Origin: an uncultured Alphaproteobacteria bacterium | Lineage (GTDB): Bacteria; Pseudomonadota; Alphaproteobacteria; RF32; CAG-239 | Assembly: GCA_944391715.1 (NCBI GenBank) | Contig: CALXUP010000001.1 | Coordinates: forward strand, 13,790-77,789 | Direction: 5' to 3' | Length of the DNA: 64,000 nucleotides | In this document: in pieces, positions 1 to 64,000 of the stretch | How the letters are laid out: every line of letters begins with the position of its first letter | Numbering within the stretch: position 1 is the first letter of the stretch | Position numbers and translations under genes: made by a program | The notes under the pieces: generated by a model | Databases searched by the model: none | What the model was told of the DNA's origin: nothing | What the model saw: only the letters and a program-made list of their open reading frames with translations

Positions 1-547
1 GAAGTTTTTTCCGGAGCGGGTCTTTCATTTCCGCAACAACGGTATTTATGTCTTTGCCCTGCTCCAAAATATAATATTCAAACAAACGCCGGTTGGAAAG
101 GATATGATTTATAAGGTATTTTTCCAGAAATTCATTATCAAAAACAAATTTTCTGATAACATTGTCTTTAGCGGCCGGTTGGAATTTGGAAATATCTTTT
201 GGGGAATCGGTCTGCGGCACCTTGTTTTTTTGAAACTCCTGCTCGGCTTCCGCTTGGGCATAGGCAGCAAACAGACTTTGCGGTTTTGTCTCTGTCCTGC
301 TGATTTCTGCCGTTTGTCCGACCGGCAAAGGATTTTGCTCAGCCGGACGGCTCATATTTCCATAGCTTTCTTTTGTTTCCTGCGAGACTTTTAGCGCGGC
401 GGCCTCAATAGCCTGGCGGTTATCTTCCGGCAGAGGGGCATCGGCCTGTTTTTCCGCAATACGGGATGTTTGAGGCAAACCGGACGAAACCGTCGCCGGT
501 ATTCCCATTCGCAAATTTCTGATTATTTTAGCGTCTTTTTTTCTCAT
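1..547 (-). CDS. Hypothetical protein, 5' part only (runs off window)
   Basis: Manually read open frame from ATG at 547 (MRKKDAKIIRNLRMGIP...EMKDPLRKKL) with no stop before base 1; not in ORF track; no recognisable motif. Confidence 0.7.
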   Translation of the reverse strand, partial: MRKKDAKIIRNLRMGIPATVSSGLPQTSRIAEKQADAPLPEDNRQAIEAAALKVSQETKESYGNMSRPAEQNPLPVGQTAEISRTETKPQSLFAAYAQAEAEQEFQKNKVPQTDSPKDISKFQPAAKDNVIRKFVFDNEFLEKYLINHILSNRRLFEYYILEQGKDINTVVAEMKDPLRKKL

Positions 548-638
548 AACAAAAGTTTCCGCCGGTTTTAACCATAGTTTTATTATATCATTGTTTTGTG
601 CCTATTACCAGCGCTTTTGCAATGGTAGAATTAATTTA

Positions 639-1559
639 TCAGGCATTGCGGCTTTTGAAAATGCCGTCCTCAAATCCCTGAATGGCCTTATCGCTTTCCG
701 CCATTTCCAAACGTTTTTCGGCAATGGCGGCATAGGCCTTTTCCCGCTCGATGCCAATGTATTGCCGGCCAAGCTTTTTGGCCGTTACGGAAGTTGTGCC
801 GGAGCCGAGAAAGGGATCAAAAACAACATCGCCGGGATTGCTGGAGGCCAGAATCAGCTTGGCTATCAGTTTTTCCGGCTTTTGGGTCGGATGCGGCGTA
901 TTTTCCGGCATTGACCAAAAGGGAATCGAAATATCGGTCCAGATGTTTGACGGGTGGGTTAAACGGTATTTTTTGGCGCCGTTATCAACCCAGTCTTTCG
1001 GCTGTCCATCTTTGTCCCGGTAGGGAGCTATCACTTCTTTTTGGATTTTTACGACGTCAATGTTGAAGCAATAATTTTTGGAAACGGTAAAAAACCAAAT
1101 GTCTTCCAGGCAGTTTTTCCAGTTGTTTTGCGCACCGCGGCCTTTTTCCCGCTCCCAGGAAATGCGGTTTTGCAAAATAAAATACTTGCCGGCAATTTCC
1201 GGAACGGCTATTGAGGTTTTCCAATCGGAACAAATATAAACCGTAGCGTTATCCTTTAACAGGCGGACGGTCTTTTTGAGCCACTTGTCCAACCATTTTT
1301 TATAGGTCTTGAAGTCTGTTTCCTTAAAGGTGGTTGAGGCAAAATTTTTGGTCAGATTATACGGTGGGTCGACAATCATCAAATCTACGCATTTGTCCGG
1401 AAGGTAATCCATCGCCTTTAACGAATCCTGGCAGATTGTTTTGTTTAAAACATCGGTCAGTGCTGCCGCCTTATTTAACCTGACGGTTTTGGCAGCATAG
1501 GCTTTTTCTTCCTTTGCAGAAAGTTCTATTGTTTTATTACGCGGCGCCTTGTCTTTCAT
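639..1559 (-). CDS. Orphan beta-class N6-adenine/N4-cytosine DNA methyltransferase
   Basis: Motif IV DPPY precedes HPTQKP and motif I DPFLGSGTT; ATG at 1559 just after the HPr stop; no restriction endonuclease recognised nearby. Confidence 0.9.
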   Translation of the reverse strand: MKDKAPRNKTIELSAKEEKAYAAKTVRLNKAAALTDVLNKTICQDSLKAMDYLPDKCVDLMIVDPPYNLTKNFASTTFKETDFKTYKKWLDKWLKKTVRLLKDNATVYICSDWKTSIAVPEIAGKYFILQNRISWEREKGRGAQNNWKNCLEDIWFFTVSKNYCFNIDVVKIQKEVIAPYRDKDGQPKDWVDNGAKKYRLTHPSNIWTDISIPFWSMPENTPHPTQKPEKLIAKLILASSNPGDVVFDPFLGSGTTSVTAKKLGRQYIGIEREKAYAAIAEKRLEMAESDKAIQGFEDGIFKSRNA

Positions 1560-1563
1560 CCGG

Positions 1564-1845
1564 CTAGTCTTCGCCAAACTTATTGTCAACCAGCTCTTTT
1601 AAGGCATCCAGGGCTTGTTGTGCCTGGTTACCGGACGTTTTGACCAAAATGGTCGTTCCTTTGGCGGCAGCCAGCATCATCAACCCCATAATTGAACAAC
1701 CGCTAACGCATTGTCCAATCCGTTCAACCTCTACTTCCGCATCAAAATTTTCTACGGTTTTTACAAAAGCAGCAGCAGCTCTGGCATGCAGACCTTTACG
1801 GTTTTTAATTTCCAGCTCGGCGGAAAGCGTTTGATTCTCACTCAT
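1564..1845 (-). CDS. ptsH: HPr/NPr phosphocarrier protein
   Basis: GLHARAAA His15 motif and SIMGLMML Ser46 motif, 93 aa. Confidence 0.95.
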   Translation of the reverse strand: MSENQTLSAELEIKNRKGLHARAAAAFVKTVENFDAEVEVERIGQCVSGCSIMGLMMLAAAKGTTILVKTSGNQAQQALDALKELVDNKFGED

Positions 1846-1847
1846 CC

Positions 1848-2273
1848 TTACATCCCCAAAATCTGCGAAGCAACGTTAATGTATTTCTTTCCGGCTTCTT
1901 GGGCACCGGCAACGGTTTCTTTGAGATTTTTTTCCTTACGCAGGGATGCAATCTTAATCAACATCGGCAGGTTAACACCGGCGATAATCTCAACATTCGC
2001 ACGATCCATAATGGAGATTGCCAGGTTTGACGGCGTGCCGCCAAACATATCGGTCAAGACAACAACGCCTTGTCCGCTGTCGGTTTCTTCCACCTTTTTC
2101 AGAATCTCGGAACGACGCATTTCCATATCGTCTTCCGGGCCAATACAAACGGCTTCGATTTTATCCTGTTTGCCGACAACATGCTGCATTGCCGAAATAA
2201 ATTCCCGCGCCAGATTGCCGTGCGTTACCAGCACCAGCCCGATGATATTATTGCTGTTAGAATTGTTTGTCAT
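1848..2273 (-). CDS. manX: PTS EIIA component, mannose/fructose family
   Basis: LVTHG phospho-His motif, TDMFGGTPSN, GVNLPML; adjacent to HPr. Confidence 0.92.
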   Translation of the reverse strand: MTNNSNSNNIIGLVLVTHGNLAREFISAMQHVVGKQDKIEAVCIGPEDDMEMRRSEILKKVEETDSGQGVVVLTDMFGGTPSNLAISIMDRANVEIIAGVNLPMLIKIASLRKEKNLKETVAGAQEAGKKYINVASQILGM

Positions 2274-2692
2274 TATCTGTTACTTCCGCTTGTCCAGGTT
2301 TTTACCGCACCAAAAGACCGCAGGATATCTTCTTTGCTCTTGGCTTTGACCAGTTCATCCGCGCGGGTCTGACGCCCTTCAAAAACAATATCCTCAACAT
2401 TTTCAACCGGTACGGCATAAGTTCTTTCAACCATTTTGCCCTTGAGTTCAACAATCATCACAACTTCGGCCTCCGCCAATGTATCCCTCGTATCTTCGTG
2501 AATATCGTCCAAACGAACGGCAAGGCGGTCATCCCTTTTCAGCAAAGCTGTTTTTTTGCCGTCAAACTCCAAAACAGGCTTGTCGGGAGAACCATCGCGC
2601 GCATCAATAAAAATTGCAAGTTCCCCGTATTTGTTTTCAATAATTTCATAAAAATCCTGTTTTTCAATAAGGGTGTAATATTGTGTTTCCAT
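2273..2692 (-). CDS. Hypothetical acidic protein, first gene of PTS operon
   Basis: 139-aa ORF whose stop overlaps the EIIA start codon; no motif recognised. Confidence 0.75.
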   Translation of the reverse strand: METQYYTLIEKQDFYEIIENKYGELAIFIDARDGSPDKPVLEFDGKKTALLKRDDRLAVRLDDIHEDTRDTLAEAEVVMIVELKGKMVERTYAVPVENVEDIVFEGRQTRADELVKAKSKEDILRSFGAVKTWTSGSNR

Positions 2693-3125
2693 TGTATTTT
2701 CCAGTCAGTTAGCCTATTTGTAAGATGATACTATAATAAGCAAAAACTGTCAATTTTATGTTAATAAAATCTGTCATAACAAAAATATTTCTTCCCTCCC
2801 TCTGAATTCACTCTTTGTTTATTTTTTTGTTTCTTTATTTTCTTGTTTTTTTACTGAGATATTTGTTTTCGCTACTTTTGAATGTCCAAAAAATCCTTTT
2901 CTTACTTTTGCTTGACCAAAAGGCCGAACGTCGGCAGCGCTCAAAAAAGTCAAGCCCAACCTCATTTTCTAAGCTTTCAGCCCAAAGTTAAGGTCACTAC
3001 GTTCCAAGGCTTAGTGCTTCACTATTATCTCTTTGGGCCAAAAGCTAAGAAATTATTCGGTAATCGGGCTGGTCTAACTCCCCCTGCCCCCTCTTATCAA
3101 AGAGGGGGAATTGTTTTTAAGCTCC

Positions 3126-3153
3126 GTCATTCTCGGGCTTGACCCGAGAATCC
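3126..3153 (+). repeat. CGTC-type REP palindrome (empty site)
   Basis: GTCATTCTCGGGCTTGACCCGAGAATCC; identical copy at 48127; resembles Rickettsia RPE-4 / Neisseria dRS3-type repeats. Confidence 0.85.
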
Positions 3154-3173
3154 ACAGGCAACGGCCTGAGCTG

Positions 3174-3233
3174 TCAGTTGTTGAAATTTCTTAGATGATT
3201 CTGGGCTGTGGTATGATAATAGAATTTTCCCAT
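3174..3233 (-). CDS. Small ORF MGKFYYHTTAQNHLRNFNN (19 aa)
   Basis: AAGGAG RBS upstream; first 8 residues shared with ORFs at 27553 and 48655. Confidence 0.45.
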   Translation of the reverse strand: MGKFYYHTTAQNHLRNFNN

Positions 3234-3258
3234 TTCTTTTTAGCTCCTTGTTTTGATT

Positions 3259-3426
3259 AAAACAAAACCGCCGGAAGTTTTCTTCCTGGCGGTGGAACTC
3301 AAAAACTGTATAGACACAGTCGCCATGATTCGTCCACAAAGCGGCTTATTTTAGGCACTCCACCTCAAGGTGGATAAATCTGTAAGATGTTTTCTAGACA
3401 CCACAACCGGTCTCCCGGCTGCGGAA
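3259..3426 (-). ncRNA. C4/P4-CI-like antisense RNA leader with target region and terminator, copy A
   Basis: Hairpins CAGCCGG-GAGA-CCGGTTG, GGTGT-CTAGAAA-ACATC, TCCACC-TTGA-GGTGGA; terminator CCGCC..GGCGG-TTTTGTTTT; pairing conserved in divergent copy B; family name is inferred from architecture. Confidence 0.55.
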
Positions 3427-3429
3427 GTA

Positions 3430-3457
3430 ATCATAAACGAATCTGGGGCTTTTGCAA
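3430..3457 (-). promoter_or_regulatory. Sigma70-like promoter with GANTC in spacer
   Basis: TTGCAA-16 bp-TATGAT; equivalent promoters at 27744-27771 and 48850-48877. Confidence 0.6.
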
Positions 3458-3466
3458 GGCGAAATT

Positions 3467-4546
3467 TTATTTCTTTTTATCTTCTTCGTCTTTTTTGGAT
3501 TTTAACTGCCCGCAAGCAGCCAAAATATCCTGGCCGCGGGCAACGCGTACCGGAGCGGCATATCCGCCTTTTTCCAGCTCTCTCGAAAAAGCCATTACCC
3601 GGTTGCGGGAACTCGGCTTATAAGCGCAGCCCGGCCAGGGGTTGAACGGTATCAGGTTAAACTTTGCACCGATTTTATATTTTTTCATCAAAGCAATCAG
3701 CTGATGGGCGCAATCCAGAGAATCGTTTATGCCGTCTAACATCAGATATTCAAAAGTAATAAAACGGCTGGTAACGATTTTCTGGTATTCCTGACAAGCC
3801 TGCATGACTTCTTCCAGCGGATATTTATTGTTAATCGGCATAATTTTCGAACGCAATTCATTATTCGGCGCATGCAGACTGACAGCCAATTTAACGCCCA
3901 ATTCTTGCGCAACTCTGGTCATTTTCGGCGCAATGCCGGAAGTCGAAAGCGTTATTCGGCGTTTGGATACGGCAAGACCTTCTCCGTCCGAGATGATTTT
4001 CAGCGCAGTTATGACATTGTCCAGATTATGCAGCGGCTCGCCCATTCCCATAACAACAACGTTTGACAGGAATCTGGTTTCATTTGCAGGTGTCGGCCAT
4101 TCGTTATAAGCATCTCTTGCAACCAAAAACTGTCCGACGATTTCCCCGGCGGTCAGATTCCGGGTAATGCGCTGGCTGCCGGTATGACAAAAGGTGCAGC
4201 CGACGGCACAGCCGACCTGCGTGGAGATGCAAACGGCACCGCGGTCTTCTTCCGGAATATAAACCATTTCCACCCGCTGTCCGTCGGCAAATTCCAGCAG
4301 CCATTTGCTGGTTTTGTCCGAAGAAATCTGGCGGGTAACGACTTTCGGACGGCTGATGACATAACCGGCGCTCAATTTCTCGCGCAGGTCTTTAGACAGA
4401 TTGGTCATAGCGGAGAAATCCGTTACGCCCTGATTGTAAAGCCAGTGCCAGATTTGTTTGGCGCGAAAAGGCTTTTCTCCGAGTTTGGCAAGCTCGGCGG
4501 CAAGTTCATCCCGGCTCAAGCCGATAAGTTCGATTTTTTCGTTCAT
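3467..4546 (-). CDS. rlmN: 23S rRNA/tRNA m2A methyltransferase RlmN
   Basis: CISTQVGCAVGCTFC radical-SAM motif, MGMGEP, C-terminal AACGQL. Confidence 0.97.
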   Translation of the reverse strand: MNEKIELIGLSRDELAAELAKLGEKPFRAKQIWHWLYNQGVTDFSAMTNLSKDLREKLSAGYVISRPKVVTRQISSDKTSKWLLEFADGQRVEMVYIPEEDRGAVCISTQVGCAVGCTFCHTGSQRITRNLTAGEIVGQFLVARDAYNEWPTPANETRFLSNVVVMGMGEPLHNLDNVITALKIISDGEGLAVSKRRITLSTSGIAPKMTRVAQELGVKLAVSLHAPNNELRSKIMPINNKYPLEEVMQACQEYQKIVTSRFITFEYLMLDGINDSLDCAHQLIALMKKYKIGAKFNLIPFNPWPGCAYKPSSRNRVMAFSRELEKGGYAAPVRVARGQDILAACGQLKSKKDEEDKKK

Positions 4547-5059
4547 TTAACTCTTCTTATTGCATTTTTTGCTGATGGCCGTATAGGCTTTGTTAAACCC
4601 TTTCAGCGAATAAGTATCTTTGGTCAGGGTTCCTCTTGATGATGTTCCGGTTACAATCATCCGGGTACCGCGTTTCATTTCTTTTATCAACTCGGCATCG
4701 ACATCGCCGTTGATTGTCCAGGCCATCGTACCGTCCGTAAAGAGTTTGTCAATCGTTTTATTACCGATTTGGATTTTTACCCGGCTTTTATCTTTGTAAG
4801 TATAGCCGGCATTGATATTGATAACGTCAAAGCTTTTTTCTTGCGGGCGATGAGTTACGACCATATAAATATCTCCGCGTTTGGTATATTTTCCCTCGTC
4901 TTTGACTGGTGCAGATGCCATATAGCAAACCGAATTTTTGCCGTCTTTATAATAAAAAGCCGTCCAATCCCCGTATTCCCCTATTGACTGCGGAACGGCC
5001 GCCGATGCGGCCGTTGCGGCAAAACAAAACAAACTCAATGTGCTAAAAAACTTTTTCAT
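4547..5059 (-). CDS. Invasion-associated locus B (IalB) family exported protein
   Basis: Signal peptide, GDW..CY, DTYSLKGF..A..C; usual position upstream of rlmN in alphaproteobacteria. Confidence 0.8.
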   Translation of the reverse strand: MKKFFSTLSLFCFAATAASAAVPQSIGEYGDWTAFYYKDGKNSVCYMASAPVKDEGKYTKRGDIYMVVTHRPQEKSFDVININAGYTYKDKSRVKIQIGNKTIDKLFTDGTMAWTINGDVDAELIKEMKRGTRMIVTGTSSRGTLTKDTYSLKGFNKAYTAISKKCNKKS

Positions 5060-5156
5060 TCCCAGATACTCACAATATTGTTATTTTGCGATAATAATAT
5101 TTGAAATTTATATAAAAAATGTTAATTTCGGAGCAAAAAGCAAGGCTGGATTTGAG

Positions 5157-6377
5157 ATGTTGAGAGATAAATATCTTGATATGAGCAAAATTATCCGGGA
5201 CAAGAAAATTTTTGAACTGTTTCGGATTGTTGAAAATCACGGCGGGGTTCTGCGCTTTGTCGGCGGCGCCGTGCGCGATGCTTTGTCGGGAATTGAGGGG
5301 TTTGACCTTGACCTGGCAACAGATTTGAGCCCTGACGAGCTGGTGGAAATTTGCGAAGAAAACAACATTAAGACCGTTCCCATCGGGATTAAATTCGGGA
5401 CGGTCGGCGTTATCATTAACGGCAAAGTTCTTGAAATCACTTCCCTCAGAAAAGACACAAAAACCGACGGACGGCATGCCGAGGTTGAATTTACCGGCGA
5501 CTGGGAAATTGACGCTTCCCGCCGGGATTTGACCATTAACGCAGTATATGCCGATGAAAAGGGTAATGTTTTTGACTATTATAACGGCATTGAAGATTTG
5601 GAAAACGGCAAAATCAGATTTATCGGAAGTCCGTCAGTGCGTATTAAGGAAGATTATTTGCGCATTTTGCGTTTTTTCCGTTTCTATTCGCTTTTCGGCA
5701 AAGGTGAAATTGATCAAAAATCTCTACAAGCCTGTATAAACAACAAAGACGGAATTAAACAGCTTTCGCTGGAAAGAATCCGCGACGAACTGTTTAAGAT
5801 TTTAAAAACGCCGAGAGTGGCTGAGGTTTTGCAGATTATGAAAGATAACGAAATTCTTTCATCCATTTTGCCGGAGCCCAAGAATCTGGACAAGCTGAAT
5901 TTTTTAATCCGGTTGGTTGAAAAATACAAAATAGAGCCTAATACCCTGCGCCGGTTGTTTTTGATTTACGAGCCCGATCAAATGTTGGCCGAAAATCTGT
6001 CCAACCGCCTGAAACTGAGCAAAAAAGAAAAACAGCTGTTTTTAAGCTGGGCGGAAATTACCCCGCCGCTGCAGGATTATTTTGACGGAGCAAGCCGTAA
6101 TAAACTGATTTATCAATACGGAAAAGAATTTTGCCAAAACAAGCTGTTGCTGCAGCTGGCTCTTGAAAAAAGGGATATTCCGGATGTTTCGGCATTGCTG
6201 GAAAAAATCGAAAAATTTGAAATTCCGGTTTTTCCGCTGCGCGGCAGAGATCTTATCAGCGCCGGAATTGCGGAAAGTTCAAAAATCGGGGAAATTCTTA
6301 AAACGCTTGAAAAAGCCTGGATTGACAGCAATTTTTCCCTTACTTCGACGCAGCTGCTGCAAAAAATTGCAAAATAA
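5157..6377 (+). CDS. cca: CCA tRNA nucleotidyltransferase
   Basis: VGGAVRD, DLDLAT, RRDLTINA, EDYLRILRFFRF; start placed at ATG 5157 to avoid overlapping the divergent gene. Confidence 0.93.
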   Translation: MLRDKYLDMSKIIRDKKIFELFRIVENHGGVLRFVGGAVRDALSGIEGFDLDLATDLSPDELVEICEENNIKTVPIGIKFGTVGVIINGKVLEITSLRKDTKTDGRHAEVEFTGDWEIDASRRDLTINAVYADEKGNVFDYYNGIEDLENGKIRFIGSPSVRIKEDYLRILRFFRFYSLFGKGEIDQKSLQACINNKDGIKQLSLERIRDELFKILKTPRVAEVLQIMKDNEILSSILPEPKNLDKLNFLIRLVEKYKIEPNTLRRLFLIYEPDQMLAENLSNRLKLSKKEKQLFLSWAEITPPLQDYFDGASRNKLIYQYGKEFCQNKLLLQLALEKRDIPDVSALLEKIEKFEIPVFPLRGRDLISAGIAESSKIGEILKTLEKAWIDSNFSLTSTQLLQKIAK

Positions 6378-6443
6378 GTAATTGTTTTGTTAAGCATTTA
6401 AAGTTATACTGATTGTCAGTGATAACCAATGGGGGATGCTGTT

Positions 6444-6587
6444 ATGAAAAATGCTATATTTGTATTAACACTGATGATGGCCGTTATCTTTAGTTTTCAG
6501 GCCTTTGCCGGAACAACTTTTCTTCCGGACGCCGAAGAAGGCGGGGATCCGGATAATATAATCAGAATTACGGAAAATCTGAATTAA
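6444..6587 (+). CDS. Small secreted peptide (47 aa)
   Basis: MKNAIFVLTLMMAVIFSFQAFA/GTTFLPDAEEGGDPDNIIRITENLN; GGGGGA RBS, TATACT -10-like box, terminator downstream. Confidence 0.7.
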   Translation: MKNAIFVLTLMMAVIFSFQAFAGTTFLPDAEEGGDPDNIIRITENLN

Positions 6588-6596
6588 AAAAATGCA

Positions 6597-6630
6597 TAAA
6601 AAAACGGAGCTTTTACACTCCGTTTTTTAT
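6597..6630. terminator. Bidirectional intrinsic terminator
   Basis: AAAAAACGGAG-loop-CTCCGTTTTTT between convergent genes. Confidence 0.85.
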
Positions 6631-6644
6631 TTGACCACACTTTT

Positions 6645-9119
<2,475 letters not shown>

Positions 9120-9301
9120 TTATTAGGGAAATCATACAGCAAATTCTTGGAAGAACCAAGCAATAAATGCAAAATATTAAGCTTTTTTGACCGGTTATTC
9201 ACAAGAAAAACATCTTTTTTGCCACCGGGAAATTTATTTAATCAAAAATATTGACGAGTTTGACAAAAGATATTATATTGCAAGCCTAAATTTATATAAT
9301 T

Positions 9302-9907
9302 ATGGATGCGAATATTATTGTTAAGATTGTAAAAGGCCTCAACATCGGCGTTAAAATTCTGGGAATTTCATTAATTACTTTCATTATTTGCCTGCATATC
9401 CACATTGCCCGTAATATTGTGCCATCCCAAAACGGTATTACCATTGTGGAATACAGGCCAAGCGTCGGAAAGAATTTTTATTATATCGAACTGCCGGACA
9501 AAAAAATCCGCCCCGTTCCTTATAATCCGGAATCCCCTTTGCTGACAATGGACGGACAAAAGGTCAAACCCGGTAAGATAAAGGTTGTTAAACAGATTAA
9601 GCTTTATGATTATCAGGGATTAGAGCTGGTTGACATCGGCGACTGTCCTTCCTTTTTGGGAACAAAAGGCTGGAGCCTGCTTTATCAGAATCAGACAGAC
9701 GAAAAAAGAAAAACAATTTTCGGATTTGGCACGGAATTGTTTTGTCTGCTGGCAATTTTGATATTGTCCATAAAGGTTGTGCAATTCAGCCTTTCCAGAG
9801 TGTATTTTCTGGACAAAGGATTGTTGTCATCTACAGCCAATTTTTTAATTATTGACCTTATCCTGCTTACAATTGCGGCATTTTTGACCGTTGTTGCTGT
9901 TTATTAG
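9302..9907 (+). CDS. Hypothetical membrane protein
   Basis: 201 aa with one N-terminal and two C-terminal hydrophobic segments; terminator follows. Confidence 0.7.
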   Translation: MDANIIVKIVKGLNIGVKILGISLITFIICLHIHIARNIVPSQNGITIVEYRPSVGKNFYYIELPDKKIRPVPYNPESPLLTMDGQKVKPGKIKVVKQIKLYDYQGLELVDIGDCPSFLGTKGWSLLYQNQTDEKRKTIFGFGTELFCLLAILILSIKVVQFSLSRVYFLDKGLLSSTANFLIIDLILLTIAAFLTVVAVY

Positions 9908-9940
9908 AAAAAATCGCTGTTTTTAACAGCGGTTTTTTTA
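9908..9940. terminator. Bidirectional intrinsic terminator
   Basis: AAAAAATCGCTGTT-T-AACAGCGGTTTTTTT type hairpin between convergent genes. Confidence 0.8.
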
Positions 9941-9954
9941 TTATTTACGGTTGC

Positions 9955-12708
9955 TTAGTGCGCCTGAGTCCAGTTGTCTCCGACCCCGACTTCAGCAACA
10001 AACGGCACAGAAAGATTTACAACACCTTCCATTATTGCTTTTATGATTTTTGAAGCCTCTTCAACCTCGTTTTCCGGTGCTTCAAACACCAGTTCGTCAT
10101 GCACCTGCAGCAGCATTTTGGTTTTCAGCCCGTGTTTTTTGAGCTCGTCCGGTATCCGGTTCATCGCCAGTTTGATAATATCGGCCGCGCCGCCCTGAAT
10201 CGGGGCATTAATCGCTGCGCGTTCGGCATTGGCGGCCAGTCGTTTATTCTTGTCATTAATTCCCATAATCGAGCAGCGTCTTCCAAACGGTGTCAGAACA
10301 TAATCATTGGCACGGGCAAAGGCTATCGTATCATCCATATATTTCTTAATTTCGGGCATTTCGCGGAAATAAGCATCAATATAAGCTTTGGCATCTTCCG
10401 GTGCCACGCCGATTTGTCTGGCCAGGCCATATGCGGAAATGCCGTAAACAATTCCGAAATTGATGGCTTTGGCGTGACGGCGGGTATTGGCATCCACTTT
10501 GTCATACGGAATCCCAAAGACGTGCGATGCCGTTGCCGCGTGAATATCCACACCGGCGGCAAAAGCGTTTTTCAAGGCCTTAACATCGGCAACAGCCGCT
10601 AACAGCCGCAATTCTACCTGAGAATAGTCGGAAGAAATGATTTTGCAGCCCGGGCGGGCGATAAAACATTCGCGGATTTTTTTGCCCTCTTCTGTTCTTA
10701 TCGGAATGTTTTGCAGGTTCGGGTTGCTGGAGGCTAAACGTCCGGTATTGGCAACAATCTGGCTGAAGGTCGTATGAACGCGCGAATTTTTATCTAAAAG
10801 CTCCAACAGGGCATCGCTGTAGGTCGATTTGAGTTTGGCAAGCGCTCGCCAATCAAGGATTTTTTGTGCCAGCTCGCAACCGTCTTCCGCCAGCTGTTCA
10901 AGGACATCTGCGCCGGTTTGCCAGGCACCTCCCGGTGTTTTTTTGCCTTTCAGCCCCATTTTTCCAAACAAAATTTCACCGATTTGTTTGGGAGATGAAA
11001 GGTTGAATTCTTCTCCGGCAAGATTATAAATCTCCGTTTCCAAAATCCGCATCCGGCCTTCAAAATCCGTGCTGAGACGATGTAAGGCCTGCGCATCGAC
11101 CATAATTCCCTGTTGTTCCATATCTTTCAATACCGGAATCAGCGGGCGGTCAAAACTTTCGTAAACATTCAACAACTTTTCGGCAAACAAGCGGGGTTTC
11201 AAAACATTATACAGCCGCAGCGTAACATCGGCGTCTTCGGCAGCATAGTCCAGCGCCTTGTTTAGCTCCACTTTGTCAAAAGTTATTTTATCACGGCCGC
11301 TGCCGCAGACTTCCTCGTATTTTATTGTCTGATACTGCAGGAAGATTTCGGCCAGTTCATCCATTCCGTGTCCATGGGTCGAACTGTCCAAAACATAAGA
11401 AATAACGGCTGTATCCTCGACCGGGGCAAAAACGGCATTTTCCCCAATAACTTGAGCAAAAAAGTGCATATCGAATTTGATATTATGGCCGATTTTTAAG
11501 ATGGCTTTGTCAGCAAAAAGCGGCGCAAGGTGTTTTTTGACTGTTGCAAAATCGAGCTGCCGGATTTCATTGTCGGCCGGGGCGGAGAAAAGATCTGTTT
11601 TATGCCCGCTGACGTGAGCCAGAGGCACATAACAGGCGATGCCTTCTTCCGTTGCCAGAGAAAAGCCGACAATCTTGTCAAAAACCGGATTAAAACCGGT
11701 GGTCTCGGTATCAAAAGCAAAAAGGCGTTTTTGTTTTATCCTTTCCACCCATTTTTTCAGTTGTTCTTCCGTTTGCACCAGTTCATAATGTTTTTCAACT
11801 TCTTTAAATACGGTGTTTTGAACATCTTCCGGCAAAGATGAACAGCGTTCATCAGCCCATTTTTCAATCCGGTTTTTCAAGCTGCGGAAACCATAGTCGT
11901 CAATAAACTTATGCAAAACGTCCAAATGCGGCGCCCGGCAGGAAAAAGCCGTAATGTCTTTTTCAACCGGGACATCATTTTTTAAGGTTACCAGCTGCAG
12001 CGAAATGCGGGCATTGTCAATATTGGCAAGCAGAGTTTCTCGCCGTTTGTTTTGTTTGATTTCGGACGCACGGTTCAGTACTTCTTCCAACGAGCCAAAG
12101 TCATTTATCAACTGGGCAGCCGTTTTCAGTCCGATACCGGGGACACCGGGAACATTATCTATCGAATCGCCGGCCAGCGCCTGTACGTCGACAACCCGTT
12201 CCGGATAGACGCCGAACTTTTCTTTAACATCTTCCGGCCCGTAGAATTTGTCTTTCATCGGGTCGTAATATTCCACGCCGTCGCGAATCAGCTGCATTAA
12301 GTCTTTATCGGCAGAAACAACAACAACTTCCATACCTTTTTCCGTTGCCTGGCGGGCATAAGTCGCTATCAGGTCATCGGCTTCATAGCCTTCCATTTCC
12401 AGATAGTTCAAATTCAGCGCATTTGTCGCCTCGCGGATTATCGGAAACTGAGGAATCAGCTCTTCGGGAATTTCGGCACGCGTGCCTTTGTAATCGGGAA
12501 AAATCTCATTGCGGTAATTTCGGCGTTTGGCATCAAAAAGCACCAGACAATAATCGCATTTGATGTTCTGCGTCAGGCGCAAAAACATATTGGTATAGCC
12601 GAATACGGCATTAACCGGCACACCGGACGGACTGGTCATCATCGGAAGACCGTAAAAGGCACGAAAGATATAGCCGGAGCCGTCAATGAGACAAACTTTT
12701 TGAGTCAT
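9955..12708 (-). CDS. polA: DNA polymerase I
   Basis: 5'-3' exonuclease (LIDGSGYIFRAF), 3'-5' exo FDTETT, DYSQVELR, KAINFGIVYG, QVHDEL. Confidence 0.98.
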   Translation of the reverse strand: MTQKVCLIDGSGYIFRAFYGLPMMTSPSGVPVNAVFGYTNMFLRLTQNIKCDYCLVLFDAKRRNYRNEIFPDYKGTRAEIPEELIPQFPIIREATNALNLNYLEMEGYEADDLIATYARQATEKGMEVVVVSADKDLMQLIRDGVEYYDPMKDKFYGPEDVKEKFGVYPERVVDVQALAGDSIDNVPGVPGIGLKTAAQLINDFGSLEEVLNRASEIKQNKRRETLLANIDNARISLQLVTLKNDVPVEKDITAFSCRAPHLDVLHKFIDDYGFRSLKNRIEKWADERCSSLPEDVQNTVFKEVEKHYELVQTEEQLKKWVERIKQKRLFAFDTETTGFNPVFDKIVGFSLATEEGIACYVPLAHVSGHKTDLFSAPADNEIRQLDFATVKKHLAPLFADKAILKIGHNIKFDMHFFAQVIGENAVFAPVEDTAVISYVLDSSTHGHGMDELAEIFLQYQTIKYEEVCGSGRDKITFDKVELNKALDYAAEDADVTLRLYNVLKPRLFAEKLLNVYESFDRPLIPVLKDMEQQGIMVDAQALHRLSTDFEGRMRILETEIYNLAGEEFNLSSPKQIGEILFGKMGLKGKKTPGGAWQTGADVLEQLAEDGCELAQKILDWRALAKLKSTYSDALLELLDKNSRVHTTFSQIVANTGRLASSNPNLQNIPIRTEEGKKIRECFIARPGCKIISSDYSQVELRLLAAVADVKALKNAFAAGVDIHAATASHVFGIPYDKVDANTRRHAKAINFGIVYGISAYGLARQIGVAPEDAKAYIDAYFREMPEIKKYMDDTIAFARANDYVLTPFGRRCSIMGINDKNKRLAANAERAAINAPIQGGAADIIKLAMNRIPDELKKHGLKTKMLLQVHDELVFEAPENEVEEASKIIKAIMEGVVNLSVPFVAEVGVGDNWTQAH

Positions 12709-12762
12709 TATTTTTCACTTTGCGAAAGATTAAAACATAATGACAATATAGATGATAAAAAC

Positions 12763-12963
12763 CTATTCGCCAACAGATAAAAAGAAAGAACGTTCGAGCT
12801 TGTCGACCGCATAAATATCAGAATTGTAAAAATTCTCATAATTATCAACATATTCACGCAAAGCCAGAGCAATGCAGTCATCAAAAGTCCGGCCGCTTTT
12901 TTGAGCAATTTTACGGATTTTATCCTGCAAATCAGCACTTATCGAAACCGAAACATTACTCAT
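12763..12963 (-). CDS. Ribbon-helix-helix (CopG-like) small protein
   Basis: 66 aa; alternating VSVSI strand then two amphipathic helices, SGRT..IALALREYV; AAGGGA RBS. Confidence 0.6.
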   Translation of the reverse strand: MSNVSVSISADLQDKIRKIAQKSGRTFDDCIALALREYVDNYENFYNSDIYAVDKLERSFFLSVGE

Positions 12964-13052
12964 AAATTTTCCCTTAACTTATTTGTGTTATGTATGCATA
13001 TATTTTTAAAGTATTTATCGAGTCGACGCAAGCAGTTATTGAGGTTTTGAAC

Positions 13053-14834
13053 ATGGCCAAGCGAAAGAAAAGCACGAAGAAAAGCAAAAAAAGAGTCGCA
13101 AAACAACGGCTTACTTTCCGAAAGTTGATTTTATATTTTGCCGCGGCACTGGTGATAACTTTGGCCGCTTATATCGGCTATTGTTTTGTTACCCTGCCGG
13201 ATATTGAAGAAGCGGTTATGCGCACGCGCCAACCGTCAACGACCGTTATTGCCGAAAACGGCAACGAAATCCAGACTTTCGGACAGGTTTATTCAGAGGT
13301 TATCCGTTCCGAAGAACTGCCGCAATATGTGATTGACGCAATCATTTCTACCGAAGACCGCCGGTTTTATTCGCATTTCGGTTTTGACATCATTTCTTTT
13401 TCGCGGGCAATGATCACCAATATTTTTCTCGGACGCTATGCTCAGGGCGGCAGCACAATTACCCAGCAGGTGGCAAAAAACCTGTTTTTAACGCCGAATA
13501 AGACGATAAAAAGAAAAATTCAGGAACTGTTGCTGGCTTTCTGGCTGGAAAACAAATTTACCAAAGAACAAATTTTGACGCTATATCTGAACAGAGTTTA
13601 TCTCGGCGCCGGAACTTACGGTATTGAAGCCGCCTCGCAGAAATATTTTCAAAAGACGTCGCGGGATTTGAATATGAAAGAAGCCGCCATTATTGCCGGT
13701 ATGTTAAAAGCCCCGTCACGCTATAATCCGATTGCCTCAATGGAAAGAGCGGAAAGCCGTGCCAAAGTGGTTTTGCAAAATATGGTCAATACCCGGGCCA
13801 TCAGTGAAGAAGAGAGAGATGCAGCTCTGAAAATGCGGGTCGGGCCGGAAAAGTCTTACAAAGTCGAGGGAGCAAAATATTTTGCCGACTGGGTTTATAA
13901 CGAGACTAACGATTATATCGGCGAAAGAGAAAACGATGTTTATGTTTATACCACCCTTGACCAGGAACTGCAACAAAAAGCAGAAAAAGCCCTGCAGCGC
14001 AACATTGCCGCCAACAAGCATAAAAACGTTACCCAGGGCGCCGTGGTTATTCTGGACAAGAAAGGTGCCGTTTTAGCAATGGCAGGCGGCGTTGATTATG
14101 AAAAAAGCCAATTTAACCGCGCGACTCAGGCCTGGCGGCAACCGGGATCGGCATTCAAGCCTTTTATTTATCTGGAGGCTTTGCAGGAAGGCTGGAAACC
14201 GGAAGACAAACTGCAGGACAAGCCTGTCAGCATTAACGGCTGGAAGCCGGAAAATATTTCAAAAAAATATTACGGTGAAGTTACTTTCCGGGAAGCGCTT
14301 ATCCGTTCCCTTAATCTGGCCACGATTGACCTGGCGCGTCAGATTTCCATTCCCAAAACTATTAAACTGGCTCGAAAAATGGGCATTACCACACCTTTGG
14401 AAAATTCGGCGGCACTGGCTTTGGGCGTTTCGGAGGTAAAAGTTCTGGATATGGCGGCCGCTTATGCATCCATTGCCAACGGCGGATATGCCGTCTGGCC
14501 TTATGCAATCAAAGAAATTTATACCCGCGACGGTTATCAGATTTTTATGCGCAATACCGAAGAGCCGGACAGAATCATCAAAGAAAAATATATTGAGCAA
14601 CTGACCCCGATTTTGCAAAAAGTGATTGAAAAAGGTACCGGGAAAGCCGCAAGAATCGGACGTTTTGCCGCCGGAAAGACCGGAACGTCGCAAGATTACC
14701 GCGATGCCTGGTTTGCCGGATTTACCGACGACTTAATCTGTGTGGTCTGGGTCGGTAATGACGACAGCTCGCCGATGAAGGGAATTTCGGGAGGAAACCT
14801 GCCGGCCAAAATATGGAAAGAAATTATGCAATAA
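13053..14834 (+). CDS. Class A penicillin-binding protein (PBP1A family)
   Basis: EDRRFYSH and QGGSTITQQ transglycosylase motifs; SAFK, SLN, KTGT transpeptidase motifs. Confidence 0.95.
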   Translation: MAKRKKSTKKSKKRVAKQRLTFRKLILYFAAALVITLAAYIGYCFVTLPDIEEAVMRTRQPSTTVIAENGNEIQTFGQVYSEVIRSEELPQYVIDAIISTEDRRFYSHFGFDIISFSRAMITNIFLGRYAQGGSTITQQVAKNLFLTPNKTIKRKIQELLLAFWLENKFTKEQILTLYLNRVYLGAGTYGIEAASQKYFQKTSRDLNMKEAAIIAGMLKAPSRYNPIASMERAESRAKVVLQNMVNTRAISEEERDAALKMRVGPEKSYKVEGAKYFADWVYNETNDYIGERENDVYVYTTLDQELQQKAEKALQRNIAANKHKNVTQGAVVILDKKGAVLAMAGGVDYEKSQFNRATQAWRQPGSAFKPFIYLEALQEGWKPEDKLQDKPVSINGWKPENISKKYYGEVTFREALIRSLNLATIDLARQISIPKTIKLARKMGITTPLENSAALALGVSEVKVLDMAAAYASIANGGYAVWPYAIKEIYTRDGYQIFMRNTEEPDRIIKEKYIEQLTPILQKVIEKGTGKAARIGRFAAGKTGTSQDYRDAWFAGFTDDLICVVWVGNDDSSPMKGISGGNLPAKIWKEIMQ

Positions 14835-14925
14835 AATGCAAAAAAGATATAAAAATTAGTGCTTTTATGTTTGGAATTATTATATATAATGAGAAAAGTT
14901 TTATAAAGATGATAAGGAAAAAAAG

Positions 14926-16461
14926 ATGAGACAAAAACCAGTTATGCTCTTAATCCTTGACGGATGGGGATACCGCAAGGACATTACCAAAGACAACGCC
15001 ATTGAACAAGGACATACACCGAATTGGCACCGTATTTTGCAAGAGAATCCGCATAGTCTGATTGAAACTTCCGGTCTGGACGTCGGACTGCCGAACGGAC
15101 AGATGGGAAATTCGGAAGTCGGGCATATGAACTTGGGCGCCGGCCGTGTCGTTATGCAGGATTTGCCGAAAATCGATCTGGCGATTAAGGATGGTTCTAT
15201 TAATAAGAATCCGGTTGTTGTCGAACTGATTGACACGCTTAAAAAGAACGGTAAGACCTGCCACATTATGGGATTGATGTCACCGGGCGGCGTTCATTCA
15301 CACCAAAGCCATATTATTGCAATGTGCAAAATTTTAGCCGAAAACGGCATTAAAGTCCGGGTTCATGCCTTTTTGGACGGACGCGACACGCCGCCGACTT
15401 CCGCCAAAGATTTTGTTGCGGAATTTGAAAAAGAAATCAGCGGCCTGAAAGATGTTAAAATCGCAACGGTTGAAGGGCGTTTTTACGCCATGGATCGCGA
15501 TAAGCGCTGGGATCGCGTCGAATTAGCTTATAATACAATCGCCCTCGGAGAAGGAAAACATTATGCCACGGCGGAAGAAGCCATTGCCCAGTCTTATAAA
15601 GACGGCGTTAATGATGAGTTTGTCGTTCCGTGCGTTATCGGCGATTATCAGGGAATCGAAGACGGCGACGCTATTTTAATGTGCAACTTCCGCGCTGATC
15701 GTGCCCGGGAAATTTTATATGCGCTGGCAGACAAAGATTTTAACGGTTTTGCTCGCAAAAGAACTGTTGCAACGTCCATTAATGTCGGAATGGCCGAATA
15801 CTCCGTTGACCATCGTCGGTTTATGAAAACGATTTTCGGTCCGGAGGCCTTGACCAATATCTTCGGCGAAGTTGTTTCCAAACATGGTCTGACGCAGCTG
15901 AGAATTGCCGAAACCGAAAAATATGCGCATGTTACATTCTTCTTTAACGGCGGCGAAGAACGCGAATTTGAGGGAGAATCGCGTATCCTGGTTCCGAGCC
16001 CGAAAGTTGCCACTTATGACCTGAAACCGGAAATGAGCGTGTATGAAGTGACCGATCATCTGGTTGATGCCATCGAAAACCAGCGTTTTGACGTGATTAT
16101 CTGCAATTTTGCCAACGGCGATATGGTCGGACATACCGGCATTATGGAAGCCGCACTTAAAGCCGTGGCTGCGGTTGACGAATGTCTCGGCAGAGTTGAA
16201 AAAGCCATTAAAAATGTCGGCGGCGTCCTTTTGGTTACGGCCGACCACGGCAATGTCGAGAAAATGATTGACGAGAAAACCGGCGAACCCTATACGGCAC
16301 ATACGGTCGGAAAAGTTCAAGCCGTTCTGGTTAATGACAAGCAGCCGGTCAAAGCCTTGAAAGACGGGCGGCTGGCGGATATTTCGCCGACTTTGCTTGA
16401 CTTGCTCGGAATTGAAAAACCTGCCGAGATGACCGGTTCTTCATTGATTGAAAAGGCCTAG
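14926..16461 (+). CDS. gpmI: 2,3-bisphosphoglycerate-independent phosphoglycerate mutase
   Basis: LILDGWG, GNSEVGH, AETEKYAHVTFF, DMVGHTG, TADHGN. Confidence 0.97.
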   Translation: MRQKPVMLLILDGWGYRKDITKDNAIEQGHTPNWHRILQENPHSLIETSGLDVGLPNGQMGNSEVGHMNLGAGRVVMQDLPKIDLAIKDGSINKNPVVVELIDTLKKNGKTCHIMGLMSPGGVHSHQSHIIAMCKILAENGIKVRVHAFLDGRDTPPTSAKDFVAEFEKEISGLKDVKIATVEGRFYAMDRDKRWDRVELAYNTIALGEGKHYATAEEAIAQSYKDGVNDEFVVPCVIGDYQGIEDGDAILMCNFRADRAREILYALADKDFNGFARKRTVATSINVGMAEYSVDHRRFMKTIFGPEALTNIFGEVVSKHGLTQLRIAETEKYAHVTFFFNGGEEREFEGESRILVPSPKVATYDLKPEMSVYEVTDHLVDAIENQRFDVIICNFANGDMVGHTGIMEAALKAVAAVDECLGRVEKAIKNVGGVLLVTADHGNVEKMIDEKTGEPYTAHTVGKVQAVLVNDKQPVKALKDGRLADISPTLLDLLGIEKPAEMTGSSLIEKA

Positions 16462-16468
16462 ATTTTTT

Positions 16469-17731
16469 ATGAAACTGTCTGCCGCTTACAAAACCTTTTT
16501 ATGGGGATGTTGCTGTCTGGGACTGATGTTCCCGGCAGTTGACGCGGCGGCGGTTTCTAAAAAAGACCTTGAACTGATGGAGAAAAAAGTTCAGGAACAA
16601 AACATCGAACACCGCAAACTCCAGGCACAGGCGAATCAGATTAACATTGAACTGGCTTCCGTCAGTCAGGATATGATTGCTACAGCCAAAAAAATCCAAA
16701 ACAGCGAAGAAAAACTTTCGTCCATGGAAGAGCAGCTGGGCAAACTGCAAGACAGCCTGAAAAAGGCGGAAGGCGATTTTTCATCGGAAGACCAAAACCT
16801 TATCCGGACATTGTCGGCCTTGCAAAATCTGGCCTTAAAACCGACGGAGGCCTTGTTTGTGCAGCCGCTGACGCCGGTGGAAATTATCCGCAGCGCCATG
16901 CTTTTGCGCGAGACCGTGCCTTATCTGGAGGAAAATGCCGAGAGAATTAGGGAAGAACTTAAGCAGATTGCCCACAAAAAAAGCCTGGTCGAAAAACAGG
17001 TTGCCCAAATTTCAAAGCAGAAAAAAATTCTGGAACAAGACCACGAACGTATGAAACGTCTGGTACAGAAAAAATCAAAAATCAGAAATGCCGTTGAAAT
17101 CGAAAGCGTAAAGGCGCAGAGAAATATGCAAAAACTGGCTTCGCAGGCGCAGGATTTGCGGGAACTGCTGGACAAGCTGGAAAAAGAACGTCTGGCCAAG
17201 CAGAAAAAAGCCGAGGCCGAACGCAAAAGACAGGAAGAATTGCGACGGATTGCCGAAGAAAGAAATGCAAAATCAAAAAAAGAAGAGGAAACTCAAAGTG
17301 CTGACTTGATTAAATATAATCAAGAGGTTATAAGTGAAGTAGGAAAAGGTTTTGCCAAGGCAAAAGGAAAGTTGTCCATGCCTGCCAAAGGGCCGGTGAT
17401 TACAGCTTACGGCGAGCAAAAGGTCAAAGGCGTAACGTCAAAAGGGATTATGATAAAAACCCGCAGCCAGGCTCAGGTTATTGCGCCTTTTGACGGGACC
17501 GTCGCTTTTGCCGGACCGTTCAGAGGATACGGAAATCTGATTATTATTGAGCACGGAGACGGATATTTGTCGTTGCTGGCCGGATTGGGAAGTCTGAACT
17601 GCGAGGTCGGGCAGCTGCTTTTGGCAGGAGAGCCGGTCGGACAAATGCCGGAAAGCAAAGACGCCAAACTTTATGTTGAAATGCGCCGCAACAATAATCC
17701 GATTAACCCGCTTAAATGGATGAAAAGTTAA
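16469..17731 (+). CDS. envC: Murein hydrolase activator EnvC (coiled coil + M23)
   Basis: Signal peptide, long coiled coil, GYGNLIIIEH and LYVEMR degenerate M23 domain; start uncertain. Confidence 0.85.
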   Translation: MKLSAAYKTFLWGCCCLGLMFPAVDAAAVSKKDLELMEKKVQEQNIEHRKLQAQANQINIELASVSQDMIATAKKIQNSEEKLSSMEEQLGKLQDSLKKAEGDFSSEDQNLIRTLSALQNLALKPTEALFVQPLTPVEIIRSAMLLRETVPYLEENAERIREELKQIAHKKSLVEKQVAQISKQKKILEQDHERMKRLVQKKSKIRNAVEIESVKAQRNMQKLASQAQDLRELLDKLEKERLAKQKKAEAERKRQEELRRIAEERNAKSKKEEETQSADLIKYNQEVISEVGKGFAKAKGKLSMPAKGPVITAYGEQKVKGVTSKGIMIKTRSQAQVIAPFDGTVAFAGPFRGYGNLIIIEHGDGYLSLLAGLGSLNCEVGQLLLAGEPVGQMPESKDAKLYVEMRRNNNPINPLKWMKS

Positions 17732-17754
17732 TTTGAAAAGACAGGAAGAGTAAT

Positions 17755-19047
17755 ATGCTGAAAAAATCATCAATTTGTATTTTGGTATTTTTAGGTTTGT
17801 TGGGAGCAGCCGCAGCCAACGCAAAAGAAAACAAGAAATCCCAGGAGGAAGATGCCGTTGACACATATGAAATGCTCAACCTGTTCGGCGAAGTTTTGGA
17901 GAGGACGAAACTTTCTTATGTTGAGGAAGTCAGCGATAAGAAACTTATCGAATCTGCCATTAACGGTATGTTGGTTTCGCTTGATCCGCATTCCAGTTTT
18001 TTAGACGCTCAAAGCTTTAAATATATGAACGAGCAGACGAAAGGAAAATTCGGCGGGCTCGGAATTGAAGTTACCATGGAGCAAGGCGTGGTTAAAGTTG
18101 TTTCTCCGATTGACGATACGCCGGCATCGGAAGCCGGGATTAAACCGGGTGATTATATTACCCATATTGACGGGCGTCAGGTTATGGGGCTCAGCCTTAA
18201 TGACGCGGTAGACAAGATGCGCGGCAAAGTCGGCACAAAAGTCCGCCTGACAATTGTCCGGGCCAATGAACAGCCGTTTGATGTTGTCGTCAAAAGAGAA
18301 GAAATCAAAATCCAATCCGTCAAGAATGATATTAAAGCCGATGATGTTGCTTATATCCGGATTACGTCTTTCAGCGAAGATGTTGACAAGATGACCGAAA
18401 AAGCCATTGAAAAAGCAAAAAAAGAGGTCAAAAACCTGAAAGGCATTGTGATTGACGTTCGCAACAACCCCGGAGGCCTGCTTGACCAAGCCGTTAATGT
18501 GAGCGACTTGTTCCTTGACAAAGGAGAAATCGTTTCCACACGTTCCCGCAATGCCGAAGACACTGTCAGATATTCCGCCCAAAAGGGAGATATTGCCAAA
18601 GGACTGCCGATTGTCGTTCTTATCAACAGCGGTTCGGCTTCGGCTTCCGAGATTGTTGCCGGTGCATTGCAAGATCATAAAAGGGCGGTTATTCTCGGCG
18701 AGAAATCTTTCGGAAAAGGTTCGGTTCAAACGGTTATTCCTCTTGACAAATACGGCGCAATGCGTTTGACAACGGCCAGATATTATACACCTTCCGGACG
18801 CTCCATTCAGGCTGAGGGGATTATACCGGACATTGTTGTTCATCCGGCCAAGGTCGAAGTTATAGACAACAGCTTTAACATGAGCGAAGCAGAATTTGAC
18901 AACGCGTTGAAAAATGACACGAAAAAAGCTTCCACCAAACAATCGGACAAAGAAAAAGAAGACGAGGATTTGGAAAAAGATTATCAGCTGTCCAGAGCCG
19001 TCGATATGGTCAAAGCTCTTGCCATCTACAGTCAGGCAGAAAAATAG
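17755..19047 (+). CDS. ctpA: Carboxy-terminal processing protease S41
   Basis: LDPHS, GLGIEV PDZ, DVRNNPGG, SASASEI, FGKGSVQ. Confidence 0.95.
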   Translation: MLKKSSICILVFLGLLGAAAANAKENKKSQEEDAVDTYEMLNLFGEVLERTKLSYVEEVSDKKLIESAINGMLVSLDPHSSFLDAQSFKYMNEQTKGKFGGLGIEVTMEQGVVKVVSPIDDTPASEAGIKPGDYITHIDGRQVMGLSLNDAVDKMRGKVGTKVRLTIVRANEQPFDVVVKREEIKIQSVKNDIKADDVAYIRITSFSEDVDKMTEKAIEKAKKEVKNLKGIVIDVRNNPGGLLDQAVNVSDLFLDKGEIVSTRSRNAEDTVRYSAQKGDIAKGLPIVVLINSGSASASEIVAGALQDHKRAVILGEKSFGKGSVQTVIPLDKYGAMRLTTARYYTPSGRSIQAEGIIPDIVVHPAKVEVIDNSFNMSEAEFDNALKNDTKKASTKQSDKEKEDEDLEKDYQLSRAVDMVKALAIYSQAEK

Positions 19048-19056
19048 GAAAACCGG

Positions 19057-20196
19057 ATGTTAAAGAAAATCTGGACATTTTTGATTGCAGCAGCAGTTAT
19101 TGCAGCAGTAGCGGCAACGGGATATTTCTTTGCCAAAAAGAAAAGCGAACCGCTGTATCAGTCAAAAATCGACCGGGTTATGTTTGACAGGAAAAATAAG
19201 GTTCCCGGCTTTATTATGCGGCTTCCGGATAAAGAACCACTTGAGAAAAAAAATCCGATTCTTCCAAAAGAAGAGGAGGATACTTCTCCCCGGGCTATTG
19301 AAGCAAAAGCTTTGCTGGATAAAATCCCTTTAGTGGCAAAACTGCCTAAGAACAGTGTTCAGAGTCCTTTGAAACATATTAATGCCGATAAAAATCTGCT
19401 TGAAGAAAATGACGGTGTTTTTCTTCCAAAAATCGGAAGAAACGGCGAAAAAGCCTGGATAGAATACGGAAAGACGGAAGAAGTTCAGCCTAATTTTTAC
19501 AGAGTGTCCGTCATCATTAACGGGCTGGGGTTGGATTCAATGGTTACCAATGCCGCCATTGAAAGTCTTCCGGTTAACGTTTCTCTGTCTTTCTCTCCTT
19601 ATTCTCTTGATTTGGACAAGCAAATCAAAGCAGCCCGCAGTATCGGGCACGAAACTTATGTTGACTTGCTTTTGCCGTCAAAAGATTTTTTAAAATCTGA
19701 TACCGGTCCTTTGGCAATGAGTATAACGGCAACATCGGAAGAAAACATCAATCGGTTGAAAAAATCGCTTAACGTTAATGCCCCGGTCGGCGGAATGATT
19801 TTTCAGCGCGGTATTGTTGATGAAGAAAATCCGCAGCGGATGCAGCAACTCTTAAAAGAAATTGCGGATATGGGGCTGCTGGCGGTTGATGCTACCGGAG
19901 AATCCCATTTGGAAAAAATTACTTATGCCGGTTTGCCGAGAAAGAAAGCCGATATTGTCATTGACAGTTATTTTACCCGGGAAGATATTGACGAGCGTCT
20001 GAAAGAAGCGGAAAAAATTGCTCAAAACAACGGCAGCGTTCTGGTGGTAGCGAATCCCAAGCCGGTTGTTTTATATGCCATAAAAGACTGGGTTTCTTCT
20101 TTTTCACCGCAAATTTCCGATTATAAAGAAATAAAAAATACCGTTATTGAAAAACCGCTGGCTTTGGTTCCGGTATCGAACATCGTGGTGGAATGA
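19057..20196 (+). CDS. Divergent polysaccharide deacetylase family protein
   Basis: IINGLG, SLSFSPY, GHE, DTGP motifs; conserved position after ctpA. Confidence 0.8.
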   Translation: MLKKIWTFLIAAAVIAAVAATGYFFAKKKSEPLYQSKIDRVMFDRKNKVPGFIMRLPDKEPLEKKNPILPKEEEDTSPRAIEAKALLDKIPLVAKLPKNSVQSPLKHINADKNLLEENDGVFLPKIGRNGEKAWIEYGKTEEVQPNFYRVSVIINGLGLDSMVTNAAIESLPVNVSLSFSPYSLDLDKQIKAARSIGHETYVDLLLPSKDFLKSDTGPLAMSITATSEENINRLKKSLNVNAPVGGMIFQRGIVDEENPQRMQQLLKEIADMGLLAVDATGESHLEKITYAGLPRKKADIVIDSYFTREDIDERLKEAEKIAQNNGSVLVVANPKPVVLYAIKDWVSSFSPQISDYKEIKNTVIEKPLALVPVSNIVVE

Positions 20197-20696
20197 TGAA
20201 CAAATTATATCGGCCAAATGCGGGAATCGTGCTTTTTAACCGGGAGGGAAAAGTTTTTGTTTGCGCCCGAGCCGACAAAAAAGATATGCAATGGCAATTT
20301 CCGCAAGGCGGAATTGATAACGGAGAAACAGCTGAACAGGCTGCTGTCAGAGAACTGAAAGAAGAAACAGGCATAACGTCGGCAAAACTTGTTTATGCCG
20401 CTCCGCAAACCATAAAATATGACTATCCGCCACTTGTTCTAAAAAAATTTCAGAAACTCGGCCGGCCGCATATCGGACAAGAACAGCATTGGTTTTTATT
20501 CTTTTATGACAGTGCGGAAAAACCGGACTTTACGACGCATCCGGAAGAAATTGAATTTAAAGCTTGCGAATGGGTCGGATTTGGCGAGGCGGTCAAAAGA
20601 ATTATCGGTTTTAAAAAAGAAAGTTATCAATATGCACAAAGCGTTTTTGAACCGGTAATTGCCGCTTATCTGGAAAAAGAAGAAAAAACTAGCTAA
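20193..20696 (+). CDS. rppH: RNA pyrophosphohydrolase
   Basis: YRPNAGI, WQFPQGGID and Nudix box RELKEETG. Confidence 0.93.
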   Translation: MMNKLYRPNAGIVLFNREGKVFVCARADKKDMQWQFPQGGIDNGETAEQAAVRELKEETGITSAKLVYAAPQTIKYDYPPLVLKKFQKLGRPHIGQEQHWFLFFYDSAEKPDFTTHPEEIEFKACEWVGFGEAVKRIIGFKKESYQYAQSVFEPVIAAYLEKEEKTS

Positions 20697-21054
20697 TCCA
20701 AGCGTTTTCAATGTGCTCAATCTGCAGCGGAAAAGAAACTAAAACAGCGTCAAAACGGCAATCATATCCGGCATATTGCGGATTTTTCTGCAAAAAGGCT
20801 TCGGCACCGCGGATAATGCGCTGTTGTTGGCGACCACTTACGGCATAAGCAGCTTTATTCAAATCAGAGCGCTTTTTGACCTCAACAAAAACCAAAAGAT
20901 TTGCCCGGGCGGCAATAATATCTACTTCGCCGGCATTTGTTCCGCGGCCGGTTATATAATTTCGGGCAAGAATGCGAAAACCCTTTAACCGGAGATAATT
21001 GCGGGCAACAAATTCGGCGGCTTTTCCGGACTTATATGAATTGTTATTTTTCAT
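20689..21054 (-). CDS. yraN: YraN family endonuclease-like protein
   Basis: GEVDII, FVEVK, RFDAV; downstream of rsmI. Confidence 0.9.
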   Translation of the reverse strand: MKNNNSYKSGKAAEFVARNYLRLKGFRILARNYITGRGTNAGEVDIIAARANLLVFVEVKKRSDLNKAAYAVSGRQQQRIIRGAEAFLQKNPQYAGYDCRFDAVLVSFPLQIEHIENAWIS

Positions 21055-21880
21055 TTTTTATTTTCAGCGCCAATTCATAAACTTCATTTTTATTCAGGCC
21101 GTATTCGTCTACCAGCGCTTTGACGGCCGATTTTAAGCTCATTTCAGATAATTTTTCGGCCAGCAGAGCAGAAATATCTATTTCTTCCCCGCGTTTTTCT
21201 TCTGCCGGGGCAACCATAAAGACAAACTCGCCTTTCGGTTCTTTTTCGGTAAAAAGAGCGGACAATTCTTCCGCCGTCCCGGTCAGGCATTCTTCATAAA
21301 CTTTGCTGATTTCGCGAACAACGGCAATTTCCCGGCTGCCGAAAACTTCTTTTGCCGCTGCCAGGGTTTTTAAGATACGCGGTGCCGTTTCATAATAAAT
21401 TACCGTTGCATCCAGACCGGCATAAGCCTTGAATAATTCAATCCGCGCCTTATCTTTATTTGGAATAAAGCCGGCAAACATAAATTTGTTGGTCGGCAGC
21501 CCCGACAACTGGAGGGCACAAATCAATGCGCAGGCGCCCGGCAAAACCGTTACATAAACTCCCTGTTCCCGGCAACGGCGAATCAGCTTATAACCGGGGT
21601 CAGATATCAGCGGAGAACCGGCATCGCTGACCAGCGCAACGGCTTGTCCGTCGTCCAGAATAACATTTATCAGTTTTTGTGCCTGTTCTTCTTCATTGTG
21701 ATCATGCAGCGTTATAAACGTTTTTTTCAGGCTGATGCCCAGCAGGGAAAAAAGTTTTTTGGTTATTCTGGTATCTTCGCAGGCAATGACCGGCGCTTCC
21801 CGCAGCGTCTCCGTCGCACGGGGAGAAATGTCTCCGAGATTGCCAATCGGCGTTGCAACGATGTATAATCCGTTTTTCAT
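21044..21880 (-). CDS. rsmI: 16S rRNA C1402 2'-O-methyltransferase
   Basis: LYIVATPIGNLGD, CEDTR, VSDAGSPLISDPG. Confidence 0.96.
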   Translation of the reverse strand: MKNGLYIVATPIGNLGDISPRATETLREAPVIACEDTRITKKLFSLLGISLKKTFITLHDHNEEEQAQKLINVILDDGQAVALVSDAGSPLISDPGYKLIRRCREQGVYVTVLPGACALICALQLSGLPTNKFMFAGFIPNKDKARIELFKAYAGLDATVIYYETAPRILKTLAAAKEVFGSREIAVVREISKVYEECLTGTAEELSALFTEKEPKGEFVFMVAPAEEKRGEEIDISALLAEKLSEMSLKSAVKALVDEYGLNKNEVYELALKIKNEK

Positions 21881-21960
21881 ATTATCTCTTCTTTACAACA
21901 GCTTATTTTTACTTTAAACATTATGCAGATGATTGTTTTATATTTTGGGAAAAAAAGCAA

Positions 21961-23346
21961 GTGTTAAAAAAATTCAGTCTGGCGGTTCTGTGTCTGGTTA
22001 TGGCCGGTTGCGGGACTTCGCGAATCAATACAACCGGCGGCGTAAGAGATATTAATACCGATATTTCCGAAGTTACGCTGACATCGGACAGCTACCAAAA
22101 CGAACAGTTGTTTCGCGTCGGAATGCTGCTGCCGCTCACAGGAAGCGCCGCCACCGTCGGAAAGGGCCTGAAAAATGCTGCTCTTTTAGCGCTTGACGAT
22201 GTTCAAAATCCGAATCTGGTGCTGCAGTTTTACGATACGCAAAGTTCGCAAAGCGGCGCCCGGATTGCGATTGAAAACGCTGTTTCCCAGCAGTCTGACC
22301 TGATTGTCGGCCCTTTGATGAGCACTGAAGTTCAGGCATCTTCCGGACGCGCCGTATCCGATAATATTCCGATGATTGCTTTTTCGACCTCCAAAGACGT
22401 TTTGCAGCCAGGTGTTTATACGCTCGGGCTTTTGATTGACGAACAGGTCGAAAGGATTATGAATTATGCCGCAGCGGAGGGCAGAAGTCATTTTGCATTG
22501 CTGATTCCCGATAATAATCTTGGCATTTCGGTTGCCCGTGCTGCTGTTCGTACGGCACAGAAAAACGGCACAAAAGTCGTGCGGATTGCCTTTTATCCGC
22601 CCAATACTTCCAATTTTTCGGAGATTTTGAAAAAATTGACCGATTATTCGACCCGTCATGCCGAAATGCAGCGGCAAAAAGCTATTTTGAAAGCGCAAGC
22701 TAATGCCGGTAATGCCAAAGCCAAAAGAGAACTCGCCCTGATTAAAACAACAGATTCATCCGACGAGGTTGATTTTGACGCCGTTTTAATTCCGGAATCG
22801 GGCGCCAAACTGAAATCGGCAATTTCAATGTTCGGTTATTATGACATTTATGCTCCGAAAGTAAAATTTCTCGGCACTTCTATTTGGGAAAATACCAGAC
22901 TGAACAAAGAATCTTTGATTGTTAACAGTTGGTATCCGCGGCTTTCCCGTTATCAAAGCGGCTATTTTGCCGACAAATATTATAAATTTTACGGCGAAAG
23001 ACCCCGAAGCCTGTATTCCTTTGCCTATGACGCCGTGGCTCTGGCTTCCGCGTTATCAAAATATCAGGGCGACAATATGAATGCCGCCATTACCAGTCCG
23101 GAAGGTTTTATGGGAATTAACGGCGCTTTCCGCTTTTTTGAAGACGGCAGCAACCAGCATAGTCTGGATATTATGGAAATTAAGCCGCAAGGCGATGTTG
23201 TGGTCGACGCCGCTCCCAAGAAATTTGACGTTTTTGATTATAACATATCTTACAATAATGCTGTTTATGATTTTTCGGAAGAAGAAGTTCCGCTGATTTT
23301 CGGAAAAGATCCGGCATTGGCCCGGTCGCAGATTTATGCCCGCTAG
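21961..23346 (+). CDS. Penicillin-binding protein activator (LpoA/LppC-like lipoprotein)
   Basis: Lipobox MAGC after GTG start, LLPLTG, VGPL, AYDAV, GINGAFRF; divergent from rsmI as in yraM loci. Confidence 0.8.
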   Translation: MLKKFSLAVLCLVMAGCGTSRINTTGGVRDINTDISEVTLTSDSYQNEQLFRVGMLLPLTGSAATVGKGLKNAALLALDDVQNPNLVLQFYDTQSSQSGARIAIENAVSQQSDLIVGPLMSTEVQASSGRAVSDNIPMIAFSTSKDVLQPGVYTLGLLIDEQVERIMNYAAAEGRSHFALLIPDNNLGISVARAAVRTAQKNGTKVVRIAFYPPNTSNFSEILKKLTDYSTRHAEMQRQKAILKAQANAGNAKAKRELALIKTTDSSDEVDFDAVLIPESGAKLKSAISMFGYYDIYAPKVKFLGTSIWENTRLNKESLIVNSWYPRLSRYQSGYFADKYYKFYGERPRSLYSFAYDAVALASALSKYQGDNMNAAITSPEGFMGINGAFRFFEDGSNQHSLDIMEIKPQGDVVVDAAPKKFDVFDYNISYNNAVYDFSEEEVPLIFGKDPALARSQIYAR

Positions 23347-23407
23347 GATTTTAATATAATAACTCAGATTTTGCTTGAAAAGTAATGCAAAACAGATGAT
23401 ATTAAAA

Positions 23408-23500
23408 GGCGGAGAGCGCCGGACCGGCTGCCCGCCAATCTGGTCAGGTTCGAGAGGAAGCAGCCATAACGGGATTTGACGGGGTCGGTTGTTCTCCACC
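23408..23500 (+). ncRNA. ffs: Signal recognition particle (4.5S) RNA
   Basis: GGTCAGGTTCGAGAGGAAGCAGCC helix-8 motif; 5' GGCGGAGAGC pairs with 3' GTTCTCCACC; ffs-dnaX-ybaB-recR synteny. Confidence 0.92.
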
Positions 23501-23513
23501 CTTTTTTAAGAAA

Positions 23514-25262
23514 ATGACAATGGCTGAAGAAAATAAAGATCAATATGTTGTTTTAGCAAGAAAATACCGTCCGCAGAGTTTTGACGACCTGCTTGGGCAG
23601 GATGCGCTTGTGCAGACTCTTACCAATGCCATTCAGAACAACCGTCTGCATCATGCTTATATGCTGACGGGAATCCGCGGCGTCGGGAAAACGACAACCG
23701 CCAGAATCATTGCCAAAGCCCTGAACTGCACCGGCCCGGACGGAAAAGGCGGCCCGACGGTTCATCCCTGCGGCGTGTGTGAAAACTGTAAAGCAATTGC
23801 TGCTGACCGGCATATTGACGTTATGGAGCTAGATGCGGCTTCGCGTACCGGTGTGGACGACATTCGCGAAATTCTTGACGGCGTACGGTATAAGCCGACC
23901 AATGCCCGTTATAAAATATATATCATCGACGAAGTTCATATGCTCTCCAAAAACGCGTTCAACGCCTTATTGAAAACGCTGGAAGAGCCGCCGTCACATG
24001 TTAAATTTATTTTTGCCACGACCGAAATCCGCAAAGTTCCGGTTACCGTACTTTCCCGTTGCCAGCGCTTTGATTTGCAGCGCCTGACGATTGACACGCT
24101 GTTTAATCATTTTAAAAATATTATCGGAAAAGAAGGCCTGCAGGCAGAAGACGAAGCCTTAAAAATCATTGCAAAAGCGGCCGACGGTTCCTGCCGCGAC
24201 GGTTTGTCGTTGCTTGATCAGGCGATTTCTCTGAGTGCGGGCGGTATCGTTAAGACTGATATTGTTAAAAATATGATCGGCCTGGCTGACCGGAATCAGA
24301 CTTTTGAACTTTTTGAGCAGCTGGCGGAAGGCAAAACCGAAGATATGCTGGCGAATTTGCAGGAACAATACCGCAACGGGGCCAATCCGGTTACAATTTT
24401 GCAAGACCTTGTCAACATAACCCATATGATTGCCAAAACCAAAATTATTCCGGCGGCGCTGAACGGTTCTGACCTCTCGGAAAGCGAAAAAGAACTTTGC
24501 ACAAAACTCGGCCCCAAAATTCCGATTGCCGTGTTATCAAAAATCTGGCAGATGCTGTTAAAAGGAATCGCTGAACTGTCTGTTGCACCGGTGCAGATTG
24601 ATGCCGTGGAGATGATTTTAATCCGGATTGCCTATGCGGCCGGTTTGCCGACACCTTATGAACTTTTAAACGACGTAAAAAAAAACTCTAGCTTAGCCTC
24701 TCCGCTCATTATGCCGGAAAAAAAAAGTGCTGACGACATCTTAAAAGCCGTCGGCAGCGGAAAAAAAATAAGCCCGGTGCAGTTTGATACCTCAAATGAG
24801 GTTCCGGCAGGAGATTTTCTGACCTTTTCTTCTCCCGAACAGCTTGTCGATTATCTGGAAAACAACAAAAAAATGCTGTTGGCTTACAGCCTGAAAAATG
24901 ATGTTTCCATCAGCGAATTTCGCGACGGCTATATTAAAATGACGCTGGACAAGAAAGCGGATACCGATTTTATTATGGCTCTGCACAAAATGCTGCTTGA
25001 AGTTACCGGCAAACAATGGAAAATCGACTCGCAGCACGGTGACCTGGGCGTTACGCTGGCGGCCAAAGAACGCGCCAAAGACGAAGAGGCTAAAAAAGAC
25101 ATTATGGAATATCCGCTGGTTAAGGCGATTATGGCGGAATTTAAAGGTGCCAGAATCGAAACCATGACCAGAAATATTATAGAAGACGAGCAAAATTCGT
25201 TACTAAACAGCTTTGACGACGAGCTCGGTGAAAATGAAATTTATACCAATGATGAGGAGTAA
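23514..25262 (+). CDS. dnaX: DNA polymerase III subunit gamma/tau
   Basis: ARKYRP, GVGKTT, CGVCENC, IDEVHML, SRC. Confidence 0.97.
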   Translation: MTMAEENKDQYVVLARKYRPQSFDDLLGQDALVQTLTNAIQNNRLHHAYMLTGIRGVGKTTTARIIAKALNCTGPDGKGGPTVHPCGVCENCKAIAADRHIDVMELDAASRTGVDDIREILDGVRYKPTNARYKIYIIDEVHMLSKNAFNALLKTLEEPPSHVKFIFATTEIRKVPVTVLSRCQRFDLQRLTIDTLFNHFKNIIGKEGLQAEDEALKIIAKAADGSCRDGLSLLDQAISLSAGGIVKTDIVKNMIGLADRNQTFELFEQLAEGKTEDMLANLQEQYRNGANPVTILQDLVNITHMIAKTKIIPAALNGSDLSESEKELCTKLGPKIPIAVLSKIWQMLLKGIAELSVAPVQIDAVEMILIRIAYAAGLPTPYELLNDVKKNSSLASPLIMPEKKSADDILKAVGSGKKISPVQFDTSNEVPAGDFLTFSSPEQLVDYLENNKKMLLAYSLKNDVSISEFRDGYIKMTLDKKADTDFIMALHKMLLEVTGKQWKIDSQHGDLGVTLAAKERAKDEEAKKDIMEYPLVKAIMAEFKGARIETMTRNIIEDEQNSLLNSFDDELGENEIYTNDEE

Positions 25263-25271
25263 CAAAAAACA

Positions 25272-25592
25272 ATGATGAATATTCAGGGAATTATGAAACA
25301 GGCTCAGGCCATGCAGAAAAAAATGGAAGAAATGCAGGAAAAACTGGCTCAGGAGGAATGTGAAGGTTCTTCCGGCGGCGGCATGGTCAAAGTTACGCTG
25401 AACGGCAAATTCGACATGAAGAAGATTGTTATTGACAAGTCGTTGGTTAATCCGGAAGAGACAGACATTCTGGAAGATTTGATTACGGCTGCTTACAACG
25501 ATGCCAAAAACAAAGTTGATGCCAATATGCAAAAGGGTGTTTCCGACGTGACCGGCGGGTTGAATCTCGGCGGGTTGAAACTGCCGTTCTAG
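25272..25592 (+). CDS. ybaB: Nucleoid-associated protein YbaB/EbfC
   Basis: MKQAQAMQ, GGGMVKV, LEDLI; between dnaX and recR. Confidence 0.95.
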   Translation: MMNIQGIMKQAQAMQKKMEEMQEKLAQEECEGSSGGGMVKVTLNGKFDMKKIVIDKSLVNPEETDILEDLITAAYNDAKNKVDANMQKGVSDVTGGLNLGGLKLPF

Positions 25593-25602
25593 GAGAGTTC
25601 CG

Positions 25603-26199
25603 TTGGCCGGACAAGATATTGAAAAACTAATAAAACTTGTATCAAAACTGCCGTCTTTGGGTACACGTTCCGCCCGCAGGATTGTTTTGCAGCTGCTCAA
25701 AAAGAAAGAAACGTTGTTTCTGCCGTTAATCGAATCTATGCAGCAGGTGGCGGAAAATATCAAAACCTGCGAAATCTGCGGTAATTATGACACAACGTCG
25801 CCCTGCTCTATCTGTTCATCCCAAGTGCGGGAGAATCATATTTTGTGCGTCGTGCAAGATGTGGCCGATTTATGGGCGATGGAGAGGGTTTCTTTTTTCA
25901 AAGGTAAATATCACGTTCTGGGCGGGATTCTCTCTGCTATCGACGGAATAACGCCTGAGGATTTGAATATTGAACCTCTGCTTAAGCGAATCGATGAAGA
26001 GGGCATTAAAGAAATCATTTTGGCACTGCCGGCAACGGTAGACGGGCAGATTACCGCAAACTACATAAACTCCCGCCTGAAAAATCGTGAAGATATTAAA
26101 GTTTCGACACTGGCACAGGGGATTCCGATGGGTGCGGAACTTGATTATATGGATGAGGGTACTATTCAATTGGCGCTTAATGCCCGCAAACTTTTGTAA
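25603..26199 (+). CDS. recR: Recombination mediator RecR
   Basis: LPSLGTRSARR, CEICGN..CSIC, YHVLGG; TTG start with AGGAG RBS. Confidence 0.95.
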   Translation: MAGQDIEKLIKLVSKLPSLGTRSARRIVLQLLKKKETLFLPLIESMQQVAENIKTCEICGNYDTTSPCSICSSQVRENHILCVVQDVADLWAMERVSFFKGKYHVLGGILSAIDGITPEDLNIEPLLKRIDEEGIKEIILALPATVDGQITANYINSRLKNREDIKVSTLAQGIPMGAELDYMDEGTIQLALNARKLL

Positions 26200-26208
26200 A
26201 GGAAATTT

Positions 26209-26697
26209 ATGATGAAAAACAAATTCGGCTATTTTCTGGCTTCTTATTTCGGCGTAGGTTATTTTCCCTTTGCCTCGGGTACGGCGGGGTCTTTGATGAC
26301 GCTTCCGTTGGTTATGCTGGCCGGATATTACGGCGGGACAGCAGGAATTATCATTGCGGCGATTTTGGTTTTTGCCATTGGCGTATGGGCAACAAATGAG
26401 GTTTTGAAGACTTCCGAAAACAAAGATCCGTCTTTGGTGGTTATTGATGAAACGGCCGGGCAGCTGGTCAGCTTTTCTCTGGTTGGTAATCTGCTTTATC
26501 AGAGTTTTGACAACTGGTATTTATATATTATCGGTTTTGTTTTGTTTCGGGTTTTTGACATTATCAAAATGGGGCCGGTTAAATGGGCGGATTCCAAGCT
26601 GCATAATGCCTGGGGCGTTATGCTCGATGATGTTTTTGCCGGGATTTTTGCAGCGGTTTTGCTGTTGGGAATTGAGAAATATTTTATGGCTTTTTAA
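26209..26697 (+). CDS. pgpA: Phosphatidylglycerophosphatase A
   Basis: GTAGS, DPSLVVIDE, FRVFDI, GVMLDDVFAG. Confidence 0.92.
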   Translation: MMKNKFGYFLASYFGVGYFPFASGTAGSLMTLPLVMLAGYYGGTAGIIIAAILVFAIGVWATNEVLKTSENKDPSLVVIDETAGQLVSFSLVGNLLYQSFDNWYLYIIGFVLFRVFDIIKMGPVKWADSKLHNAWGVMLDDVFAGIFAAVLLLGIEKYFMAF

Positions 26698-26702
26698 TTG
26701 GG

Positions 26703-26732
26703 GAAAAGGGGGAACTTGTTTCCCCCCTTTTT
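26703..26732 (+). terminator. Intrinsic terminator after pgpA
   Basis: AAAAGGGGG-loop-CCCCCTTTTTT. Confidence 0.75.
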
Positions 26733-27146
26733 TATTTTCCCCCAAGGGGATTTTTTCTATTTTTATTGTTACTTTTTGAATGCCAAAAAATCTTTTCCTT
26801 ACTTCTTGTTTTGTTTTTTTATCCGAAATTATTTTTTCTTTGTTACTTTTTGGGTGCCAAAAAGTAACCAAAAAGGCAGCCCTCTCTCGCTTTCTAGGCT
26901 TTCAAGAAAAAGTTAGGGTCGCTACGCTCTCTACCATTGTACTTCAATTTTATCTCTTTTTCTTAAAAGCCAAGAAGTTGCTCGCGAAGGGCAAGGTCTA
27001 ACTCCCCCTTTCCCCCTCTTAGCAAAGAGGGGGTATAAAGTTTCTAAACCTAAGCCATTCGCAAAGGGCACTCAATCGTGCCGGATGAAGGATTGTGCTT
27101 TAGATGGAAGTGAAAGGGTATAGGGGCACTGTCATTCTCGGGCTTG

Positions 27147-27320
27147 AAGTCGATAGTTGGTGAGAACGAGTGCAAATCTCTAGCTTTAGCTTAGATTTGT
27201 ACGAAGTTCGAACCCTACGAGACGCAATTGCATTCGGCGTCGCGTGCCGCAGGCACTGGGACAGCCGGATAAAATCGCTGAGCTGGCGAAGTGCCAAGGG
27301 GCCCGCTTGCGGGAATTTAC
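27147..27320 (+). mobile_element. 174-bp non-autonomous element inserted in REP loop (long form)
   Basis: Splits GTCATTCTCGGGCTTG|ACCCGAGAATCC; same ends (AAGTCGATAG...GGGAATTTAC) as the reverse copy at 48409-48512. Confidence 0.8.
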
Positions 27321-27370
27321 ACCCGAGAATCCACAGGCAACGGCCTGAGCGGTCGGTTGTTGAAATTATG

Positions 27371-27553
27371 CTACAGAAACCGCGTTGCTCCATTGTTTTC
27401 CACGATCAAGATTCTGCCTTGAATGGTAGATTGCCGGGTCAAACCCGGCAATGACAAAAAAACACAACCCGGGGATGACCGGTGCGACCGGCGAGCGGCC
27501 AGTTGACAGCATTGTGCTGCAGAAGCTGCGGTATGATAATAAAACTTTCCCAT
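27371..27553 (-). CDS. Small ORF MGKFYYHT... (60 aa) reading into REP repeats
   Basis: AAGGAG RBS; synonymous differences (AAG TTT vs AAA TTC) relative to copies A and C. Confidence 0.4.
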   Translation of the reverse strand: MGKFYYHTAASAAQCCQLAARRSHRSSPGCVFLSLPGLTRQSTIQGRILIVENNGATRFL

Positions 27554-27576
27554 TTTTTAGCTCCTTCGTTTTGTTA

Positions 27577-27741
27577 AAAACAAAATCCGCCTAAAAAACA
27601 GGCGGATGGAGCCGAAAAACTGCATAGACCAGTTATGGCTATTCGTCGTGCGGGCACGCTTATATTGGATACTCCGCTGAAGCGGAATATTGTTTACAAG
27701 ATGTTTTCTAGACACCACAGTCAGCCTCCTGACTGCGTGAA
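27577..27741 (-). ncRNA. C4/P4-CI-like RNA leader, divergent copy B
   Basis: GCAGTCAG-GAGG-CTGACTGT, invariant GGTGTCTAGAAAACATCTT, ATATTCCGC-TTCA-GCGGAGTAT, terminator TCCGCCT..AGGCGGA-TTTTG. Confidence 0.55.
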
Positions 27742-27828
27742 TTATATTAAACGAATCTATGCTTTTTGCAAGCGTCTTTTTAAGGGAGGGAAGATGTGTC
27801 CCGGATGATACAGACGTAATTGTCTAAT

Positions 27829-28554
27829 TTAATGGATATTATCAATCAACCGGTCAAGATTATCCCGTTCCAGTTTATTATAGCCTTCTTCCACCTGTTC
27901 ATCGAGCTTTTTAGCTTTCTCAACGTCTTTTTTGAACTTTTTGACCTGAGGCTGAGTCAGTTTGTCAAACAGGGCCTGAGCGTCTTTTTGCTTTTTCTCT
28001 TCTTTGGCGGCGGCTTCTTTCTTTTTGTCTTCTTCCTCTTTGCCGTTCATTTCTTCGGCCTTTTTACGGATGCTTTCCAAAGTTTCTTCCGGAATCAGGT
28101 TTTCAATCGGTTTGGCAAAATTGCCGGCAATGTTAAAATATTTTGATTCCTGCAAAACTTCCGGCTGCTTGTCATGCGGCATAATCCAGCTTAGCAAAAT
28201 ATAAACCAGAACAATCAGCAAAAAAGCTCTCGCTATGCCGAAAAACAGCCCCAGAATCCTGTCCAGAGAACTCATTTTGGATATTCTGATATCGTTTATA
28301 ATCCCGCTGGTGGAAACGTTCCAGATTATCATAAAAACAATCAGAATGCTTAAGGCGGTGATAATTCCGCCAATCATTCCTTCGGCAATATATTCTTCCG
28401 TCAGCGGATTTAAGACCGGAAGCAGATAAATAACGGCAATCGTGCCCAGAACCCAGCCGATAATCGACAAGACCTCTTTTACCAGGCCGCGGCTCAGCGC
28501 TATCAGTCCGGAAATTCCGACCACAAACAGAATTATGACGTCTACGTTATTCAT
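27829..28554 (-). CDS. cvpA: CvpA (colicin V production) family membrane protein
   Basis: RGLVKEVLS, LDRILGLFFGIAR; downstream of radA. Confidence 0.9.
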   Translation of the reverse strand: MNNVDVIILFVVGISGLIALSRGLVKEVLSIIGWVLGTIAVIYLLPVLNPLTEEYIAEGMIGGIITALSILIVFMIIWNVSTSGIINDIRISKMSSLDRILGLFFGIARAFLLIVLVYILLSWIMPHDKQPEVLQESKYFNIAGNFAKPIENLIPEETLESIRKKAEEMNGKEEEDKKKEAAAKEEKKQKDAQALFDKLTQPQVKKFKKDVEKAKKLDEQVEEGYNKLERDNLDRLIDNIH

Positions 28555-28570
28555 CTTTTATCCTTTAATT

Positions 28571-29950
28571 TTAATTAAACCAATTAACCAGCCTTTGAAC
28601 ATTGCCGATTTCGTACAAAGACATTCCGTAGTCCCGTTTATTGCCGGAATTGTCCTTTTTATGCTCCGGCGGCATTATGGCACTGGCAAAGCCAAGCTTA
28701 TGCGCTTCTTTCAGCCGCAAGTTCGGCTGGCTGACCGCACGAATCTCACCCGAAAGACCGATTTCGCCAAAGATAACCATATCATGCGGCAGCGGTTTGT
28801 TGGTCAGCGAGGATATTACGGCCATGGCAACAGCCAAATCAGCCGCCGGTTCGGTTATTCTTAACCCACCGGCAATGTTCAGATATACATCCTGAGAGCT
28901 CAGATTTATGCCGCAACGGGCTTCCAAAACCGCCAAAACCATTGACAAGCGGTTGCTATCCCAGCCGACGACGGCGCGTTTGGGGCTGGCGTATCCGGTT
29001 TGGCTGACCAGCGCCTGGATTTCGACCAAAACCGGACGCGAACCTTCTATGCCGGCAAAAACGCAGGAACCAGAGATATTCCCCTGTCTTTCCGCCAAAA
29101 ACAAAGCCGATGGATTGTCTACTTCCACCAAGCCCTGATCCTGCATTTCAAAAACGCCGATTTCGTCAGTAGCGCCGTAACGGTTTTTTACCGCCCGCAG
29201 AATCCGGAAATGGTGCCCTCTTTCGCCCTCAAAATACAAAACCGTATCAACCATATGTTCCAAAACGCGTGGCCCGGCGATTGAGCCCTGTTTGGTAACA
29301 TGCCCGACTAAAAACAGTGTAAAACCTTTCTTTTTGGCCAGTTTTATCAGTTCATAACTGCAGGCTCTGACCTGGGCGACGCTGCCCGGTGTCGACTCGA
29401 CTTCTTCCAGATACATGGTTTGGATGGAATCGATAATCACCACAGCGGCATTTGACTTTTCCAATGTAGCGATAATGTCTTTAATATCGGTAGCACTGGC
29501 CAGTTTGACCGGCGCTTGTTCCAACCCTAAACGTTTGGCGCGAATCCGCACCTGGTCTATCGCCTCTTCGCCCGAGATATAATAACACTCCGGATGTTCC
29601 GGCAGATTAGCGATTTTAGCGCAGGTTTGCAGCAGCAACGTCGATTTTCCGATACCCGGATCGCCGCCGACCAATATAACCGATCCGGCGACTAAACCGC
29701 CGCCGCAAACGCGATCCAGTTCTTTGATTGAGGTTGACAGGCGGTTGAGTTTTTCCTGTGCGCCGCTTAAAGGCACAAAGTCGATGATTTTGCCTTTATG
29801 CTTGGGGGCAAGATTGGAAAAACCTTCTCCGCCGACTTTTTCTTCAACAATCGTATTCCATTCGCCGCAGGCATCGCATTTTCCCTGCCAGCGCGGATAT
29901 ACCGTGCCGCAGTTTTGACAAACAAACTCGCTGCCGCCCTTTTTTGCCAT
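28571..29950 (-). CDS. radA: DNA repair protein RadA/Sms
   Basis: CQNCG..CDAC, GDPGIGKST, KNRYG. Confidence 0.97.
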   Translation of the reverse strand: MAKKGGSEFVCQNCGTVYPRWQGKCDACGEWNTIVEEKVGGEGFSNLAPKHKGKIIDFVPLSGAQEKLNRLSTSIKELDRVCGGGLVAGSVILVGGDPGIGKSTLLLQTCAKIANLPEHPECYYISGEEAIDQVRIRAKRLGLEQAPVKLASATDIKDIIATLEKSNAAVVIIDSIQTMYLEEVESTPGSVAQVRACSYELIKLAKKKGFTLFLVGHVTKQGSIAGPRVLEHMVDTVLYFEGERGHHFRILRAVKNRYGATDEIGVFEMQDQGLVEVDNPSALFLAERQGNISGSCVFAGIEGSRPVLVEIQALVSQTGYASPKRAVVGWDSNRLSMVLAVLEARCGINLSSQDVYLNIAGGLRITEPAADLAVAMAVISSLTNKPLPHDMVIFGEIGLSGEIRAVSQPNLRLKEAHKLGFASAIMPPEHKKDNSGNKRDYGMSLYEIGNVQRLVNWFN

Positions 29951-29953
29951 AGC

Positions 29954-30718
29954 TTAAACCTCTACTTTAATCGGGCCTTTGGAACTTCCGCGGATAAACT
30001 GGTTGACATACGGATTGTCGGTCTTGTCCATTTCTTTGACCGTTCCCTGCCAGATGATTTTTCCCTTGTAAAGCATGGCAATCCGGTCAGCAATTTTGCG
30101 GGCGGACGCCATATCGTGCGTGATGGTCAAGGCTGTTGCGCCCAGGCCTTTTACCGACTCAATAATCAGGTCATTAATCACGTCCGACATAATCGGGTCA
30201 AGCCCGGTTGTCGGCTCGTCAAAAAAGATGATTTCCGGTTTGGTTGCGATAGCGCGTGCCAGACCGACGCGTTTTTGCATACCGCCGGAAAGTTCGGACG
30301 GTGACAAATCGGCAACATCAGGCGCCAGTCCAACCTGCCGCAAGACGTTAATTGCCGCCAGTTTGGCTTCTTTTTTCGGCATTTTCTGATTTTCAATCAG
30401 GCCAAAAGCAACGTTTTCCCAAACGCTTAAGCTGTCAAACAAGGCGCCGCCCTGAAACAACATGCCCATTTTGGCGTGCATTTCTTCTTTTTGCTTTTCG
30501 TTAACACCGACAATTTCATTGCCGTCAATCTTGATTGAACCGGTTTCCGGCACCAAAATTCCCTGAATGCATTTTATCAAAACGGATTTTCCGGTTCCGG
30601 AGCCGCCGATAACAACCAGGGACTCTCCTTTTTTGACTTCCAAATCTACGCCGTCGAGAACAACTTTGCGTCCGAAAGCTTTTTTCAAATTCGTAATTTT
30701 AATTTTTGTTTCTGACAT
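29954..30718 (-). CDS. mlaF: MlaF-like ABC transporter ATP-binding protein
   Basis: GGSGTGKS, LSGGMQKRV, DEPTTGLDP. Confidence 0.9.
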   Translation of the reverse strand: MSETKIKITNLKKAFGRKVVLDGVDLEVKKGESLVVIGGSGTGKSVLIKCIQGILVPETGSIKIDGNEIVGVNEKQKEEMHAKMGMLFQGGALFDSLSVWENVAFGLIENQKMPKKEAKLAAINVLRQVGLAPDVADLSPSELSGGMQKRVGLARAIATKPEIIFFDEPTTGLDPIMSDVINDLIIESVKGLGATALTITHDMASARKIADRIAMLYKGKIIWQGTVKEMDKTDNPYVNQFIRGSSKGPIKVEV

Positions 30719-30739
30719 TGTTTATTCCTCTGCTGCGGG

Positions 30740-31537
30740 TTATTTGGAAAAGAAGACTTCGGTAATGATATAGTTGAATATCAAAATCAAAATAGAGGCC
30801 GACACAACGGCATTGGTCGTTGCTTCGCCTACGCCTTGTGCACCGCCTTTTGATTTGTACCCGTTATAGCACCCCATTAAGGCAATGATAAAACCAAAGA
30901 CGCAGGCTTTGACTACGCCGGTGGTGATATCAATGGCCTGCAGCTCCTGCAAGGTGGAATTGATGTAGTTTGCCGGGTTGAAACCGAGTTTGTAAACGCC
31001 GATGACATATCCGCCGAAAATGCCGATGACATCGCCGAACAAAACCAGCAGCGGCAAAACCAAAACGCCGGCAACAATCCGGGGCGTTACCAAATATTTA
31101 AACGGATTGGTCGACAAGGTTGTTAAAGCGTCAATTTGTTCGGTAACACGCATTGTGCCGATTTCTGCCGCCATTGCCGCACCGATACGACCGGCAACCA
31201 TCAGAGCCGATAAAACCGGTGCCAGCTCGCGGGTTACGGAGATAAGAACAACGGTAGCAACCGCACTTTCCGCTCCAAAACGGGCAAAACCGGAATAACT
31301 TTGCAAGGCAATAACCATACCGGCAAAGATTGTGGTCAGTCCGACGACCGGCAGAGAATAAAAGCCGATATCTATCATTTGTTTGCCCAGCAGGCGGAGG
31401 TAAAACGGCGGGGTAACACAGTTGTATAAGGCGCGGGCGATAAACATTGACAGTTCGCCGAGGCGCGAAATAAACGCAACAAGCGGTTTTCCTTGTTTTC
31501 TTAAAAATCTTTCAACATATTTTTTTACCATGGTCAT
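30740..31537 (-). CDS. mlaE: MlaE family ABC permease
   Basis: RELAPV, AAEIGTMRVTEQIDAL, GVGEATT. Confidence 0.93.
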   Translation of the reverse strand: MTMVKKYVERFLRKQGKPLVAFISRLGELSMFIARALYNCVTPPFYLRLLGKQMIDIGFYSLPVVGLTTIFAGMVIALQSYSGFARFGAESAVATVVLISVTRELAPVLSALMVAGRIGAAMAAEIGTMRVTEQIDALTTLSTNPFKYLVTPRIVAGVLVLPLLVLFGDVIGIFGGYVIGVYKLGFNPANYINSTLQELQAIDITTGVVKACVFGFIIALMGCYNGYKSKGGAQGVGEATTNAVVSASILILIFNYIITEVFFSK

Positions 31538-31643
31538 CTCTCTTTGAATTAACGCGTTGGGCATATATTATATATAAAAACAGCAGAAATCAACAAACTA
31601 ATCAAAGTCATCCCCTTAGTTCGTTTATCTTTTTGCAACAGAA

Positions 31644-32066
31644 TCAAATGCGCGGAAAATTTAAGAAGGCAATAATTTTGGCAGCAATGGCGGAATCGTT
31701 TTCATTAAAATGCAGCAAGGGAATATTTACATTTTCCAGGCTGTAAGTTTCCGGCTCCGGCAGACGCTCCAGCGAAACAGAGGCCGGTTCCAGTTTGACA
31801 ACGACATTTATTCTGCTTTTTTCTTTAGAAGGCAGGTGCAATATTCCGACATTGCGCACTTCCAAAAGACCTTTGATGTTTTCCGGCGAAGAAGCATAAA
31901 TTTCTCCTGCTTTCGGCTCAACTTCCACCCGGTCATCGGCTACCAGTGCGGCATTATAATTCAAAATCAATTCCAGGCACAGGCCGGATTTTCCGCTGCC
32001 TGACGCCCCGAGAAGCAGTATTCCCTTGTTTTCATAATCGACGCAGGATGCATGAATATTGCTCAT
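31644..32066 (-). CDS. hprK: Short HPr kinase/phosphorylase
   Basis: IHASCV, GASGSGKS, LVADD, LEVRNVGI. Confidence 0.85.
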   Translation of the reverse strand: MSNIHASCVDYENKGILLLGASGSGKSGLCLELILNYNAALVADDRVEVEPKAGEIYASSPENIKGLLEVRNVGILHLPSKEKSRINVVVKLEPASVSLERLPEPETYSLENVNIPLLHFNENDSAIAAKIIAFLNFPRI

Positions 32067-32530
32067 ATGATTTTTTCCAATTCCGCCAGTCGTTGTTTTT
32101 TTTCTTCAGAATTGCCGGATATGGTTATTTTCCGCCCGTTTTCAAAAGGCGTGATCTCAACCCGGAAACAATTGCGCGGCAGATATCCCCCCATCATTTC
32201 CGGCCATTCAATCAGACTGACGCCCTGATACATGGCGTCTTCCATACCGATTTCAAAAATTTCTTCCGGCGATTTAATCCGGTATAAATCGTAGTGGAAA
32301 ATTTCAAAATCCGGTGCATCGTAGCTTTGCACCAGCGTAAAAGTCGGGCTCGGAACCTCCTCTGCTCCGGACAGGCTTTGGATAAAAGCGCGTGCCAATA
32401 CGCTTTTTCCCATTCCTAACGTGCCAAACAAGGCAAAAACATCGCCGACTTTGGCAATTTGTGCCAATTTTTGCCCGAGTGCTACGGTTGAGGCCTCGTC
32501 TGTCGAGATATATTCAAAACTTTCCGTCAT
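32063..32530 (-). CDS. tsaE: tRNA t6A biosynthesis ATPase TsaE
   Basis: GTLGMGKS, VPSPTFTLVQ, HYDLYR, IEWP. Confidence 0.95.
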   Translation of the reverse strand: MTESFEYISTDEASTVALGQKLAQIAKVGDVFALFGTLGMGKSVLARAFIQSLSGAEEVPSPTFTLVQSYDAPDFEIFHYDLYRIKSPEEIFEIGMEDAMYQGVSLIEWPEMMGGYLPRNCFRVEITPFENGRKITISGNSEEKKQRLAELEKII

Positions 32531-32534
32531 CTGT

Positions 32535-33488
32535 TTACTCAAAAATATCGCCGACATGTTTGCGTTTCGGCCGGGTGATTTTGATTTCTGGGCGCTGCTG
32601 CTGAATTTGCCGCCAGTCCCAGGGTTTATAAAACTTTCCGTTCCACAGGCCGCGCCGGTTTATTTTTGCCTGTTGTTCGTAAGGAACATAGATATCGGTG
32701 TATTTTTCATAAGCAACCGCCCAGCCGGCATTGACGATTGCCGCACCTAAATCATAAGCCCCCAAAGCGCAGTTGCCGACCATATTGCCTTTTTTATCCT
32801 GTTGCATAATCCGGCATTCCAGAGGATTGTCCATAATCCAATCCCGCAGCCAGCGCGCCGCTATTTTGCCGCAACTGTAAGAACGTCCGTTGCCGTCGGC
32901 GCAACGCTGATTCAGTTCCGGCGCGTCAATTCCGTATAATTTGAAAAAACGCCCTTTAATTTTTAACGTATCACCGCTGATTACGCCGGCAGAGCCGTAA
33001 ATTGTCGGATATGCCGGTGCCCGGGGGACAGGCTGTTGAACGGTTCCACCGCCAAAACCTTCCGATAAACGGTTAACCAGCTGTTCCATACCGTTTTCCT
33101 GTTCTTCCGGAGCCTGCCGGTTTTGAGCATTGTAAAACTCTTCGTCCATTTCCTGAGGAATTTCTGCCGTACGGGAAAGCTGCCGGGGAGAGGAATTTTG
33201 CCCGAGAAACGATTTGACATTGGGAATTATTCCCCCTATTCCGTTATTAAAAGCGCCAATAGCGTATAAAATAAAAACAACAATACCCAGGATAATCAGC
33301 GCTGACGGCAGGCAGCCCATTGCCCGCCAGGCCATCCGGGCAAAAAGATATAAAATGACCAGACCAATCAATAATCCGAAGAAACCGCCGCCCTGCAGTA
33401 CGGTGCTGGAGCTCTGGGTTCCGGCTCCGCCTGCCAATATCAGAAACAAAGCGCCGCAGCCCAGCATTATCTTTTTTAAAAATCCCAT
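32535..33488 (-). CDS. Membrane-anchored thermonuclease (SNase) family protein
   Basis: N-terminal TM segments; SGDT, LYGIDAPE, GWAVAY, A..RRGLW, PWDWR. Confidence 0.8.
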   Translation of the reverse strand: MGFLKKIMLGCGALFLILAGGAGTQSSSTVLQGGGFFGLLIGLVILYLFARMAWRAMGCLPSALIILGIVVFILYAIGAFNNGIGGIIPNVKSFLGQNSSPRQLSRTAEIPQEMDEEFYNAQNRQAPEEQENGMEQLVNRLSEGFGGGTVQQPVPRAPAYPTIYGSAGVISGDTLKIKGRFFKLYGIDAPELNQRCADGNGRSYSCGKIAARWLRDWIMDNPLECRIMQQDKKGNMVGNCALGAYDLGAAIVNAGWAVAYEKYTDIYVPYEQQAKINRRGLWNGKFYKPWDWRQIQQQRPEIKITRPKRKHVGDIFE

Positions 33489-33650
33489 AGAATTTTCCCG
33501 TTTGTCTGATTTTTTATTGTTTTTACCTTAGGCGATTTTAGTAAATATATGGTTACTTTTTTTGTTATCAATTGCCAATTTATACTGGTTTTATGCATTT
33601 TATCCGAATATCATTATTGTTGTTTTTTACTTAAAACTTAAGGAAAATTT

Positions 33651-34307
33651 ATGGTTAGAGTAATTGAACCCAGTTATGAAATCTGGACTCCGCTTGACGG
33701 TGATTATATTTTGAAATTTATAGAAAAATGCGCACGCAACTGTTATAAATCCGAAGGCGCCATTACCGAAGGCAGCGCCGCTAAAATGGTAAAAAAGCTG
33801 ATAGAGCTCGGGCATACCGCCATGTTGGAACATTACAGCATTACGGTCAAAATTACCTGCGACCTTGGTTGTTATAAAGACCTGACCCGCCACCGCCTTG
33901 CCTCTTTTGCAATAGAAAGCACCCGTTACTGCAATTATTTCAAAGACAAGTTCGGTTCCGAAATTACGGTCATCAAACCCTGTCATATTCAGGAAGGTAC
34001 GGAGATGTATCAGAGCTGGTATGACGGAATATGCGCCATAGAAAAACAATATATGAAAATGTGCGGGCTCGGGGCAAAAGCTGACCAGGCAAGAATGCTG
34101 CTGCCGCATTCCGTTAAAGCCGATGTGGTTATGACGGCCAATCTGCGCGAATGGCGGCATATTTTTACATTAAGGACGGCGGCGGCCGCTCATCCGACGG
34201 TTCAACAAATTATGAAAGCCGTCTTGAGAGACTTTAAACAGCATATTCCGGTTGTGTTTGACGATATCGGAGAAGATTTAAATACACCGTTACAAAATGC
34301 TTCATAA
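33651..34307 (+). CDS. thyX: Flavin-dependent thymidylate synthase
   Basis: GHTAMLEH, RHRLASFAIESTRY, ARMLLP, NLREWRH. Confidence 0.93.
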   Translation: MVRVIEPSYEIWTPLDGDYILKFIEKCARNCYKSEGAITEGSAAKMVKKLIELGHTAMLEHYSITVKITCDLGCYKDLTRHRLASFAIESTRYCNYFKDKFGSEITVIKPCHIQEGTEMYQSWYDGICAIEKQYMKMCGLGAKADQARMLLPHSVKADVVMTANLREWRHIFTLRTAAAAHPTVQQIMKAVLRDFKQHIPVVFDDIGEDLNTPLQNAS

Positions 34308-34334
34308 CAGAAAAATTTAGCCCGTTGTTGAAGA

Positions 34335-34369
34335 AGAAAAATCCCCGGTTATCTTCCGGGGATTTTTCT
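34335..34369. terminator. Bidirectional intrinsic terminator
   Basis: AGAAAAATCCCCGG-loop-CCGGGGATTTTTCT. Confidence 0.85.
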
Positions 34370-34387
34370 TTAATACAATAATGTATT

Positions 34388-36817
34388 TTATCTGAACATA
34401 CTGCCATGAGTTTCTCTGGCATAATGAACATATTTTTTATACAGATATTCCAGCCGTTTTTGAACCTCATAATTAACGGTTCCTTTTTTATAGCGGCCGT
34501 TTTTATCCGGTTTTCCGGCCTTCATTCCGGTCAGAATTTCAATACCGTCATCAACCGTATCTATGGCATAGATATGGAATTTTCCGTCATCAACAGCGGT
34601 CAAAATATCATCTCGCAGCATCAGGTTTTTAATATTTGTCCGCGGAATGATAACGCCTTGCGTGCCGGTCAGCCCGTGATGTTTGCAAACATCGAAAAAG
34701 CCTTCGATTTTTTCGTTCACGCCGCCAATCGGCTGAATCTCACCGAACTGGTTGATAGACCCGGTTACGGCAATGTTTTGTTTAATCGGAATACCGGAAA
34801 TGGCCGACAACAGGCAATAATATTCTGTCGAAGACGCACTGTCGCCGTCTACACCGCCGTAAGACTGTTCAAAAACAATCGAAGCACTCAAGGACAACGG
34901 TGTTTCTTTGGCAAAACGGTTGGCCAGCAGGCTTTGCAAGATAAGCACGCCTTTGGTATGAATCGGCCCGCTCATTTCGACTTCGCGCTCAATATTAACA
35001 AAATCACCGCTGCCAAGCCGGACCTGTGCCGTGATTCTTGCCGGTTTACCAAAGCTGGTACGGGAGAAGTTATAGACGACCAGACCGTTAATCTGCCCGA
35101 CGCGCGAACCGGTAACGTCCATTAAAATCGAACCGTCGTCAATTTGTTCCAGCATTGCTTCTTTTATCCGGCTGCTCCGGTAAATTTGCGCTTCTATTGC
35201 CTGTTCAACGTGATTCTTGCCGATTTGATTGGATTTTGAAACCCGGGCCCAATAATCGGCTTCTCTCAGCAGATCGCCGATTGAGGCAATATGGGCGGTC
35301 AATTTTTCAGAATCTTCCGCCAAACGGGATGAATATTCGATAATCTTGGCAACGGCCTGTTTATTCAATGAACGCAGTCTTTTTTTCTTGGACAGCGAAC
35401 CGATTAATTTGGCGTATTCAATTTCATTATCGTGCGTTCTGTCCATTAACATACCAAAGTCGGCTTCAACTTTGAAGAAATCATTGAAGTCGGGGTCTCT
35501 TTCCGACAAAACATCGTAAAGGTCTGCATCACCGGTCAGAATAACTTTGACATCCAGCGGAATCGGTTCAGGGTCGAGAGAGATGGTCGTAAAACTGGTT
35601 TCATCGCTCGGCGCCTCAATTTTTATGCATTTTGAGGCCAATGCCCGTTTCAGGGAATCCCAGGCAAAGGGTTGCAAAAGAAGCTTGCGGGCATCAATCA
35701 GCAGAAAACCGCCGTTGGCACGATGCAAAGCGCCGGCTTTAATCAATGTAAAGTCCGTTAACAACGCACCATATTGCTGCAGCCGTTCAACCCGTCCGAC
35801 CAGATTTCCCTGCGTCGGGTGATCAAGGTGAACTATCGGCGCGCCGGAGTTTTTCTCGTTTTTAACAACGACGTTAACCTTAAATTTGGCAAACTTGTCT
35901 TCTTCCTGTTTGTTCATCCGGTTGAGCAGGGAAGTCAGAGCATCTTCTTCGCAACCGGCGTTTTCTTTGTCCGGCAGAAATTCTTCAATATGTTCGACAA
36001 TATATTTTTGAATGCTGCGCAGAAATTCCCCTGCCTGGCGGTGCCCTTTATATTTCTGGCGCAAGGCATCTATCGGGCGCTTAACGGCGATTTTGATGAA
36101 TTTTTCGCGCAGAATGTTAATTTCTTTACGCTGCTTTTCTTCATAATCAGGCAGATCTTGCGCTGTGTTTTCAATCTCCTCCTGCATGGCATTGAGATCG
36201 CTCATCAGCTGTTGTTTTTCATTATCCGGGAGTTCTTCAAAAGCTTCCGGGCTCAAGACTTCGCCATTTTTGACCGGGGCAACAACCAGTCCGACCGGCA
36301 TATGGAGCAGGGATACGCTTTTTCCTTTGGCCTTTTTTTGCAGGATTTTTATATATTCTTCTTTTTTCTGCTTATATTTTTCTTTGATAATGCTTAATCC
36401 GGCTTTATATTCGTCGCTGTCAACAATTGCCGGCAGGGAAACAGAAAAGTCTTCAATCAATTTATCAATATCTTTGGCAAATTCGGTTGCTTTGGACGGC
36501 GGAAAACTGATTGCCAGAGGTTTATGCGGCTCTTCAAAATTGTAAATATATGCCCAGTCATCCGGGGTCGGGCGTTTTTTAGCCTCTTCGACCAGAACGC
36601 GTTTGACCAGGCTGGTTTTTCCGGTTCCTTCCGGCCCCAGACAAAACAGATTGTACCCTTTTGATTTGATGTTTATGCCGACTTCAACTGCGCTTAAAGC
36701 TCTGTCCTGCCCAAGAGCGGAAAGGCGTTCGGCAAGTTCGGCCGTTGTGCTGAAATCAAATTTTTTGGGATCGCATTTGGTATAAAGCTGTTCGGATTTT
36801 AATTTTGAAATGCTCAT
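34388..36817 (-). CDS. Lon-like protease (LonC/YcbZ type)
   Basis: GQDRA, GPEGTGKT, GALHRANGG, GQINGL, catalytic GDSAS and GGVNEKIEGF. Confidence 0.9.
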   Translation of the reverse strand: MSISKLKSEQLYTKCDPKKFDFSTTAELAERLSALGQDRALSAVEVGINIKSKGYNLFCLGPEGTGKTSLVKRVLVEEAKKRPTPDDWAYIYNFEEPHKPLAISFPPSKATEFAKDIDKLIEDFSVSLPAIVDSDEYKAGLSIIKEKYKQKKEEYIKILQKKAKGKSVSLLHMPVGLVVAPVKNGEVLSPEAFEELPDNEKQQLMSDLNAMQEEIENTAQDLPDYEEKQRKEINILREKFIKIAVKRPIDALRQKYKGHRQAGEFLRSIQKYIVEHIEEFLPDKENAGCEEDALTSLLNRMNKQEEDKFAKFKVNVVVKNEKNSGAPIVHLDHPTQGNLVGRVERLQQYGALLTDFTLIKAGALHRANGGFLLIDARKLLLQPFAWDSLKRALASKCIKIEAPSDETSFTTISLDPEPIPLDVKVILTGDADLYDVLSERDPDFNDFFKVEADFGMLMDRTHDNEIEYAKLIGSLSKKKRLRSLNKQAVAKIIEYSSRLAEDSEKLTAHIASIGDLLREADYWARVSKSNQIGKNHVEQAIEAQIYRSSRIKEAMLEQIDDGSILMDVTGSRVGQINGLVVYNFSRTSFGKPARITAQVRLGSGDFVNIEREVEMSGPIHTKGVLILQSLLANRFAKETPLSLSASIVFEQSYGGVDGDSASSTEYYCLLSAISGIPIKQNIAVTGSINQFGEIQPIGGVNEKIEGFFDVCKHHGLTGTQGVIIPRTNIKNLMLRDDILTAVDDGKFHIYAIDTVDDGIEILTGMKAGKPDKNGRYKKGTVNYEVQKRLEYLYKKYVHYARETHGSMFR

Positions 36818-36900
36818 TTTGAAAAATTCCCTATACTTCTGTTTTTTTATTGCTATGCTTGATAATATAAGTGCAATAACTAAGATAATGTAAAGATTTG

Positions 36901-38373
36901 ATGAAATATTTGTTACTGACGACAATTTTATTTTTCAGCGTTTTGTTTCTGCTGTTGAGAAAATCATTGCTGACGGCCTATTGGAAAAAGAAAATTTTTC
37001 AGCATTTGTTGTATTTGCAATCCTTTAATACCGGAGAAAAATTTTTTGCCCGGCCGGCATCCGACCGAATCTGTCGGACAGCTCTGCGGCAAAGAGGCGG
37101 AGAAGAAGCCCTGCAGCATTTTGTTTCCGGACAAAGAAAGCCGCTGCGTTATCTTTTGAAAAAAGCAGGAATGAAAAAAGAAGCGGCCGTTCTAACGGCC
37201 TGTAAAAAACCGGAAAAAGCTATCCGTCCTCTTATTTTCTGTTTGAAAAACAAACCTGATGATTATGAAGCTGCCGCTTATCTGGCAGAACTCTATTTTT
37301 TGACCGGAGAAAAGAAAAAGGGAATGGCTTTACTGGAAAAAATTCCTTCCAAGGTCAAAAACCGCTATATCCGCGCGGTTAAAAATTATTTGCTGGCACA
37401 AGACGCCGCGAGTTGGGGCGGCTTGCAGGAAGCTTCGGAATACGGAGCGGCAGCCGTTGCCGGTTTTGAAAAAGAACACGCCTTTTACGAGGCGGCAAGG
37501 GCGCAAATCTTTTTGGGAACGATTTATCGCGTTTCTGCGATAGAAGATGTTTCCGAGCTAATGCTGCGAACAGCGAAAAAAATTTACGAAGACATAAAAT
37601 TTCCGGACGGCGTAGCCGATACCTGCGGGAATCTGGGTATGCTAATGGTTATGCAAAAACGTTTTAGTGAGGCTGAAGATTATTTTCACCAAGCCCGCCG
37701 CATAAATAATAAACTCGGCAGAAGAACGGCGGAAGCGGAAATCATTAACCAATCAGCCTTAATGAGTCTTATCCGAGGAGATGTCAAAGGAGCGCATAAA
37801 ACAGTTTTAGACGCATTAAAAATGCACAAAGAAGAAAAAAATCTGCAGGGAGAAGCCTTTAGTCTTGATATTTCCTGTTATATTCAGCTGCATCAGAAAA
37901 ATTATAAGGCTTTGATTAACACTGCAAAAAAAGCCGAAAAGCTGCATGCGGCACTTAATGATGCGTCGTCGCGGCTGGATTGTCTATACTTGCAGGCAAC
38001 GGCTTATTTTGAACTGGGAGAAGCGGAAAAAGCCGAATCTATTTTGCGACAAATTACCGAGGAAGCAAAAAACGAATCCGTCAATTTTCATATTGCCAAT
38101 GCTTACAGTCTGCTCGGGCTTATTTTTCTGCAAAAGGGAGAATTGCTGCGGGCAAAGGGCTTTTTTGCCCAGTCTCTGCAGTTGGAACAGAAAAACGACC
38201 GATTAAACGCTGCCGCAACAGATTTTGCCAATATAGCCCTGATTGAACATAAGCGCGGGCAAAAAGAAGATGCACGCAAGAATTTGGAACAAGCCGTTCA
38301 ATGTGCAAAAATCTGCGGAGATGAGGAATTGGAAAAAATTCTGAGTGAAGAATTATCAAAATATTTGAATTAA
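36901..38373 (+). CDS. Membrane-anchored tetratricopeptide repeat protein
   Basis: N-terminal hydrophobic segment; repeated helical motifs such as NLGML..AEDYFHQA and LLGLIF..AKGFFAQSL. Confidence 0.8.
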   Translation: MKYLLLTTILFFSVLFLLLRKSLLTAYWKKKIFQHLLYLQSFNTGEKFFARPASDRICRTALRQRGGEEALQHFVSGQRKPLRYLLKKAGMKKEAAVLTACKKPEKAIRPLIFCLKNKPDDYEAAAYLAELYFLTGEKKKGMALLEKIPSKVKNRYIRAVKNYLLAQDAASWGGLQEASEYGAAAVAGFEKEHAFYEAARAQIFLGTIYRVSAIEDVSELMLRTAKKIYEDIKFPDGVADTCGNLGMLMVMQKRFSEAEDYFHQARRINNKLGRRTAEAEIINQSALMSLIRGDVKGAHKTVLDALKMHKEEKNLQGEAFSLDISCYIQLHQKNYKALINTAKKAEKLHAALNDASSRLDCLYLQATAYFELGEAEKAESILRQITEEAKNESVNFHIANAYSLLGLIFLQKGELLRAKGFFAQSLQLEQKNDRLNAAATDFANIALIEHKRGQKEDARKNLEQAVQCAKICGDEELEKILSEELSKYLN

Positions 38374-38390
38374 CTCTTTGACATTTAATG

Positions 38391-38421
38391 AAAAAGCCCC
38401 GCTATATGTGCAGGGCTTTTT
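38391..38421. terminator. Bidirectional intrinsic terminator
   Basis: AAAAAGCCC-loop-GGGCTTTTT. Confidence 0.7.
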
Positions 38422-38431
38422 GAAAAACAAA

Positions 38432-38686
38432 CTATGCCGATTGTTCTTTTTTGACCTCGGCGGCCTTTTGATAACAATTACAATGGCAGACGCCTTTTTC
38501 TTCAATATCTTTGCGACATTGTTCCGAAATGCAGTAACGAGCAGGATTTTGTCCGTCACAGGGGCATCTCTGCCATTCGGCATCACCAAACATCATACTT
38601 TTGGCTTTGGCGATTTTTTCAATGTTTTTGGTCGGCGTATATCCGGCTTCTTCACATTTTTTAAGCATATTATCCAGAATTGTCAT
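38432..38686 (-). CDS. Ferredoxin:thioredoxin reductase catalytic subunit-like Fe-S protein
   Basis: 84 aa with RCPC...C.DI...GVCHC motifs. Confidence 0.8.
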   Translation of the reverse strand: MTILDNMLKKCEEAGYTPTKNIEKIAKAKSMMFGDAEWQRCPCDGQNPARYCISEQCRKDIEEKGVCHCNCYQKAAEVKKEQSA

Positions 38687-38700
38687 TTTTTATTCTCTCT

Positions 38701-39753
38701 TTAATCAACTACTTTTATGGTAAATTTTTCGGAATTGCCGGCCGGTGCGGCGACAGATGTCTGTGCAGATACCTGATTTTCCGGGTTCAGACTATTCTTG
38801 CGCTTATTTTCCAAGATGTCAACAATCATATCCAACTCAGCAACCGAAGCATATTGCAGAACGACTTTTCCGCCGCCCTGTTTGCTTGGCGTAATTTTTA
38901 TCCGCAGCCCCAGAGATTTTTTCAAATCTTTTTCAATGGCTTCCAGATCCTCGTTCTTTTTGGCAGATTTTTTTTCTTCCGTCTTGCCGCCTTTTTCTTT
39001 CAGGCGGTTAACGAGTTCTTCAACCTGCCGGACGCTTAAATCTTTTTGAATGATTGTTTTTGCCAATTCCTCGGCATTTTCAAGCCCTATCAGACAACGA
39101 GCATGGCCGGCGCTTAATTTACCTTCTTTTATCATTTCTTTTATCGAATCGGGCAGGCCGAGCAGACGCAACGTATTGGCAATATGGCTGCGAGATTTGC
39201 CGACAATCTGCGACAAAGCCTCCTGAGTATGAGAAAATTCGTCAATCAAACGCTGAAAACCTTCGGCCTCTTCTATGGCAGACAAATTTTCACGCAGCAG
39301 ATTTTCGACCAAAGCAACTTCCAAGACTTCTTTATCATCCAGCTCTTTGATGATAACGGGAAGTTTTTCCAATCCGGCTTTTTGAGCCGCCCGCCAGCGG
39401 CGTTCGCCGGCTATAATTTCATATTTATCATCCTTTTTACGAACGAGCAGGGGTTGAAGAACGCCCTTTTCTTTGATTGATTCGGCCAAAGCGTTTAAGG
39501 CTTCTTCATCAAATTCCGTTCTCGGCTGGTATTTTCCCGGAATGATACTGCTGACCGGGATTTCAACGTCCGCATGGCTGCCTGCGGCGGAATCGGATGT
39601 TAAAAAAACATCTTCAGCCGTTAAATCATCATCGCCCAGCAAAGCTCCGAGCCCGCGCCCGAGACTTTTGCGTTTGTGATGTTCAGAATTTTCCGTATGG
39701 GAATTTTCGTTTTCGCCGCTATTCAGCAGTTCGTCCAATTCGTTATCTAACAT
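38701..39753 (-). CDS. parB: Chromosome partitioning protein ParB
   Basis: LGRGLGAL, QPR, IAGERRWRA, ENLLRENL, GKSRSHIANTLRL. Confidence 0.96.
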   Translation of the reverse strand: MLDNELDELLNSGENENSHTENSEHHKRKSLGRGLGALLGDDDLTAEDVFLTSDSAAGSHADVEIPVSSIIPGKYQPRTEFDEEALNALAESIKEKGVLQPLLVRKKDDKYEIIAGERRWRAAQKAGLEKLPVIIKELDDKEVLEVALVENLLRENLSAIEEAEGFQRLIDEFSHTQEALSQIVGKSRSHIANTLRLLGLPDSIKEMIKEGKLSAGHARCLIGLENAEELAKTIIQKDLSVRQVEELVNRLKEKGGKTEEKKSAKKNEDLEAIEKDLKKSLGLRIKITPSKQGGGKVVLQYASVAELDMIVDILENKRKNSLNPENQVSAQTSVAAPAGNSEKFTIKVVD

Positions 39754-40526
39754 GCAACCAGTTCCTTTTCTCTTTTTAATACTTCGCCGGTCAGGCTGAT
39801 ATAGGCCTGTGAGCCCGGGCATTTGAAATCATACAGCAAAACGGGTTTGCCGTGCGACGGCGCTTCCGAAATCCGGACGTTCCGCGGTATAACAGTGTTA
39901 TAAACCTTTTTGCCGAAGAAGTTGCGAACATCTTCTTCTACCATCTGAGTCAGGTTGTTTCTTTTATCGTACATTGTTAAAACAACACCCTGAAGTTCTA
40001 ATGACGGGTTAAATCTTTTCTTAATCGTATTAATGTTCCGAATCAAATCCGTAATGCCTTCCAGAGCCAAAAATTCACATTGCAGCGGAACAATTACGGC
40101 ATTGGCTGCTACAAGCGCGTTTATGGTTACCAGGCTCAAAGAAGGCGGGCAATCAATCAGAACATAATCATAGTTGACGGCGTCACGCTGGATGGCCTTT
40201 TTTAATGCATATTCACGGTTATCCATATCGACGAGCTCTATTTCGGCTCCGGCGAGATCAGGAGACGACGGTACCAGAGAAAAGTTTGGAATCTCCGTCC
40301 AGACAATCGCTTCGCTTAATTTGCGGGCACCCAGGAGAACTTCGTAAGAAGATACCATACGGCCGCGTTTGTCAATGCCCATGGAAGTTGACGCATTTCC
40401 CTGCGGATCCAAATCAATTACCAAAACCTTTTTGCCGGTGGCGGCCATTGCCGTTGCAACATTGACCGTGGTCGTGGTCTTGCCGACGCCGCCTTTGCGG
40501 TTGGCTATAGCAATTATTCTTGGCAT
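39747..40526 (-). CDS. parA: Chromosome partitioning ATPase ParA
   Basis: KGGVGKTT, DLDPQGN, IDCPPSL, EAPSHG. Confidence 0.96.
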   Translation of the reverse strand: MPRIIAIANRKGGVGKTTTTVNVATAMAATGKKVLVIDLDPQGNASTSMGIDKRGRMVSSYEVLLGARKLSEAIVWTEIPNFSLVPSSPDLAGAEIELVDMDNREYALKKAIQRDAVNYDYVLIDCPPSLSLVTINALVAANAVIVPLQCEFLALEGITDLIRNINTIKKRFNPSLELQGVVLTMYDKRNNLTQMVEEDVRNFFGKKVYNTVIPRNVRISEAPSHGKPVLLYDFKCPGSQAYISLTGEVLKREKELVAC

Positions 40527-40529
40527 ATA

Positions 40530-41147
40530 TTATCTCCTTTTCTGAATATCCGTTATAATTAAAATAACACCTTCATCGCTTTCGCTGCCGGGCAAAATTT
40601 CAATAGAGAAATTCCAAAACTTTTCAGCTTCTTCTATTTCTTCTTTATAACTTTTGCCTTTGAGAAAAATACATTTGGTTTTTGGTGTACAAAATTTTTG
40701 AGCATAGCCTAACAGACTGTTTAAAGAAGCCATTGCACGCGATGTTATGGCAGCTGCCGGTTCGGCCGGCAAGTTTTCAATCCGTTCATTTATAACTTCA
40801 ACGTTAGTTATACCTGTTATTTTCTTAACTTCTTTTAAATACAGCGTTTTTTTACTAATACTTTCTACAAGCTTAAATTTTAAATACGGCGTTTTTTCTT
40901 GAGCCATAACAGCCAGCACCATTCCAGGAAACCCAGCTCCAGAGCCAAAATCGTAGACAACACCTTTATTCGGAAGCAAAGAAAAAATTTGCATAGAATC
41001 TAAAAAATGACGTTTCCAGGCGTTTTCCAATGAACTGCGACTGACAAGATTCATACGGTTTTGCCACTCATAAAGTGATGACTCGTATAACTTTAACTTG
41101 TCCATTGTTTCACGTGAAACAGTATATTTACGCTCTAAATTTTCCAT
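40530..41147 (-). CDS. rsmG: 16S rRNA m7G527 methyltransferase
   Basis: NLVS, RHFLDS, DFGSGAGFPG, TSRA. Confidence 0.95.
   Translation of the reverse strand: MENLERKYTVSRETMDKLKLYESSLYEWQNRMNLVSRSSLENAWKRHFLDSMQIFSLLPNKGVVYDFGSGAGFPGMVLAVMAQEKTPYLKFKLVESISKKTLYLKEVKKITGITNVEVINERIENLPAEPAAAITSRAMASLNSLLGYAQKFCTPKTKCIFLKGKSYKEEIEEAEKFWNFSIEILPGSESDEGVILIITDIQKRR
41106..41121. promoter_or_regulatory. parS site (perfect)
   Basis: TGTTTCACGTGAAACA inside rsmG. Confidence 0.93.
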
Positions 41148-41304
41148 AAAATATTTATATAATTTTTATAAAAAATTTAAAATACAAAAAACGTAGTTAT
41201 AAACATCTAATTTATAACAAAAGCACAAGCAGAATACACAATTTTTCTTTTATAAAAAAGATTCTAAAATCAACAGGTTAGACATAGTTTCTTGACTCAA
41301 ACCA

Positions 41305-42144
41305 TCAAAATTTATTTAATTTCCAACGATTTTTATATTCAAGACTTTGCAATAATCTTTCAGCGTCGGCAAAATTACGGCATAATTCGCTTGTTCGATG
41401 GGCATCATCACTGATAAGAATTGGAATATTGAGCATATGCATTTTTTGCAGCAGTATCGGTGCCGGGTAATAATGCCCGTCTTTTCGGAGTCCTTTAGTG
41501 CTTAACTCCGCCGGAATATTGTTTTTTGCCAGAGTCTGCAGCAGCTGTTCTTTTTCCGGCATAAAACTTTCGTCATTGCACCCCGGAACCCTTCGCATAT
41601 AATCAATATGCGCCACAAAATCAAATAATCCGCTGGCGGCGGCCTTTTTTATGGTCAGAAAATGCCGGCGGAGAAAATCTTTTTGCTGAGAAGGATTCGG
41701 AATATGTTTGGTTAATTCATCGGCATCAATGGGATATTCACAATTTTCAGGAAAAAGAAAATGATTACCGGTAATATAATAATCCAGATTCGTTTGTTTT
41801 CGGAAATTTTTAAATTCTTCCAACCAACCGTCATAAGTAAAAAAATCTACTTCGGCGCCAACAAAAATTTTTAGAGGATAGCTCTTTTTAAGTTTTTCTA
41901 TTTTAGCCTTATAATTTGCAAAAGCCTCGGCGGCTTCAGCAAAATCTGTTCGATAGATGTGGGCGCCGTGATAAGCCTGAAGTTTTGACCAACTCGGGCT
42001 CTGTTTAAAATTTTTATGAACGACCAGATGTTCGGAAAAGCCAACCTCTGCCAATCCGCATTTAACGGCTTGTTCCAACATTTCTTCGGCAGCATTACGA
42101 CCGTCAGAAAACAACGTATGTGTGTGATAACTAAAATTTTGCAT
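41305..42144 (-). CDS. PHP-family phosphatase (histidinol-phosphatase HisJ-like)
   Basis: YHTHT..SDG, FSEH, GAEVD, AHID, SDDAH. Confidence 0.88.
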   Translation of the reverse strand: MQNFSYHTHTLFSDGRNAAEEMLEQAVKCGLAEVGFSEHLVVHKNFKQSPSWSKLQAYHGAHIYRTDFAEAAEAFANYKAKIEKLKKSYPLKIFVGAEVDFFTYDGWLEEFKNFRKQTNLDYYITGNHFLFPENCEYPIDADELTKHIPNPSQQKDFLRRHFLTIKKAAASGLFDFVAHIDYMRRVPGCNDESFMPEKEQLLQTLAKNNIPAELSTKGLRKDGHYYPAPILLQKMHMLNIPILISDDAHRTSELCRNFADAERLLQSLEYKNRWKLNKF

Positions 42145-42146
42145 AA

Positions 42147-43571
42147 CTAAACTTCATAATACGGTAAAAGTTCAATATCTTCCCCTTCTGCAGAAGTTTG
42201 AATATCTATGCCTATATTTTGTAAATTATGCACCAGGTTCGGGTATCCGCGCAGAGCATAAGAAGGCGTTTTAATCGTGCTTTTTCCTTCTGCAACGGCA
42301 GCAGTCAAAATCAGACCGATGGTGCCGCGCAAATCCATTCCGCTAACATCGGCACCATGATATTTTGACGGGTGGATTTTAACAATCAGGGCTTCTTTGT
42401 TGGCAATGACCTGGCTGGTTACGATATCTATTTTTTCATTTTCGCAACGTAATCCGAATTTGCGCATTTCTTTTAAATGTCCGTCGCGTCCCGGCCAAAT
42501 GGCATCGGTTATCATTGAATCGTTCTCGGCAAGACCCAATATCGGTGTCCAAATTTGCTGGATATCCGTTTCAGCTCCGGGAAAAGGCGTCATTTGCATA
42601 ATCACACCGTTAAATTTCGGCCGATTGCAAAAGTTAAAACTAAGCTGCGTTCTGTCGGGAGAATAAAAAATTCCGCTTGAAAACATTTTATTTAATTGGG
42701 AAAACCACGGGCGGCAATGCTCAAAATTGATGCCGTTAATCTGAATCTCGCCTTTTGTTCCCAAAGCAAGCAGAGCATAAGTCGCGGCCTCAATCCGATC
42801 CGGTATAACATAAAAACTTCCGCCTTTGAGCAGAGATTTGTTTTTTCCGTCGTAAATTATGCCGGTGCTTTCACTGCCGGTAAGCCCCAATCCCATCTGC
42901 TGCAGCATATCTATCAGATTTGAAACCTCCGGCTCAAGCGAGGCATTATAAATCATTTTAACATCCTGGGCGCCGGCAACAGCCAAAAGCCAGTGAAATG
43001 TTGCCCCGTGAGAAACGCGCAATGTGGTATAAATCGGCCGGACGGTTTCCGGACTTTTTTTCGGAAGGGTGAAAATCAGATAATTTCCTTTGTCGGTATT
43101 TTCTTCTTCTATCGATGCTCCCAAGACCGAACGGATTAAATCTTCATGAAAATCGGTCGGACGTTTGCCGCCAAAAGAACAACCGCCCGGAATGTAAACC
43201 TTCAGGCTGTCAAATTCTTTAGTATAACGAAAGCGGGCCAGTAGCGATCCCCAAAGGTAATAGCTTGCGCGAATATGCGAAGCTTTTTGCGAAACAACAT
43301 TATTGCTGATTTTGGCTGCATGGAGATATAAAATTTTCTGCCGGAAATTGTAGCGAACATCGACGCCTAATTCTATCAATATCTGTCCTAATTCCAGAAC
43401 ATCGCTGATATTCGGGACATTGTGCAAAATTACTGGCTCGTCCGTCAGCAATGATGCGCACATCAACCCGAGAATCGAGTTTTTTGCTCCGCTGATGTCA
43501 ACGGAACCGGCAACCGGTTTTCCGCCGTTGATAATTAACTTTTCCGGAATAAAAAATCTTGATTTCAGCAT
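42147..43571 (-). CDS. murA: Divergent MurA-like enolpyruvyl transferase
   Basis: GAKNS, RASY, PGGC, RPTDFH, PDRIEA, ETD, DLRG, RGY; 474 aa with insertions. Confidence 0.8.
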   Translation of the reverse strand: MLKSRFFIPEKLIINGGKPVAGSVDISGAKNSILGLMCASLLTDEPVILHNVPNISDVLELGQILIELGVDVRYNFRQKILYLHAAKISNNVVSQKASHIRASYYLWGSLLARFRYTKEFDSLKVYIPGGCSFGGKRPTDFHEDLIRSVLGASIEEENTDKGNYLIFTLPKKSPETVRPIYTTLRVSHGATFHWLLAVAGAQDVKMIYNASLEPEVSNLIDMLQQMGLGLTGSESTGIIYDGKNKSLLKGGSFYVIPDRIEAATYALLALGTKGEIQINGINFEHCRPWFSQLNKMFSSGIFYSPDRTQLSFNFCNRPKFNGVIMQMTPFPGAETDIQQIWTPILGLAENDSMITDAIWPGRDGHLKEMRKFGLRCENEKIDIVTSQVIANKEALIVKIHPSKYHGADVSGMDLRGTIGLILTAAVAEGKSTIKTPSYALRGYPNLVHNLQNIGIDIQTSAEGEDIELLPYYEV

Positions 43572-43601
43572 TGCGCACCTTCCTTTATTTTGATTGTGCG
43601 T

Positions 43602-43633
43602 ATTATATTTTATAATGGTTAATTCCGGCTTAA
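43602..43633 (-). promoter_or_regulatory. CtrA-type box with downstream -10 element
   Basis: Minus strand TTAA-GCCGGAA-TTAAC, 10 nt, then TATAAT, upstream of the murA-like gene. Confidence 0.55.
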
Positions 43634-44265
43634 TAATCCCGGTCTTTTATTCCCAGAAGATTGTAGACATTGGTCCCGCACAAAGTATCAAAATGCTTTT
43701 TTAAGGGCAGAGCATCGCGAATCAGGTTTTGTTTTTGAGTGGCTGACAGATGATAACGCCGGGCAATGCCTTCGGCTCGTTGTTCAATGGTTACAAAGTT
43801 AAAATCTTCGGTCAGCATATCGCAAAACTGGATTAAGCGGTCATAATCATTATATTCATAATTGCGGAGTTTTGTTTTTGCCCAATCAAGCCATTCTTTT
43901 GGATAGTTATATTCTTCATCCGAAAAATTTTGAATATGAAAAGTATGTGTCAGGCAAATGCGGGCAACGTCATCATAGCCGAGCTTTAACATTTCTTCAT
44001 AGCCTTCACGTCCGTGAAAGCGGTTTTCTTCCCGTTCGTTAATTCTTTTGCCGTAATCGTGCAAAAGACCTAATATATAAGCTTTTTCAGAATCAAGAAA
44101 AGGGATGCGTTCTGCAATAATTTTGGCAAAACGCGCAACATTTCTGGTATGAAAGGCGTAAGCGTCCCGGTCTTTAAAAGGATAAGGTTTAGACAAGCGG
44201 TTAAGAATTACCGCATGCCAAAGTTTCTCGGCCGTGACCAGATCCGGAAATTTGGGTTTTATCAT
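43630..44265 (-). CDS. HD-domain phosphohydrolase (paralogue 3)
   Basis: H..., GLLHDYG, FHG, LTH, YDRLIQFCD. Confidence 0.88.
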   Translation of the reverse strand: MIKPKFPDLVTAEKLWHAVILNRLSKPYPFKDRDAYAFHTRNVARFAKIIAERIPFLDSEKAYILGLLHDYGKRINEREENRFHGREGYEEMLKLGYDDVARICLTHTFHIQNFSDEEYNYPKEWLDWAKTKLRNYEYNDYDRLIQFCDMLTEDFNFVTIEQRAEGIARRYHLSATQKQNLIRDALPLKKHFDTLCGTNVYNLLGIKDRDY

Positions 44266-44884
44266 ATTTTACTCCTACCAAGTCGTAAATATTCCGGCCG
44301 CAGATTTGTTCAAAATATGCCTTGATTTGCTGCAATTGTTTCACGTGAATCAAAATTCCGGGATTATTGTAACGCCGCGCCAAACTGGCAAAACGGTATT
44401 CTATCGTACAAGTCGTCCCTTTGTCATTTAGCACGTCAGCCAGCTGCAGCAACAGGTCGTAATCATTATAGGTCACGTTTTTGAGATACGCCTGACATTT
44501 TAACAAATCATCATACGGCTGGGTAAATTTTTCAATATCAAAATCTTTATCATAAAAACTATGGGTAATGCATACGCGGGCAACATCGTCATATCCTTCT
44601 GACATCATCCAGTCAAAACCGACGTTGGCATGAAACCGATTTTCGGCAAACTCATCTACACAGCGGCCGCAATCATGCAACAATCCCAGGACATAGGCTT
44701 TTTCAGAATCAAGCCCGGGACAGCAGCCGGCTATTTTTTCGGCAATTGAGGCAACAGCATGGCAATGTTTGCGAAATTCAGTTTCCCATTCCGGCTTAAA
44801 AGGATATTTTGTGGCATTGCGTTTTTGAATCACTGTTTCAAAAATCTCTTCCGCTTTTTTTCTGGTGGGAAACAACCGATTCAT
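44201..44884 (-). CDS. HD-domain phosphohydrolase (paralogue 2)
   Basis: H..., GLLHDCG, FHA, ITH, YDLLLQLAD; 3' end overlaps next gene. Confidence 0.88.
   Translation of the reverse strand: MNRLFPTRKKAEEIFETVIQKRNATKYPFKPEWETEFRKHCHAVASIAEKIAGCCPGLDSEKAYVLGLLHDCGRCVDEFAENRFHANVGFDWMMSEGYDDVARVCITHSFYDKDFDIEKFTQPYDDLLKCQAYLKNVTYNDYDLLLQLADVLNDKGTTCTIEYRFASLARRYNNPGILIHVKQLQQIKAYFEQICGRNIYDLVGVKYDKTQISGSGHGRETLACGNS
44337..44352. promoter_or_regulatory. parS site (1 mismatch)
   Basis: TGTTTCACGTGAATCA inside HD paralogue 2. Confidence 0.75.
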
Positions 44885-44919
44885 TTTTCAGACTTTCCTC
44901 TTTAAATACATTGTCTAAA

Positions 44920-45549
44920 TCAAACGGATATTTTATGTTCTATTTCCAATAAATCATAAATATTGCACCGGCATTTTTCATCGAAGTACTTTTTCAATTC
45001 ATTCATTTTTTTAATCGAGGCTTTTACAACCTGATCATTCAGATTATGTCTTTTGGCAACGCTGTCAAAACGATATTCTATAGTGCACTGACGGCCGCAA
45101 TCATTTAAAATATCAGCCAGTTGAACCAGATAGTCATAATCGTTAAAAGACAAAGATTTAAGAAGTTCGCGACTGCGAACATAATCCTGCGGTTTCATCC
45201 GGTACATTGAAAGATTTAACTGCGGTTCATAAAAACAGTGTGTAAAAGCAATACGGGCAGCATCGGGCATATTATGAGAAACAAGATAATCGAAACCGGT
45301 CAGGCCATGAAAAATGCCTTCGGTTCTTTCGTCTTTTATTCTGCCGGCATCATGCAAAAGTCCGTATATATATGATTTTTCAGGATCAAGATTTGAGGAG
45401 GCCTGAGCAATTTTTTTAGAAATAAAGGCGACGGAAAGGCAATGGTCATAAAATTTTTGTTCCATTTCCTGAGAAAACGGACAAGATGAAAGTCTGCGCG
45501 TTTCTATTACATTATTTAAAAGAGATTTTGCTTTTTCAACTTCTGACAT
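44920..45549 (-). CDS. HD-domain phosphohydrolase (paralogue 1)
   Basis: H..., GLLHDAG, FHG, FTH, YDYLVQLAD; starts 3 nt after mnmG stop. Confidence 0.88.
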   Translation of the reverse strand: MSEVEKAKSLLNNVIETRRLSSCPFSQEMEQKFYDHCLSVAFISKKIAQASSNLDPEKSYIYGLLHDAGRIKDERTEGIFHGLTGFDYLVSHNMPDAARIAFTHCFYEPQLNLSMYRMKPQDYVRSRELLKSLSFNDYDYLVQLADILNDCGRQCTIEYRFDSVAKRHNLNDQVVKASIKKMNELKKYFDEKCRCNIYDLLEIEHKISV

Positions 45550-45552
45550 TAG

Positions 45553-47403
45553 CTACCTGTTTACATAAGATAAAATCGCCATAATCGCAGCAGGGGTAAC
45601 CCCCGGAATGCGGGATGCTTCACCGATTGTCGCCGGACGGACTTTACTGAGTTTGAAAATCATTTCACGCGACAGGCCGCCGATTTTGCCGTAATCAATA
45701 TCATCGCGCAAGCGCAGATTCTCATCTTTCTTGAATATTTGAATATCTGCCAACTGACGTTTTAAATATCCGGCATATTTTGCCTCAATTTCAATTTCTT
45801 CATAGACATCGGCCGGAATATCTTTTAATTCAGGCCAGATGTTTGTTATTGTTTCACGTGAAACACCTTCGTAAGACATTACATTAAAAGCCGTTCTTTT
45901 GGTTCCGTCTTTTTTGGTTTTAATCCCAAATTTTTCCAGCTCATTCGGCGTGATGAAAAGTTGGTCGGTTAATTGACGATATTGATTTATTTTGTTCGCT
46001 TTTGCTTTAAATACACTGTATCTATTTTCTCCGACACAGCCGGCTTTATATCCTTTTTCCGTCAGACGGGCATCGGCATTATCAGCCCGCAGATAAAGGC
46101 GGTATTCTGAGCGCGACGTAAACATACGATAAGGTTCATCAACGCCTTTTGTTATCAAATCATCTATCATTACGCCGATATAAGCTTCACTGCGGTCAAT
46201 TTCAAAACCTGGTTTTTCCAAGGCTTTCAAGCCGGCGTTCACTCCGGCCAGTAACCCTTGGGCGGCAGCTTCCTCATAACCGGTCGTTCCGTTAATCTGT
46301 CCGGCCAAAAACAGTCCGGGAACTTTTTTACATTCCAAGTGATTGTTCAGCTCCTGCGGATCTACAAAATCATATTCAATAGCGTAAGCCGGGCGCAGGA
46401 TTTCAACATTTTCCAATCCCTTTATCGTATGGATAAATTCTTCCTGAACATCCGCCGGTAAAGAAGTCGAAATACCGTTCGGATAAACTACATCGGTATT
46501 CAGTCCTTCCGGTTCCAAAAAAATCTGATGACTGGTGCGATCGGCAAATTTAACAAGCTTATCTTCAATGCTCGGGCAATAACGCGGTCCGATGCCGGTA
46601 ATTAATCCGGAGAAGAGGGCGCATTTATCAAAATTTGCACGAATGATTTCATGCGTTTTTTCATTGGTATGCGTAATATGGCACTGAATTTGCGGATTGG
46701 TGATTTCTTTGGTCAAATAGGAAAAGGGAACCGGAGGATTGTCGCCGTCCTGCGTTTCCAATATATCCCAATTAATAGTCTTTCCGTTTAATCGTGCCGG
46801 CGTTCCCGTTTTTAACCGTCCGACTTTTAGTCCGACAGACTTTAAATACGGTGTTATTCCCGTGCAGGTTACATCATTAACCCGGCCGCCGATTGTTGTC
46901 TGGTGTCCGATAAACATTACGCCGTTCAAAAAAGTGCCGGAAGTCAGAATCACTGTTTTAGATTTTATTTTGCCACCATCGGCCAAAACAACACCGGTAA
47001 TTTTATTTTCATCAAAAATCAGACCTTCAACCGCGGCCTCTATAATTTCTAAATTTTTTTGCTCTCGCAAAGCTTCCAGCATGTATTTTTTATACAAATC
47101 TCTGTCAGCCTGAGCACGCGGGCCACGAACGGCCGGACCTTTGGAGGCGTTTAACATTCTAAACTGGATGCCGGCCTTATCTATAACTTTTGCCATTAAG
47201 CCGTCAAGCGCGTCAATTTCCCTTACCAAATGACCTTTGCCCAGTCCGCCGATTGCCGGATTGCAGGACATTTCGCCAATTGTAGAAATTTTGTGTGTTA
47301 TTAAAGCCGTTTTTGCGCCGACACGAGCCGCTGCCGCACAGGCTTCACACCCGGCATGTCCGCCGCCAACGACTATTACGTCATATTCTTTATTATTATT
47401 CAT
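45553..47403 (-). CDS. mnmG: tRNA uridine-34 modification enzyme MnmG (GidA)
   Basis: [45 protein letters not shown]. Confidence 0.98.
45850..45865. promoter_or_regulatory. parS site (perfect)
   Basis: TGTTTCACGTGAAACA inside mnmG. Confidence 0.93.
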
Positions 47404-48408
47404 TATTTCTGACCTAAGTTCTTTTGTCTTGGGTATAATATAACTGATAAAAGTTTGCAAGAGATTAATAGGGTATAAATTGTTCCCTCCCTCTGAATTC
47501 ACTCTTTATTTATTTTATAATTTTATTTTTCATTGTTACTTTTTAAGTGCTAAAAAGTTCTTTTCTTATTTCTTGTTTTTTATCTGAAATTATTTTTCAT
47601 TGTTACTTTTTGAATGTCAAAAAATCTTTTCCTTACTTCTTGTTTTGTTTTTTTATCCGAAATTATTTTTTCTTTGTTACTTTTTGGGTGCCAAAAAGTA
47701 ACCAAAAAAGCAGCCCTACGCTCATTTGCTTAGGTTTCAGAGCAAAATTAACCTCGCTACGCTCTCTACCATTGTGCTTCAATTTCGGTTTTTGCTCCAA
47801 AACCTAAGCCATTCGCAAAGGGCACTCAATCGTGCCCAAATGGATGTTTTGTGCTTTTTTTGATATGACAGAAAAGTTAGCCCTGAACTCGTTTTCTAAG
47901 TCTTCGTGAAAAAGTTCAGGCCGTCTAAGCCAAGGCTAAGACGGCAAGAAGGCACATAGTGTTTTTAATTTCCTCTTTTTCACAAAGACTAAGAAGTACT
48001 CGTTAAAGGGCATTTCTAACGCCCCCTGCCCCCCTCTTAGCAAAGAGGGGGTATAAAGTTTCTAAACCTAAGCTATTCGCAAAGGGTAGTTAAAAGTGCC
48101 GGACGAGGGATTGTGCTTGAGGTATTGTCATTCTCGGGCTTGACCCGAGAATCCACAGGCAACGGCCTGAGCGGTCAGTTGTTGAAATTGTGCCACAACG
48201 ACCGCGTTGCTCCATTGTTTTTCACAGTCAAGATTGTGTTTTGAAATATGGATCCCCGGGGCAAGCCGGGGATGACTAAAAAAATAAAGTGCCCGGGTAT
48301 GACCGGTGCGACCGGCGAGCGGTCAGTTGTTGAAATTGTGCCACAGAGACCGCGGTGCTCCGGCATTTTCTGTGAGGACTTTGTGCTTTGAAGGGTGGAT
48401 TGCCGGGT

Positions 48409-48512
48409 GTAAATTCCCGCAAGCGGGCCCCTTTCGTCCCGTAGGGTTCGAACTTCGTACAAATCTAAGCTAAAGCTAAGGATTTGCACTCGTTCTCACC
48501 AACTATCGACTT
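48409..48512 (-). mobile_element. 104-bp non-autonomous element inserted in REP loop (short form)
   Basis: Splits reverse-strand GTCATTGCCGGACTTG|ACCCGGCAATCC at the same position as the 27147-27320 copy. Confidence 0.8.
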
Positions 48513-48565
48513 CAAGTCCGGCAATGACAACGATAATAAGCGGTTATTTAATCTCGCTCTTTTAT

Positions 48566-48655
48566 TTAACCCTCTATCTCTTCTTCCAAGGCCTCAAAAC
48601 TGTCGCAAGGGTCTTCATTGAAGTCTTCCGTCGTATGATAATAGAATTTTCCCAT
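48566..48655 (-). CDS. Small acidic ORF MGKFYYHTTEDFNEDPCDSFEALEEEIEG (29 aa)
   Basis: AAGGAG RBS; shared N-terminus; unique tail not derived from REP sequence. Confidence 0.5.
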   Translation of the reverse strand: MGKFYYHTTEDFNEDPCDSFEALEEEIEG

Positions 48656-48679
48656 TTCTTTTTAGCTCCTTGTTTTGAT

Positions 48680-48846
48680 AAAAAAAACCGCCGGAAGTTT
48701 TCTTCCTGGCGGTGGAGATCAAAAACTGTACAGACACAGTCGCCATGTTTCGTCCGCAAAGCGGCTTATTTTAGGCACTCCACCTCAAGGTGGATAAATC
48801 TGTAAGATGTTTTCTAGACACCACAACCGGTCTCCCGGCTGCGGAA
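48680..48846 (-). ncRNA. C4/P4-CI-like RNA leader, copy C
   Basis: Near-identical to copy A; single-stranded TACAGA is exactly complementary to downstream loop TCTGTA. Confidence 0.55.
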
Positions 48847-48884
48847 GTAATCATAAACGAATCTGGGGCTTTTGCAAGGCTTTA

Positions 48885-50225
48885 TTATTTGCCGATACAG
48901 AAATCACCGAATATCTTATCAAGAATCTCATTGACTTCTATGCGGCCGGTGATTTTGCCCAGAGCCCTGGCAGCCAGACGAATATCTTCTGCCGTCAGTT
49001 CGATTTCTTTATCAAAACTGAAATGCTGCAGGTTTTCCATAACTTCCTGCAATGCTTCACGATAGCGGCTGCGGGTTATCAGCAAATTGGAGTTGGAAGT
49101 AAAACGTTCGCAGATATATTCGTATATCCGGTCTAAAATTTGAGAAATTCCTTCCTTTTGTTTGGCGGAAATCAAAATACAACCTTGTTTTTCTAATTCA
49201 GAACACTGTTCGGAAGTTAATTTATCACTTTTATTTGCGACAAGTATAGTATTGTTTTTAAAAGAATTTCTTATATTATCAAATATTTGAACACCATCTT
49301 TTGAGGCATCAAACAAACATATTATAAAATCTGCCGATTTTATCTTACTATAAGCAATTTCAATGCCTTTCTTTTCGATTTCTTCATTTGCTTCCCGCAA
49401 TCCGGCCGTATCGGTAAACATAACAGGGTAGCCTTTGATATCTAAATGGATATCTATCGCGTCACGGGTTGTTCCGGCAATATCAGAAACTATCACGGCC
49501 TCACGATTGGCAATTGCATTTAACAAACTTGATTTTCCGGCATTGGGCGGCCCGACAATCACAACACGAAAGCCTTCACGCAGACGTTCACCGATATTAT
49601 CAGCTTTTAAATGTTCATAAACACTGTTTTCAAGTTTAAATACATTGTTTTTCATTTCTGACATAACATTATTCGGAATATCTTCATCGGGAAAATCGAT
49701 AAAAGCTTCCAAATGGGCAAGAATTTTCAGCAGCTGTTCCCGCCAGTCGTCATACAGGTTCTTCAGTCCGCCTTCCATTTGGCGCATGGCATATTTTTGC
49801 TGTTCGGAAGTTTCGGCATCAATCAGGTCAGCCAGGCCTTCTGCCTCGGTTAAATCCATTTTGCCGTTATAAAAAGCACGTTTGGAAAATTCTCCCGGTT
49901 CAGCCATACGAAAATCTTCTATCTGCGCCAAAGTCGAAAGGACTCCGGAAATTACGGCCTTGGAGCCATGAGTCTGGATTTCGACAATATCTTCCCCGGT
50001 AAAAGAATTCGGTGCCTTAAAATACAAAATAAGGCATTTATCCAGCGTATTGCCTTCATTATTCTTCAGGCTGACAAAATAAGCGTAACGCGGTTTTATT
50101 TTTGTTGCATCCAAACTTGTCATTTTTTTCAGCGCCGCAAGGGCATTGTTTCCGGAAATGCGGATGATGGCAACGCCCGACTTGCCGTATACGGTGGAAA
50201 GAGCATAAATTGTCTGGTTGTCCAT
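48885..50225 (-). CDS. mnmE: tRNA modification GTPase MnmE
   Basis: SFTGED, GPPNAGKSS, GTTRD, DTAG, NKSD, C-terminal FCIGK. Confidence 0.97.
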   Translation of the reverse strand: MDNQTIYALSTVYGKSGVAIIRISGNNALAALKKMTSLDATKIKPRYAYFVSLKNNEGNTLDKCLILYFKAPNSFTGEDIVEIQTHGSKAVISGVLSTLAQIEDFRMAEPGEFSKRAFYNGKMDLTEAEGLADLIDAETSEQQKYAMRQMEGGLKNLYDDWREQLLKILAHLEAFIDFPDEDIPNNVMSEMKNNVFKLENSVYEHLKADNIGERLREGFRVVIVGPPNAGKSSLLNAIANREAVIVSDIAGTTRDAIDIHLDIKGYPVMFTDTAGLREANEEIEKKGIEIAYSKIKSADFIICLFDASKDGVQIFDNIRNSFKNNTILVANKSDKLTSEQCSELEKQGCILISAKQKEGISQILDRIYEYICERFTSNSNLLITRSRYREALQEVMENLQHFSFDKEIELTAEDIRLAARALGKITGRIEVNEILDKIFGDFCIGK

Positions 50226-50423
50226 TTTGGCCTCAAAAGTTAAAATAACATCTGTGTCTGTTATAAATTCAAGCTTAAAAATTGGCAAGTTTTAAAATCG
50301 GGCGATTTTTTGACCACTGAAAGCAATTTTACTTGTTGTTAACCAATCTGTCATAGAATCGTCAAAATTCCTCTGTACGGGCTTTATACGGACTCGATTT
50401 TTTAATACTGAAAGTTTACAAAA

Positions 50424-51095
50424 ATGATTATTAACAAACCAAAGCTTATAATCTGGGATTTTGACGGGGTTATTTCCGATACGGAATATCTGTGGCTTGA
50501 AAATTGGCAGATTTTGTTAAAAAAACGTTTGGACGTTGATTGGGATTTTGAAACCGTCAACCGGCACTTGGGCGGAATGAGTCCGAAAACAAAAATTGAG
50601 AATCTGGCAAAGCTCGGAATCATCATTGATAATGATTTTATTGACGAATTGAAAATTCTTGACTGGCAGGCAATGGAAAAAATGCTTCCGGTTGACGGCG
50701 TGGAAGAAATTTTTGAAACGGAAAATTTTGCACAATGCATTGCAACCGGCGGAAACAGAGATAAAACAGAAAAAAAGCTTGATGTTTTGGGGTTTAACGT
50801 TTATTTCCGGCCGGAATATATTTTTACGGCTCAACAAGTGGAACACGGCAAGCCGGAACCTGATTTATTTTTATTTGCGGCCAAGCAGATGGGGTATAGT
50901 CCGAAAAACTGTATTGTGATTGAAGATTCCCTTGCCGGGCTGACGGCTGCTCAAAAAGCCGGAATGACAACTTTTGCTTATCTCGGCTGTCCGATGAATA
51001 ATCATCCGGAATACATAGAAAAAGTTAAGAAATTGGGCATAAAGCATATCTTTTTTAATATGCGGGATGTAAAAAAAGCATTGGAAAATTTATAA
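50424..51095 (+). CDS. HAD-superfamily phosphatase
   Basis: WDFDGVISDTE, GKPEPD, IEDS. Confidence 0.9.
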   Translation: MIINKPKLIIWDFDGVISDTEYLWLENWQILLKKRLDVDWDFETVNRHLGGMSPKTKIENLAKLGIIIDNDFIDELKILDWQAMEKMLPVDGVEEIFETENFAQCIATGGNRDKTEKKLDVLGFNVYFRPEYIFTAQQVEHGKPEPDLFLFAAKQMGYSPKNCIVIEDSLAGLTAAQKAGMTTFAYLGCPMNNHPEYIEKVKKLGIKHIFFNMRDVKKALENL

Positions 51096-51097
51096 AA

Positions 51098-51129
51098 GAA
51101 AAGCCTTACTCAAAAAGTAAGGCTTTTTT
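51098..51129. terminator. Bidirectional intrinsic terminator
   Basis: AAAAGCCTTACT-loop-AGTAAGGCTTTT. Confidence 0.85.
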
Positions 51130-51130
51130 C

Positions 51131-52384
51131 TTAAGAATTCATATTGTTGAAAAAGTCGTCGTTGTCTTTACTCAGACGGAGCTTGTCAAGCAGGAATTCC
51201 ATGCCGTCGGTCATTCCCATCTGCATCAGGACGCGGCGCAATACCCACATTTTGGCCAAGCGGTCTTTATCAACCAGCAATTCTTCTTTTCGTGTTCCGG
51301 AACGGGTAATGTCAATAGTCGGGAACAGGCGTTTGTCGGTCAGTTTGCGGTCCAAAATGATTTCGGAGTTGCCGGTTCCCTTGAATTCTTCAAAAATAAC
51401 CTCATCCATACGTGAGCCGGTATCAATCAAAGCGGTAGCGATAATCGTTAACGATCCGCCTTCTTCAACATTACGAGCCGCACCGAGCAGGCGTTTCGGG
51501 CGCTGCAAAGCATTGGCATCGACACCGCCGGTCAAAACTTTACCGGATGAAGGGATTACCGTATTATAAGCCCGGCCCAGACGTGTGATGGAATCGAGCA
51601 GAATGACAACGTCTTTTTTGGTTTCTACCAGCCTTTTGGCCTTTTCGATAACCATTTCGGCAACCTGAACATGGCGGGAAGCCGGTTCATCAAACGTGGA
51701 GGAAATGACTTCGCCTTTAACCGAGCGGGTCATATCGGTTACTTCTTCCGGACGTTCGTCAATCAGCAATACCATCAGGTAACATTCCGGGTGATTGGTG
51801 GCAATGGCATGAGCAATATTTTGCAACATAACCGTTTTACCGGTGCGCGGCGGCGCCACAATCAGTCCGCGCTGACCTTTGCCTTGCGGTGCAATCAAAT
51901 CGATAACGCGGGTGGTATAATCTTTTTCGCCGCAAATGATGTCAAAATTGAGTTTTTCAGTCGGATAAAGCGGCGTTAAATTGTCAAAATTGACCCGGAG
52001 TTTGGATTTTTCAGGGTCTTCAAAGTTAATACTGTTGATTTTGGTCAGGGCAAAATAACGCTCGTTATCTTTAGGCGCGCGAATTTCACCTTCAACAGTA
52101 TCGCCGGTTCTTAATCCGAACTTTTTAACCTGGGACGGAGAAACATAAATATCATCCGGTCCGGCCAGATAATTGGACTCTGCAGAACGTAAAAAACCGA
52201 AGCCGTCTTGCAGAACTTCGATTACACCGTCTCCGTTAATAACATTGTCTTCGTCTGCCACTTTTTTCAAAATAGCAAACATTAAATCTTGTACCCGCAT
52301 GGAGGATGCGTCGTCAATGCCTAAATCTTCGGCCTGAGTCAACAGCTCTTTCGGGGACTTTTGTTTGAGATCTTTTAAATTCAT
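51131..52384 (-). CDS. rho: Transcription termination factor Rho
   Basis: [33 protein letters not shown]. Confidence 0.98.
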
Positions 52385-52857
52385 TGATTACCTTGAAATT
52401 TGGATAAGATTAAATATTTCTTTGGAAGGTAAGTTTTTTATAGTATGTTCTTTGTGAGATGTCAAATGTTTGTTAGAAAAAAATATTAACAGCCCCGCAG
52501 GGCAAACATTTAAATTTTTAAAAAAGTTTTTGTGGTTTGTATATTCCTGTGAGTTCTGTGGATTAAATTTTATCGGCAGAGTTATCCAGATGTTAATAAT
52601 TTATTAATCGAATCGTTAAGACTTTTTTAACCTTGGTTAAGAATCGTTTAAGAATCTTGTAAAGAGTTTTTTAACAATTTGAGCGAAAAAAAAGTTATCC
52701 AGAGCTGTTTATTCCGTTATCCCCCTGTATATAACTTTTAGATATAAATTCTTTTTACGGTGATAAAATTGTATAACAGTTTCAAAAGAGGCTGTTATCC
52801 ACAGAAACGGCGCTTTTTGTGGATAAGACTCATAACCCTTTGTTTTGGGAGAAAGAT
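52385..52857. other. Probable chromosomal replication origin (oriC)
   Basis: Perfect DnaA boxes at 52795-52803 and 52818-52826, near-matches at 52557, 52582, 52695, 52726; AT-rich; TTAA-N7-TTAA x3; GAATC x3; divergent rho/coaE context near parAB/parS. Confidence 0.85.
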
Positions 52858-53445
52858 ATGAAATTGGCGGCAATTACCGGATCTATCGGCTGCGGAAAGA
52901 CAACGCTTGCCGGTTTGGCCAGAGAGCTTGGTTTTGTGGTGTTTGATGCGGATAAATGGAGCCGGCGTCTTTATTTTCAGCAAGATTATATTAAGAAAAT
53001 AGCCGAAGTTTTTCCGGATGCGATGGATAACGGGAAGGTTGATAAAAAAAAGTTGCGGGAGCTGGTTTTTAATGACAATGAAAAGCTAAAACAACTTGAG
53101 GCAGTTTCTCATCCTTTTCTAAAACAGAAATTAAAAGAAGTTATTAATAAAAACCGGTTTAGCGATGATATCTTTTTTTTGGATGCCGCTTTGCTTTTTG
53201 AGGCCGGATGGGATAAATACTGCGACCTTATTATCGTAGCTGATGTTGATTATGACATTCAGAAAAAAAGGGTTATGAAAAGGGACGGGATTTCGGCCGA
53301 GGCTTTTGACAAGATTAATTCCGTTCAGATGAAAAACAAAGATAAGATTGCTTTGTCCGATGTGGTTGTGGATACAGACAAGCCATTAAATTTGTTGAAA
53401 ACAGAGCTGCTTTGCATTATAGATGATTTGTCTGATGCTTTTTAA
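52858..53445 (+). CDS. coaE: Dephospho-CoA kinase
   Basis: ITGSIGCGKT, DAD, LEAVSHP, LLFE, KRD. Confidence 0.93.
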   Translation: MKLAAITGSIGCGKTTLAGLARELGFVVFDADKWSRRLYFQQDYIKKIAEVFPDAMDNGKVDKKKLRELVFNDNEKLKQLEAVSHPFLKQKLKEVINKNRFSDDIFFLDAALLFEAGWDKYCDLIIVADVDYDIQKKRVMKRDGISAEAFDKINSVQMKNKDKIALSDVVVDTDKPLNLLKTELLCIIDDLSDAF

Positions 53446-53454
53446 GGAAACAAT

Positions 53455-54171
53455 ATGGCAAGAGAGATTGTATTTGATACCGAAACAACGGGCTTTGATC
53501 CGGAAAACGGCGACCGGTTGGTCGAAATCGGTGCGGTGGAGCTGATTAATCATATTCCGACCGGTGTTACTTATCATCAATATATTAACCCGGAACGGGA
53601 TGTGCCGGAGGAAGCTTATAAAATTCACGGTCTGTCTTATGAATATTTGAAGGATTTTCCGACTTTTGCCCAAGTGGCTGACGAATGGGTCGAGTTTGTC
53701 GGCGATGCAACTTTGGTAGCGCATAATGCAAAATTTGATATTAACTTTATCAATTATGAGCTTAAGCAACTCGGAAAAGACGGGTATTCCTGGGACAGGG
53801 TGGTTGATACTCTGGAAATTGCCAAAATTCTTTTTCCGGGAGCTAGAAACAATTTGGATGCTTTGTGTCGGCGTTTTAACGTTGACAATACCGAACGTAC
53901 GCTGCACGGCGCTTTGCTTGATGCCCAGTTGCTGGCTGAAGTTTATCTTGAACTGTTGGGCGGTCGGGAACCGAGCTTTTTGCTGGATAAAAACAAAAAA
54001 CAGGCTGCCTCGGTTCAGGTTTCGGAATCCGATATTGTCAGAAAATTCCGGGAACCGCGGATTTTTGCTTTAAGTGAAGAAGATATGAAACTTCATAATG
54101 ATTTTTTGAGTACGAAAATTAAAGATGCCATATGGACAGCTGTTTCTGAAACAGATGCCGTTAATAAATAA
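53455..54171 (+). CDS. dnaQ: DNA polymerase III epsilon subunit
   Basis: FDTETTG, HNAKFD, LHGALLDA. Confidence 0.96.
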   Translation: MAREIVFDTETTGFDPENGDRLVEIGAVELINHIPTGVTYHQYINPERDVPEEAYKIHGLSYEYLKDFPTFAQVADEWVEFVGDATLVAHNAKFDINFINYELKQLGKDGYSWDRVVDTLEIAKILFPGARNNLDALCRRFNVDNTERTLHGALLDAQLLAEVYLELLGGREPSFLLDKNKKQAASVQVSESDIVRKFREPRIFALSEEDMKLHNDFLSTKIKDAIWTAVSETDAVNK

Positions 54172-54228
54172 TAGATATTTTTTGTTTTTTATGTTATATT
54201 TTTATAATAATTATTACCAGGTGTTGAA

Positions 54229-54984
54229 ATGTCTGATTTTGATGTTCATGAACTTTTTGAAGAAGATAAATTGCTGGTGAGAGCAATGGATAATCCTATG
54301 CTTGTCAGAAGAAATCGTAATCTTGCTTATGATTTTTCAATATGGGCAGAGGAAGTTGAATTAATGAAAAAAGGCTGTTTTACAAGTGTTTCAACTACAT
54401 TGCTGGTGAAAGGCGAGAAAATTCCTACCTATAAGAATATAGGCTTTCTTATAAATGGTAAAAAAGCAGAAGCTTTTCATTTTTCTGAATCTGACAGTGG
54501 AAGCAGCGGAAATATTTCCAATGGGGATTTTCATGCCAACAGAACGGATATTTATTCTTTGGAAGAATTGACGCAAAGAATTCGTGCTAAACATTCCGGT
54601 GTTATGAATGAAGTTAACCTGAATATAAGAACTATTGATGCTGTAGAAGGGTTGTTTGTTAATTTGGCAAAATCAGAGCTTCCAAAGGCTTATATTTTAA
54701 TGGCTCAGGAGTATTTTAGAATGCAAACGGGCAGAAAATTGCAAATTTATACTTATGATATTGAGAAAGGTGCCTTAGAAGAATATAACCCTTCGAAAGA
54801 AGAAATAGAAGATTTGATGACAAGATTGAAAAATAATAAGAAATTGCGTTCGTCTAACTTGGGATATTGGCTGGATGAAGATGAAGAAGGTATATATAAA
54901 GATTATTTTTCAATACAATATGAAAAACGTCAGCTTGATGATAATACCCTTGCTTTTATGAATGTACGAACAAAAGGGCGTTAA
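54229..54984 (+). CDS. AT-rich hypothetical protein
   Basis: 251-aa ORF with own TATAAT-like promoter and terminator, visibly lower GC than neighbours. Confidence 0.8.
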   Translation: MSDFDVHELFEEDKLLVRAMDNPMLVRRNRNLAYDFSIWAEEVELMKKGCFTSVSTTLLVKGEKIPTYKNIGFLINGKKAEAFHFSESDSGSSGNISNGDFHANRTDIYSLEELTQRIRAKHSGVMNEVNLNIRTIDAVEGLFVNLAKSELPKAYILMAQEYFRMQTGRKLQIYTYDIEKGALEEYNPSKEEIEDLMTRLKNNKKLRSSNLGYWLDEDEEGIYKDYFSIQYEKRQLDDNTLAFMNVRTKGR

Positions 54985-55020
54985 AAAATCCCAAAGATAA
55001 AAACTTTGGGATTTTTTTTT
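54984..55020. terminator. Bidirectional intrinsic terminator
   Basis: AAAAATCCCAAAG-loop-CTTTGGGATTTTT. Confidence 0.85.
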
Positions 55021-55516
55021 ATTTGTTTTCTGTCTGATTTGAGTTTTTTTGTTTGCGAATTTGATACATTGCCACAAAGTCTATCGGGTTTATCATCAAA
55101 GGCGGCAAACCGGCTGCAATCAGCGATGTTGTTATATAGCTGCGGGCATAAGGGAAAAGCATACGAGGGATTTCAATCAACAAAACAGGTTCAAGATGTT
55201 CTTCCGGTACGTTCAAAGCCGTAATGCCGCAATAGTCTATTTCCAATATAAATAAAGGCTGGGTGCCGACAATGCCGTCAATGCGGATTTTTAACGAAAC
55301 GTTGAAATAGTTGTCATGCAGGTGGTCTGCGCGGACGTCAACATCAATATTGATTTCCGGCGTCTGGCTCAGATTGCGAAAGATTTCCGGTGCATGCGGA
55401 ATTTCGAGCGAAAAATCTTTAATATACTGGGTATTGATGACAATCGGCGGCTGATGAGCGGCGTCGGCATTGTCATTGGCTGTCGGCTGTTCCGGATTTT
55501 GGTTTTCTTCTGACAT
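55019..55516 (-). CDS. secB: Protein export chaperone SecB
   Basis: QYIKDFSLEIP, LFPYAR, PPLMINPIDF. Confidence 0.93.
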   Translation of the reverse strand: MSEENQNPEQPTANDNADAAHQPPIVINTQYIKDFSLEIPHAPEIFRNLSQTPEINIDVDVRADHLHDNYFNVSLKIRIDGIVGTQPLFILEIDYCGITALNVPEEHLEPVLLIEIPRMLFPYARSYITTSLIAAGLPPLMINPIDFVAMYQIRKQKNSNQTENK

Positions 55517-55649
55517 AGTTTTCTCCTTTAATTGTATTTTGTTTATTGATATCCTGAAAATATTGAAACGTCAAATATTATAGTTGATAAAAGTTACAAA
55601 TCGGCTATATATATAATACATAATCAGCAATTTTTTATTGGAGAAAATC

Positions 55650-56312
55650 GTGCCGGGTTACTTTGATATTTTGGTTCTTTTTGTGGTGGTTTTAGTAATT
55701 TTTAAGAGATTGTATTCTATATTGGGTACGAATGCTGAAGGCAAGAGCAAGGCTAAAATCGCCGAAGAAAATGCAGAAAGGATTTTTGACATTATCATGA
55801 AAGAAGCCGAAAAAAATCAGATGATGGAAATATCAAGAGATGAAAAATCTTCACAAATATCTGAGAATCTGACAGATACGGAAAAAGCTTTGCAGCAAAT
55901 TCCGAATTTTGACGAGAATAAGTTTTTGTTTGGCGCCAAAAAGGCTTTTGAAATGATTGTCGAATCTTTTTCAAAAGGCGATATTGAGACTTTGGAAATG
56001 CTGGTCAGCAAAAAAATTTTGAAAAAGTTTCAGGATATTATTGAGCAAAGAAAAGCCGAAGGAATCGTTTCCGAGGCCGATTTTATCGGTTTTGACAAGG
56101 CTGAAATCGTCAAAGCCAAAATTTCGGCCGATAATATTGCAAAGATTACCGTTGAGTTTATTTCTCAGCAGGTTAATCTTTTGAAAAACGCCAAAGGCGA
56201 AGTCATTGAGGGTGATGAGAATTTTGTTCAATGTATTTCCGATACCTGGACTTTTGAAAGGGCTTTAACTTCAACTAACCCCAACTGGTTGTTGGTTTCT
56301 ACGAGAAAGTAA
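55650..56312 (+). CDS. Tim44/TimA family protein
   Basis: N-terminal TM, LYSILG, FLFGAKKAFEMIV, DTWTFER..PNWLL; secB-Tim44-mltA synteny. Confidence 0.85.
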   Translation: MPGYFDILVLFVVVLVIFKRLYSILGTNAEGKSKAKIAEENAERIFDIIMKEAEKNQMMEISRDEKSSQISENLTDTEKALQQIPNFDENKFLFGAKKAFEMIVESFSKGDIETLEMLVSKKILKKFQDIIEQRKAEGIVSEADFIGFDKAEIVKAKISADNIAKITVEFISQQVNLLKNAKGEVIEGDENFVQCISDTWTFERALTSTNPNWLLVSTRK

Positions 56313-57515
56313 ATGATGACGGGAACTAAAAATTTGAAATTATTGGCTTTGCTGCTGGCGCTTTTTGCCTGCGGCAAGGAAGAAGAGCAACCTTCCGAAC
56401 AAACGGAAGTTTTACCTGTGGCCGAAGAAAAAGCTGATAAGGCTGATTTTGAGCTTAAACCGGTTGATTATGGCTCTTTATCGGGATGGAAAAATGATGA
56501 TTTGAAAACGGCCATGCAGGCTTTTTCTCTTTCCTGTCAGAAAATTATGACCTCTGACGAGGAGTTTCTTTCGGATCATTCTCTGGTTAAGATTCCGACG
56601 GCGGCTTATAAAGAAATTTGTCAGAAACTTGGGGCGACTGCTCCGCTTGAATATCATAATTTTATTGAGCAGAATTTTACGCCTTATCAGGTTTTGTTCA
56701 AGGGAAACGATATCGGACAATTTACGTCTTATTTTGAACCGACCATCAGGGTTTCCGAAACACGCGGACATGAATACAATTATCCTATTTACGGCCGGCC
56801 GTATGATTTGTTTGAATTGAATCTGAAGGATTTTGACGAGGCTTATCCGAATAAAAAACTGATGGGGCGTATTGTCGGACAGAAGTTTGTACCTTATTAT
56901 ACCCGGGAGGAGATTTCCAAAGTCATGATGAAAGCTCCGGTTATTTTATGGGCAGCGAATCCGGTGGATTTGTTTATTGTTCAAATTCAGGGCTCTGCCG
57001 TGGCTGAAATGGAAGACGGACGAAAGGTCAGAATTGCTTATGACAGCAATAACGGGCACAAATTTATCGGCATAGGCAGAATCCTGCTTGACAGAGGTCT
57101 TATTCGTAAAGACAAGTCTTCCATGATGGAAATTAAGAAATGGATGCATGATAATTATGATATTGCCAAGGAACTTATGAATGAAAACAAGCGTTATGTT
57201 TTCCACCGGTTGTCATACGAAAGCGGTCCGGTTGGGGCTGAGGGTGTTGTTTTAACAGCAGGAAGAAGTCTGGCCGTTGATGAAAATTATATTCCTTACG
57301 GGAGCTTGCTCTGGCTTGAAACAACAATGCCAAAATACGGCGAAACTTATAAAATGGTTGTTGCACAAGATACCGGAGAGGCAATAAAAGGTGCTATCCG
57401 GGGCGATTATTTTTGGGGTACGGGAAGTGATGATGTTTTGGAACTTGCCGGAAAAATGAATTCTACTGGACGCTATTATATTTTTATTCCCAAAGGCGTG
57501 GAGGTTAATCTTTAA
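56313..57515 (+). CDS. mltA: Membrane-bound lytic transglycosylase A
   Basis: Lipobox LFAC, TSYFEP, QIQGS, SLAVD, AQDTGEAIKG..RGDYF. Confidence 0.92.
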   Translation: MMTGTKNLKLLALLLALFACGKEEEQPSEQTEVLPVAEEKADKADFELKPVDYGSLSGWKNDDLKTAMQAFSLSCQKIMTSDEEFLSDHSLVKIPTAAYKEICQKLGATAPLEYHNFIEQNFTPYQVLFKGNDIGQFTSYFEPTIRVSETRGHEYNYPIYGRPYDLFELNLKDFDEAYPNKKLMGRIVGQKFVPYYTREEISKVMMKAPVILWAANPVDLFIVQIQGSAVAEMEDGRKVRIAYDSNNGHKFIGIGRILLDRGLIRKDKSSMMEIKKWMHDNYDIAKELMNENKRYVFHRLSYESGPVGAEGVVLTAGRSLAVDENYIPYGSLLWLETTMPKYGETYKMVVAQDTGEAIKGAIRGDYFWGTGSDDVLELAGKMNSTGRYYIFIPKGVEVNL

Positions 57516-57517
57516 AG

Positions 57518-58027
57518 ATGGCCAGAAAGTCTCCCAATAAAGCTGATGCCCTGGTTTATAAGGCATTGCAGAAGGCTGTTGAACAAGACAGACTGCGGGT
57601 TTATCTGGATTATGCCAAAGTTAACCGGCCGCAGTCGCCGGTGTATGATCCGTGGGAATGTCTGCTGCCGGTTCTGATCCCGGTGATGATTGGTTTGCTG
57701 CTGATTGTCGGGGTCGGTGTTTTGTTTGGTTTGCTTTTTATTGTCGTGATGATTTTGGTCTATAGCACATATGTCAAAAAAATTATGCATAAAAAGCTGA
57801 TTGAACGGACAAAACGCTTTTTGACGGCAGATTATGATAATTGCTGTAAATTGTGGGAGTTTGGCGGAATTGTTCTGGTGAATACGCAGAATAAAAAAAT
57901 CGGCTGTGTGGCTCCGGAAGGCGACTGGAAAGATTTTGTCGTGCTTAATTATGCCGATTTGATGGTTGACCATAATAATGAAAAATCTGAACAAAAACAA
58001 GAAGGCGACGACTCAAAATCAGCCTGA
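57518..58027 (+). CDS. Hypothetical membrane protein
   Basis: 169 aa with central hydrophobic hairpin; tightly packed in operon. Confidence 0.75.
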   Translation: MARKSPNKADALVYKALQKAVEQDRLRVYLDYAKVNRPQSPVYDPWECLLPVLIPVMIGLLLIVGVGVLFGLLFIVVMILVYSTYVKKIMHKKLIERTKRFLTADYDNCCKLWEFGGIVLVNTQNKKIGCVAPEGDWKDFVVLNYADLMVDHNNEKSEQKQEGDDSKSA

Positions 58028-58538
58028 AGACGTTGATTTCTGGCAGGAATTTGTTAAAGGCGTACAGAAGATTCCGGCGCCGAACCTTGATTTGTCCAAA
58101 CCGCAGACCGAACTTCCCGAAATCAGGCAGAGTATTAATATTTTTGAGTTTTATAAAGGCGAAAAACTGGATTATCTTCGTCCGGGAAGTTTTAACAATA
58201 TAGATGCCAATACTGTTAAAAGATTTAGGCACGGTGCGTTTAAAATCGAAGCGCGGCTTGATTTGCATGGTTGTCTGGTGGATGAGGCTTTCGGTAAAGT
58301 GGAAAAGTTTTTGCAAAATGCGGTTCAACGCGGGTTGCGTTGTGTTCAGATTATAACCGGAAAAGGACTGCATCGGGAAGATGATGATATTTTTTCTCCC
58401 CGCGGTGTCTTGAAAGATCTGGTGCCGCAATGGCTGAATCAGGATCATTTACGGCCGCTTTTGCTGGCTTTTGATTATTCTCCGGTTGAGGAAGGCGGAG
58501 ACGGGGCGCTGCTTTTGCTTTTGCGCCGAAAGCACTAA
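57978..58538 (+). CDS. Smr/MutS2 domain protein
   Basis: LDLHG, ITGKG, VPQWL, GGDGA. Confidence 0.9.
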   Translation: MKNLNKNKKATTQNQPEDVDFWQEFVKGVQKIPAPNLDLSKPQTELPEIRQSINIFEFYKGEKLDYLRPGSFNNIDANTVKRFRHGAFKIEARLDLHGCLVDEAFGKVEKFLQNAVQRGLRCVQIITGKGLHREDDDIFSPRGVLKDLVPQWLNQDHLRPLLLAFDYSPVEEGGDGALLLLLRRKH

Positions 58539-59176
58539 TTTTTGATTTTTTTATCCGTACTGTGGCAATAAGCGGCGACCGGACAGTTTGCACAATCCGG
58601 ATTTTGGGCTTTGCAGATGTATCTTCCGAACAAAACCAGCCAGTGATTGGCATTTTTTTTGAAATTATCCGGTAGAACACTGTTCAAATCTTTTTCCACT
58701 TCCAGCGGGTTTTTTCCTTTGCTGAAATCTAAGCGGTGGGAAATGCGGAAAACGTGGGTATCAACGGCAATTGTCGGTTTGTTGAACCAAACGTTTAAGA
58801 CCACATTGGCGGTTTTGCGTCCGACGCCGGCAAGGCTTTCCAAAGCCTTGCGTTCGGCAGGGACTTCACCGTTGTATTTTTCGACCAGTTCTTTGCTCAT
58901 GGCCATAATGTTTTTGGCTTTGTTATTATATAATCCGATAGTTTTGATATATTCTTTCAGTCTGTCTATGCCCAGGTTCAGAATTTTTTGCGGCGTATCG
59001 GCGATTTTGAAGAGTTCTTTGGTGGCTTTGTTTACGCCTTTGTCCGTGCTTTGTGCTGATAGTATTACGGCAACAAGCAATGTGTAAGCATTGGCGTAAT
59101 CGAGTTCACAGCGCGGATCCGGGTCGCGTTGGTTGAAAATTTCCATTATCTCAAGGATTTCTTTTTTGTTTCTCAT
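58535..59176 (-). CDS. nth: Endonuclease III
   Basis: LSAQSTD, HhH GVGRKTANV, VDTH, C-terminal 4Fe-4S cysteines. Confidence 0.96.
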   Translation of the reverse strand: MRNKKEILEIMEIFNQRDPDPRCELDYANAYTLLVAVILSAQSTDKGVNKATKELFKIADTPQKILNLGIDRLKEYIKTIGLYNNKAKNIMAMSKELVEKYNGEVPAERKALESLAGVGRKTANVVLNVWFNKPTIAVDTHVFRISHRLDFSKGKNPLEVEKDLNSVLPDNFKKNANHWLVLFGRYICKAQNPDCANCPVAAYCHSTDKKIKN

Positions 59177-60255
59177 CAGGCTTTTACTCCTCCGGCGCCG
59201 GCGGCTTTCGGGGCGTTTTCATCCAAAGGCCATCGCGGGCGCGGTTTGAAGTCCAGATTGTTGGTATAACCGGCGCGGAATCGTTCCAGTCCGGCCCAGG
59301 CGATCATAACGCCGTTGTCGGTACAAAAACGTACCGGCGGTGCGGAAAATACCATATTGTTGGCAATGGCCAGGAGTTCCAGGCGATTTCTTAAAAAAGT
59401 ATTGGAAGCCACGCCGCCCGATACGACAAGATCTTTGCCGGCAGGGTAATGTTCATGGAAATAACGGATTGCTTTTTCCAATTTATGGCAGAGACATTCA
59501 GTAACGGCAAACTGAAATCCGGCACAGATATCTGCAATGTCTTGTTCCGGTAAAATGGCGTGTTCCACGATACCGTCCGGTGCGTAAGATTCAATGATTT
59601 TGCGAACGGCGGTTTTTAGTCCGGAAAAAGACAAATTGCAGTCAGGCGAGTTATAAAGCGGCCGGGGCAGAACAAAGCGCCGGCTGTTGCCGATATCGGC
59701 CATTTTTTCTATCATCGGGCCGCCGGGATAGCCCAGTCCCAGCATTTTTGACACTTTGTCAAAGGCCTCGCCGGCCGCGTCGTCAATAGTCGTTCCCAGA
59801 CGTTCATATTCTCCGACGTTTTTAACTACTAAAATCTGGCAATGTCCTCCCGAAACCAACAGAAGAAGATACGGATATTGGACATCACTGGTCAGGCGGG
59901 CGGCAAGTGCATGCCCTTCAAGATGATTGACGGCGATAAAGGGTTTGTTTAATGCCAGAGCCATGGCTTTGGCCGACATTACACCGACAACAACGCCGCC
60001 GATTAATCCCGGTCCGGAAGATGCGGCGATTGCATCAACATCAGCGGGCTTTAACCGGGCTTTGGCAAAAGTATGTTCAATTATTTCATCAATATGTTCC
60101 AAATGGGAACGTGCGGCAATTTCCGGAACAACGCCGCCGAAAGGCTTGTGTTCTTCCAGCTGGGTCAACAGGCATTCGCCCAAAATCTGCCGTTTGTCAT
60201 TGACAATAGCGGCGGCGGTTTCGTCGCAGCTGCTCTCAATTCCTAAAACTATCAT
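59176..60255 (-). CDS. tsaD: tRNA t6A transferase TsaD
   Basis: GIESSCDET, HLEGH, VSGGH, GEAFDK, TDNGVMI. Confidence 0.97.
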   Translation of the reverse strand: MIVLGIESSCDETAAAIVNDKRQILGECLLTQLEEHKPFGGVVPEIAARSHLEHIDEIIEHTFAKARLKPADVDAIAASSGPGLIGGVVVGVMSAKAMALALNKPFIAVNHLEGHALAARLTSDVQYPYLLLLVSGGHCQILVVKNVGEYERLGTTIDDAAGEAFDKVSKMLGLGYPGGPMIEKMADIGNSRRFVLPRPLYNSPDCNLSFSGLKTAVRKIIESYAPDGIVEHAILPEQDIADICAGFQFAVTECLCHKLEKAIRYFHEHYPAGKDLVVSGGVASNTFLRNRLELLAIANNMVFSAPPVRFCTDNGVMIAWAGLERFRAGYTNNLDFKPRPRWPLDENAPKAAGAGGVKA

Positions 60256-60349
60256 TGTTTATCTCTTTTTTATTGCAGTTTTTTTTTTATTATATACACT
60301 ATAAATCAGTTATTGCAAAGGCTAAATTTCAGGTGAAAGGCGAAAGACG

Positions 60350-61399
60350 GTGAATAAGGACGAGAAGAAAGAATCTGAGACGGAAAATGAAAAACAGCCG
60401 GTTAAGCAGGCGGAAAAAAGCCATTCTCCGGCAAAAGTTCTGGGGCTGATTTTGATTTTGGGCGCCGGGTGGTGGCTTTATAAGAATCCGCAGATTGTCG
60501 GACAGGGAAAAGCCTGGCTGCAAACGGCTTTTGAAAATTCTGAAAGCCAAACGGCCGAAGAAAAGCCCAGAGCTGTTTCCGGCATCAGTGTCGAAGATTT
60601 GCAAAAGCAGATTGTTATGTTGCAGACGGAGCTTTTTAACCTGAAAAATTCTATGCCGGCACCTCAGGAGCCGATTGATACCCGGAAACTTGACGAGCTT
60701 TATGATAAATTTGACGCCATTGAAAAGACCAATATGAATATTATTGATTCCAAAGCAGATGCGTCGGCCGTTCTGGGGATGATGTCAAGACTTGATACTT
60801 TGGAGAGAAAAGTCGGATATATCAGCAAAACAACCGATGAAAGCGCTTTGATTTTGACGGCGGCAATGTTGGTTAAAGATGCGGCCGGCAAAGGTGGAAA
60901 TTTTGTTTATGAGGCGGCGGTTTTGCAGCAGCTTGCGCAAGGTAACCCTCAGCTGGGTACTGCTTTGTCAGTGATTGAAAAATCCGCTCAGCGCGGTATT
61001 GTTACAAACGCCCGCCTTATCAACGAATTTGAAGATATTTATTTTGCCGTTGTGAAAAAGCAAAAAGATGCCGCTGCGCAGACCTGGAAAGACAGAATTT
61101 TGAGCAAATTGGGCGATTTTGTTAAGGTTCGCAAGGTTAATGAAGCAGAAAAAGAAGAGATAAAAATTTTGCAGAATCTGAAAGATATCAGAAATCTCGT
61201 TCAGGAAGAAAATTTTGCCCGGGCGGCCGAGGAACTGGCTTTGCCTGAAAATGCCGCTTTAACGGAAGATGAAGGCTTGCAGAAATGGTTGCGACAGGTT
61301 TCTTCAAAAATTGAGTTTGACCAGGCTGTCAGCAAAATAGCAACTTATTCTCTGGCGGTAATGAAAGTTAATATCATTAAAAGGGAGGCAATGGAGTGA
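60350..61399 (+). CDS. Mic60/mitofilin-like (COG4223) membrane protein
   Basis: Single N-terminal TM, coiled coil, C-terminal pattern G..F..E / WKDR..VKVR / WL; sits divergent from tsaD and before hemY-like gene. Confidence 0.65.
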   Translation: MNKDEKKESETENEKQPVKQAEKSHSPAKVLGLILILGAGWWLYKNPQIVGQGKAWLQTAFENSESQTAEEKPRAVSGISVEDLQKQIVMLQTELFNLKNSMPAPQEPIDTRKLDELYDKFDAIEKTNMNIIDSKADASAVLGMMSRLDTLERKVGYISKTTDESALILTAAMLVKDAAGKGGNFVYEAAVLQQLAQGNPQLGTALSVIEKSAQRGIVTNARLINEFEDIYFAVVKKQKDAAAQTWKDRILSKLGDFVKVRKVNEAEKEEIKILQNLKDIRNLVQEENFARAAEELALPENAALTEDEGLQKWLRQVSSKIEFDQAVSKIATYSLAVMKVNIIKREAME

Positions 61400-62829
61400 C
61401 CAGAAAAATATCTACTTTTATTTTCATCGGACTGATTTTTACTGTTATTGCCTGGATGCTGGACAAGTCGAGCGTCGTAACCGTGGATTGGCGCAATTAT
61501 CATGAAATTTTATCCGTGCCGGAGCTTATGCTTTTGGTGTTGGTTCTGGTTTTGGTCATTGATCTTTGCAACCGTTTTTGCCGCAAGATATTTAAATTGC
61601 AGGTTAAAGAGGCTTATAAGGCCTCTTATCTTGAAAATGAATTTAAGGAAAATGCGGCTATTGATGTTTTGGCAGATAAAATCAGTGAAAAAATCGTTAT
61701 AGAACGGAAAGATTTTGACAAGTCGCTGCTTTTGGTTCTCCGGGCGATGACGGCAATTACGGCCGGAGATATGGATGAGGCCCGTTTTCATTTGAAAAAT
61801 CTGAAAAAAGTTATCGGGAACGACCCGATTATTGATGTTTTGAAGATGAAAATTTATAAGGGCGAAAAAAATTATGACAAGATGGAAGAGCTTTCCGAAA
61901 AAATTATGAAAAACCACGATATCCGGATTATCGGTATGAAAGCTGCCATTGAAGCCCAGATGGAAAAGAAAGAGTTTAAAGAGGCTTTGGAAACGGCTAA
62001 CAGAGCTTTTGAACTGCGGCAGGATTTGTATTGGATTATTGAAAGCGCTTTTGAATTGCGGGCGCAGGTACGTGATTGGGAAGGCGCTTTGCAGGTGCTT
62101 GATTCCGGCAGGAAAAAGAAAATTATTCCTTTGGATAAATATAACAAGATGAAAGCCATTATTTTGTTTGAAAGAGCAAGGGATTTTCAAAGAGCCGGCG
62201 ATGAGGTTAAATTTTTTAAATTCTGTTCGCAGGCGGTCGAGGCTGACGATACATTGGTTCCGGCAGCGCTGGCATTGGCGGAATATTATAAAAATACCGA
62301 TAACCAGATACGCAAGGCGGCAGATGTTTTGCTGAAGGTTTGGAAGAAAAATCCGACGGACGATGTGGCTTATGCCTATTTGGATTTGCGCCATCAAAAT
62401 GATATGAATGCCAAAATCAGGGATATGGAAGAACTGGCAGCGAAAAATTTACGCCGGCCGTCTTTGAATAACCGCATTTTGGCAGAACTTTGCGCTCAGG
62501 CCGGACGTTGGACGCAGGCAAAAGAAGAGATGGAAATCTTTTTGATTAACAATCCCTGCACCAAGAAGATTTGTTCTCTGATCGCCGAATATGAAAATAT
62601 TTTCAGCCATAATAAAAGGGAAGCCAAATCTTGGAAAGACAAATATAAAGATTGTGCTGACGATGCAGCCTGGATATGTTCGGAATGCGGGGAAATTACG
62701 GAAAAATGGCATTCGGTTTGTCCGAAATGCAAGGCTTTTGGCGCCGACAGGTGGCATTTGTATGTGGAAAAGGAAAAACCTGTTGTTATGACGGTTGATG
62801 ACAGCCGTGATGATGAAGAGGAGGAGTAG
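61396..62829 (+). CDS. HemY-like TPR membrane protein
   Basis: Two N-terminal TM segments, AITAGD..A, TPRs, C-terminal WICSECG..CPKC. Confidence 0.75.
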   Translation: MTRKISTFIFIGLIFTVIAWMLDKSSVVTVDWRNYHEILSVPELMLLVLVLVLVIDLCNRFCRKIFKLQVKEAYKASYLENEFKENAAIDVLADKISEKIVIERKDFDKSLLLVLRAMTAITAGDMDEARFHLKNLKKVIGNDPIIDVLKMKIYKGEKNYDKMEELSEKIMKNHDIRIIGMKAAIEAQMEKKEFKEALETANRAFELRQDLYWIIESAFELRAQVRDWEGALQVLDSGRKKKIIPLDKYNKMKAIILFERARDFQRAGDEVKFFKFCSQAVEADDTLVPAALALAEYYKNTDNQIRKAADVLLKVWKKNPTDDVAYAYLDLRHQNDMNAKIRDMEELAAKNLRRPSLNNRILAELCAQAGRWTQAKEEMEIFLINNPCTKKICSLIAEYENIFSHNKREAKSWKDKYKDCADDAAWICSECGEITEKWHSVCPKCKAFGADRWHLYVEKEKPVVMTVDDSRDDEEEE

Positions 62830-62834
62830 TCCGG

Positions 62835-64000
62835 ATGGATAATTTGCAGCTTAGAGAAATATGGGCAAAGAAATATGCCGATGTTGACAGAACTCTGGTC
62901 AGAATGAAAGAGGTTAAGGCTGCGGCAACGGCTTTTAACGCCAATATTGACGCTGTTGTTAAAATCAGCGGAAAAAGGCTTGGAGAACTGGTTGAGAAAA
63001 ACGGTTTAAGCTGGGAAGACTTAAATGATGCCGGCGAGTTGAAACTGCGTAAGGGGACAGATGTTCTTCGGGGTGTGTTCAAGTGCTTTTCCCGCGGTAT
63101 TGCCGAAGAATGGCTGACTGAAGACAAAGCCGTTTATGACTGGATGGTTGAGAATATCGGCTATGATCGTTTGCAGATGGGCGGACAAGGCGGTATTGTT
63201 GCCAATGCGCTGGCGGCGGCCGGTGTTTCCAAGGTTTATGCTCATACCAATTCTTTGCCGAAACTACAGGCCGGGCAATTTTTGAAATTGAAGAATCTGG
63301 TTTCTTTTGATGAAAACGGCAAGGAAAAACAAGCTTGTCTGATTGACCGGAAGAAAGATGTGCCGTTGATTCACTGGATTTTGGAATTTGACAAAGGCGA
63401 TAAGCTGATTATCGACGGGCATGAGGTTGTTTGTCCGAAATCCAACCGTTTTATTGCTACTTATGATCCGTTAAACCTGAATTTGGTGAAAGATAACGCA
63501 TTTGTCAGATTTTCTGAGACGCATCCGATAGATTATATTATCCTTTCGGGTTTTCATGCTCTGACGTCCAATAACCGCGGCTGTGAACTGATAGAAGGTG
63601 TTTTGCCGCTGGTTAAATCTTGGAAAAAGCTGAATCCGCAGGGAATTGTGCATTTGGAGATTGCCTCAACGCAGGATATTGCCGTCAGGAGCGATATTGT
63701 CAACAAAATTGCGCCTTTGGTTGATTCAATCGGGTTGAATGAGCGGGAAACAATTGATGCGCTTCAGGTTATCGGAGAAGAGAAATTTGCGGCCGAATGT
63801 GAGGCGAATACTGACAGCGCTCATATGTTGGAAGCGATTTACCGGATAAAGAAAAAGACCGGCTGTCCGCGGGTTCAATTGCATATGTTCGGATTGTATA
63901 TGACTTTGCAGGACAAGGAATTCCGAATTAAGCCGCAGGAAAATCTGCGCGGTATGTGTCTGGCAGCTGTAGCTGCGGCCGGAAAGGCCAGTCTGGGCAA
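62835..64000 (+). CDS. ADP-dependent glucokinase/phosphofructokinase family protein (3' end beyond window)
   Basis: Manually translated: AFNANIDAV, QMGGQGGIVAN, NRFI, ILSGFH, HLEIAS, DSIGLNERE; not in ORF track because it lacks a stop. Confidence 0.85.
   Translation, partial: MDNLQLREIWAKKYADVDRTLVRMKEVKAAATAFNANIDAVVKISGKRLGELVEKNGLSWEDLNDAGELKLRKGTDVLRGVFKCFSRGIAEEWLTEDKAVYDWMVENIGYDRLQMGGQGGIVANALAAAGVSKVYAHTNSLPKLQAGQFLKLKNLVSFDENGKEKQACLIDRKKDVPLIHWILEFDKGDKLIIDGHEVVCPKSNRFIATYDPLNLNLVKDNAFVRFSETHPIDYIILSGFHALTSNNRGCELIEGVLPLVKSWKKLNPQGIVHLEIASTQDIAVRSDIVNKIAPLVDSIGLNERETIDALQVIGEEKFAAECEANTDSAHMLEAIYRIKKKTGCPRVQLHMFGLYMTLQDKEFRIKPQENLRGMCLAAVAAAGKASLG

Follow-up and report, generated by a model that had tools for sequence, protein, structure and literature searches.

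Three mosaic intergenic islands of an uncultured alphaproteobacterium as probable worn copies of one repeated unit: a small regulator gene and its control RNA ahead of hairpin repeats in a fixed order

The BIMEs and REP clusters of enterobacteria and pseudomonads are described as high-copy, GC-rich extragenic palindromes that are mosaic in composition and lie downstream of genes (PMC2817692, PMC3333891). Pneumococcal BOX elements, of the form boxA-boxB(n)-boxC, are reported to be 67-637 bp long, with terminal inverted repeats and target duplications (PMC3049150). Neisserial intergenic mosaic elements (NIME arrays) are block-built intergenic repeats of 0.2-2.7 kb that contain promoter-less or silent gene pieces and have been proposed as drivers of rearrangements and of recombination between their copies, their blocks being set apart by 20-bp dRS3 repeats that are targets of phage integrase (PMC3898611).

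The three islands described here (A, B and C) lie in a window of 64,000 nt, the whole stretch of DNA that was analysed, and are all interior to one 217-kb contig of a metagenome-assembled draft genome (G000; 1.55-Mb assembly, 35 contigs, 96.8% complete). They resemble BIMEs in being clustered GC-rich extragenic palindromes with neither terminal inverted repeats nor target duplications, but the REPs of BIMEs alternate in orientation whereas those found here are mostly direct, and no RAYT/Y1 gene of the kind found in the REPIN-RAYT system is present in G000. At 0.37-1.8 kb the islands are also much longer than BIMEs, and behind a gene cassette at the head they have a long hairpin, a tandem unit rich in A and a fixed terminus. 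With BOX and SPRITE they share fixed end modules around a middle of variable number, terminator-shaped members near the 3' ends of genes and over-representation downstream of genes; unlike BOX, their two ends are unrelated, no duplication is seen and the head is a dead protein-coding transcription unit. A likeness to NIME arrays is that the islands fall at an inversion end and at places where synteny breaks down between G000 and its relative G008, but no constant separator is found in the H and T copies compared, H abutting T directly in 16/16 cases, and the relic genes are not variant cassettes that feed an expression locus.

We propose that each island is probably an old, decaying copy of a lineage-specific composite intergenic unit, in which a small regulator gene and its control RNA precede a fixed train of hairpin repeats. 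The first layer would be a self-contained cassette of ~0.6 kb, comprising a sigma-70-like promoter, a leader of ~150 nt, a Shine-Dalgarno site, a 113-aa HTH gene and its own terminator. The second would be a polar tail in the same orientation, in which REP-like hairpins with a 174-nt mini-element in their loops would be followed by at least one terminator-like hairpin H, often with a palindrome P nested in the H loop, and then by one to three A-rich units of 67 nt, each with an AT hairpin, up to a sharp 3' end. The order would be constant because homology between the copies extends over whole blocks, and the copies would differ by secondary events, namely nested insertions, tandem duplication of (R-K-H), microhomology deletions and gene conversion. 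Three puzzling mosaics would thereby become a readable history of cassette, control RNA and polar hairpin stack at differing stages of decay.

The initial annotation had assigned the islands a common module order in a single orientation, and the same rules apply in 23 clusters across the genome. The sense strand of the islands is the minus strand, along which the order is promoter, leader, HTH start, REPs, palindrome, long hairpin, 67-nt A-rich units and sharp 3' end. Pairwise mosaic sharing of sub-blocks, also claimed previously, is confirmed by A/C, B/C and three-way alignments: positions 3260-3460 of A match 48680-48880 of C (97% over 201 nt), 26760-26883 of B match 47594-47717 of C (98% over 124 nt) and the left ends of A (2789-2839) and C (47480-47530) are 84% identical. 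One REP is common to all three islands (3126-3188, 27305-27367 and 48127-48189), as are the T-rich 67-nt units and the palindrome CCCCCTCTT-N4-AAGAGGGGG (3087-3108 in A, 27012-33 in B and 48030-51 in C). A and C do end at the same base, 6 nt and 4 nt from the rlmN and mnmE stop codons, respectively, and the shared end TTTTGCAAGGC lies at 3450-3460 in A and 48870-48880 in C. The single module set proposed for all three islands stands as regards their shared order but not as regards their ends, island B lacking the LE terminus and abutting the pgpA terminator. The description of the islands as primarily non-coding is not supported: they preserve the relics of a cassette that was once coding (promoter, leader RNA, 113-aa HTH gene and its own terminator) with a repeat tail, and the 'small ORF' counted among the modules is the stump of a real HTH gene that is intact elsewhere in G000. 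The flanking genes were identified by Pfam as RlmN, MnmE, CvpA (Colicin_V), PgpA and MnmG/GidA, with minus-strand ORFs at 3467-4546 beside island A and at 48885-50288 beside island C.

Island features are all on the minus strand, except that palindrome P of island A has no strand assigned. In island A, AAATTTCGC is flush against the rlmN stop codon and precedes the promoter (3430-3457; -35 TTGCAA at 3452-3457, 16-nt spacer, -10 TATGAT at 3430-3435). The leader RNA, including its intrinsic terminator, occupies 3248-3429 (leader model R1 match G000:C1:17037-17218, E 4e-40); the terminator has a hairpin at ~3268-3293 and a U-tract at 3259-3267, and helices P3 and P4 are degraded (P3 run 6/9, P4 run 4). 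The HTH-gene relic (3174-3233; tblastn match G000:C1:16966-17022) retains 19 codons (MGKFYYHTTAQNHLRNFNN) before a stop and breaks within AATTTCAACAA, an 11-nt string common to the gene and the 5' flank of REP R1. The tail consists of the REP-like hairpin R1 (3126-3188; repeat family D7), which reads GGATTCTCGGG-TCAAG-CCCGAGAATGAC on the sense strand, palindrome P (3087-3108; CCCCCTCTT ATCA AAGAGGGGG), a long hairpin H of subtype A (2954-3069; GCCC...GGGC, ~116 nt, then a T-run on the sense strand), a region that is A-rich on the sense strand (2810-2950) with one recognisable 67-nt T unit (2842-2908; D2), and the 3' terminus LE (2792-2809; sense GAATTCAGAGGGAGGGAA), with unrelated sequence directly beyond.

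The promoter of island B (27744-27771; -35 TTGCAA at 27766-27771, -10 TAATAT at 27744-27749) lies 56 nt past the cvpA stop codon and is followed by the leader RNA and terminator (27566-27743; leader model R1 match G000:C1:41355-41532, E 4e-36), in which the P3 arms are of two differing types (CTAG.. paired with ..TCGG). Eight codons of the HTH gene (27530-27553; MGKFYYHT) run into REP R3, and this junction is identical at the ABC-F locus on contig C10, where BLAST is colinear between 747-1048 of B and C10:20584-20284. The REP cluster R3-R2-R1 (27130-27527) carries the 174-nt mini-element M (27147-27320) in the R1 loop. It is followed by the block K-P-H (26879-27125), in which K (27040-27125) combines the 5' half of a subtype C1 H with a small hairpin, P spans 27012-27033 and the H, complete and of subtype B, spans 26879-26992. 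Two 67-nt T units (26739-26872) come last, with no LE.

Island C starts 4 nt off the mnmE stop codon with its promoter (48850-48877; -35 at 48872-48877, -10 at 48850-48855) and continues with the leader RNA and terminator (48670-48849; leader model R1 match G000:C1:62459-62638). Its HTH-gene relic (48566-48655) is a 29-aa ORF that joins codons 1-8 in frame to the final 21 codons, codons 9-92 being deleted, and a degenerate cassette terminator follows it (~48540-48565). The REP cluster R2/R3/R2/R1 (48064-48530) includes one K copy (48064-48100) and an incomplete M (~48413-48516), which lies inverted within the loop of a GCCGG hairpin. Next come P and the hairpins (47713-48051), with P at 48030-48051, H of subtype C2 at 47880-48011, K, and H of subtype C1 at 47713-47823. 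The tail end (47483-47706) holds three tandem 67-nt T units (47506-47706) and the LE terminus (47483-47500), directly after which lies the ancestral mnmG promoter.

When the modules were mapped over the whole assembly, which the initial annotation had put forward as a check, a fixed rather than a random order was found in 23 composite clusters with at least one non-REP module. Module X leads all seven clusters that hold it and LE closes all seven that hold LE, a BOX-type trait of architecture with no sequence relation. T stands straight after the last H (16/16), the first REP is ahead of the first H (17/17), all REPs are ahead of T (15/16, the exception being a cluster at a contig start) and none of the 91 matches to X, K, H, T and LE is inverted relative to its own island. 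(R-K-H) is present once or twice, and T one to three times, per island. This shared order is far beyond chance; as the islands of the window itself served to define the modules, what the map shows is block homology, not independent parts assorting in one order.

The same map bears on a rather unlikely alternative, BIME-like layered accretion, in which separate repeat families with a strict preference for a neighbour module or a gene end would have rebuilt the order at each locus. Several observations are as this model would predict. M occupies one position in the REP loops in either orientation (inverted in 4/7 matches), and P with a new H occurs in many islands at one fixed point (after GAAGCAC) in the H-C1 loop. 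REPs occur by themselves too: R1, R2 and R3 give 55 matches within the 23 composite clusters, a further 40 clusters elsewhere consist of REP/M only, all lie between ORFs, and REPs start on or near the stop codons of ordinary genes. In addition, the tail is of more recent origin than the cassette and has a narrower range. Against this, K, P, H, T and LE were not found outside composite clusters, bar contig-end fragments and the minimal form, the H subtype and the next T variant are inherited together, with H-C1 followed by the same T variant in 6/6 complete copies, and whole islands are orthologous between species. Inversion of REPs relative to the island was seen for R1 in 1/18, R2 in 5/23 and R3 in 0/14 matches. 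All complete copies among the 30 H matches start with GCCC and end with GGGC, and their four subtypes differ by compensatory changes in the arms. Integron cassettes were considered for these hairpins and rejected: the RYYYAAC...GTTRRRY bounds of attC are absent, the H copies being GCCC...GGGC, and the GTCTAAC beside P in A and B is unpartnered.

The gene at the head of the unit can be recognised from its intact copies. The ORF start MGKFYYHT extends to an intact 113-aa ORF at G000:C7:32395-32736 and C17:23751-24092, and tblastn matches at 85-88% identity are present in congeners (n=10 in G001, n=15 in G010); G001, G009 and G010 are among the genomes with intact copies. The protein scores below the Pfam cut-offs for the XRE-type domains HTH_31 (19.6 against 27 bits) and HTH_3 (18.3 against 23 bits), and its AlphaFold model is helical (11-30, 36-43, 47-54 and 62-71) with a mean pLDDT of 55. 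It has no match in phage or plasmid collections and only 17 narrow clusters in a large protein collection, which carry neither names nor Pfam domains. Homology between intact copies spans from -230, at the -35 box, to about +375-390, where it ends in a conserved terminator, AAAAAAGCGGGAG..CTCCCGCTTTTTT, and the -35 box with the flank (A)AAATCCG is found in about 25 copies. The cassettes in the window are all dead, with the gene truncated or internally deleted and leader helices mismatched. Among truncated genes 4/5 break directly after codon 8, and this shared break may reflect a recombination hot spot or the propagation of a form that was dead beforehand, instead of separate decay at each locus.

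The leader is a real structured RNA. It comprises, over ~150 nt, a multi-helix fold with an intrinsic terminator or a competing long-range helix, and is followed by a Shine-Dalgarno site. Pairing was observed in 87.4% of cells, compared with 76.7% in shuffles, none of 500 shuffles reaching the observed value. P4 was only 55.6% paired in the MAFFT alignment, which misaligns helices P2, P4 and P6, so an alignment-free test of the arms was used: cognate P4 arms form a run of at least 6 bp in 25/27 copies, compared with 10% of 676 non-cognate pairings. The alternative helix also covaries (UA 13, CG 10 and GC 3 at columns 73/147). These features, a covarying multi-helix leader with a terminator, a Shine-Dalgarno site and a long-range helix that excludes the other fold, are those of terminator/antiterminator and riboswitch platforms; the leader differs from riboswitch platforms in being multi-copy (1 to 35 copies per genome), without an Rfam match and located ahead of small HTH-like genes. 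The 14 copies examined all precede genes of this kind, encoding 81-113 aa, save one with only a 49-aa ORF, and one of the 14 is without a Shine-Dalgarno match. Leader model R1 is matched in 21/24 other genomes of the family and 0/16 outside it. No family in Rfam 15 matches the leader at gathering score, the best sub-threshold match being sRNA-Xcc1 (20.8 bits, cut-off 53); over island C every match at E<=10 is far under threshold, and over the entire window only SRP RNA passes at gathering score, outside the islands. We infer that the leader regulates the HTH gene through termination. Leader integrity does not track gene integrity in G000: the sole fully complementary leader (C7b) sits ahead of a truncated gene, and the leaders of the two intact genes are broken (C7a) or 5'-truncated (C17). 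An uncatalogued, family-wide leader RNA is tied to small HTH genes.

The tail has a different distribution, its modules being found only in G000 and 6/10 congeners; the tail-bearing genomes are G000-G003 and G008-G010, and G004-G007 have no tail. Intact cassettes without a recognisable tail exist (L011/L016 and L020-L022), as do cassettes without LE and tails without X. The differing phyletic range of cassette and tail, together with the tail-less cassettes, indicates that the two were not born as one element, and to speak of cassette and tail as one unit is valid only within the subclade of G000. The tail appears to have accreted behind the cassette gene as it does behind other genes.

Another reading of the tail is that it is kept for its use to the cell, either in terminating transcription from both directions or insulating neighbouring genes, or as an array of operators bound by the cassette HTH protein. 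H is a long GC-closed hairpin with a T-run on the sense strand, the T units form AT hairpins with T-rich sequence after them on the opposite strand, and each island fills the space from one gene's stop codon to the promoter or end of the next gene. Perfect palindromes of the 11-3-11 kind are bound by HTH dimers, and those of the T units, GTTACTTTTTGG-N3-CCAAAAAGTAAC, could by analogy be such sites. Such a function is nevertheless very unlikely to account for the islands, as in G003 the 113-aa gene is not detectable by tblastn yet the T units are kept, islands are freely shortened or lost in G003, the outgroup congeners have only 7-150 bp between mnmE and mnmG, and module number is highly variable.

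Comparison of orthologous loci gives insight into the history of the islands. The mnmE-mnmG spacer was compared in ten genomes: it contains no island in the outgroup congeners G006 (~7 bp) and G005 (~150 bp, with the same mnmG promoter), unrelated small ORFs in G004 and G007, and an intact cassette with tail in G010. Three different deletions have occurred independently at this site, removing codons 9-92 in G000, the region from mid-leader to about codon 62 in G008 and that from the terminator to the last T unit in G003, and the LE/mnmG-promoter junction is common to G000, G003 and G008, with a diverged form in G009. The initial annotation suggested looking for empty sites at the flanking genes, and island-free sites exist at mnmE-mnmG in G005 and G006; the rlmN and mnmE islands both sit at the same junctions in several congeners. 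The initial annotation also proposed spread of the family. No sign of recent spread was found, no fresh insertion being seen at rlmN, mnmE-mnmG, ABC-F, C1:174986 or C6:8013, where congeners either hold an island as well or have lost it by secondary deletion. At C6:8013 the tail-only island has as its ortholog in G010 an island with both cassette and tail, which could reflect either loss of the cassette or its later gain in the sister subclade, and at two other island loci the flanks are on separate contigs or in separate places in relatives. In G003 the ABC-F island is lost save its first ~12 nt; clean excision was considered for this 'empty site' and rejected because of the retained nucleotides, deletion at 2-3 nt of microhomology being the better explanation.

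The leader of island C is 98% identical to that of its paralog A over 228 nt but only 78% identical to its own ortholog in G008 over 121 nt, which indicates gene conversion; its identity to the G003 ortholog is 86% over 222 nt, and the A leader is 97% identical to its G008 ortholog. The exchange of modules between copies that had been suggested is thus borne out, and all three leaders in the window have mismatched, recombinant-like P3 arms. It is extremely improbable that the mosaics are assembly artefacts, that is, collapsed or chimeric repeats in a metagenome bin. The assembly is a 35-contig draft and many of its repeat clusters are at contig ends, but the three islands are not among these, and the independent assemblies G008, G003, G009 and G010 show the same junctions. 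In G008 the rlmN and mnmE islands lie on one contig with matching spacing and 96% identity through the right part of A, and flank junctions are shared by G003, G009 and G010. The species occurs in chicken and bird gut metagenomes, and nine public runs contain at least half of the words sampled from 46900-49400 of the window, which speaks for presence only, not for contiguity.

Whether the whole stretch from promoter to LE is itself a non-autonomous mobile element has also to be considered. This element would have dissimilar ends, would be moved in trans by an enzyme that is encoded elsewhere or has since been lost, and would be inserted flush behind stop codons, and its gene-less and minimal forms would be internal deletions that are still mobile. 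We regard this as possible but somewhat doubtful. A sharp 5' end, (stop codon)AAAATCCG|CTTGCAAAA, recurs in about 25 copies at different loci, and the sharp 3' end GAATTCAGAGGGAGGGAA in eight copies in G000, which fall into two subtypes and have unrelated sequence beyond. Minimal forms consisting of the ends only are present at rlmN and mnmE in G003 and at G000:C11:29680, one gene-less junction (8 codons and R3) occurs at two loci, cvpA and ABC-F, and leader copy number varies from 1 to 35 per genome. The enzyme could be an IS200-type Y1 transposase, as such enzymes leave neither terminal inverted repeats nor target duplications and Y1 (PF01797) is present in 12/41 genomes (G000 and 40 relatives). 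However, it is absent from G000 and from the copy-richest genomes G001, G008, G009 and G010, and searches of G000 for Y1_Tnp (PF01797), IS110 DEDD, RVT_1, TnpB and rve all gave 0 matches. The lack of any fresh insertion at the five loci, the cassettes without LE and tails without X, and the unlike taxonomic ranges of cassette and tail also argue against it.

In accordance with the initial annotation, the analysis revealed no transposase of the families searched in G000 and neither terminal inverted repeats nor target duplications. A comparison of the cassette 5' flank with the terminator gave no convincing terminal inverted repeat, and terminator type shows no covariation with the 5' flank. 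As regards MITE traits, AAAATCCGCTTGCAAAA at the 5' end bears no relation to GAATTCAGAGGGAGGGAA at the 3' end, and comparison with island-free or deleted sites shows no duplication. For a non-autonomous element derived from IS200/IS605, the dissimilar ends and the lack of a duplication would fit; the constant 8-nt flank is longer than the 4-5 nt targets of that family, and no Y1 was found in G000. With neither a transposase nor terminal inverted repeats, target duplications or fresh insertions found, spread as a mobile element is thus unproven. Of the proposal of a non-autonomous family that spreads and swaps modules, the genome-wide family, its fixed order, its defined ends and the swapping are supported, and recent spread is not. 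A more specific version, which we consider quite unlikely, is that the promoter-to-LE unit is a transposase-less mobile cassette that lands behind stop codons, needs two dissimilar ends and is moved by a host enzyme or an unrecognised one that reads hairpins. Its cargo would be the self-regulating leader RNA and the HTH gene, whose product would perhaps bind the palindromes of its own tail.

On the reading preferred here, that of worn copies of one composite unit, the islands offer a worked example of how a mosaic array originates in a reduced (~1.5 Mb) genome of an uncultured gut alphaproteobacterium, a process in which blocks are duplicated, site-specific insertions become nested, sequence is deleted at microhomologies and copies undergo gene conversion. 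Between close species, arrays of this kind also mark the breakpoints of rearrangements. The sense strand is the G-rich strand in 13/22 clusters by 20-kb GC skew, a crude measure that shows no clear polarity. ARAGORN identified no tRNA or tmRNA in the islands; some of the island loops are tRNA-like in look. Three Phage_integrase matches are present in G000, two of them as 315-aa open frames.

The three repeat islands of the window, A (2792-3460, at rlmN), B (26765-27773, at cvpA) and C (47483-48880, at mnmE-mnmG), are best read as decaying copies of a cassette (promoter, leader RNA, gene for a 113-residue helix-turn-helix (HTH) protein and its own terminator) followed by a tail of repeats, eroded by deletion and patched by recombination between copies. 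A REP-like hairpin of 63 nt, the palindrome CCCCCTCTT-N4-AAGAGGGGG and T-rich units of 67 nt keep one order and orientation across the islands, as the initial annotation had it, and this was confirmed by reading the stretches and by a window repeat search. In that search, identity is 97% over 201 nt between A 3260-3460 and C 48680-48880, 98% over 124 nt between B 26760-26883 and C 47594-47717, and 84% over 51 nt between the left ends of A and C. Both A and C terminate in TTTTGCAAGGC, 6 nt and 4 nt from the stop codons of the minus-strand genes at 3467-4546 and 48885-50288, respectively, and the island-flanking genes are, by Pfam, RlmN, MnmE, CvpA, PgpA and MnmG.

The sense strand of the islands is the minus strand, on which they start with TTGCAA-N16/17-TATGAT/TAATAT and a structured RNA of ~150 nt closing in an intrinsic terminator, 3' of which lies AAGGAGC-N8-ATG GGA AAA TTC TAT TAT CAT (MGKFYYHT). 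This right-hand module occurs in seven copies in G000, the assembly holding the window (a metagenome bin of 1.55 Mb in 35 contigs, 96.8% complete), and at two of the seven the frame stays open for 113 codons (C7:32395-32736 and C17:23751-24092). What had been taken for a small ORF of non-coding islands is thus the stump of this gene: 19 codons in A, eight codons running straight into REP R3 in B, and codons 1-8 fused in frame with the last 21 codons in C. The break in A lies inside AATTTCAACAA, an 11-nt string common to the gene and the 5' flank of REP R1, which fits a microhomology deletion that removed the R3 and R2 REPs too. Matches to the protein number 10 in G001 and 15 in G010, two congeners, at 85-88% identity. 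Across 14 intact copies, homology extends from -230, just 5' of the -35 box, to ~30-50 nt past the stop codon, where a conserved terminator, AAAAAAGCGGGAG...CTCCCGCTTTTTT, closes it; with 0.6 kb, the cassette is thus a transcription unit complete in itself. In ~25 copies at different loci the 5' edge has the constant form (stop codon)AAAATCCG|CTTGCAAAA, where the upstream gene's TAA, TAG or TGA adjoins the A-run directly or overlaps it. The protein belongs to a narrow family (17 clusters, without names or Pfam domains, in a large protein collection); the ORF itself gave weak HTH_31/HTH_3 matches below the Pfam cut-offs and no match in phage or plasmid collections, and its AlphaFold model is helical and of low confidence (mean pLDDT 55).

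Erosion is also seen at orthologous loci in the congeners (G001-G010). The mnmE-mnmG spacer holds no island in G006 (~7 bp) or in G005 (~150 bp, with a terminator of its own and sharing the mnmG promoter of G000), and unrelated small ORFs in G004 and G007 (~580 and ~655 bp); it seems to serve small genes generally as a landing site. It contains a leader, one T unit and the end module LE in G003 (362 bp), a decayed island in G008 (843 bp), island C in G000 (1481 bp), an intact cassette gene with tail in G010 (1565 bp) and, by a full-length leader match, an island in G009 (1587 bp). The junction of LE with the mnmG promoter is common to G000, G003 and G008, and is diverged in G009. In G008 mid-leader is joined to about codon 62 of the gene, and in G003 the leader runs directly into the T unit and LE; an ancestral island with cassette and tail has thus been shortened by a different deletion in each of G000, G008 and G003. 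The rlmN locus of G008 carries the island seen as A (96%), and at an ABC-F locus of G003 a 1.1-kb island is gone save for its first ~12 nt, at 2-3 nt of microhomology. As to the empty sites proposed initially as a check, island-free mnmE-mnmG spacers exist in G005 and G006, rlmN of G003 carries leader and LE only, and among the close relatives compared no G000 island is cleanly absent with ancestral sequence. At two further island loci, C1:174986 and C6:8013, each of the five congeners checked has the site occupied; the latter has a tail only in G000 versus cassette and tail between the same flanks in G010, compatible with loss or gain. Contiguity of the islands rests on agreement with these independent assemblies. 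In the comparison of G000 with G008, synteny breaks or an inversion end fall at several of the islands. A ~5-kb segment between two islands of one contig (G000:C10:12900-23300, L102) is inverted in G008 (C9), where its right flank lies ~27 kb away, the rearrangement ending inside islands. The spacer ORFs of G004 (L067 2330-2910) and G007 (L069 155-813) encode ~115-150 aa and have their own promoter-like sites.

An alignment of 27 distinct leader copies (MAFFT) shows a GNRA-capped hairpin P1, a hairpin P2, inner helices P5 and P6, the terminator, and a long outer helix in two parts (P3 and P4) that varies in sequence among copies with the arms still complementary. Pairing reaches 87.4% of cells versus 76.7% in shuffles, falls to 34-48% when partner columns are slid, and neither it nor the covariation score was reached by any of 500 shuffles. 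P4 is misplaced by MAFFT, hence an additional alignment-free arm comparison, in which a P4 run of at least 6 bp was found in 25 of 27 cognate arm pairs versus 10% of 676 non-cognate combinations. RNAalifold chose a competing helix between the P2 3' arm and GCTCCNCC just before the terminator, which also covaries (UA 13, CG 10, GC 3); the RNA thus has two folds that exclude each other. The leader matched no Rfam family; the sole family above threshold in the window is the bacterial small SRP RNA at 23408-23503 (+) (51.2 bits, gathering score 40). A covariance model found the leader in 21 of 24 further genomes from the family of G000 and in none of 16 outside that family, at 1 to 35 copies per genome (G000 7, G002 19, G010 25, G001 33, G009 35). 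The next ORF encodes a small HTH-like protein of 81-103 aa in 12 of 14 copies inspected in other genomes; of the remaining two, one has a 49-aa ORF only and one lacks a Shine-Dalgarno match. Among these HTH-like proteins is the one that leaders of G002 precede, a different multi-copy protein of 86 aa (MLSRKYRK...; at least seven near-identical copies, loci L082-L088 and L095, G002 and G009), which explains why G002 has 19 leaders yet no match to the 113-aa protein. The leader system looks run down in G000: P3 and P4 are fully complementary in just one of six full-length leaders (C7b), and in all three window leaders the 5' arm of P3 is of the CTAG type but the 3' arm is not.

The module swapping by recombination proposed initially is borne out by the leader of C: its identity with the leader of A is 98% over 228 nt, and with the A ortholog in G008 97%, versus 78% (121 nt) with its own G008 ortholog and 86% (222 nt) with that of G003. 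The flanks, in contrast, are conserved between G000 and G008 (MnmE 98% and the first 200 MnmG residues 96% identical in protein); this is gene conversion of the mnmE copy by the rlmN copy in the G000 lineage. The patchy blocks of 97-98% identity amid islands otherwise 70-85% similar, and the mismatched P3 arms, fit the same process.

Modules cut from the islands (X, promoter and leader; R1-R3, REP-like hairpins; M, a 174-nt insert; K; P, the palindrome; H, a long hairpin; T, the 67-nt unit; LE) were mapped over the whole assembly, giving 63 clusters, 40 with REP/M only and 23 with other modules. In these 23, X is first (7/7) and LE last (7/7), T directly follows the last H (16/16), the first REP precedes the first H (17/17), all REPs precede T (15/16) and none of 91 X/K/H/T/LE matches is inverted. 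K, P, H, T and LE are confined to composite clusters save for contig-end fragments and one minimal form. Since the window itself supplied the modules, what the counts show is block homology among the copies. LE forms a sharp end, with unrelated DNA beyond each of its eight copies, which fall into two subtypes. Compensatory changes distinguish the arms of the four H subtypes, each with a GCCC...GGGC closure and then a T-run; H subtype and first T variant go together (6/6 for subtype C1), and K is the 5' half of an H of subtype C1. P and a new H lie at one fixed point of this subtype (after GAAGCAC) in many islands, a nesting that mirrors that of M in REP loops.

The initial annotation saw no transposase, terminal inverted repeat or target duplication, and we agree: the island ends are dissimilar, no target duplication was seen, and G000 contains no Y1/RAYT, IS110, reverse transcriptase, TnpB or rve gene. 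Its three tyrosine recombinase matches include two 315-aa open frames, which from size alone we take to be Xer-type. IS200-type Y1 genes occur in 12 of the 41 genomes searched (G000 and 40 relatives), none of them the copy-rich G001, G008, G009 or G010. The main alternative, a possibility, is that the stretch from promoter to LE formerly moved as one piece. Minimal forms that keep just the two ends (G003 at two loci; G000:C11:29680), an identical gene-less junction at two loci and the constant 5' edge flush to a stop codon speak for it. As to a single element, the view taken initially, cassette and tail differ in range: unlike the family-wide leader, tail modules were found in G000 and six of ten congeners (G001-G003, G008-G010), with none in G004-G007 or the other genera searched. 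Intact tail-less cassettes exist, for example in G010 and G001 between a membrane-protein gene and a convergent ORF (presumably rubrerythrin-like, by the look of its sequence), and REP clusters also begin directly behind stop codons of ordinary genes. From this distribution, the cassette is the older layer and the tail a younger repeat system behind gene ends, that of the cassette gene included. Island orientation follows GC skew in 13 of 22 cases, with no clear polarity.

Titles and abstracts in a limited look at the 'Enterousia' literature held nothing on these repeats. Y1 genes lie at contig ends in G002 (C2:4-153, C4:4-153, C61:15-92), G004 (C3) and G006 (C64), and are thus probably multi-copy there. 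At G000:C10:20500-20600, three tandem copies of a REP half-site with its T-run (GTCATCCCCGGGCTCTCTTTTTTATA) precede a complete hairpin, and there is a similar triple at C10:14830-14900. The minimal form at G000:C11:29680-29790, flush behind a TAA stop, comprises AAATCCGCTTGCAAAA, a short GC hairpin, one T unit and an LE-like end in ~150 nt. Just upstream of HPr/EIIA-like genes, the window also holds a 316-aa ORF at 639-1589 (-), whose sequence, with a DPPY motif, resembles that of a DNA methyltransferase.

Follow-up and report, generated by a model that had tools for sequence, protein, structure and literature searches.

The attC sites of integrons and the attP(+) hairpin of CTX phage are recombination sites formed by a folded single strand. 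An attC site is recognised by R''/L''-L'/R' boxes with AAC...GTT, and the IntI integrase is encoded beside attI. To our knowledge, only integron attC sites and CTX phage use one strand to build a duplex copy of their own target. With respect to palindromic targets, IS621, ISPa11 and the Neisseria Piv/Irg elements with dRS3 are reportedly REP-targeting members of the IS110 family that use bridge RNAs. Bridge RNAs are about 180 nt long and have loops complementary to the flanks of target and donor, which share a 2-nt core. IS1397 and ISKpn1, of the IS3 family, insert into REP (PU) loops, and IS91 and other rolling-circle Y2 elements insert 3' of CTTG or GTTC. For REPs of the CGTC type, we know of no mobilising enzyme. 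These REPs have been described by Di Nocera et al. (2013, PMC3733652); the accessible part of that paper connects RAYTs only with GTAG repeats and mentions none for CGTC REPs. Among integrative elements that target tRNA genes, the accessible part of the literature places mycobacteriophage Ms6, in tRNA-Ala, in the T-loop class (PMC1762012).

In this study, we analysed a stretch of 64,000 nt (the window) from the genome of an uncultured chicken-gut alphaproteobacterium, in which a short structured insert splits the loop of a CGTC-type REP. On balance, we consider that the insert is probably the minimal form of an undescribed family of non-autonomous mobile modules in gut Alphaproteobacteria, which would be mobilised in trans as a folded single strand. 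A limited literature search returned no description of structured mini-elements that seek T-loops or REP loops.

Results

A structured insert at one position of the REP loop

The REP hairpin GTCATTCTCGGG-CTTGA-CCCGAGAATCC at 27131-27332 is interrupted between loop bases 4 and 5 by 174 bp (27147-27320). The parts of this locus and the other relevant sites in the window are as follows.

27131..27146, plus strand: left target half, consisting of the REP 5' arm and the first four loop bases, GTCATTCTCGGG-CTTG, which reads GTCATTCTCGGGCTTG
27147..27224, plus strand: core domain 1, a long irregular rod (helices P1-P5), supported by alignment A1, pair counts and covariance-model matches
27225..27295, plus strand: optional branched module of 71 nt, seen in the window's genus only
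27296..27320, plus strand: core domain 2, with an AAGGGG linker, a CCCGC-TT-GCGGG hairpin and the conserved tail AAUUUAC, which forms the right end of the insert and is supported by alignment A1 and helix 5
27321..27332, plus strand: right target half, consisting of the fifth loop base and the REP 3' arm, A-CCCGAGAATCC, which reads ACCCGAGAATCC
48409..48512, minus strand: short form of 104 nt in a TGCCGGA-type REP, the top match to covariance model R1 (119 bits)
48513..48528, minus strand: REP 5' arm of the short copy, GTCATTGCCGGACTTG on the minus strand
48397..48408, minus strand: REP 3' arm of the short copy, ACCCGGCAATCC on the minus strand
3126..3153, plus strand: intact empty REP with loop CTTGA, an unoccupied target
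48127..48154, plus strand: intact empty REP with loop CTTGA, an unoccupied target

The coordinates and sequences of the 174-bp copy, the 104-bp copy and the intact REPs agree with those given by the first-pass annotation, and the 5' arm at 27131..27146 also occurs in both intact REPs (3126 and 48127). Replacing one A of the 104-bp form by the 71-nt module (27225-27295) gives the long form, and in a contig from a public run 27224 is joined to 27296 through a single A. Core domain 1 carries the invariant unpaired bases GAUAGUUG, CGAAG and CUACG.

We searched the bacterium's own assembly (1.546 Mb in 35 contigs, 96.8 % complete) by BLAST and found 11 copies of 173-174 bp, with 94.8-100 % identity to the focal copy, together with one copy of 104 bp. 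All 12 are flanked by GTCAT-stem-CTTG on the left (TTTG in one) and by (A/T)CCCG-stem-ATCC on the right, and all have the same orientation relative to the asymmetric REP loop. The filled REPs belong to three stem classes, namely TCTCGGG (6 copies), CCCCGG(G) (4) and TGCCGGA (2), which bears out for every copy the initial observation that the element enters differing REP variants exactly at CTTG|ACCC. Terminal inverted repeats and target duplications were likewise absent from all copies, as had been proposed. The 1-nt ambiguity (A) noted at the insert end is gone in relatives whose copies start with G (CTTG|GAGTCG...TTTAC|ACCC). According to a census of the genome, 88 intact REPs have the CGTC-type form, 59 of them with the loop CTTGA, and 12 of 71 CTTGA-type REPs are occupied. 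The near-identical inserts lie in 12 different gene neighbourhoods and match the direction of the upstream gene in 10 of 12 cases. GC-skew orientation is not consistent, with 8 of the 12 copies in agreement and one inverted pair only 300 bp apart, and the copy on contig C12 is chimeric, its left REP arm coming from one stem class and its right arm from another. When the REP arms and the insert were folded together, the predicted energy was -81 kcal/mol (z -3.53), and none of 200 shuffles was equally stable; this upholds the structured fold that had been described.

Some filled REPs are located within mosaic arrays of other modules (window 26700-27130 and 27333-27700; contigs C3:52600-52680 and C15:26820-26896), and tandem 'half REPs' (GTCATCCCCGGGCAC + TTTATTTTTTT) stand immediately upstream of several insert copies. 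These mosaics between genes vary greatly among congeners, with the genes themselves 93-96 % identical.

Filled and empty sites in congeners

Four further species of the genus contain the element (G003, G008, G009 and G010). The flanks of the congener copies were mapped onto the bacterium's own genome and then aligned. In G008 (contig C27), the filled site reads ...AGTCATCCCCGGGCTTG[174 bp]ACCCGGGGATCCAGG..., and near 140.4 kb on contig C2 of the own genome the orthologous REP is uninterrupted, with about 96 % identity to G008 on both sides; the difference within this orthologous pair is exactly 174 bp. In the same intergenic region of G003, the first REP is empty and the adjoining, oppositely oriented REP holds a short form of 96 nt, resulting in three occupancy states among three congeners for two adjacent REPs. 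Judged from these alignments, the insert is a true insertion or deletion and not merely part of a composite repeat. The filled/empty pair and the 12 of 12 sites also corroborate the early description of a non-autonomous, structured, site-specific element with exact ends.

It is scarcely credible, then, that nothing moves here and that REP plus insert form an old composite repeat, multiplied by segmental duplication only, with the empty REPs unrelated to it. The wider flanks common to C17:24146 and C1:62198 of the own genome and the insertions common to congeners would fit this explanation, but it is contradicted by the orthologous pair, by the near-identical inserts in three stem classes and 12 gene neighbourhoods, and by the same core in the T-loops of at least seven tRNAs (described below).

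The focal copy is common to G003, where it is truncated, and the copy on contig C6 is common to G009 with flanks 84 % identical; the truncated copies in G003 and G008 are deletions. Because such insertions are common to congeners whose flanks are only 84-95 % identical, some of them must be old. The REP stem type is not the same at one orthologous filled versus empty site, and REP clusters also turn over without the element. The contigs of four chicken- or bird-gut public runs were short and had their repeats collapsed, so joints and loose ends at 27146/27321 are not assignable to this locus. The junction pattern of a circle or tandem, which the first-pass annotation had proposed as a check, was absent from JGI metagenome contigs.

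A conserved folded core in other genera

In distant genera, BLAST reaches only about the first 80 bases of the insert, and the conserved core was revealed on reading the loci. Its consensus is (G)GAGUCGAUAGUUGGUGAGAACGAG-[variable hairpin]-CGAAGUUCGAACCYUACGRGACGAAAGGGGCCC-[variable hairpin]-GGGAAUUUAC, 80-115 nt in length; the core folds into a long irregular rod and a GC hairpin and contains unpaired bases that are invariant. An alignment of 21 sequences (A1) supports five helices, in which 96.1 % of the cells are paired; this share drops to 23-48 % when the pairing partners are displaced by 1-3 positions. Changes on both sides of a pair compensate each other in 10 of 16 base pairs, and none of 500 shuffles reached the covariation score of the alignment. 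The covariance model R1 found the core in 94 of 151 genomes and in 20 of the 23 genera of the family, with 1-14 copies per genome. Rfam 15 gave no match overlapping the element (E up to 10) and none on the cores of 10 related loci (E up to 1); the proposed comparison with covariance models thus came back empty, omega- and bridge-like RNAs included.

Folding of the core is strand-specific. Among 40 distinct cores, the top strand is more stable than the bottom strand in 38 (mean -34.5 vs -24.0 kcal/mol), and the consensus helices contain 16 G.U vs 5 A.C pairs.

A scan with a conserved 19-mer over the genomes of 185,579 species led to MAGs of gut Alphaproteobacteria, including Candidatus Scatocola and Candidatus Enterousia, and the same 19-mer had no match in viral contigs. 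Of the 19-mer loci, we rescanned 22 with R1, of which 17 came from other phyla and 5 from Proteobacteria; R1 matched at five loci (six matches), and just one of these loci lies outside Proteobacteria. This one (L177), in a MAG labelled Muribaculaceae (Bacteroidota), has a core-model match of 75.6 bits in a T-loop-like context, and it may be either a mis-binned contig or a transfer.

Several loci differ in context. At L058 (G001:C11) and L074 (G020:C1), the cores are preceded by ...TGGTGCGCGG| and followed by |ATACTGTGCAG, no tRNA is close by, and two core copies bracket an EamA-type transporter gene. At L039 (G033:C52, 1358-1524), two diverged cores stand head to tail with no spacer, flanked by two oppositely oriented REPs of another type (GTCATGCTGAAC...). 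The apparent ORFs inside the core at L126 and L129 proved to be truncations by unrelated genes.

The core ends cassette-like units behind tRNA genes

We examined 40 model hits from genera outside the window's own. In 29 of the 40, a rate biased by the fact that the loci had been fetched for holding the core, the core has a T-stem 5' strand with TTCG or TCCG on its left, TCCG corresponding to tRNA-Thr, and a stretch from A58 to CCA on its right, i.e., the remaining T-loop bases followed by the 3' strands of T-stem and acceptor and by CCA. Its position in this copy of a tRNA 3' half lies between T-loop nucleotides 57 and 58 (TTCG|A). The intact cognate tRNA was within the fetched stretch in 23 of the 29 cases, usually 72-92 nt upstream, and seven isoacceptors are represented (Thr-GGT, Gln-CTG, Asn-GTT, Glu-CTC, Lys-TTT, Met-CAT and Val-GAC). 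The first-pass annotation had taken the REP as the target and had named copies at non-REP targets as one outcome that would refute it. Such copies, with the same core and the same ends, do occur in the tRNA T-loop copies of other genera, and we therefore redefine the target from 'REP' to 'T-loop-like hairpin loop'.

The tRNA 3'-half copy and the core together end a unit of ~200 nt located directly after the intact tRNA gene. From left to right, the unit opens with the A58-to-CCA stretch and a terminator of its own, which separates the tRNA from the core. Cargo may follow, and then an antisense arm that copies the tRNA 3' half imperfectly, a tetraloop, the 5' strand of the T-stem with TTCG and finally the core; beyond the unit comes the direct repeat A58-to-CCA. 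Tandem pairs of units are common, and the element is tied to these tRNA-linked, cassette-like units. Copy number varies at an orthologous tRNA-Gln locus within one genus, where G128 has only the tRNA and its terminator (0 units), G117 one unit of 209 nt, G026 two in tandem and G164 a truncated one. Throughout this series the downstream flank is conserved, and a 19-nt direct repeat finishes exactly at CCA. As aligned, the whole tRNA-linked unit behaves as an indel. Cargo, found between terminator and antisense arm in some units, includes a GIY-YIG protein, an ankyrin protein and small membrane proteins.

When the top strand of a unit is folded, a four-way junction is predicted, in which the antisense arm pairs, with G.U wobbles, with the A58-to-CCA stretch, as the closing stem, and with the T-stem 5' strand. 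Positions 49-76 of the tRNA gene are thereby copied as a duplex in the predicted fold, and the core forms a bulge at 57|58.

The bacterium's own genome has two tandem units with this core (type A) after tRNA-Glu(ttc), at C5:14458-14730. Units built alike occur after tRNA-Ser(cga) (C1:200036-200350), tRNA-Ser(gga) (C14:27855-28237) and tRNA-Asp(gtc) (C6:69706-70214), with two units each at tRNA-Ser(gga) and tRNA-Asp, and they contain a terminator, an antisense tRNA arm, a T-stem 5' strand, a structured core and a tRNA 3'-end repeat. Their cores differ from type A, as 'type B' (CUACCAGCGAAAGGCGGG...) and 'type C', neither of which was found in REP loops of this genome. One further unit stands at tRNA-Arg(acg), and ordinary island scars with an intact T-arm copy are present at tRNA-Thr(cgt) and tRNA-Thr(tgt). 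Compared with an integrase-borne tRNA island, the units do carry a tRNA 3'-end repeat, which the REP copies lack, and no integrase was found in the units.

The REP loop resembles a T-loop

The CGTC-type REP of this genome has a GC-rich stem and the 5-nt loop CTTGA. Set beside a T-arm (GG-TTCGANN-CC), the insert follows base 4 of the loop in both, TTCG|A and CTTG|A, and because of this common position the REP loop CTTGA looks like a T-loop mimic. Cores in REP loops also occur in a second genus (G018). In alignment A1, a GAGUCG lineage comprises the REP-borne copies of the window's genus and of G018, one copy linked to tRNA-Val (G022) and several others whose context is different or unresolved; we infer that a bare-core derivative of this lineage spread into REP loops in the window's genus.

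The position of the insert, in the gap between T-loop bases 4 and 5, is a structural feature of RNA, and it could be argued that the phenomenon is chiefly one of RNA, i.e., that RNA hairpins shaped like a T-loop hold an intron- or ribozyme-like insert, or that the element is a regulatory RNA which mimics tRNA, with the DNA copies secondary. Sense-strand folding with G.U pairs, the 10 of 12 copies directed like the upstream gene and the high conservation of unpaired bases speak for this explanation. We nevertheless consider it improbable, since a terminator lies between tRNA and core, no reverse transcriptase (RVT_1) was matched in the own genome, no Rfam ribozyme or intron family matched, and the public runs with the stretch included no RNA. 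In terms of intron rules, the 5' exon ends in G and the insert in C, which breaks the group I rule, and a size of 80-115 nt is far below that of group II.

Search for an enzyme

The first-pass annotation had related the element to IS110-family recombinases and their bridge RNAs. In such an explanation, the insert would be a miniature carrier of a bridge or seek RNA, served by a DEDD recombinase encoded elsewhere; REP and dRS3 targeting with minimal duplication is typical of the family, and the element is indeed structured and strand-specific. Neither the IS110 DEDD domain (PF01548) nor Transposase_20 (PF02371) was matched in the own genome, with controls positive in 6 of 14, and across 11 genomes of the genus PF01548 never rose above the cut-off. 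A 2-nt core is lacking, the overlap being 0-1 nt, and the conserved loops do not covary with the target: the unpaired segments stay the same whether the target is a REP or the T-loop of Thr, Gln, Val, Lys, Asn, Glu or Met. With 80-115 nt the cores are also too small, against ~180 nt for bridge RNAs, and the conserved core includes neither the antisense arm nor the repeats of the tRNA 3' end. The IS110 mechanism is thus not supported and very improbable.

An origin of the IS200/IS605 type deserves somewhat more weight, although we regard it as unlikely. Here the insert would be a PATE-like derivative moved by 'peel and paste' by a Y1 HUH transposase, which would cut 3' of YTYG in the loop of a single-stranded hairpin and, at the right end, 3' of TTTAC. 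Several traits are PATE-like: the insert lies 3' of a short motif (CTTG, TTCG, TCCG) that fits YTYG, duplication and inverted ends are absent, and hairpins near both ends form on one strand with strand-specific folding. Y1 genes do occur in the genus (G002, G004 and G006). However, Y1_Tnp (PF01797) had no match in the own genome or in any of the five genomes with the REP-borne element (0/5), and the Y1 elements of G004 (IS200-like) and G006 (RAYT-like, flanked by inverted REPs) have ends unrelated to those of the insert. The left and right hairpins are dissimilar, and the GC-skew orientation (8/12) indicates no replication-strand bias. In G006 (L215, contig C64, ~560-1180, reverse strand), a 144-aa Y1 gene of the IS200/RAYT type is placed between oppositely oriented CGTC-type REPs in a REPtron-like layout. 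The target CTTG| agrees with the IS91 rule as well; a search for Y2_Tnp (PF04986) in the own genome was empty, and the control genomes were equally silent. TnpB likewise had no match in the own genome.

For Phage_integrase, the own genome contains two Xer-like proteins and one protein of 199 aa, a tyrosine recombinase with the catalytic domain only (C8:51345-51941; L094/L113). The latter occurs in 50 of 151 genomes, patchily and with 91-97 % identity across at least six genera, which suggests a very recent horizontal spread on an unseen vehicle. It was not found in the element-bearing G003 and G008 and was dropped as a consistent partner. A second candidate, the 505-aa integrase P0001, adjoins one core, in G105; its family is present in 48 of 151 genomes, with none in the own genome or in the 10 other genomes of the genus. 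P0001 is part of a distinct island, which has a repeat of its own and integrated between the tRNA and a unit that was already there, and it was rejected as the enzyme of the element. This 5.1-kb island at tRNA-Thr(ggt) (L083, G105:C1, 5305-10820), whose repeat likewise begins at A58, carries the 505-aa integrase, DUF6626, a SlipAM lipoprotein-assembly protein and an AAA_14/DUF4143 ATPase.

GIY-YIG proteins are encoded in two long tRNA-linked units. They could point to homing by break repair, in which a structure-specific nuclease cuts empty T-loop-like loops and repair from a filled copy, with homology supplied by the repeat arms, spreads the insert by gene conversion. Such homing would account for exact placement, fixed orientation and the absence of duplication, and it would fit the chimeric REP arms in C12 and the different REP stem types at an orthologous filled and empty site. 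But no relationship links the two proteins; one has homologues in 6 of 151 genomes, beside a core in just 1 of the 6, and the own genome has none. Both were set aside as cargo. A weak tblastn match within the window was the MnmE gene. In addition, REP arms of 12-16 nt are short for homologous repair, and the apparent co-conversion is ambiguous, given that REP clusters also turn over where the element is absent. We therefore judge homing to be quite unlikely.

Discussion

The explanation that we favour, trans-mobilisation of a folded single strand, would work as follows. A recombinase acting in trans would read the folded strand, either RNA or ssDNA, together with a T-loop-like hairpin. In other genera the commonest home of the core is the tRNA 3'-half copy, between 57 and 58; cassette-like units of ~200 nt would integrate directly after the intact tRNA gene, the folded unit mimicking the tRNA-gene duplex 49-76 with the core bulging out at 57|58. 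In the window's genus, the core alone may have colonised CGTC-type REPs, whose GC stem and CTTGA would imitate the T-arm, and entry into the REP would take place between loop bases 4 and 5. By analogy, such action would resemble that of integron attC sites and the CTX-phage attP(+) hairpin. Several results weigh against this explanation. Enzyme searches in the own genome found only the two Xer-like proteins and the 199-aa recombinase; REP and element ends have 0-1 nt in common, unlike classical tyrosine recombination; the end-to-end junction was absent from the JGI contigs; and some insertions are old.

A bolder and more tentative version, which we hold to be possible though doubtful, is a 'T-loop integron'. 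In this model, T-loops would serve as docking points for short cassettes, with or without cargo, that end in a folded single-strand site composed of the core and a duplex copy of the tRNA 3' half that the cassette makes itself. They would be inserted and excised between bases 57 and 58 by an unrecognised enzyme, possibly of the host, and the bare core would have escaped to REPs.

If the favoured explanation is true, the core represents an undescribed family of structured nucleic acids outside Rfam, with strong covariation and present in most genera of a family of gut Alphaproteobacteria. It would also provide a rule for the choice of REPs by a mobile element, with the REP loop imitating a T-loop down to the same 4/5 gap, and would link two classic insertion targets, REPs and tRNA genes. 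The units would be integrase-less cassettes in which a single strand yields a duplex copy of the target, and identifying the enzyme might uncover a new system of structure-guided, site-specific recombination. A system that acts on the loops of CGTC-type REPs bears on how such REPs are mobilised. The T-loop integron, if true, would join REP repeats, tRNA genes and new structure-guided recombination chemistry.

Compared with known systems, the insert enters a REP hairpin loop like IS1397 and ISKpn1, which are autonomous insertion sequences of 1.4 kb with inverted ends and 3-4-bp duplications. With REP-targeting IS110 elements it shares a palindromic-repeat target, essentially no duplication and a structured non-coding part, but it is much smaller, and no DEDD recombinase, 2-nt core or programmable loops were found. 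In being small and hairpin-bearing, with no inverted ends or duplication and with a single-strand logic, it is close to IS200/IS605 PATEs and to REP/REPIN-RAYT systems, from which it differs in its dissimilar end hairpins, its lack of strand bias and the absence of a Y1 gene from element-bearing genomes. As in T-loop-class tRNA elements such as Ms6, the tRNA 3' end is restored, a direct repeat is left and units accrete in tandem. Unlike those elements, the units are ~200 nt long without an integrase, their repeat spans exactly A58 to CCA, the junction is bordered by a structured core and an antisense tRNA arm, and the core alone also enters REP loops with 0-1 nt shared. In comparison with attC and CTX attP(+), there are no AAC/GTT R-boxes at the core ends and no dif-like arms, and the core is a bulge or loop insert and not the site itself; unlike in integrons, no IntI gene was seen nearby and the target is a tRNA T-loop or a REP loop. 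Like attC and CTX attP(+), however, the element folds on one strand, has a conserved stem base with a variable terminal hairpin and conserved unpaired bases, and has a folded strand that is predicted to mimic the duplex target; like integron cassettes, its units stand in tandem, sometimes carry a promoterless gene and do so without a recombinase of their own.

Follow-up and report, generated by a model that had tools for sequence, protein, structure and literature searches.

A multicopy structured leader RNA of gut Alphaproteobacteria, probably a cis-acting attenuator, with three copies in one genomic window

Three repeats on the minus strand of a 64,000-nucleotide stretch of DNA from an uncultured alphaproteobacterium (the whole stretch is referred to as the window) are true copies of an uncatalogued, strongly structured leader RNA. 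As read from its sequence, the RNA looks like a terminate-or-read-through switch. We consider it likely that the family represents a cis-acting attenuator of the terminator/antiterminator type in gut Alphaproteobacteria, and that the copies in the window are relics of such loci or loci which are left with the RNA only.

The copies, designated A, B and C, share the 19-mer GGTGTCTAGAAAACATCTT. This has exactly three exact matches in the window, all on the minus strand (3384-3402, 27698-27716 and 48804-48822), while shuffled sequences have a mean of 0.03 matches and none of 100 shuffles got to three. The three-copy minus-strand cassette of the original prediction, which had been made from the letters of this DNA, is thus confirmed. 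The copies can be aligned from the -35 box (TTGCAA) through the ninth codon of a common ORF start (MGKFYYHT). A and C are near-identical (96%), while B has about 71% identity to either of them. In the stems, the differences between B and A/C are compensating changes: hairpin 1 has CAGCCGG/CCGGTTG in A and C and CAGTCAG/CTGACTG in B, and hairpin 3 shows TCCACC/GGTGGA versus TTCCGC/GCGGAG. Each copy has the same order of elements, with a promoter-like site, a structured RNA of about 165 nt (161-165), an intrinsic terminator, a Shine-Dalgarno sequence (SD) and an ATG. An ACTG..CAGT hairpin, AAGGAG and ATG are present in all three, and together with hairpins 1 and 3 and the terminator they are found just where they had been placed. 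Also as claimed, the match between TACAGA and TCTGTA is exact in C, and CTAGAAAAC is imperfectly complementary to GTTTTTGAG in A, GTTTTTCGG in B and GTTTTTGAT in C.

The cassette had been called promoter-driven. For A and C this agrees with a promoter scan, which called TTGCAA-16-TATGAT in both; B is below the thresholds of the tool, and its boxes were read by eye only, as TTGCAA followed by TAATAT (16 nt) or by TATAAT (19 nt). The promoter box is kept across the copies of the family. The terminator scan called a terminator with 9 pairs in B (27607-27585) and only the inner part of that in C. It made no call in A, where the loop is longer and where hairpin and T-run are present. A covariance model of the leader (R1, with 193 positions and 51 pairs, built from 25 leaders) gives scores of 172.2 bits for A, 164.5 bits for B and 164 bits for C, and the energy fold of B has an MFE of -68.1 kcal/mol (z = -6.0).

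The layout is described here for copy B; all features are on the minus strand, and percentages of pairing are those of the family. The full R1 match, which is the leader RNA through SD and ATG, spans 27548-27739 (E 1.7e-45; C1:41337-41528 in the genome). It is preceded by the promoter-like region at 27741-27771, with TTGCAA at 27771-27766 and either TAATAT at 27749-27744 or TATAAT at 27746-27741. Hairpin H1 (CGCAGTCAG GAGG CTGACTGTG, 27716-27737) is 96.8% paired, and 7 of its 8 pairs have changed on both sides. Site Y (CTAGAAAAC, 27703-27711) lies in the loop of a local GGTGT/ACATC hairpin (27700-27716, stem 95.4% paired) and is followed by site X, a variable segment of 7 nt (TGTAAAC, 27692-27698). 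Hairpin H3 (TTCCGC TTCA GCGGAG, 27672-27687) has a 3' strand which is a candidate antiterminator and anti-sequestrator. The arm P5-H4 (27635-27671, with H4 at 27647-27658) has a conserved internal loop (..ATAAG / CGAATA..), and P5 is mostly unpaired in B (2/4). The partner of X, X' (GTCTATG, 27623-27629), is carried in the loop of the local ACTG..CAGT hairpin (27619-27633, local stem 96% paired), and the partner of Y, Y' (GTTTTTCGG), is at 27612-27620. In B, Y pairs with Y' in 8/9 positions and X with X' in 6/7. The anti-SD (CTCC, 27608-27611), which is paired with the GGAG of the SD in the MFE fold, leads into the intrinsic terminator (27575-27607; stem-loop 27607-27585, T-run 27584-27575), the helix of which is 95.5% paired with covariation. 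The SD (GGAG, 27564-27561) and the ATG (27553-27551), read from the sequence, occupy 27551-27564.

In A, the promoter-like site (TTGCAA-16-TATGAT, 3430-3457) begins 10 nt past the stop codon of rlmN (3467-3469). The R1 match is at 3231-3425 (C1:17020-17214) and includes Y at 3389-3397, X at 3379-3384, X' at 3309-3314, Y' at 3298-3306, the SD at 3244-3247 and the ATG at 3231-3233; the anti-SD is mutated to TTCC. In C, the promoter-like site of the same form (48850-48877) begins 8 nt past the stop codon of mnmE (48885-48887), and the R1 match at 48653-48845 (C1:62442-62634) includes Y at 48809-48817, X at 48799-48804, X' at 48729-48734, Y' at 48718-48726, the SD at 48666-48669 and the ATG at 48653-48655.

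The genome (1.55 Mb, 35 contigs, 96.8% complete) has seven R1 matches of 125-214 bits. The family had been described as having three copies, and this holds for the window, but there are two more on contig C7 (C7:32k and C7:57k, with 87% identity to each other), one on C10 and one on C17. The copy on C17 is devoid of the promoter and of the 5' half.

Covariation was counted in a model-based alignment of 66 matches, 58 of which are distinct. In the 58 distinct copies, standard pairs are found in 92.9% of the cells, compared to 68.4% after shuffling and 40-46% when partners are slid, 49 of the 51 pairs have changed on both sides, and the covariation score is 0.600 versus 0.178; as the alignment was fitted to the R1 model, these counts lean towards structure. 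The covarying hairpins and the covarying terminator of the original prediction are part of this pattern. Pairing is at 94.2% for P5 and at 98.8% for H4 across the family. The energy fold of the best copy, C7:57k, which was computed independently of the alignment, reproduces H1, the long-range helix described below, H3, the P5-H4 arm, the terminator and the SD/anti-SD pairing (z -6.5).

Y (CUNNAAAAC, in the loop of the local GGUGU/ACAUC hairpin) and Y' (GUUUUNNAG) are 95.5% paired in the 58 distinct copies. X, which consists of 7 variable bases right after Y, and X', in the loop of the ACUG/CAGU hairpin, are 94.4% paired with 4-6 pair types per column. Y:Y' (9 bp) and X:X' (7 bp) covary as one bipartite long-range helix, which closes a three-way junction in the same RNA. 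The partners are about 85 nt apart within one leader, upstream of the terminator. In most relatives, both parts are perfect. The helix of the window copies has 1-2 mismatches, with Y:Y' at 8/9 and X:X' at 6/7 in A and at 7/9 and 7/7 in C.

These two sites bear directly on the function that had been proposed, namely that of a C4/P4-CI-like antisense RNA, a short RNA that uses two exposed sites to act in trans on other transcripts or copies and thus provides immunity or cross-regulation. C4 RNAs are characterised by their location in an immunity operon of a phage or satellite (c4-icd-ant, or the immunity region of P4) and by processing to an RNA of about 77 nt, which silences downstream genes in trans. 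For P1 c4, the C4 RNA is reported to block icd/ant expression (PMC8198154). The resemblance is real insofar as two short stretches of the RNA can each pair with a stretch located further 3' in the same transcript, ahead of the controlled gene, and there are, as in P1 c4, two separate complementary pairs of sites which covary. The two-site pairing thus stands, but its antisense/target interpretation does not, as the two partners belong to one leader, where they fold into a single helix that closes the junction upstream of the terminator, and do not mask a distant ribosome-binding site. X:X' also does not exceed the P5 or H4 helices in variability. At the gathering threshold, Rfam has the SRP RNA as its only match in the whole window, and a scan of A, B and C at E<=10 listed no C4-type family (C4, c4-2 or c4-a1b1) and brought no other family near its gathering score, so that membership in C4/P4-CI is not borne out. 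The leader has a gene for an XRE-like helix-turn-helix (HTH) protein, or a remnant of one, behind it and not a phage immunity operon. The original prediction had placed the copies on the chromosome, dispersed and without a phage, and this is correct. No phage genes are adjacent to the three window copies, the neighbours being the housekeeping genes rlmN, cvpA/radA and mnmE/mnmG. When the genome was searched for two-site targets with at most one mismatch per site, the perfect ones were exclusively the leaders' own sites or their DNA complement, which speaks against action in trans. There is one case that would suit such an action: Y and X of C7:57k fit Y' (9/9) and X' (6/7, by eye) of C7:32k better than do the sites of C7:32k itself, where Y is 8/9 and X 1/7 paired. 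This cross-fit is, however, expected from a recent duplication, given the 87% identity of the two copies. Altogether, we regard a C4/P4-CI-like function as very improbable.

The cassettes are located 8-55 nt past the stop codons of housekeeping genes, inside mosaics of REP-like repeats. One palindromic module of 25 nt has 56 matches in the genome, and many copies sit at contig ends.

Such surroundings would also suit a repeat that acts at the level of DNA, for example a REP/MITE module or a mobile-element end, the hairpins being DNA palindromes devoid of any RNA function. G-U pairs are frequent, however, with GU found in 37 sequences at the first pair of H1, for example, and the A-C mirror of such a pair is unpaired on the other strand. 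The frequency of G-U pairs points to an RNA-level structure on the minus strand rather than to a palindrome in the DNA. The fixed order of promoter, fold, terminator, SD and ATG, the covariation across the long-range and the alternative helices, and the conservation into other families of the class, where different genes follow the RNA, are also at odds with a mere DNA repeat. We give hardly any credence to this explanation.

The arrangement around the terminator has the logic of an attenuator. CUCC, immediately 5' of the terminator, pairs with the GGAG of the SD (97% in the family). This CUCC, together with the bases that follow it at the foot of the terminator stem, is also complementary to the 3' strand of H3 (GGNGGAG). 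The variable base of H3 and the base that follows CUCC (column pair 149-300 of the model-fitted alignment, which leans towards the structure) occur as UA in 18 cases, AU in 9, CG in 8, UG in 3, GC and GU in 2 each and as other combinations in 4, so that all four Watson-Crick combinations are seen. An alignment-free test was made with the 74 distinct copies, four of which were dropped for missing anchors (n=70). The variable position is paired in 93% of the copies, compared to 40% when partners are swapped between copies, and the mean contiguous helix has 6.76 bp versus 4.98 +/- 0.17 in 1000 shuffles, none of which exceeded 5.44. The variable position is unpaired in the terminator state, and its covariation is thus best explained by selection for the alternative helix. 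The candidate antiterminator consists of this one strongly covarying position and the invariant GGAG/CUCC, and of the terminator stem it takes in no more than the lowest 2-3 pairs. As the strand after Y' enters the alternative helix without a linker, the long-range helix and the antiterminator should, judging by topology, exclude each other.

The logic of controlled termination, which had been proposed from the letters, is thus carried in the sequence in the form of a covarying alternative helix between H3 and the anti-SD. The partner of H3 had been assigned differently. It is the anti-SD together with the 5' strand of the terminator, and not the 5' end of the RNA. The bases 5' of H1 are not conserved, and the U/C before GGUGU does not, by eye, track the sequence of H3, so that pairing of H3 with the 5' end is not supported.

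In the proposed mechanism, transcription would begin at the cassette's own sigma-70-like promoter. The RNA would consist of H1, of the three-way junction closed by Y:Y' and X:X', with H3 and the P5-H4 arm inside, and, downstream of these, of the anti-SD (CUCC), the intrinsic terminator and the SD that pairs with the anti-SD. The default state is presumably OFF: the junction with its long-range helix would form together with H3, the terminator would fire and a short RNA of about 165 nt would be released, while the SD would be masked in any transcript that reads through. In the ON state, for which the pairing is indicated by covariation and the function is deduced, the 3' strand of H3 would capture the anti-SD and the start of the terminator stem, which would weaken the terminator and free the SD; the local hairpins GGUGU/ACAUC and ACUG/CAGU may then substitute for the long-range helix. 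The choice between the two states might be governed by a metabolite, by a protein or by temperature. The genome codes for Hfq and for two GGDEF proteins, which is not decisive for the effector, and CsrA was not found in the 96.8% complete genome.

A more far-reaching idea, which we put forward only tentatively and consider rather doubtful, is that the leader represents a new riboswitch-like class of sensor, in which a host- or gut-derived signal is bound by the three-way junction, the bases of which are invariant at the junction and in the internal loop. If so, one input might turn on small XRE regulators and envelope proteins by the dozen in each genome, the RNA-only and tandem copies might act as decoys for this signal or factor or buffer it, and the system might be a functional counterpart or a very distant relative of Brt from Bartonella (see below). 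The leader shares several features with attenuation leaders and riboswitch platforms: a conserved sensor-like domain that is closed by a variable P1-type helix, an intrinsic terminator between promoter and ORF, sequestration of the SD, and a mutually exclusive helix that engages the 5' side of the terminator. It differs from them in that dozens of leader copies occur per 1.5-Mb genome, that its targets are small regulators and envelope proteins and not metabolic genes, that RNA-only relics and tandem arrays exist, and that the leader has no Rfam match.

Among the 74 distinct copies, 49 have an ORF of 50-120 aa within 50 nt downstream and 3 have a longer one, while 17 have no ORF of at least 50 aa and 5 are at the end of a contig or locus. 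When 43 downstream products were scanned, 23 had matches to XRE/Cro HTH families of Pfam at E<=0.01, 2 of them above the curated cut-off. Other products are a BspA-type LRR protein, an outer-membrane beta-barrel and a TM2 protein. In the genome under study, an intact ORF, which codes for 113 aa, is found only behind C7:32k and behind the copy on C17. This product has sub-threshold matches to XRE-type Pfam families (HTH_3 with 17 bits against a cut-off of 23), and its homologues are 17 proteins, all unnamed. Its AF2 model has a four-helix core with a pLDDT of 70-82. A Foldseek search with this model gave no match at E<=0.001; the best matches are all XRE HTH domains (HipB, DdrO, ClgR, a controller protein and lambda repressor) with E>=0.012. 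The gene controlled in intact members of the family is predicted to be that of a small XRE-type HTH regulator, with a weak assignment to HTH, or in some cases of an envelope protein.

In the window, SD and ATG are present, but the ORF behind each copy is a remnant, which the original prediction had missed. Judging by homology to the intact gene, the regulator gene is cut down in A, B and C by repeat insertion or by deletion. In A, the remnant stops after 19 codons (MGKFYYHTTAQNHLRNFNN, 3174-3233). The remnant in B has 60 codons (27371-27553), in which homology to the intact 113-aa gene is confined to roughly the first 9 (MGKFYYHTA), while the remainder is repeat DNA that recurs at contig ends. 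In C, 29 codons are left (48566-48655), the first 8-9 codons being fused in frame to the last approximately 20 codons of the 113-aa gene by an internal deletion, as is evident from comparison with the intact copies on C7 and C17. The usual controlled gene, an XRE-type regulator, had been overlooked as well, and so had its destruction in all three window copies.

Loci that are syntenic to A and B occur in two other species of the genus (L013 and L014) and have the same truncated ORFs, including the truncation of A in L013, which indicates that the truncations are older than the splits of these species. The orthologous loci are 93-95% identical overall, and the leader is conserved no better than its flanks; at this level of identity the comparison has no power as a selection test, and selection on the window copies is not demonstrated by it. 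When A is compared to its orthologue and to C, the changes that weaken pairs are the X' mismatch, the change of the anti-SD to UUCC and one G-U pair in H4. It is most likely, as far as can be read from the sequence, that A, B and C are relics or loci which now make RNA only. Being decayed, they would mainly record that the cassette spread behind housekeeping genes and was then eroded.

In this genome, both intact ORFs have defective leaders (in C7:32k, only one of seven X bases is paired), and the best-preserved RNAs have dead ORFs, among them C7:57k, which is the best RNA with all 51 of 51 pairs. This leaves room for a role of the RNA only. In addition, RNAs are arranged in tandem arrays at some loci, with four copies in L052, and neither these arrays nor the 17 copies with no ORF are explained by a purely cis-acting role. 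The terminated RNA might itself be the product, a stand-alone small RNA that acts in trans on distant mRNAs, with the downstream gene being secondary, possibly with a dual function as proposed for Brt1. This would account for the persistence of RNA-only loci with intact promoters and folds, which make up five of the seven copies in the genome, and for the tandem arrays. It would also fit with the presence of Hfq, and Brt1 is reported to be abundant and has been proposed to act in trans (PMC5387305). Still, complementarity to targets was looked for in the genome and not found, the orthologous relic copies gather changes at paired positions, most copies do precede an ORF, and only a role in cis makes sense of the antiterminator and of the conserved SD/anti-SD pairing. 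We consider a stand-alone small RNA to be unlikely, and an attenuator which acts in cis remains our preferred reading of the family.

Among known systems, Brt/Trp of Bartonella comes closest, by architecture only. Nine Brt RNAs of 194-203 nt are present in a plastic region of Bartonella henselae, and each of them immediately precedes the gene of a small XRE regulator, trp (Tu et al. 2016, PMC5387305); Brt was reported there to be specific to the genus Bartonella. Deletion of the 3' stem-loop of Brt1 is reported to raise transcription of trp1, the stem-loop being a transcriptional attenuator, and a response to haem has been described (PMC8070961). As far as these reports describe Brt/Trp, both systems are multicopy (2-34 copies in Bartonella, 7 here and at least 42 in the richest relative), and both have a highly structured RNA that ends in a terminator hairpin just upstream of a gene for a small XRE-type HTH protein. 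A promoter of its own is not reported for the regulator gene in Bartonella and none is evident here. Both occur in plastic, repeat-rich regions of host-associated Alphaproteobacteria. The systems differ in that no similarity in sequence or structure was detected when R1 was run on plasmid pBGR3, the only Bartonella sequence compared, and in that an antiterminator and SD masking are defined by covariation here, while no such model is met with in the parts of the Brt reports to which this comparison refers. Plasmid pBGR3 is reported to carry one Brt (PMC5387305). With filters off, R1 has its best match on pBGR3 (NC_012847) at 12.6 bits (E 0.014), which is not upstream of the HTH gene; the Brt coordinates were not to hand for comparison. 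As there is no convincing R1 match on this plasmid, we file the leader as one that works like Brt and not as a member of the Brt family.

If the proposed attenuation is true, widespread uncultured gut Alphaproteobacteria with genomes of about 1.5 Mb would run a large regulon, made up of tens of small DNA-binding regulators and of surface proteins, via one structured leader RNA. This would be a second, independent instance of the Brt/Trp arrangement, so far described in Bartonella only. Rfam would also gain a new RNA family, with an unusually clear two-state design and hundreds of natural variants, and the identity of the signal would reveal what these bacteria sense in the gut.

A literature search, to the extent that the texts were accessible, found no description of this leader RNA. 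Its distribution could be followed in genomes. A search at the DNA level found the cassette in 20 of 41 relatives (G000 included), which corresponds to 19 of the 24 other genomes from the same family. With R1, 58 of the 61 genomes in this family of gut Alphaproteobacteria were found to have matches, at least 42 in the richest genome and at least about 590 overall. For the other families of the class, represented by one genome per family, 12 of 149 genomes have a match at E<=0.01, one with 128 bits and the rest with 18-50 bits; in the alignments these matches have the same paired sites, and different genes are located behind the RNA. A sample of the phylum, which included other Alphaproteobacteria, gave one marginal partial match in 150 genomes. 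Contigs were also scanned for a pattern of 15 fixed bases, and 24 of the 80 loci that were fetched have an R1 match, the other 56 being chance matches to the pattern. The named contigs with an R1 match are from gut and rumen samples and are assigned to uncultured Alphaproteobacteria, to Rhodospirillales or to 'Proteobacteria bacterium CAG:495'; two short contigs that match R1 are labelled Lachnospiraceae.

Each of the three minus-strand cassette copies in the window is placed directly behind a housekeeping gene of the same orientation and starts 8-55 nt past its stop codon. The junctions are found at window 3430-3469 for rlmN (copy A), 27741-27831 for cvpA (copy B) and 48850-48887 for mnmE (copy C). 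Between mnmE and mnmG, which are usually adjacent, there is a gap of 1.38 kb (window 47503-48884), which is filled by copy C and its repeats. The terminator of the copy C leader RNA would fall between the two genes.

On the 3′ side of every window cassette lies a patchwork of REP/MITE-like modules (window 2880-3175 for copy A, 27100-27530 for copy B and 47810-48560 for copy C). These mosaics contain a palindromic 25-nt module with 56 matches genome-wide (at most 4 mismatches), a C-rich palindrome, and a piece with a tRNA T-arm-like end, for which there are 12 matches. Many of the modules are located at contig ends. In copies A and B, the ORF has been replaced by such modules.

Intact 113-aa ORFs occur only twice in this genome (contig C7:32395-32982 and contig C17:23567-24092), in both cases behind a defective leader. 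In one of these leaders, the X site, a 7-nt site of the long-range helix, is unpaired, and in the other the end of an upstream gene is found in place of the promoter and the 5′ half. A tandem array of four leader RNA copies, spaced by about 245 nt, exists in another genome (locus L052:1012-1944 on contig C7 of G081), and there an 86-aa ORF follows the last leader copy only.

In distant versions of the leader, found in other families of the class (loci L059-L064), the product encoded behind the RNA is an envelope protein and not an HTH regulator. Pfam identifies an OMP beta-barrel protein and a TM2 protein among these products, and several others look lipoprotein-like upon inspection by eye.

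In most copies, the loop of hairpin 1 is a GNRA-type tetraloop (GAGA, GUGA, GAGG; for example window 27725-27728), and the internal loop of the P5-H4 arm is purine-rich and invariant (..AUAAG / CGAAUAA..). A contact of the tetraloop-receptor type between the two loops is conceivable.

A tRNA-Leu(CAG) of 94 nt (window 57599-57692) was called by ARAGORN, but no tRNA was listed when the window was scanned against Rfam at gathering thresholds. A bacterial small SRP RNA (51.2 bits, window 23408-23503) is located immediately upstream of dnaX-ybaB-recR.
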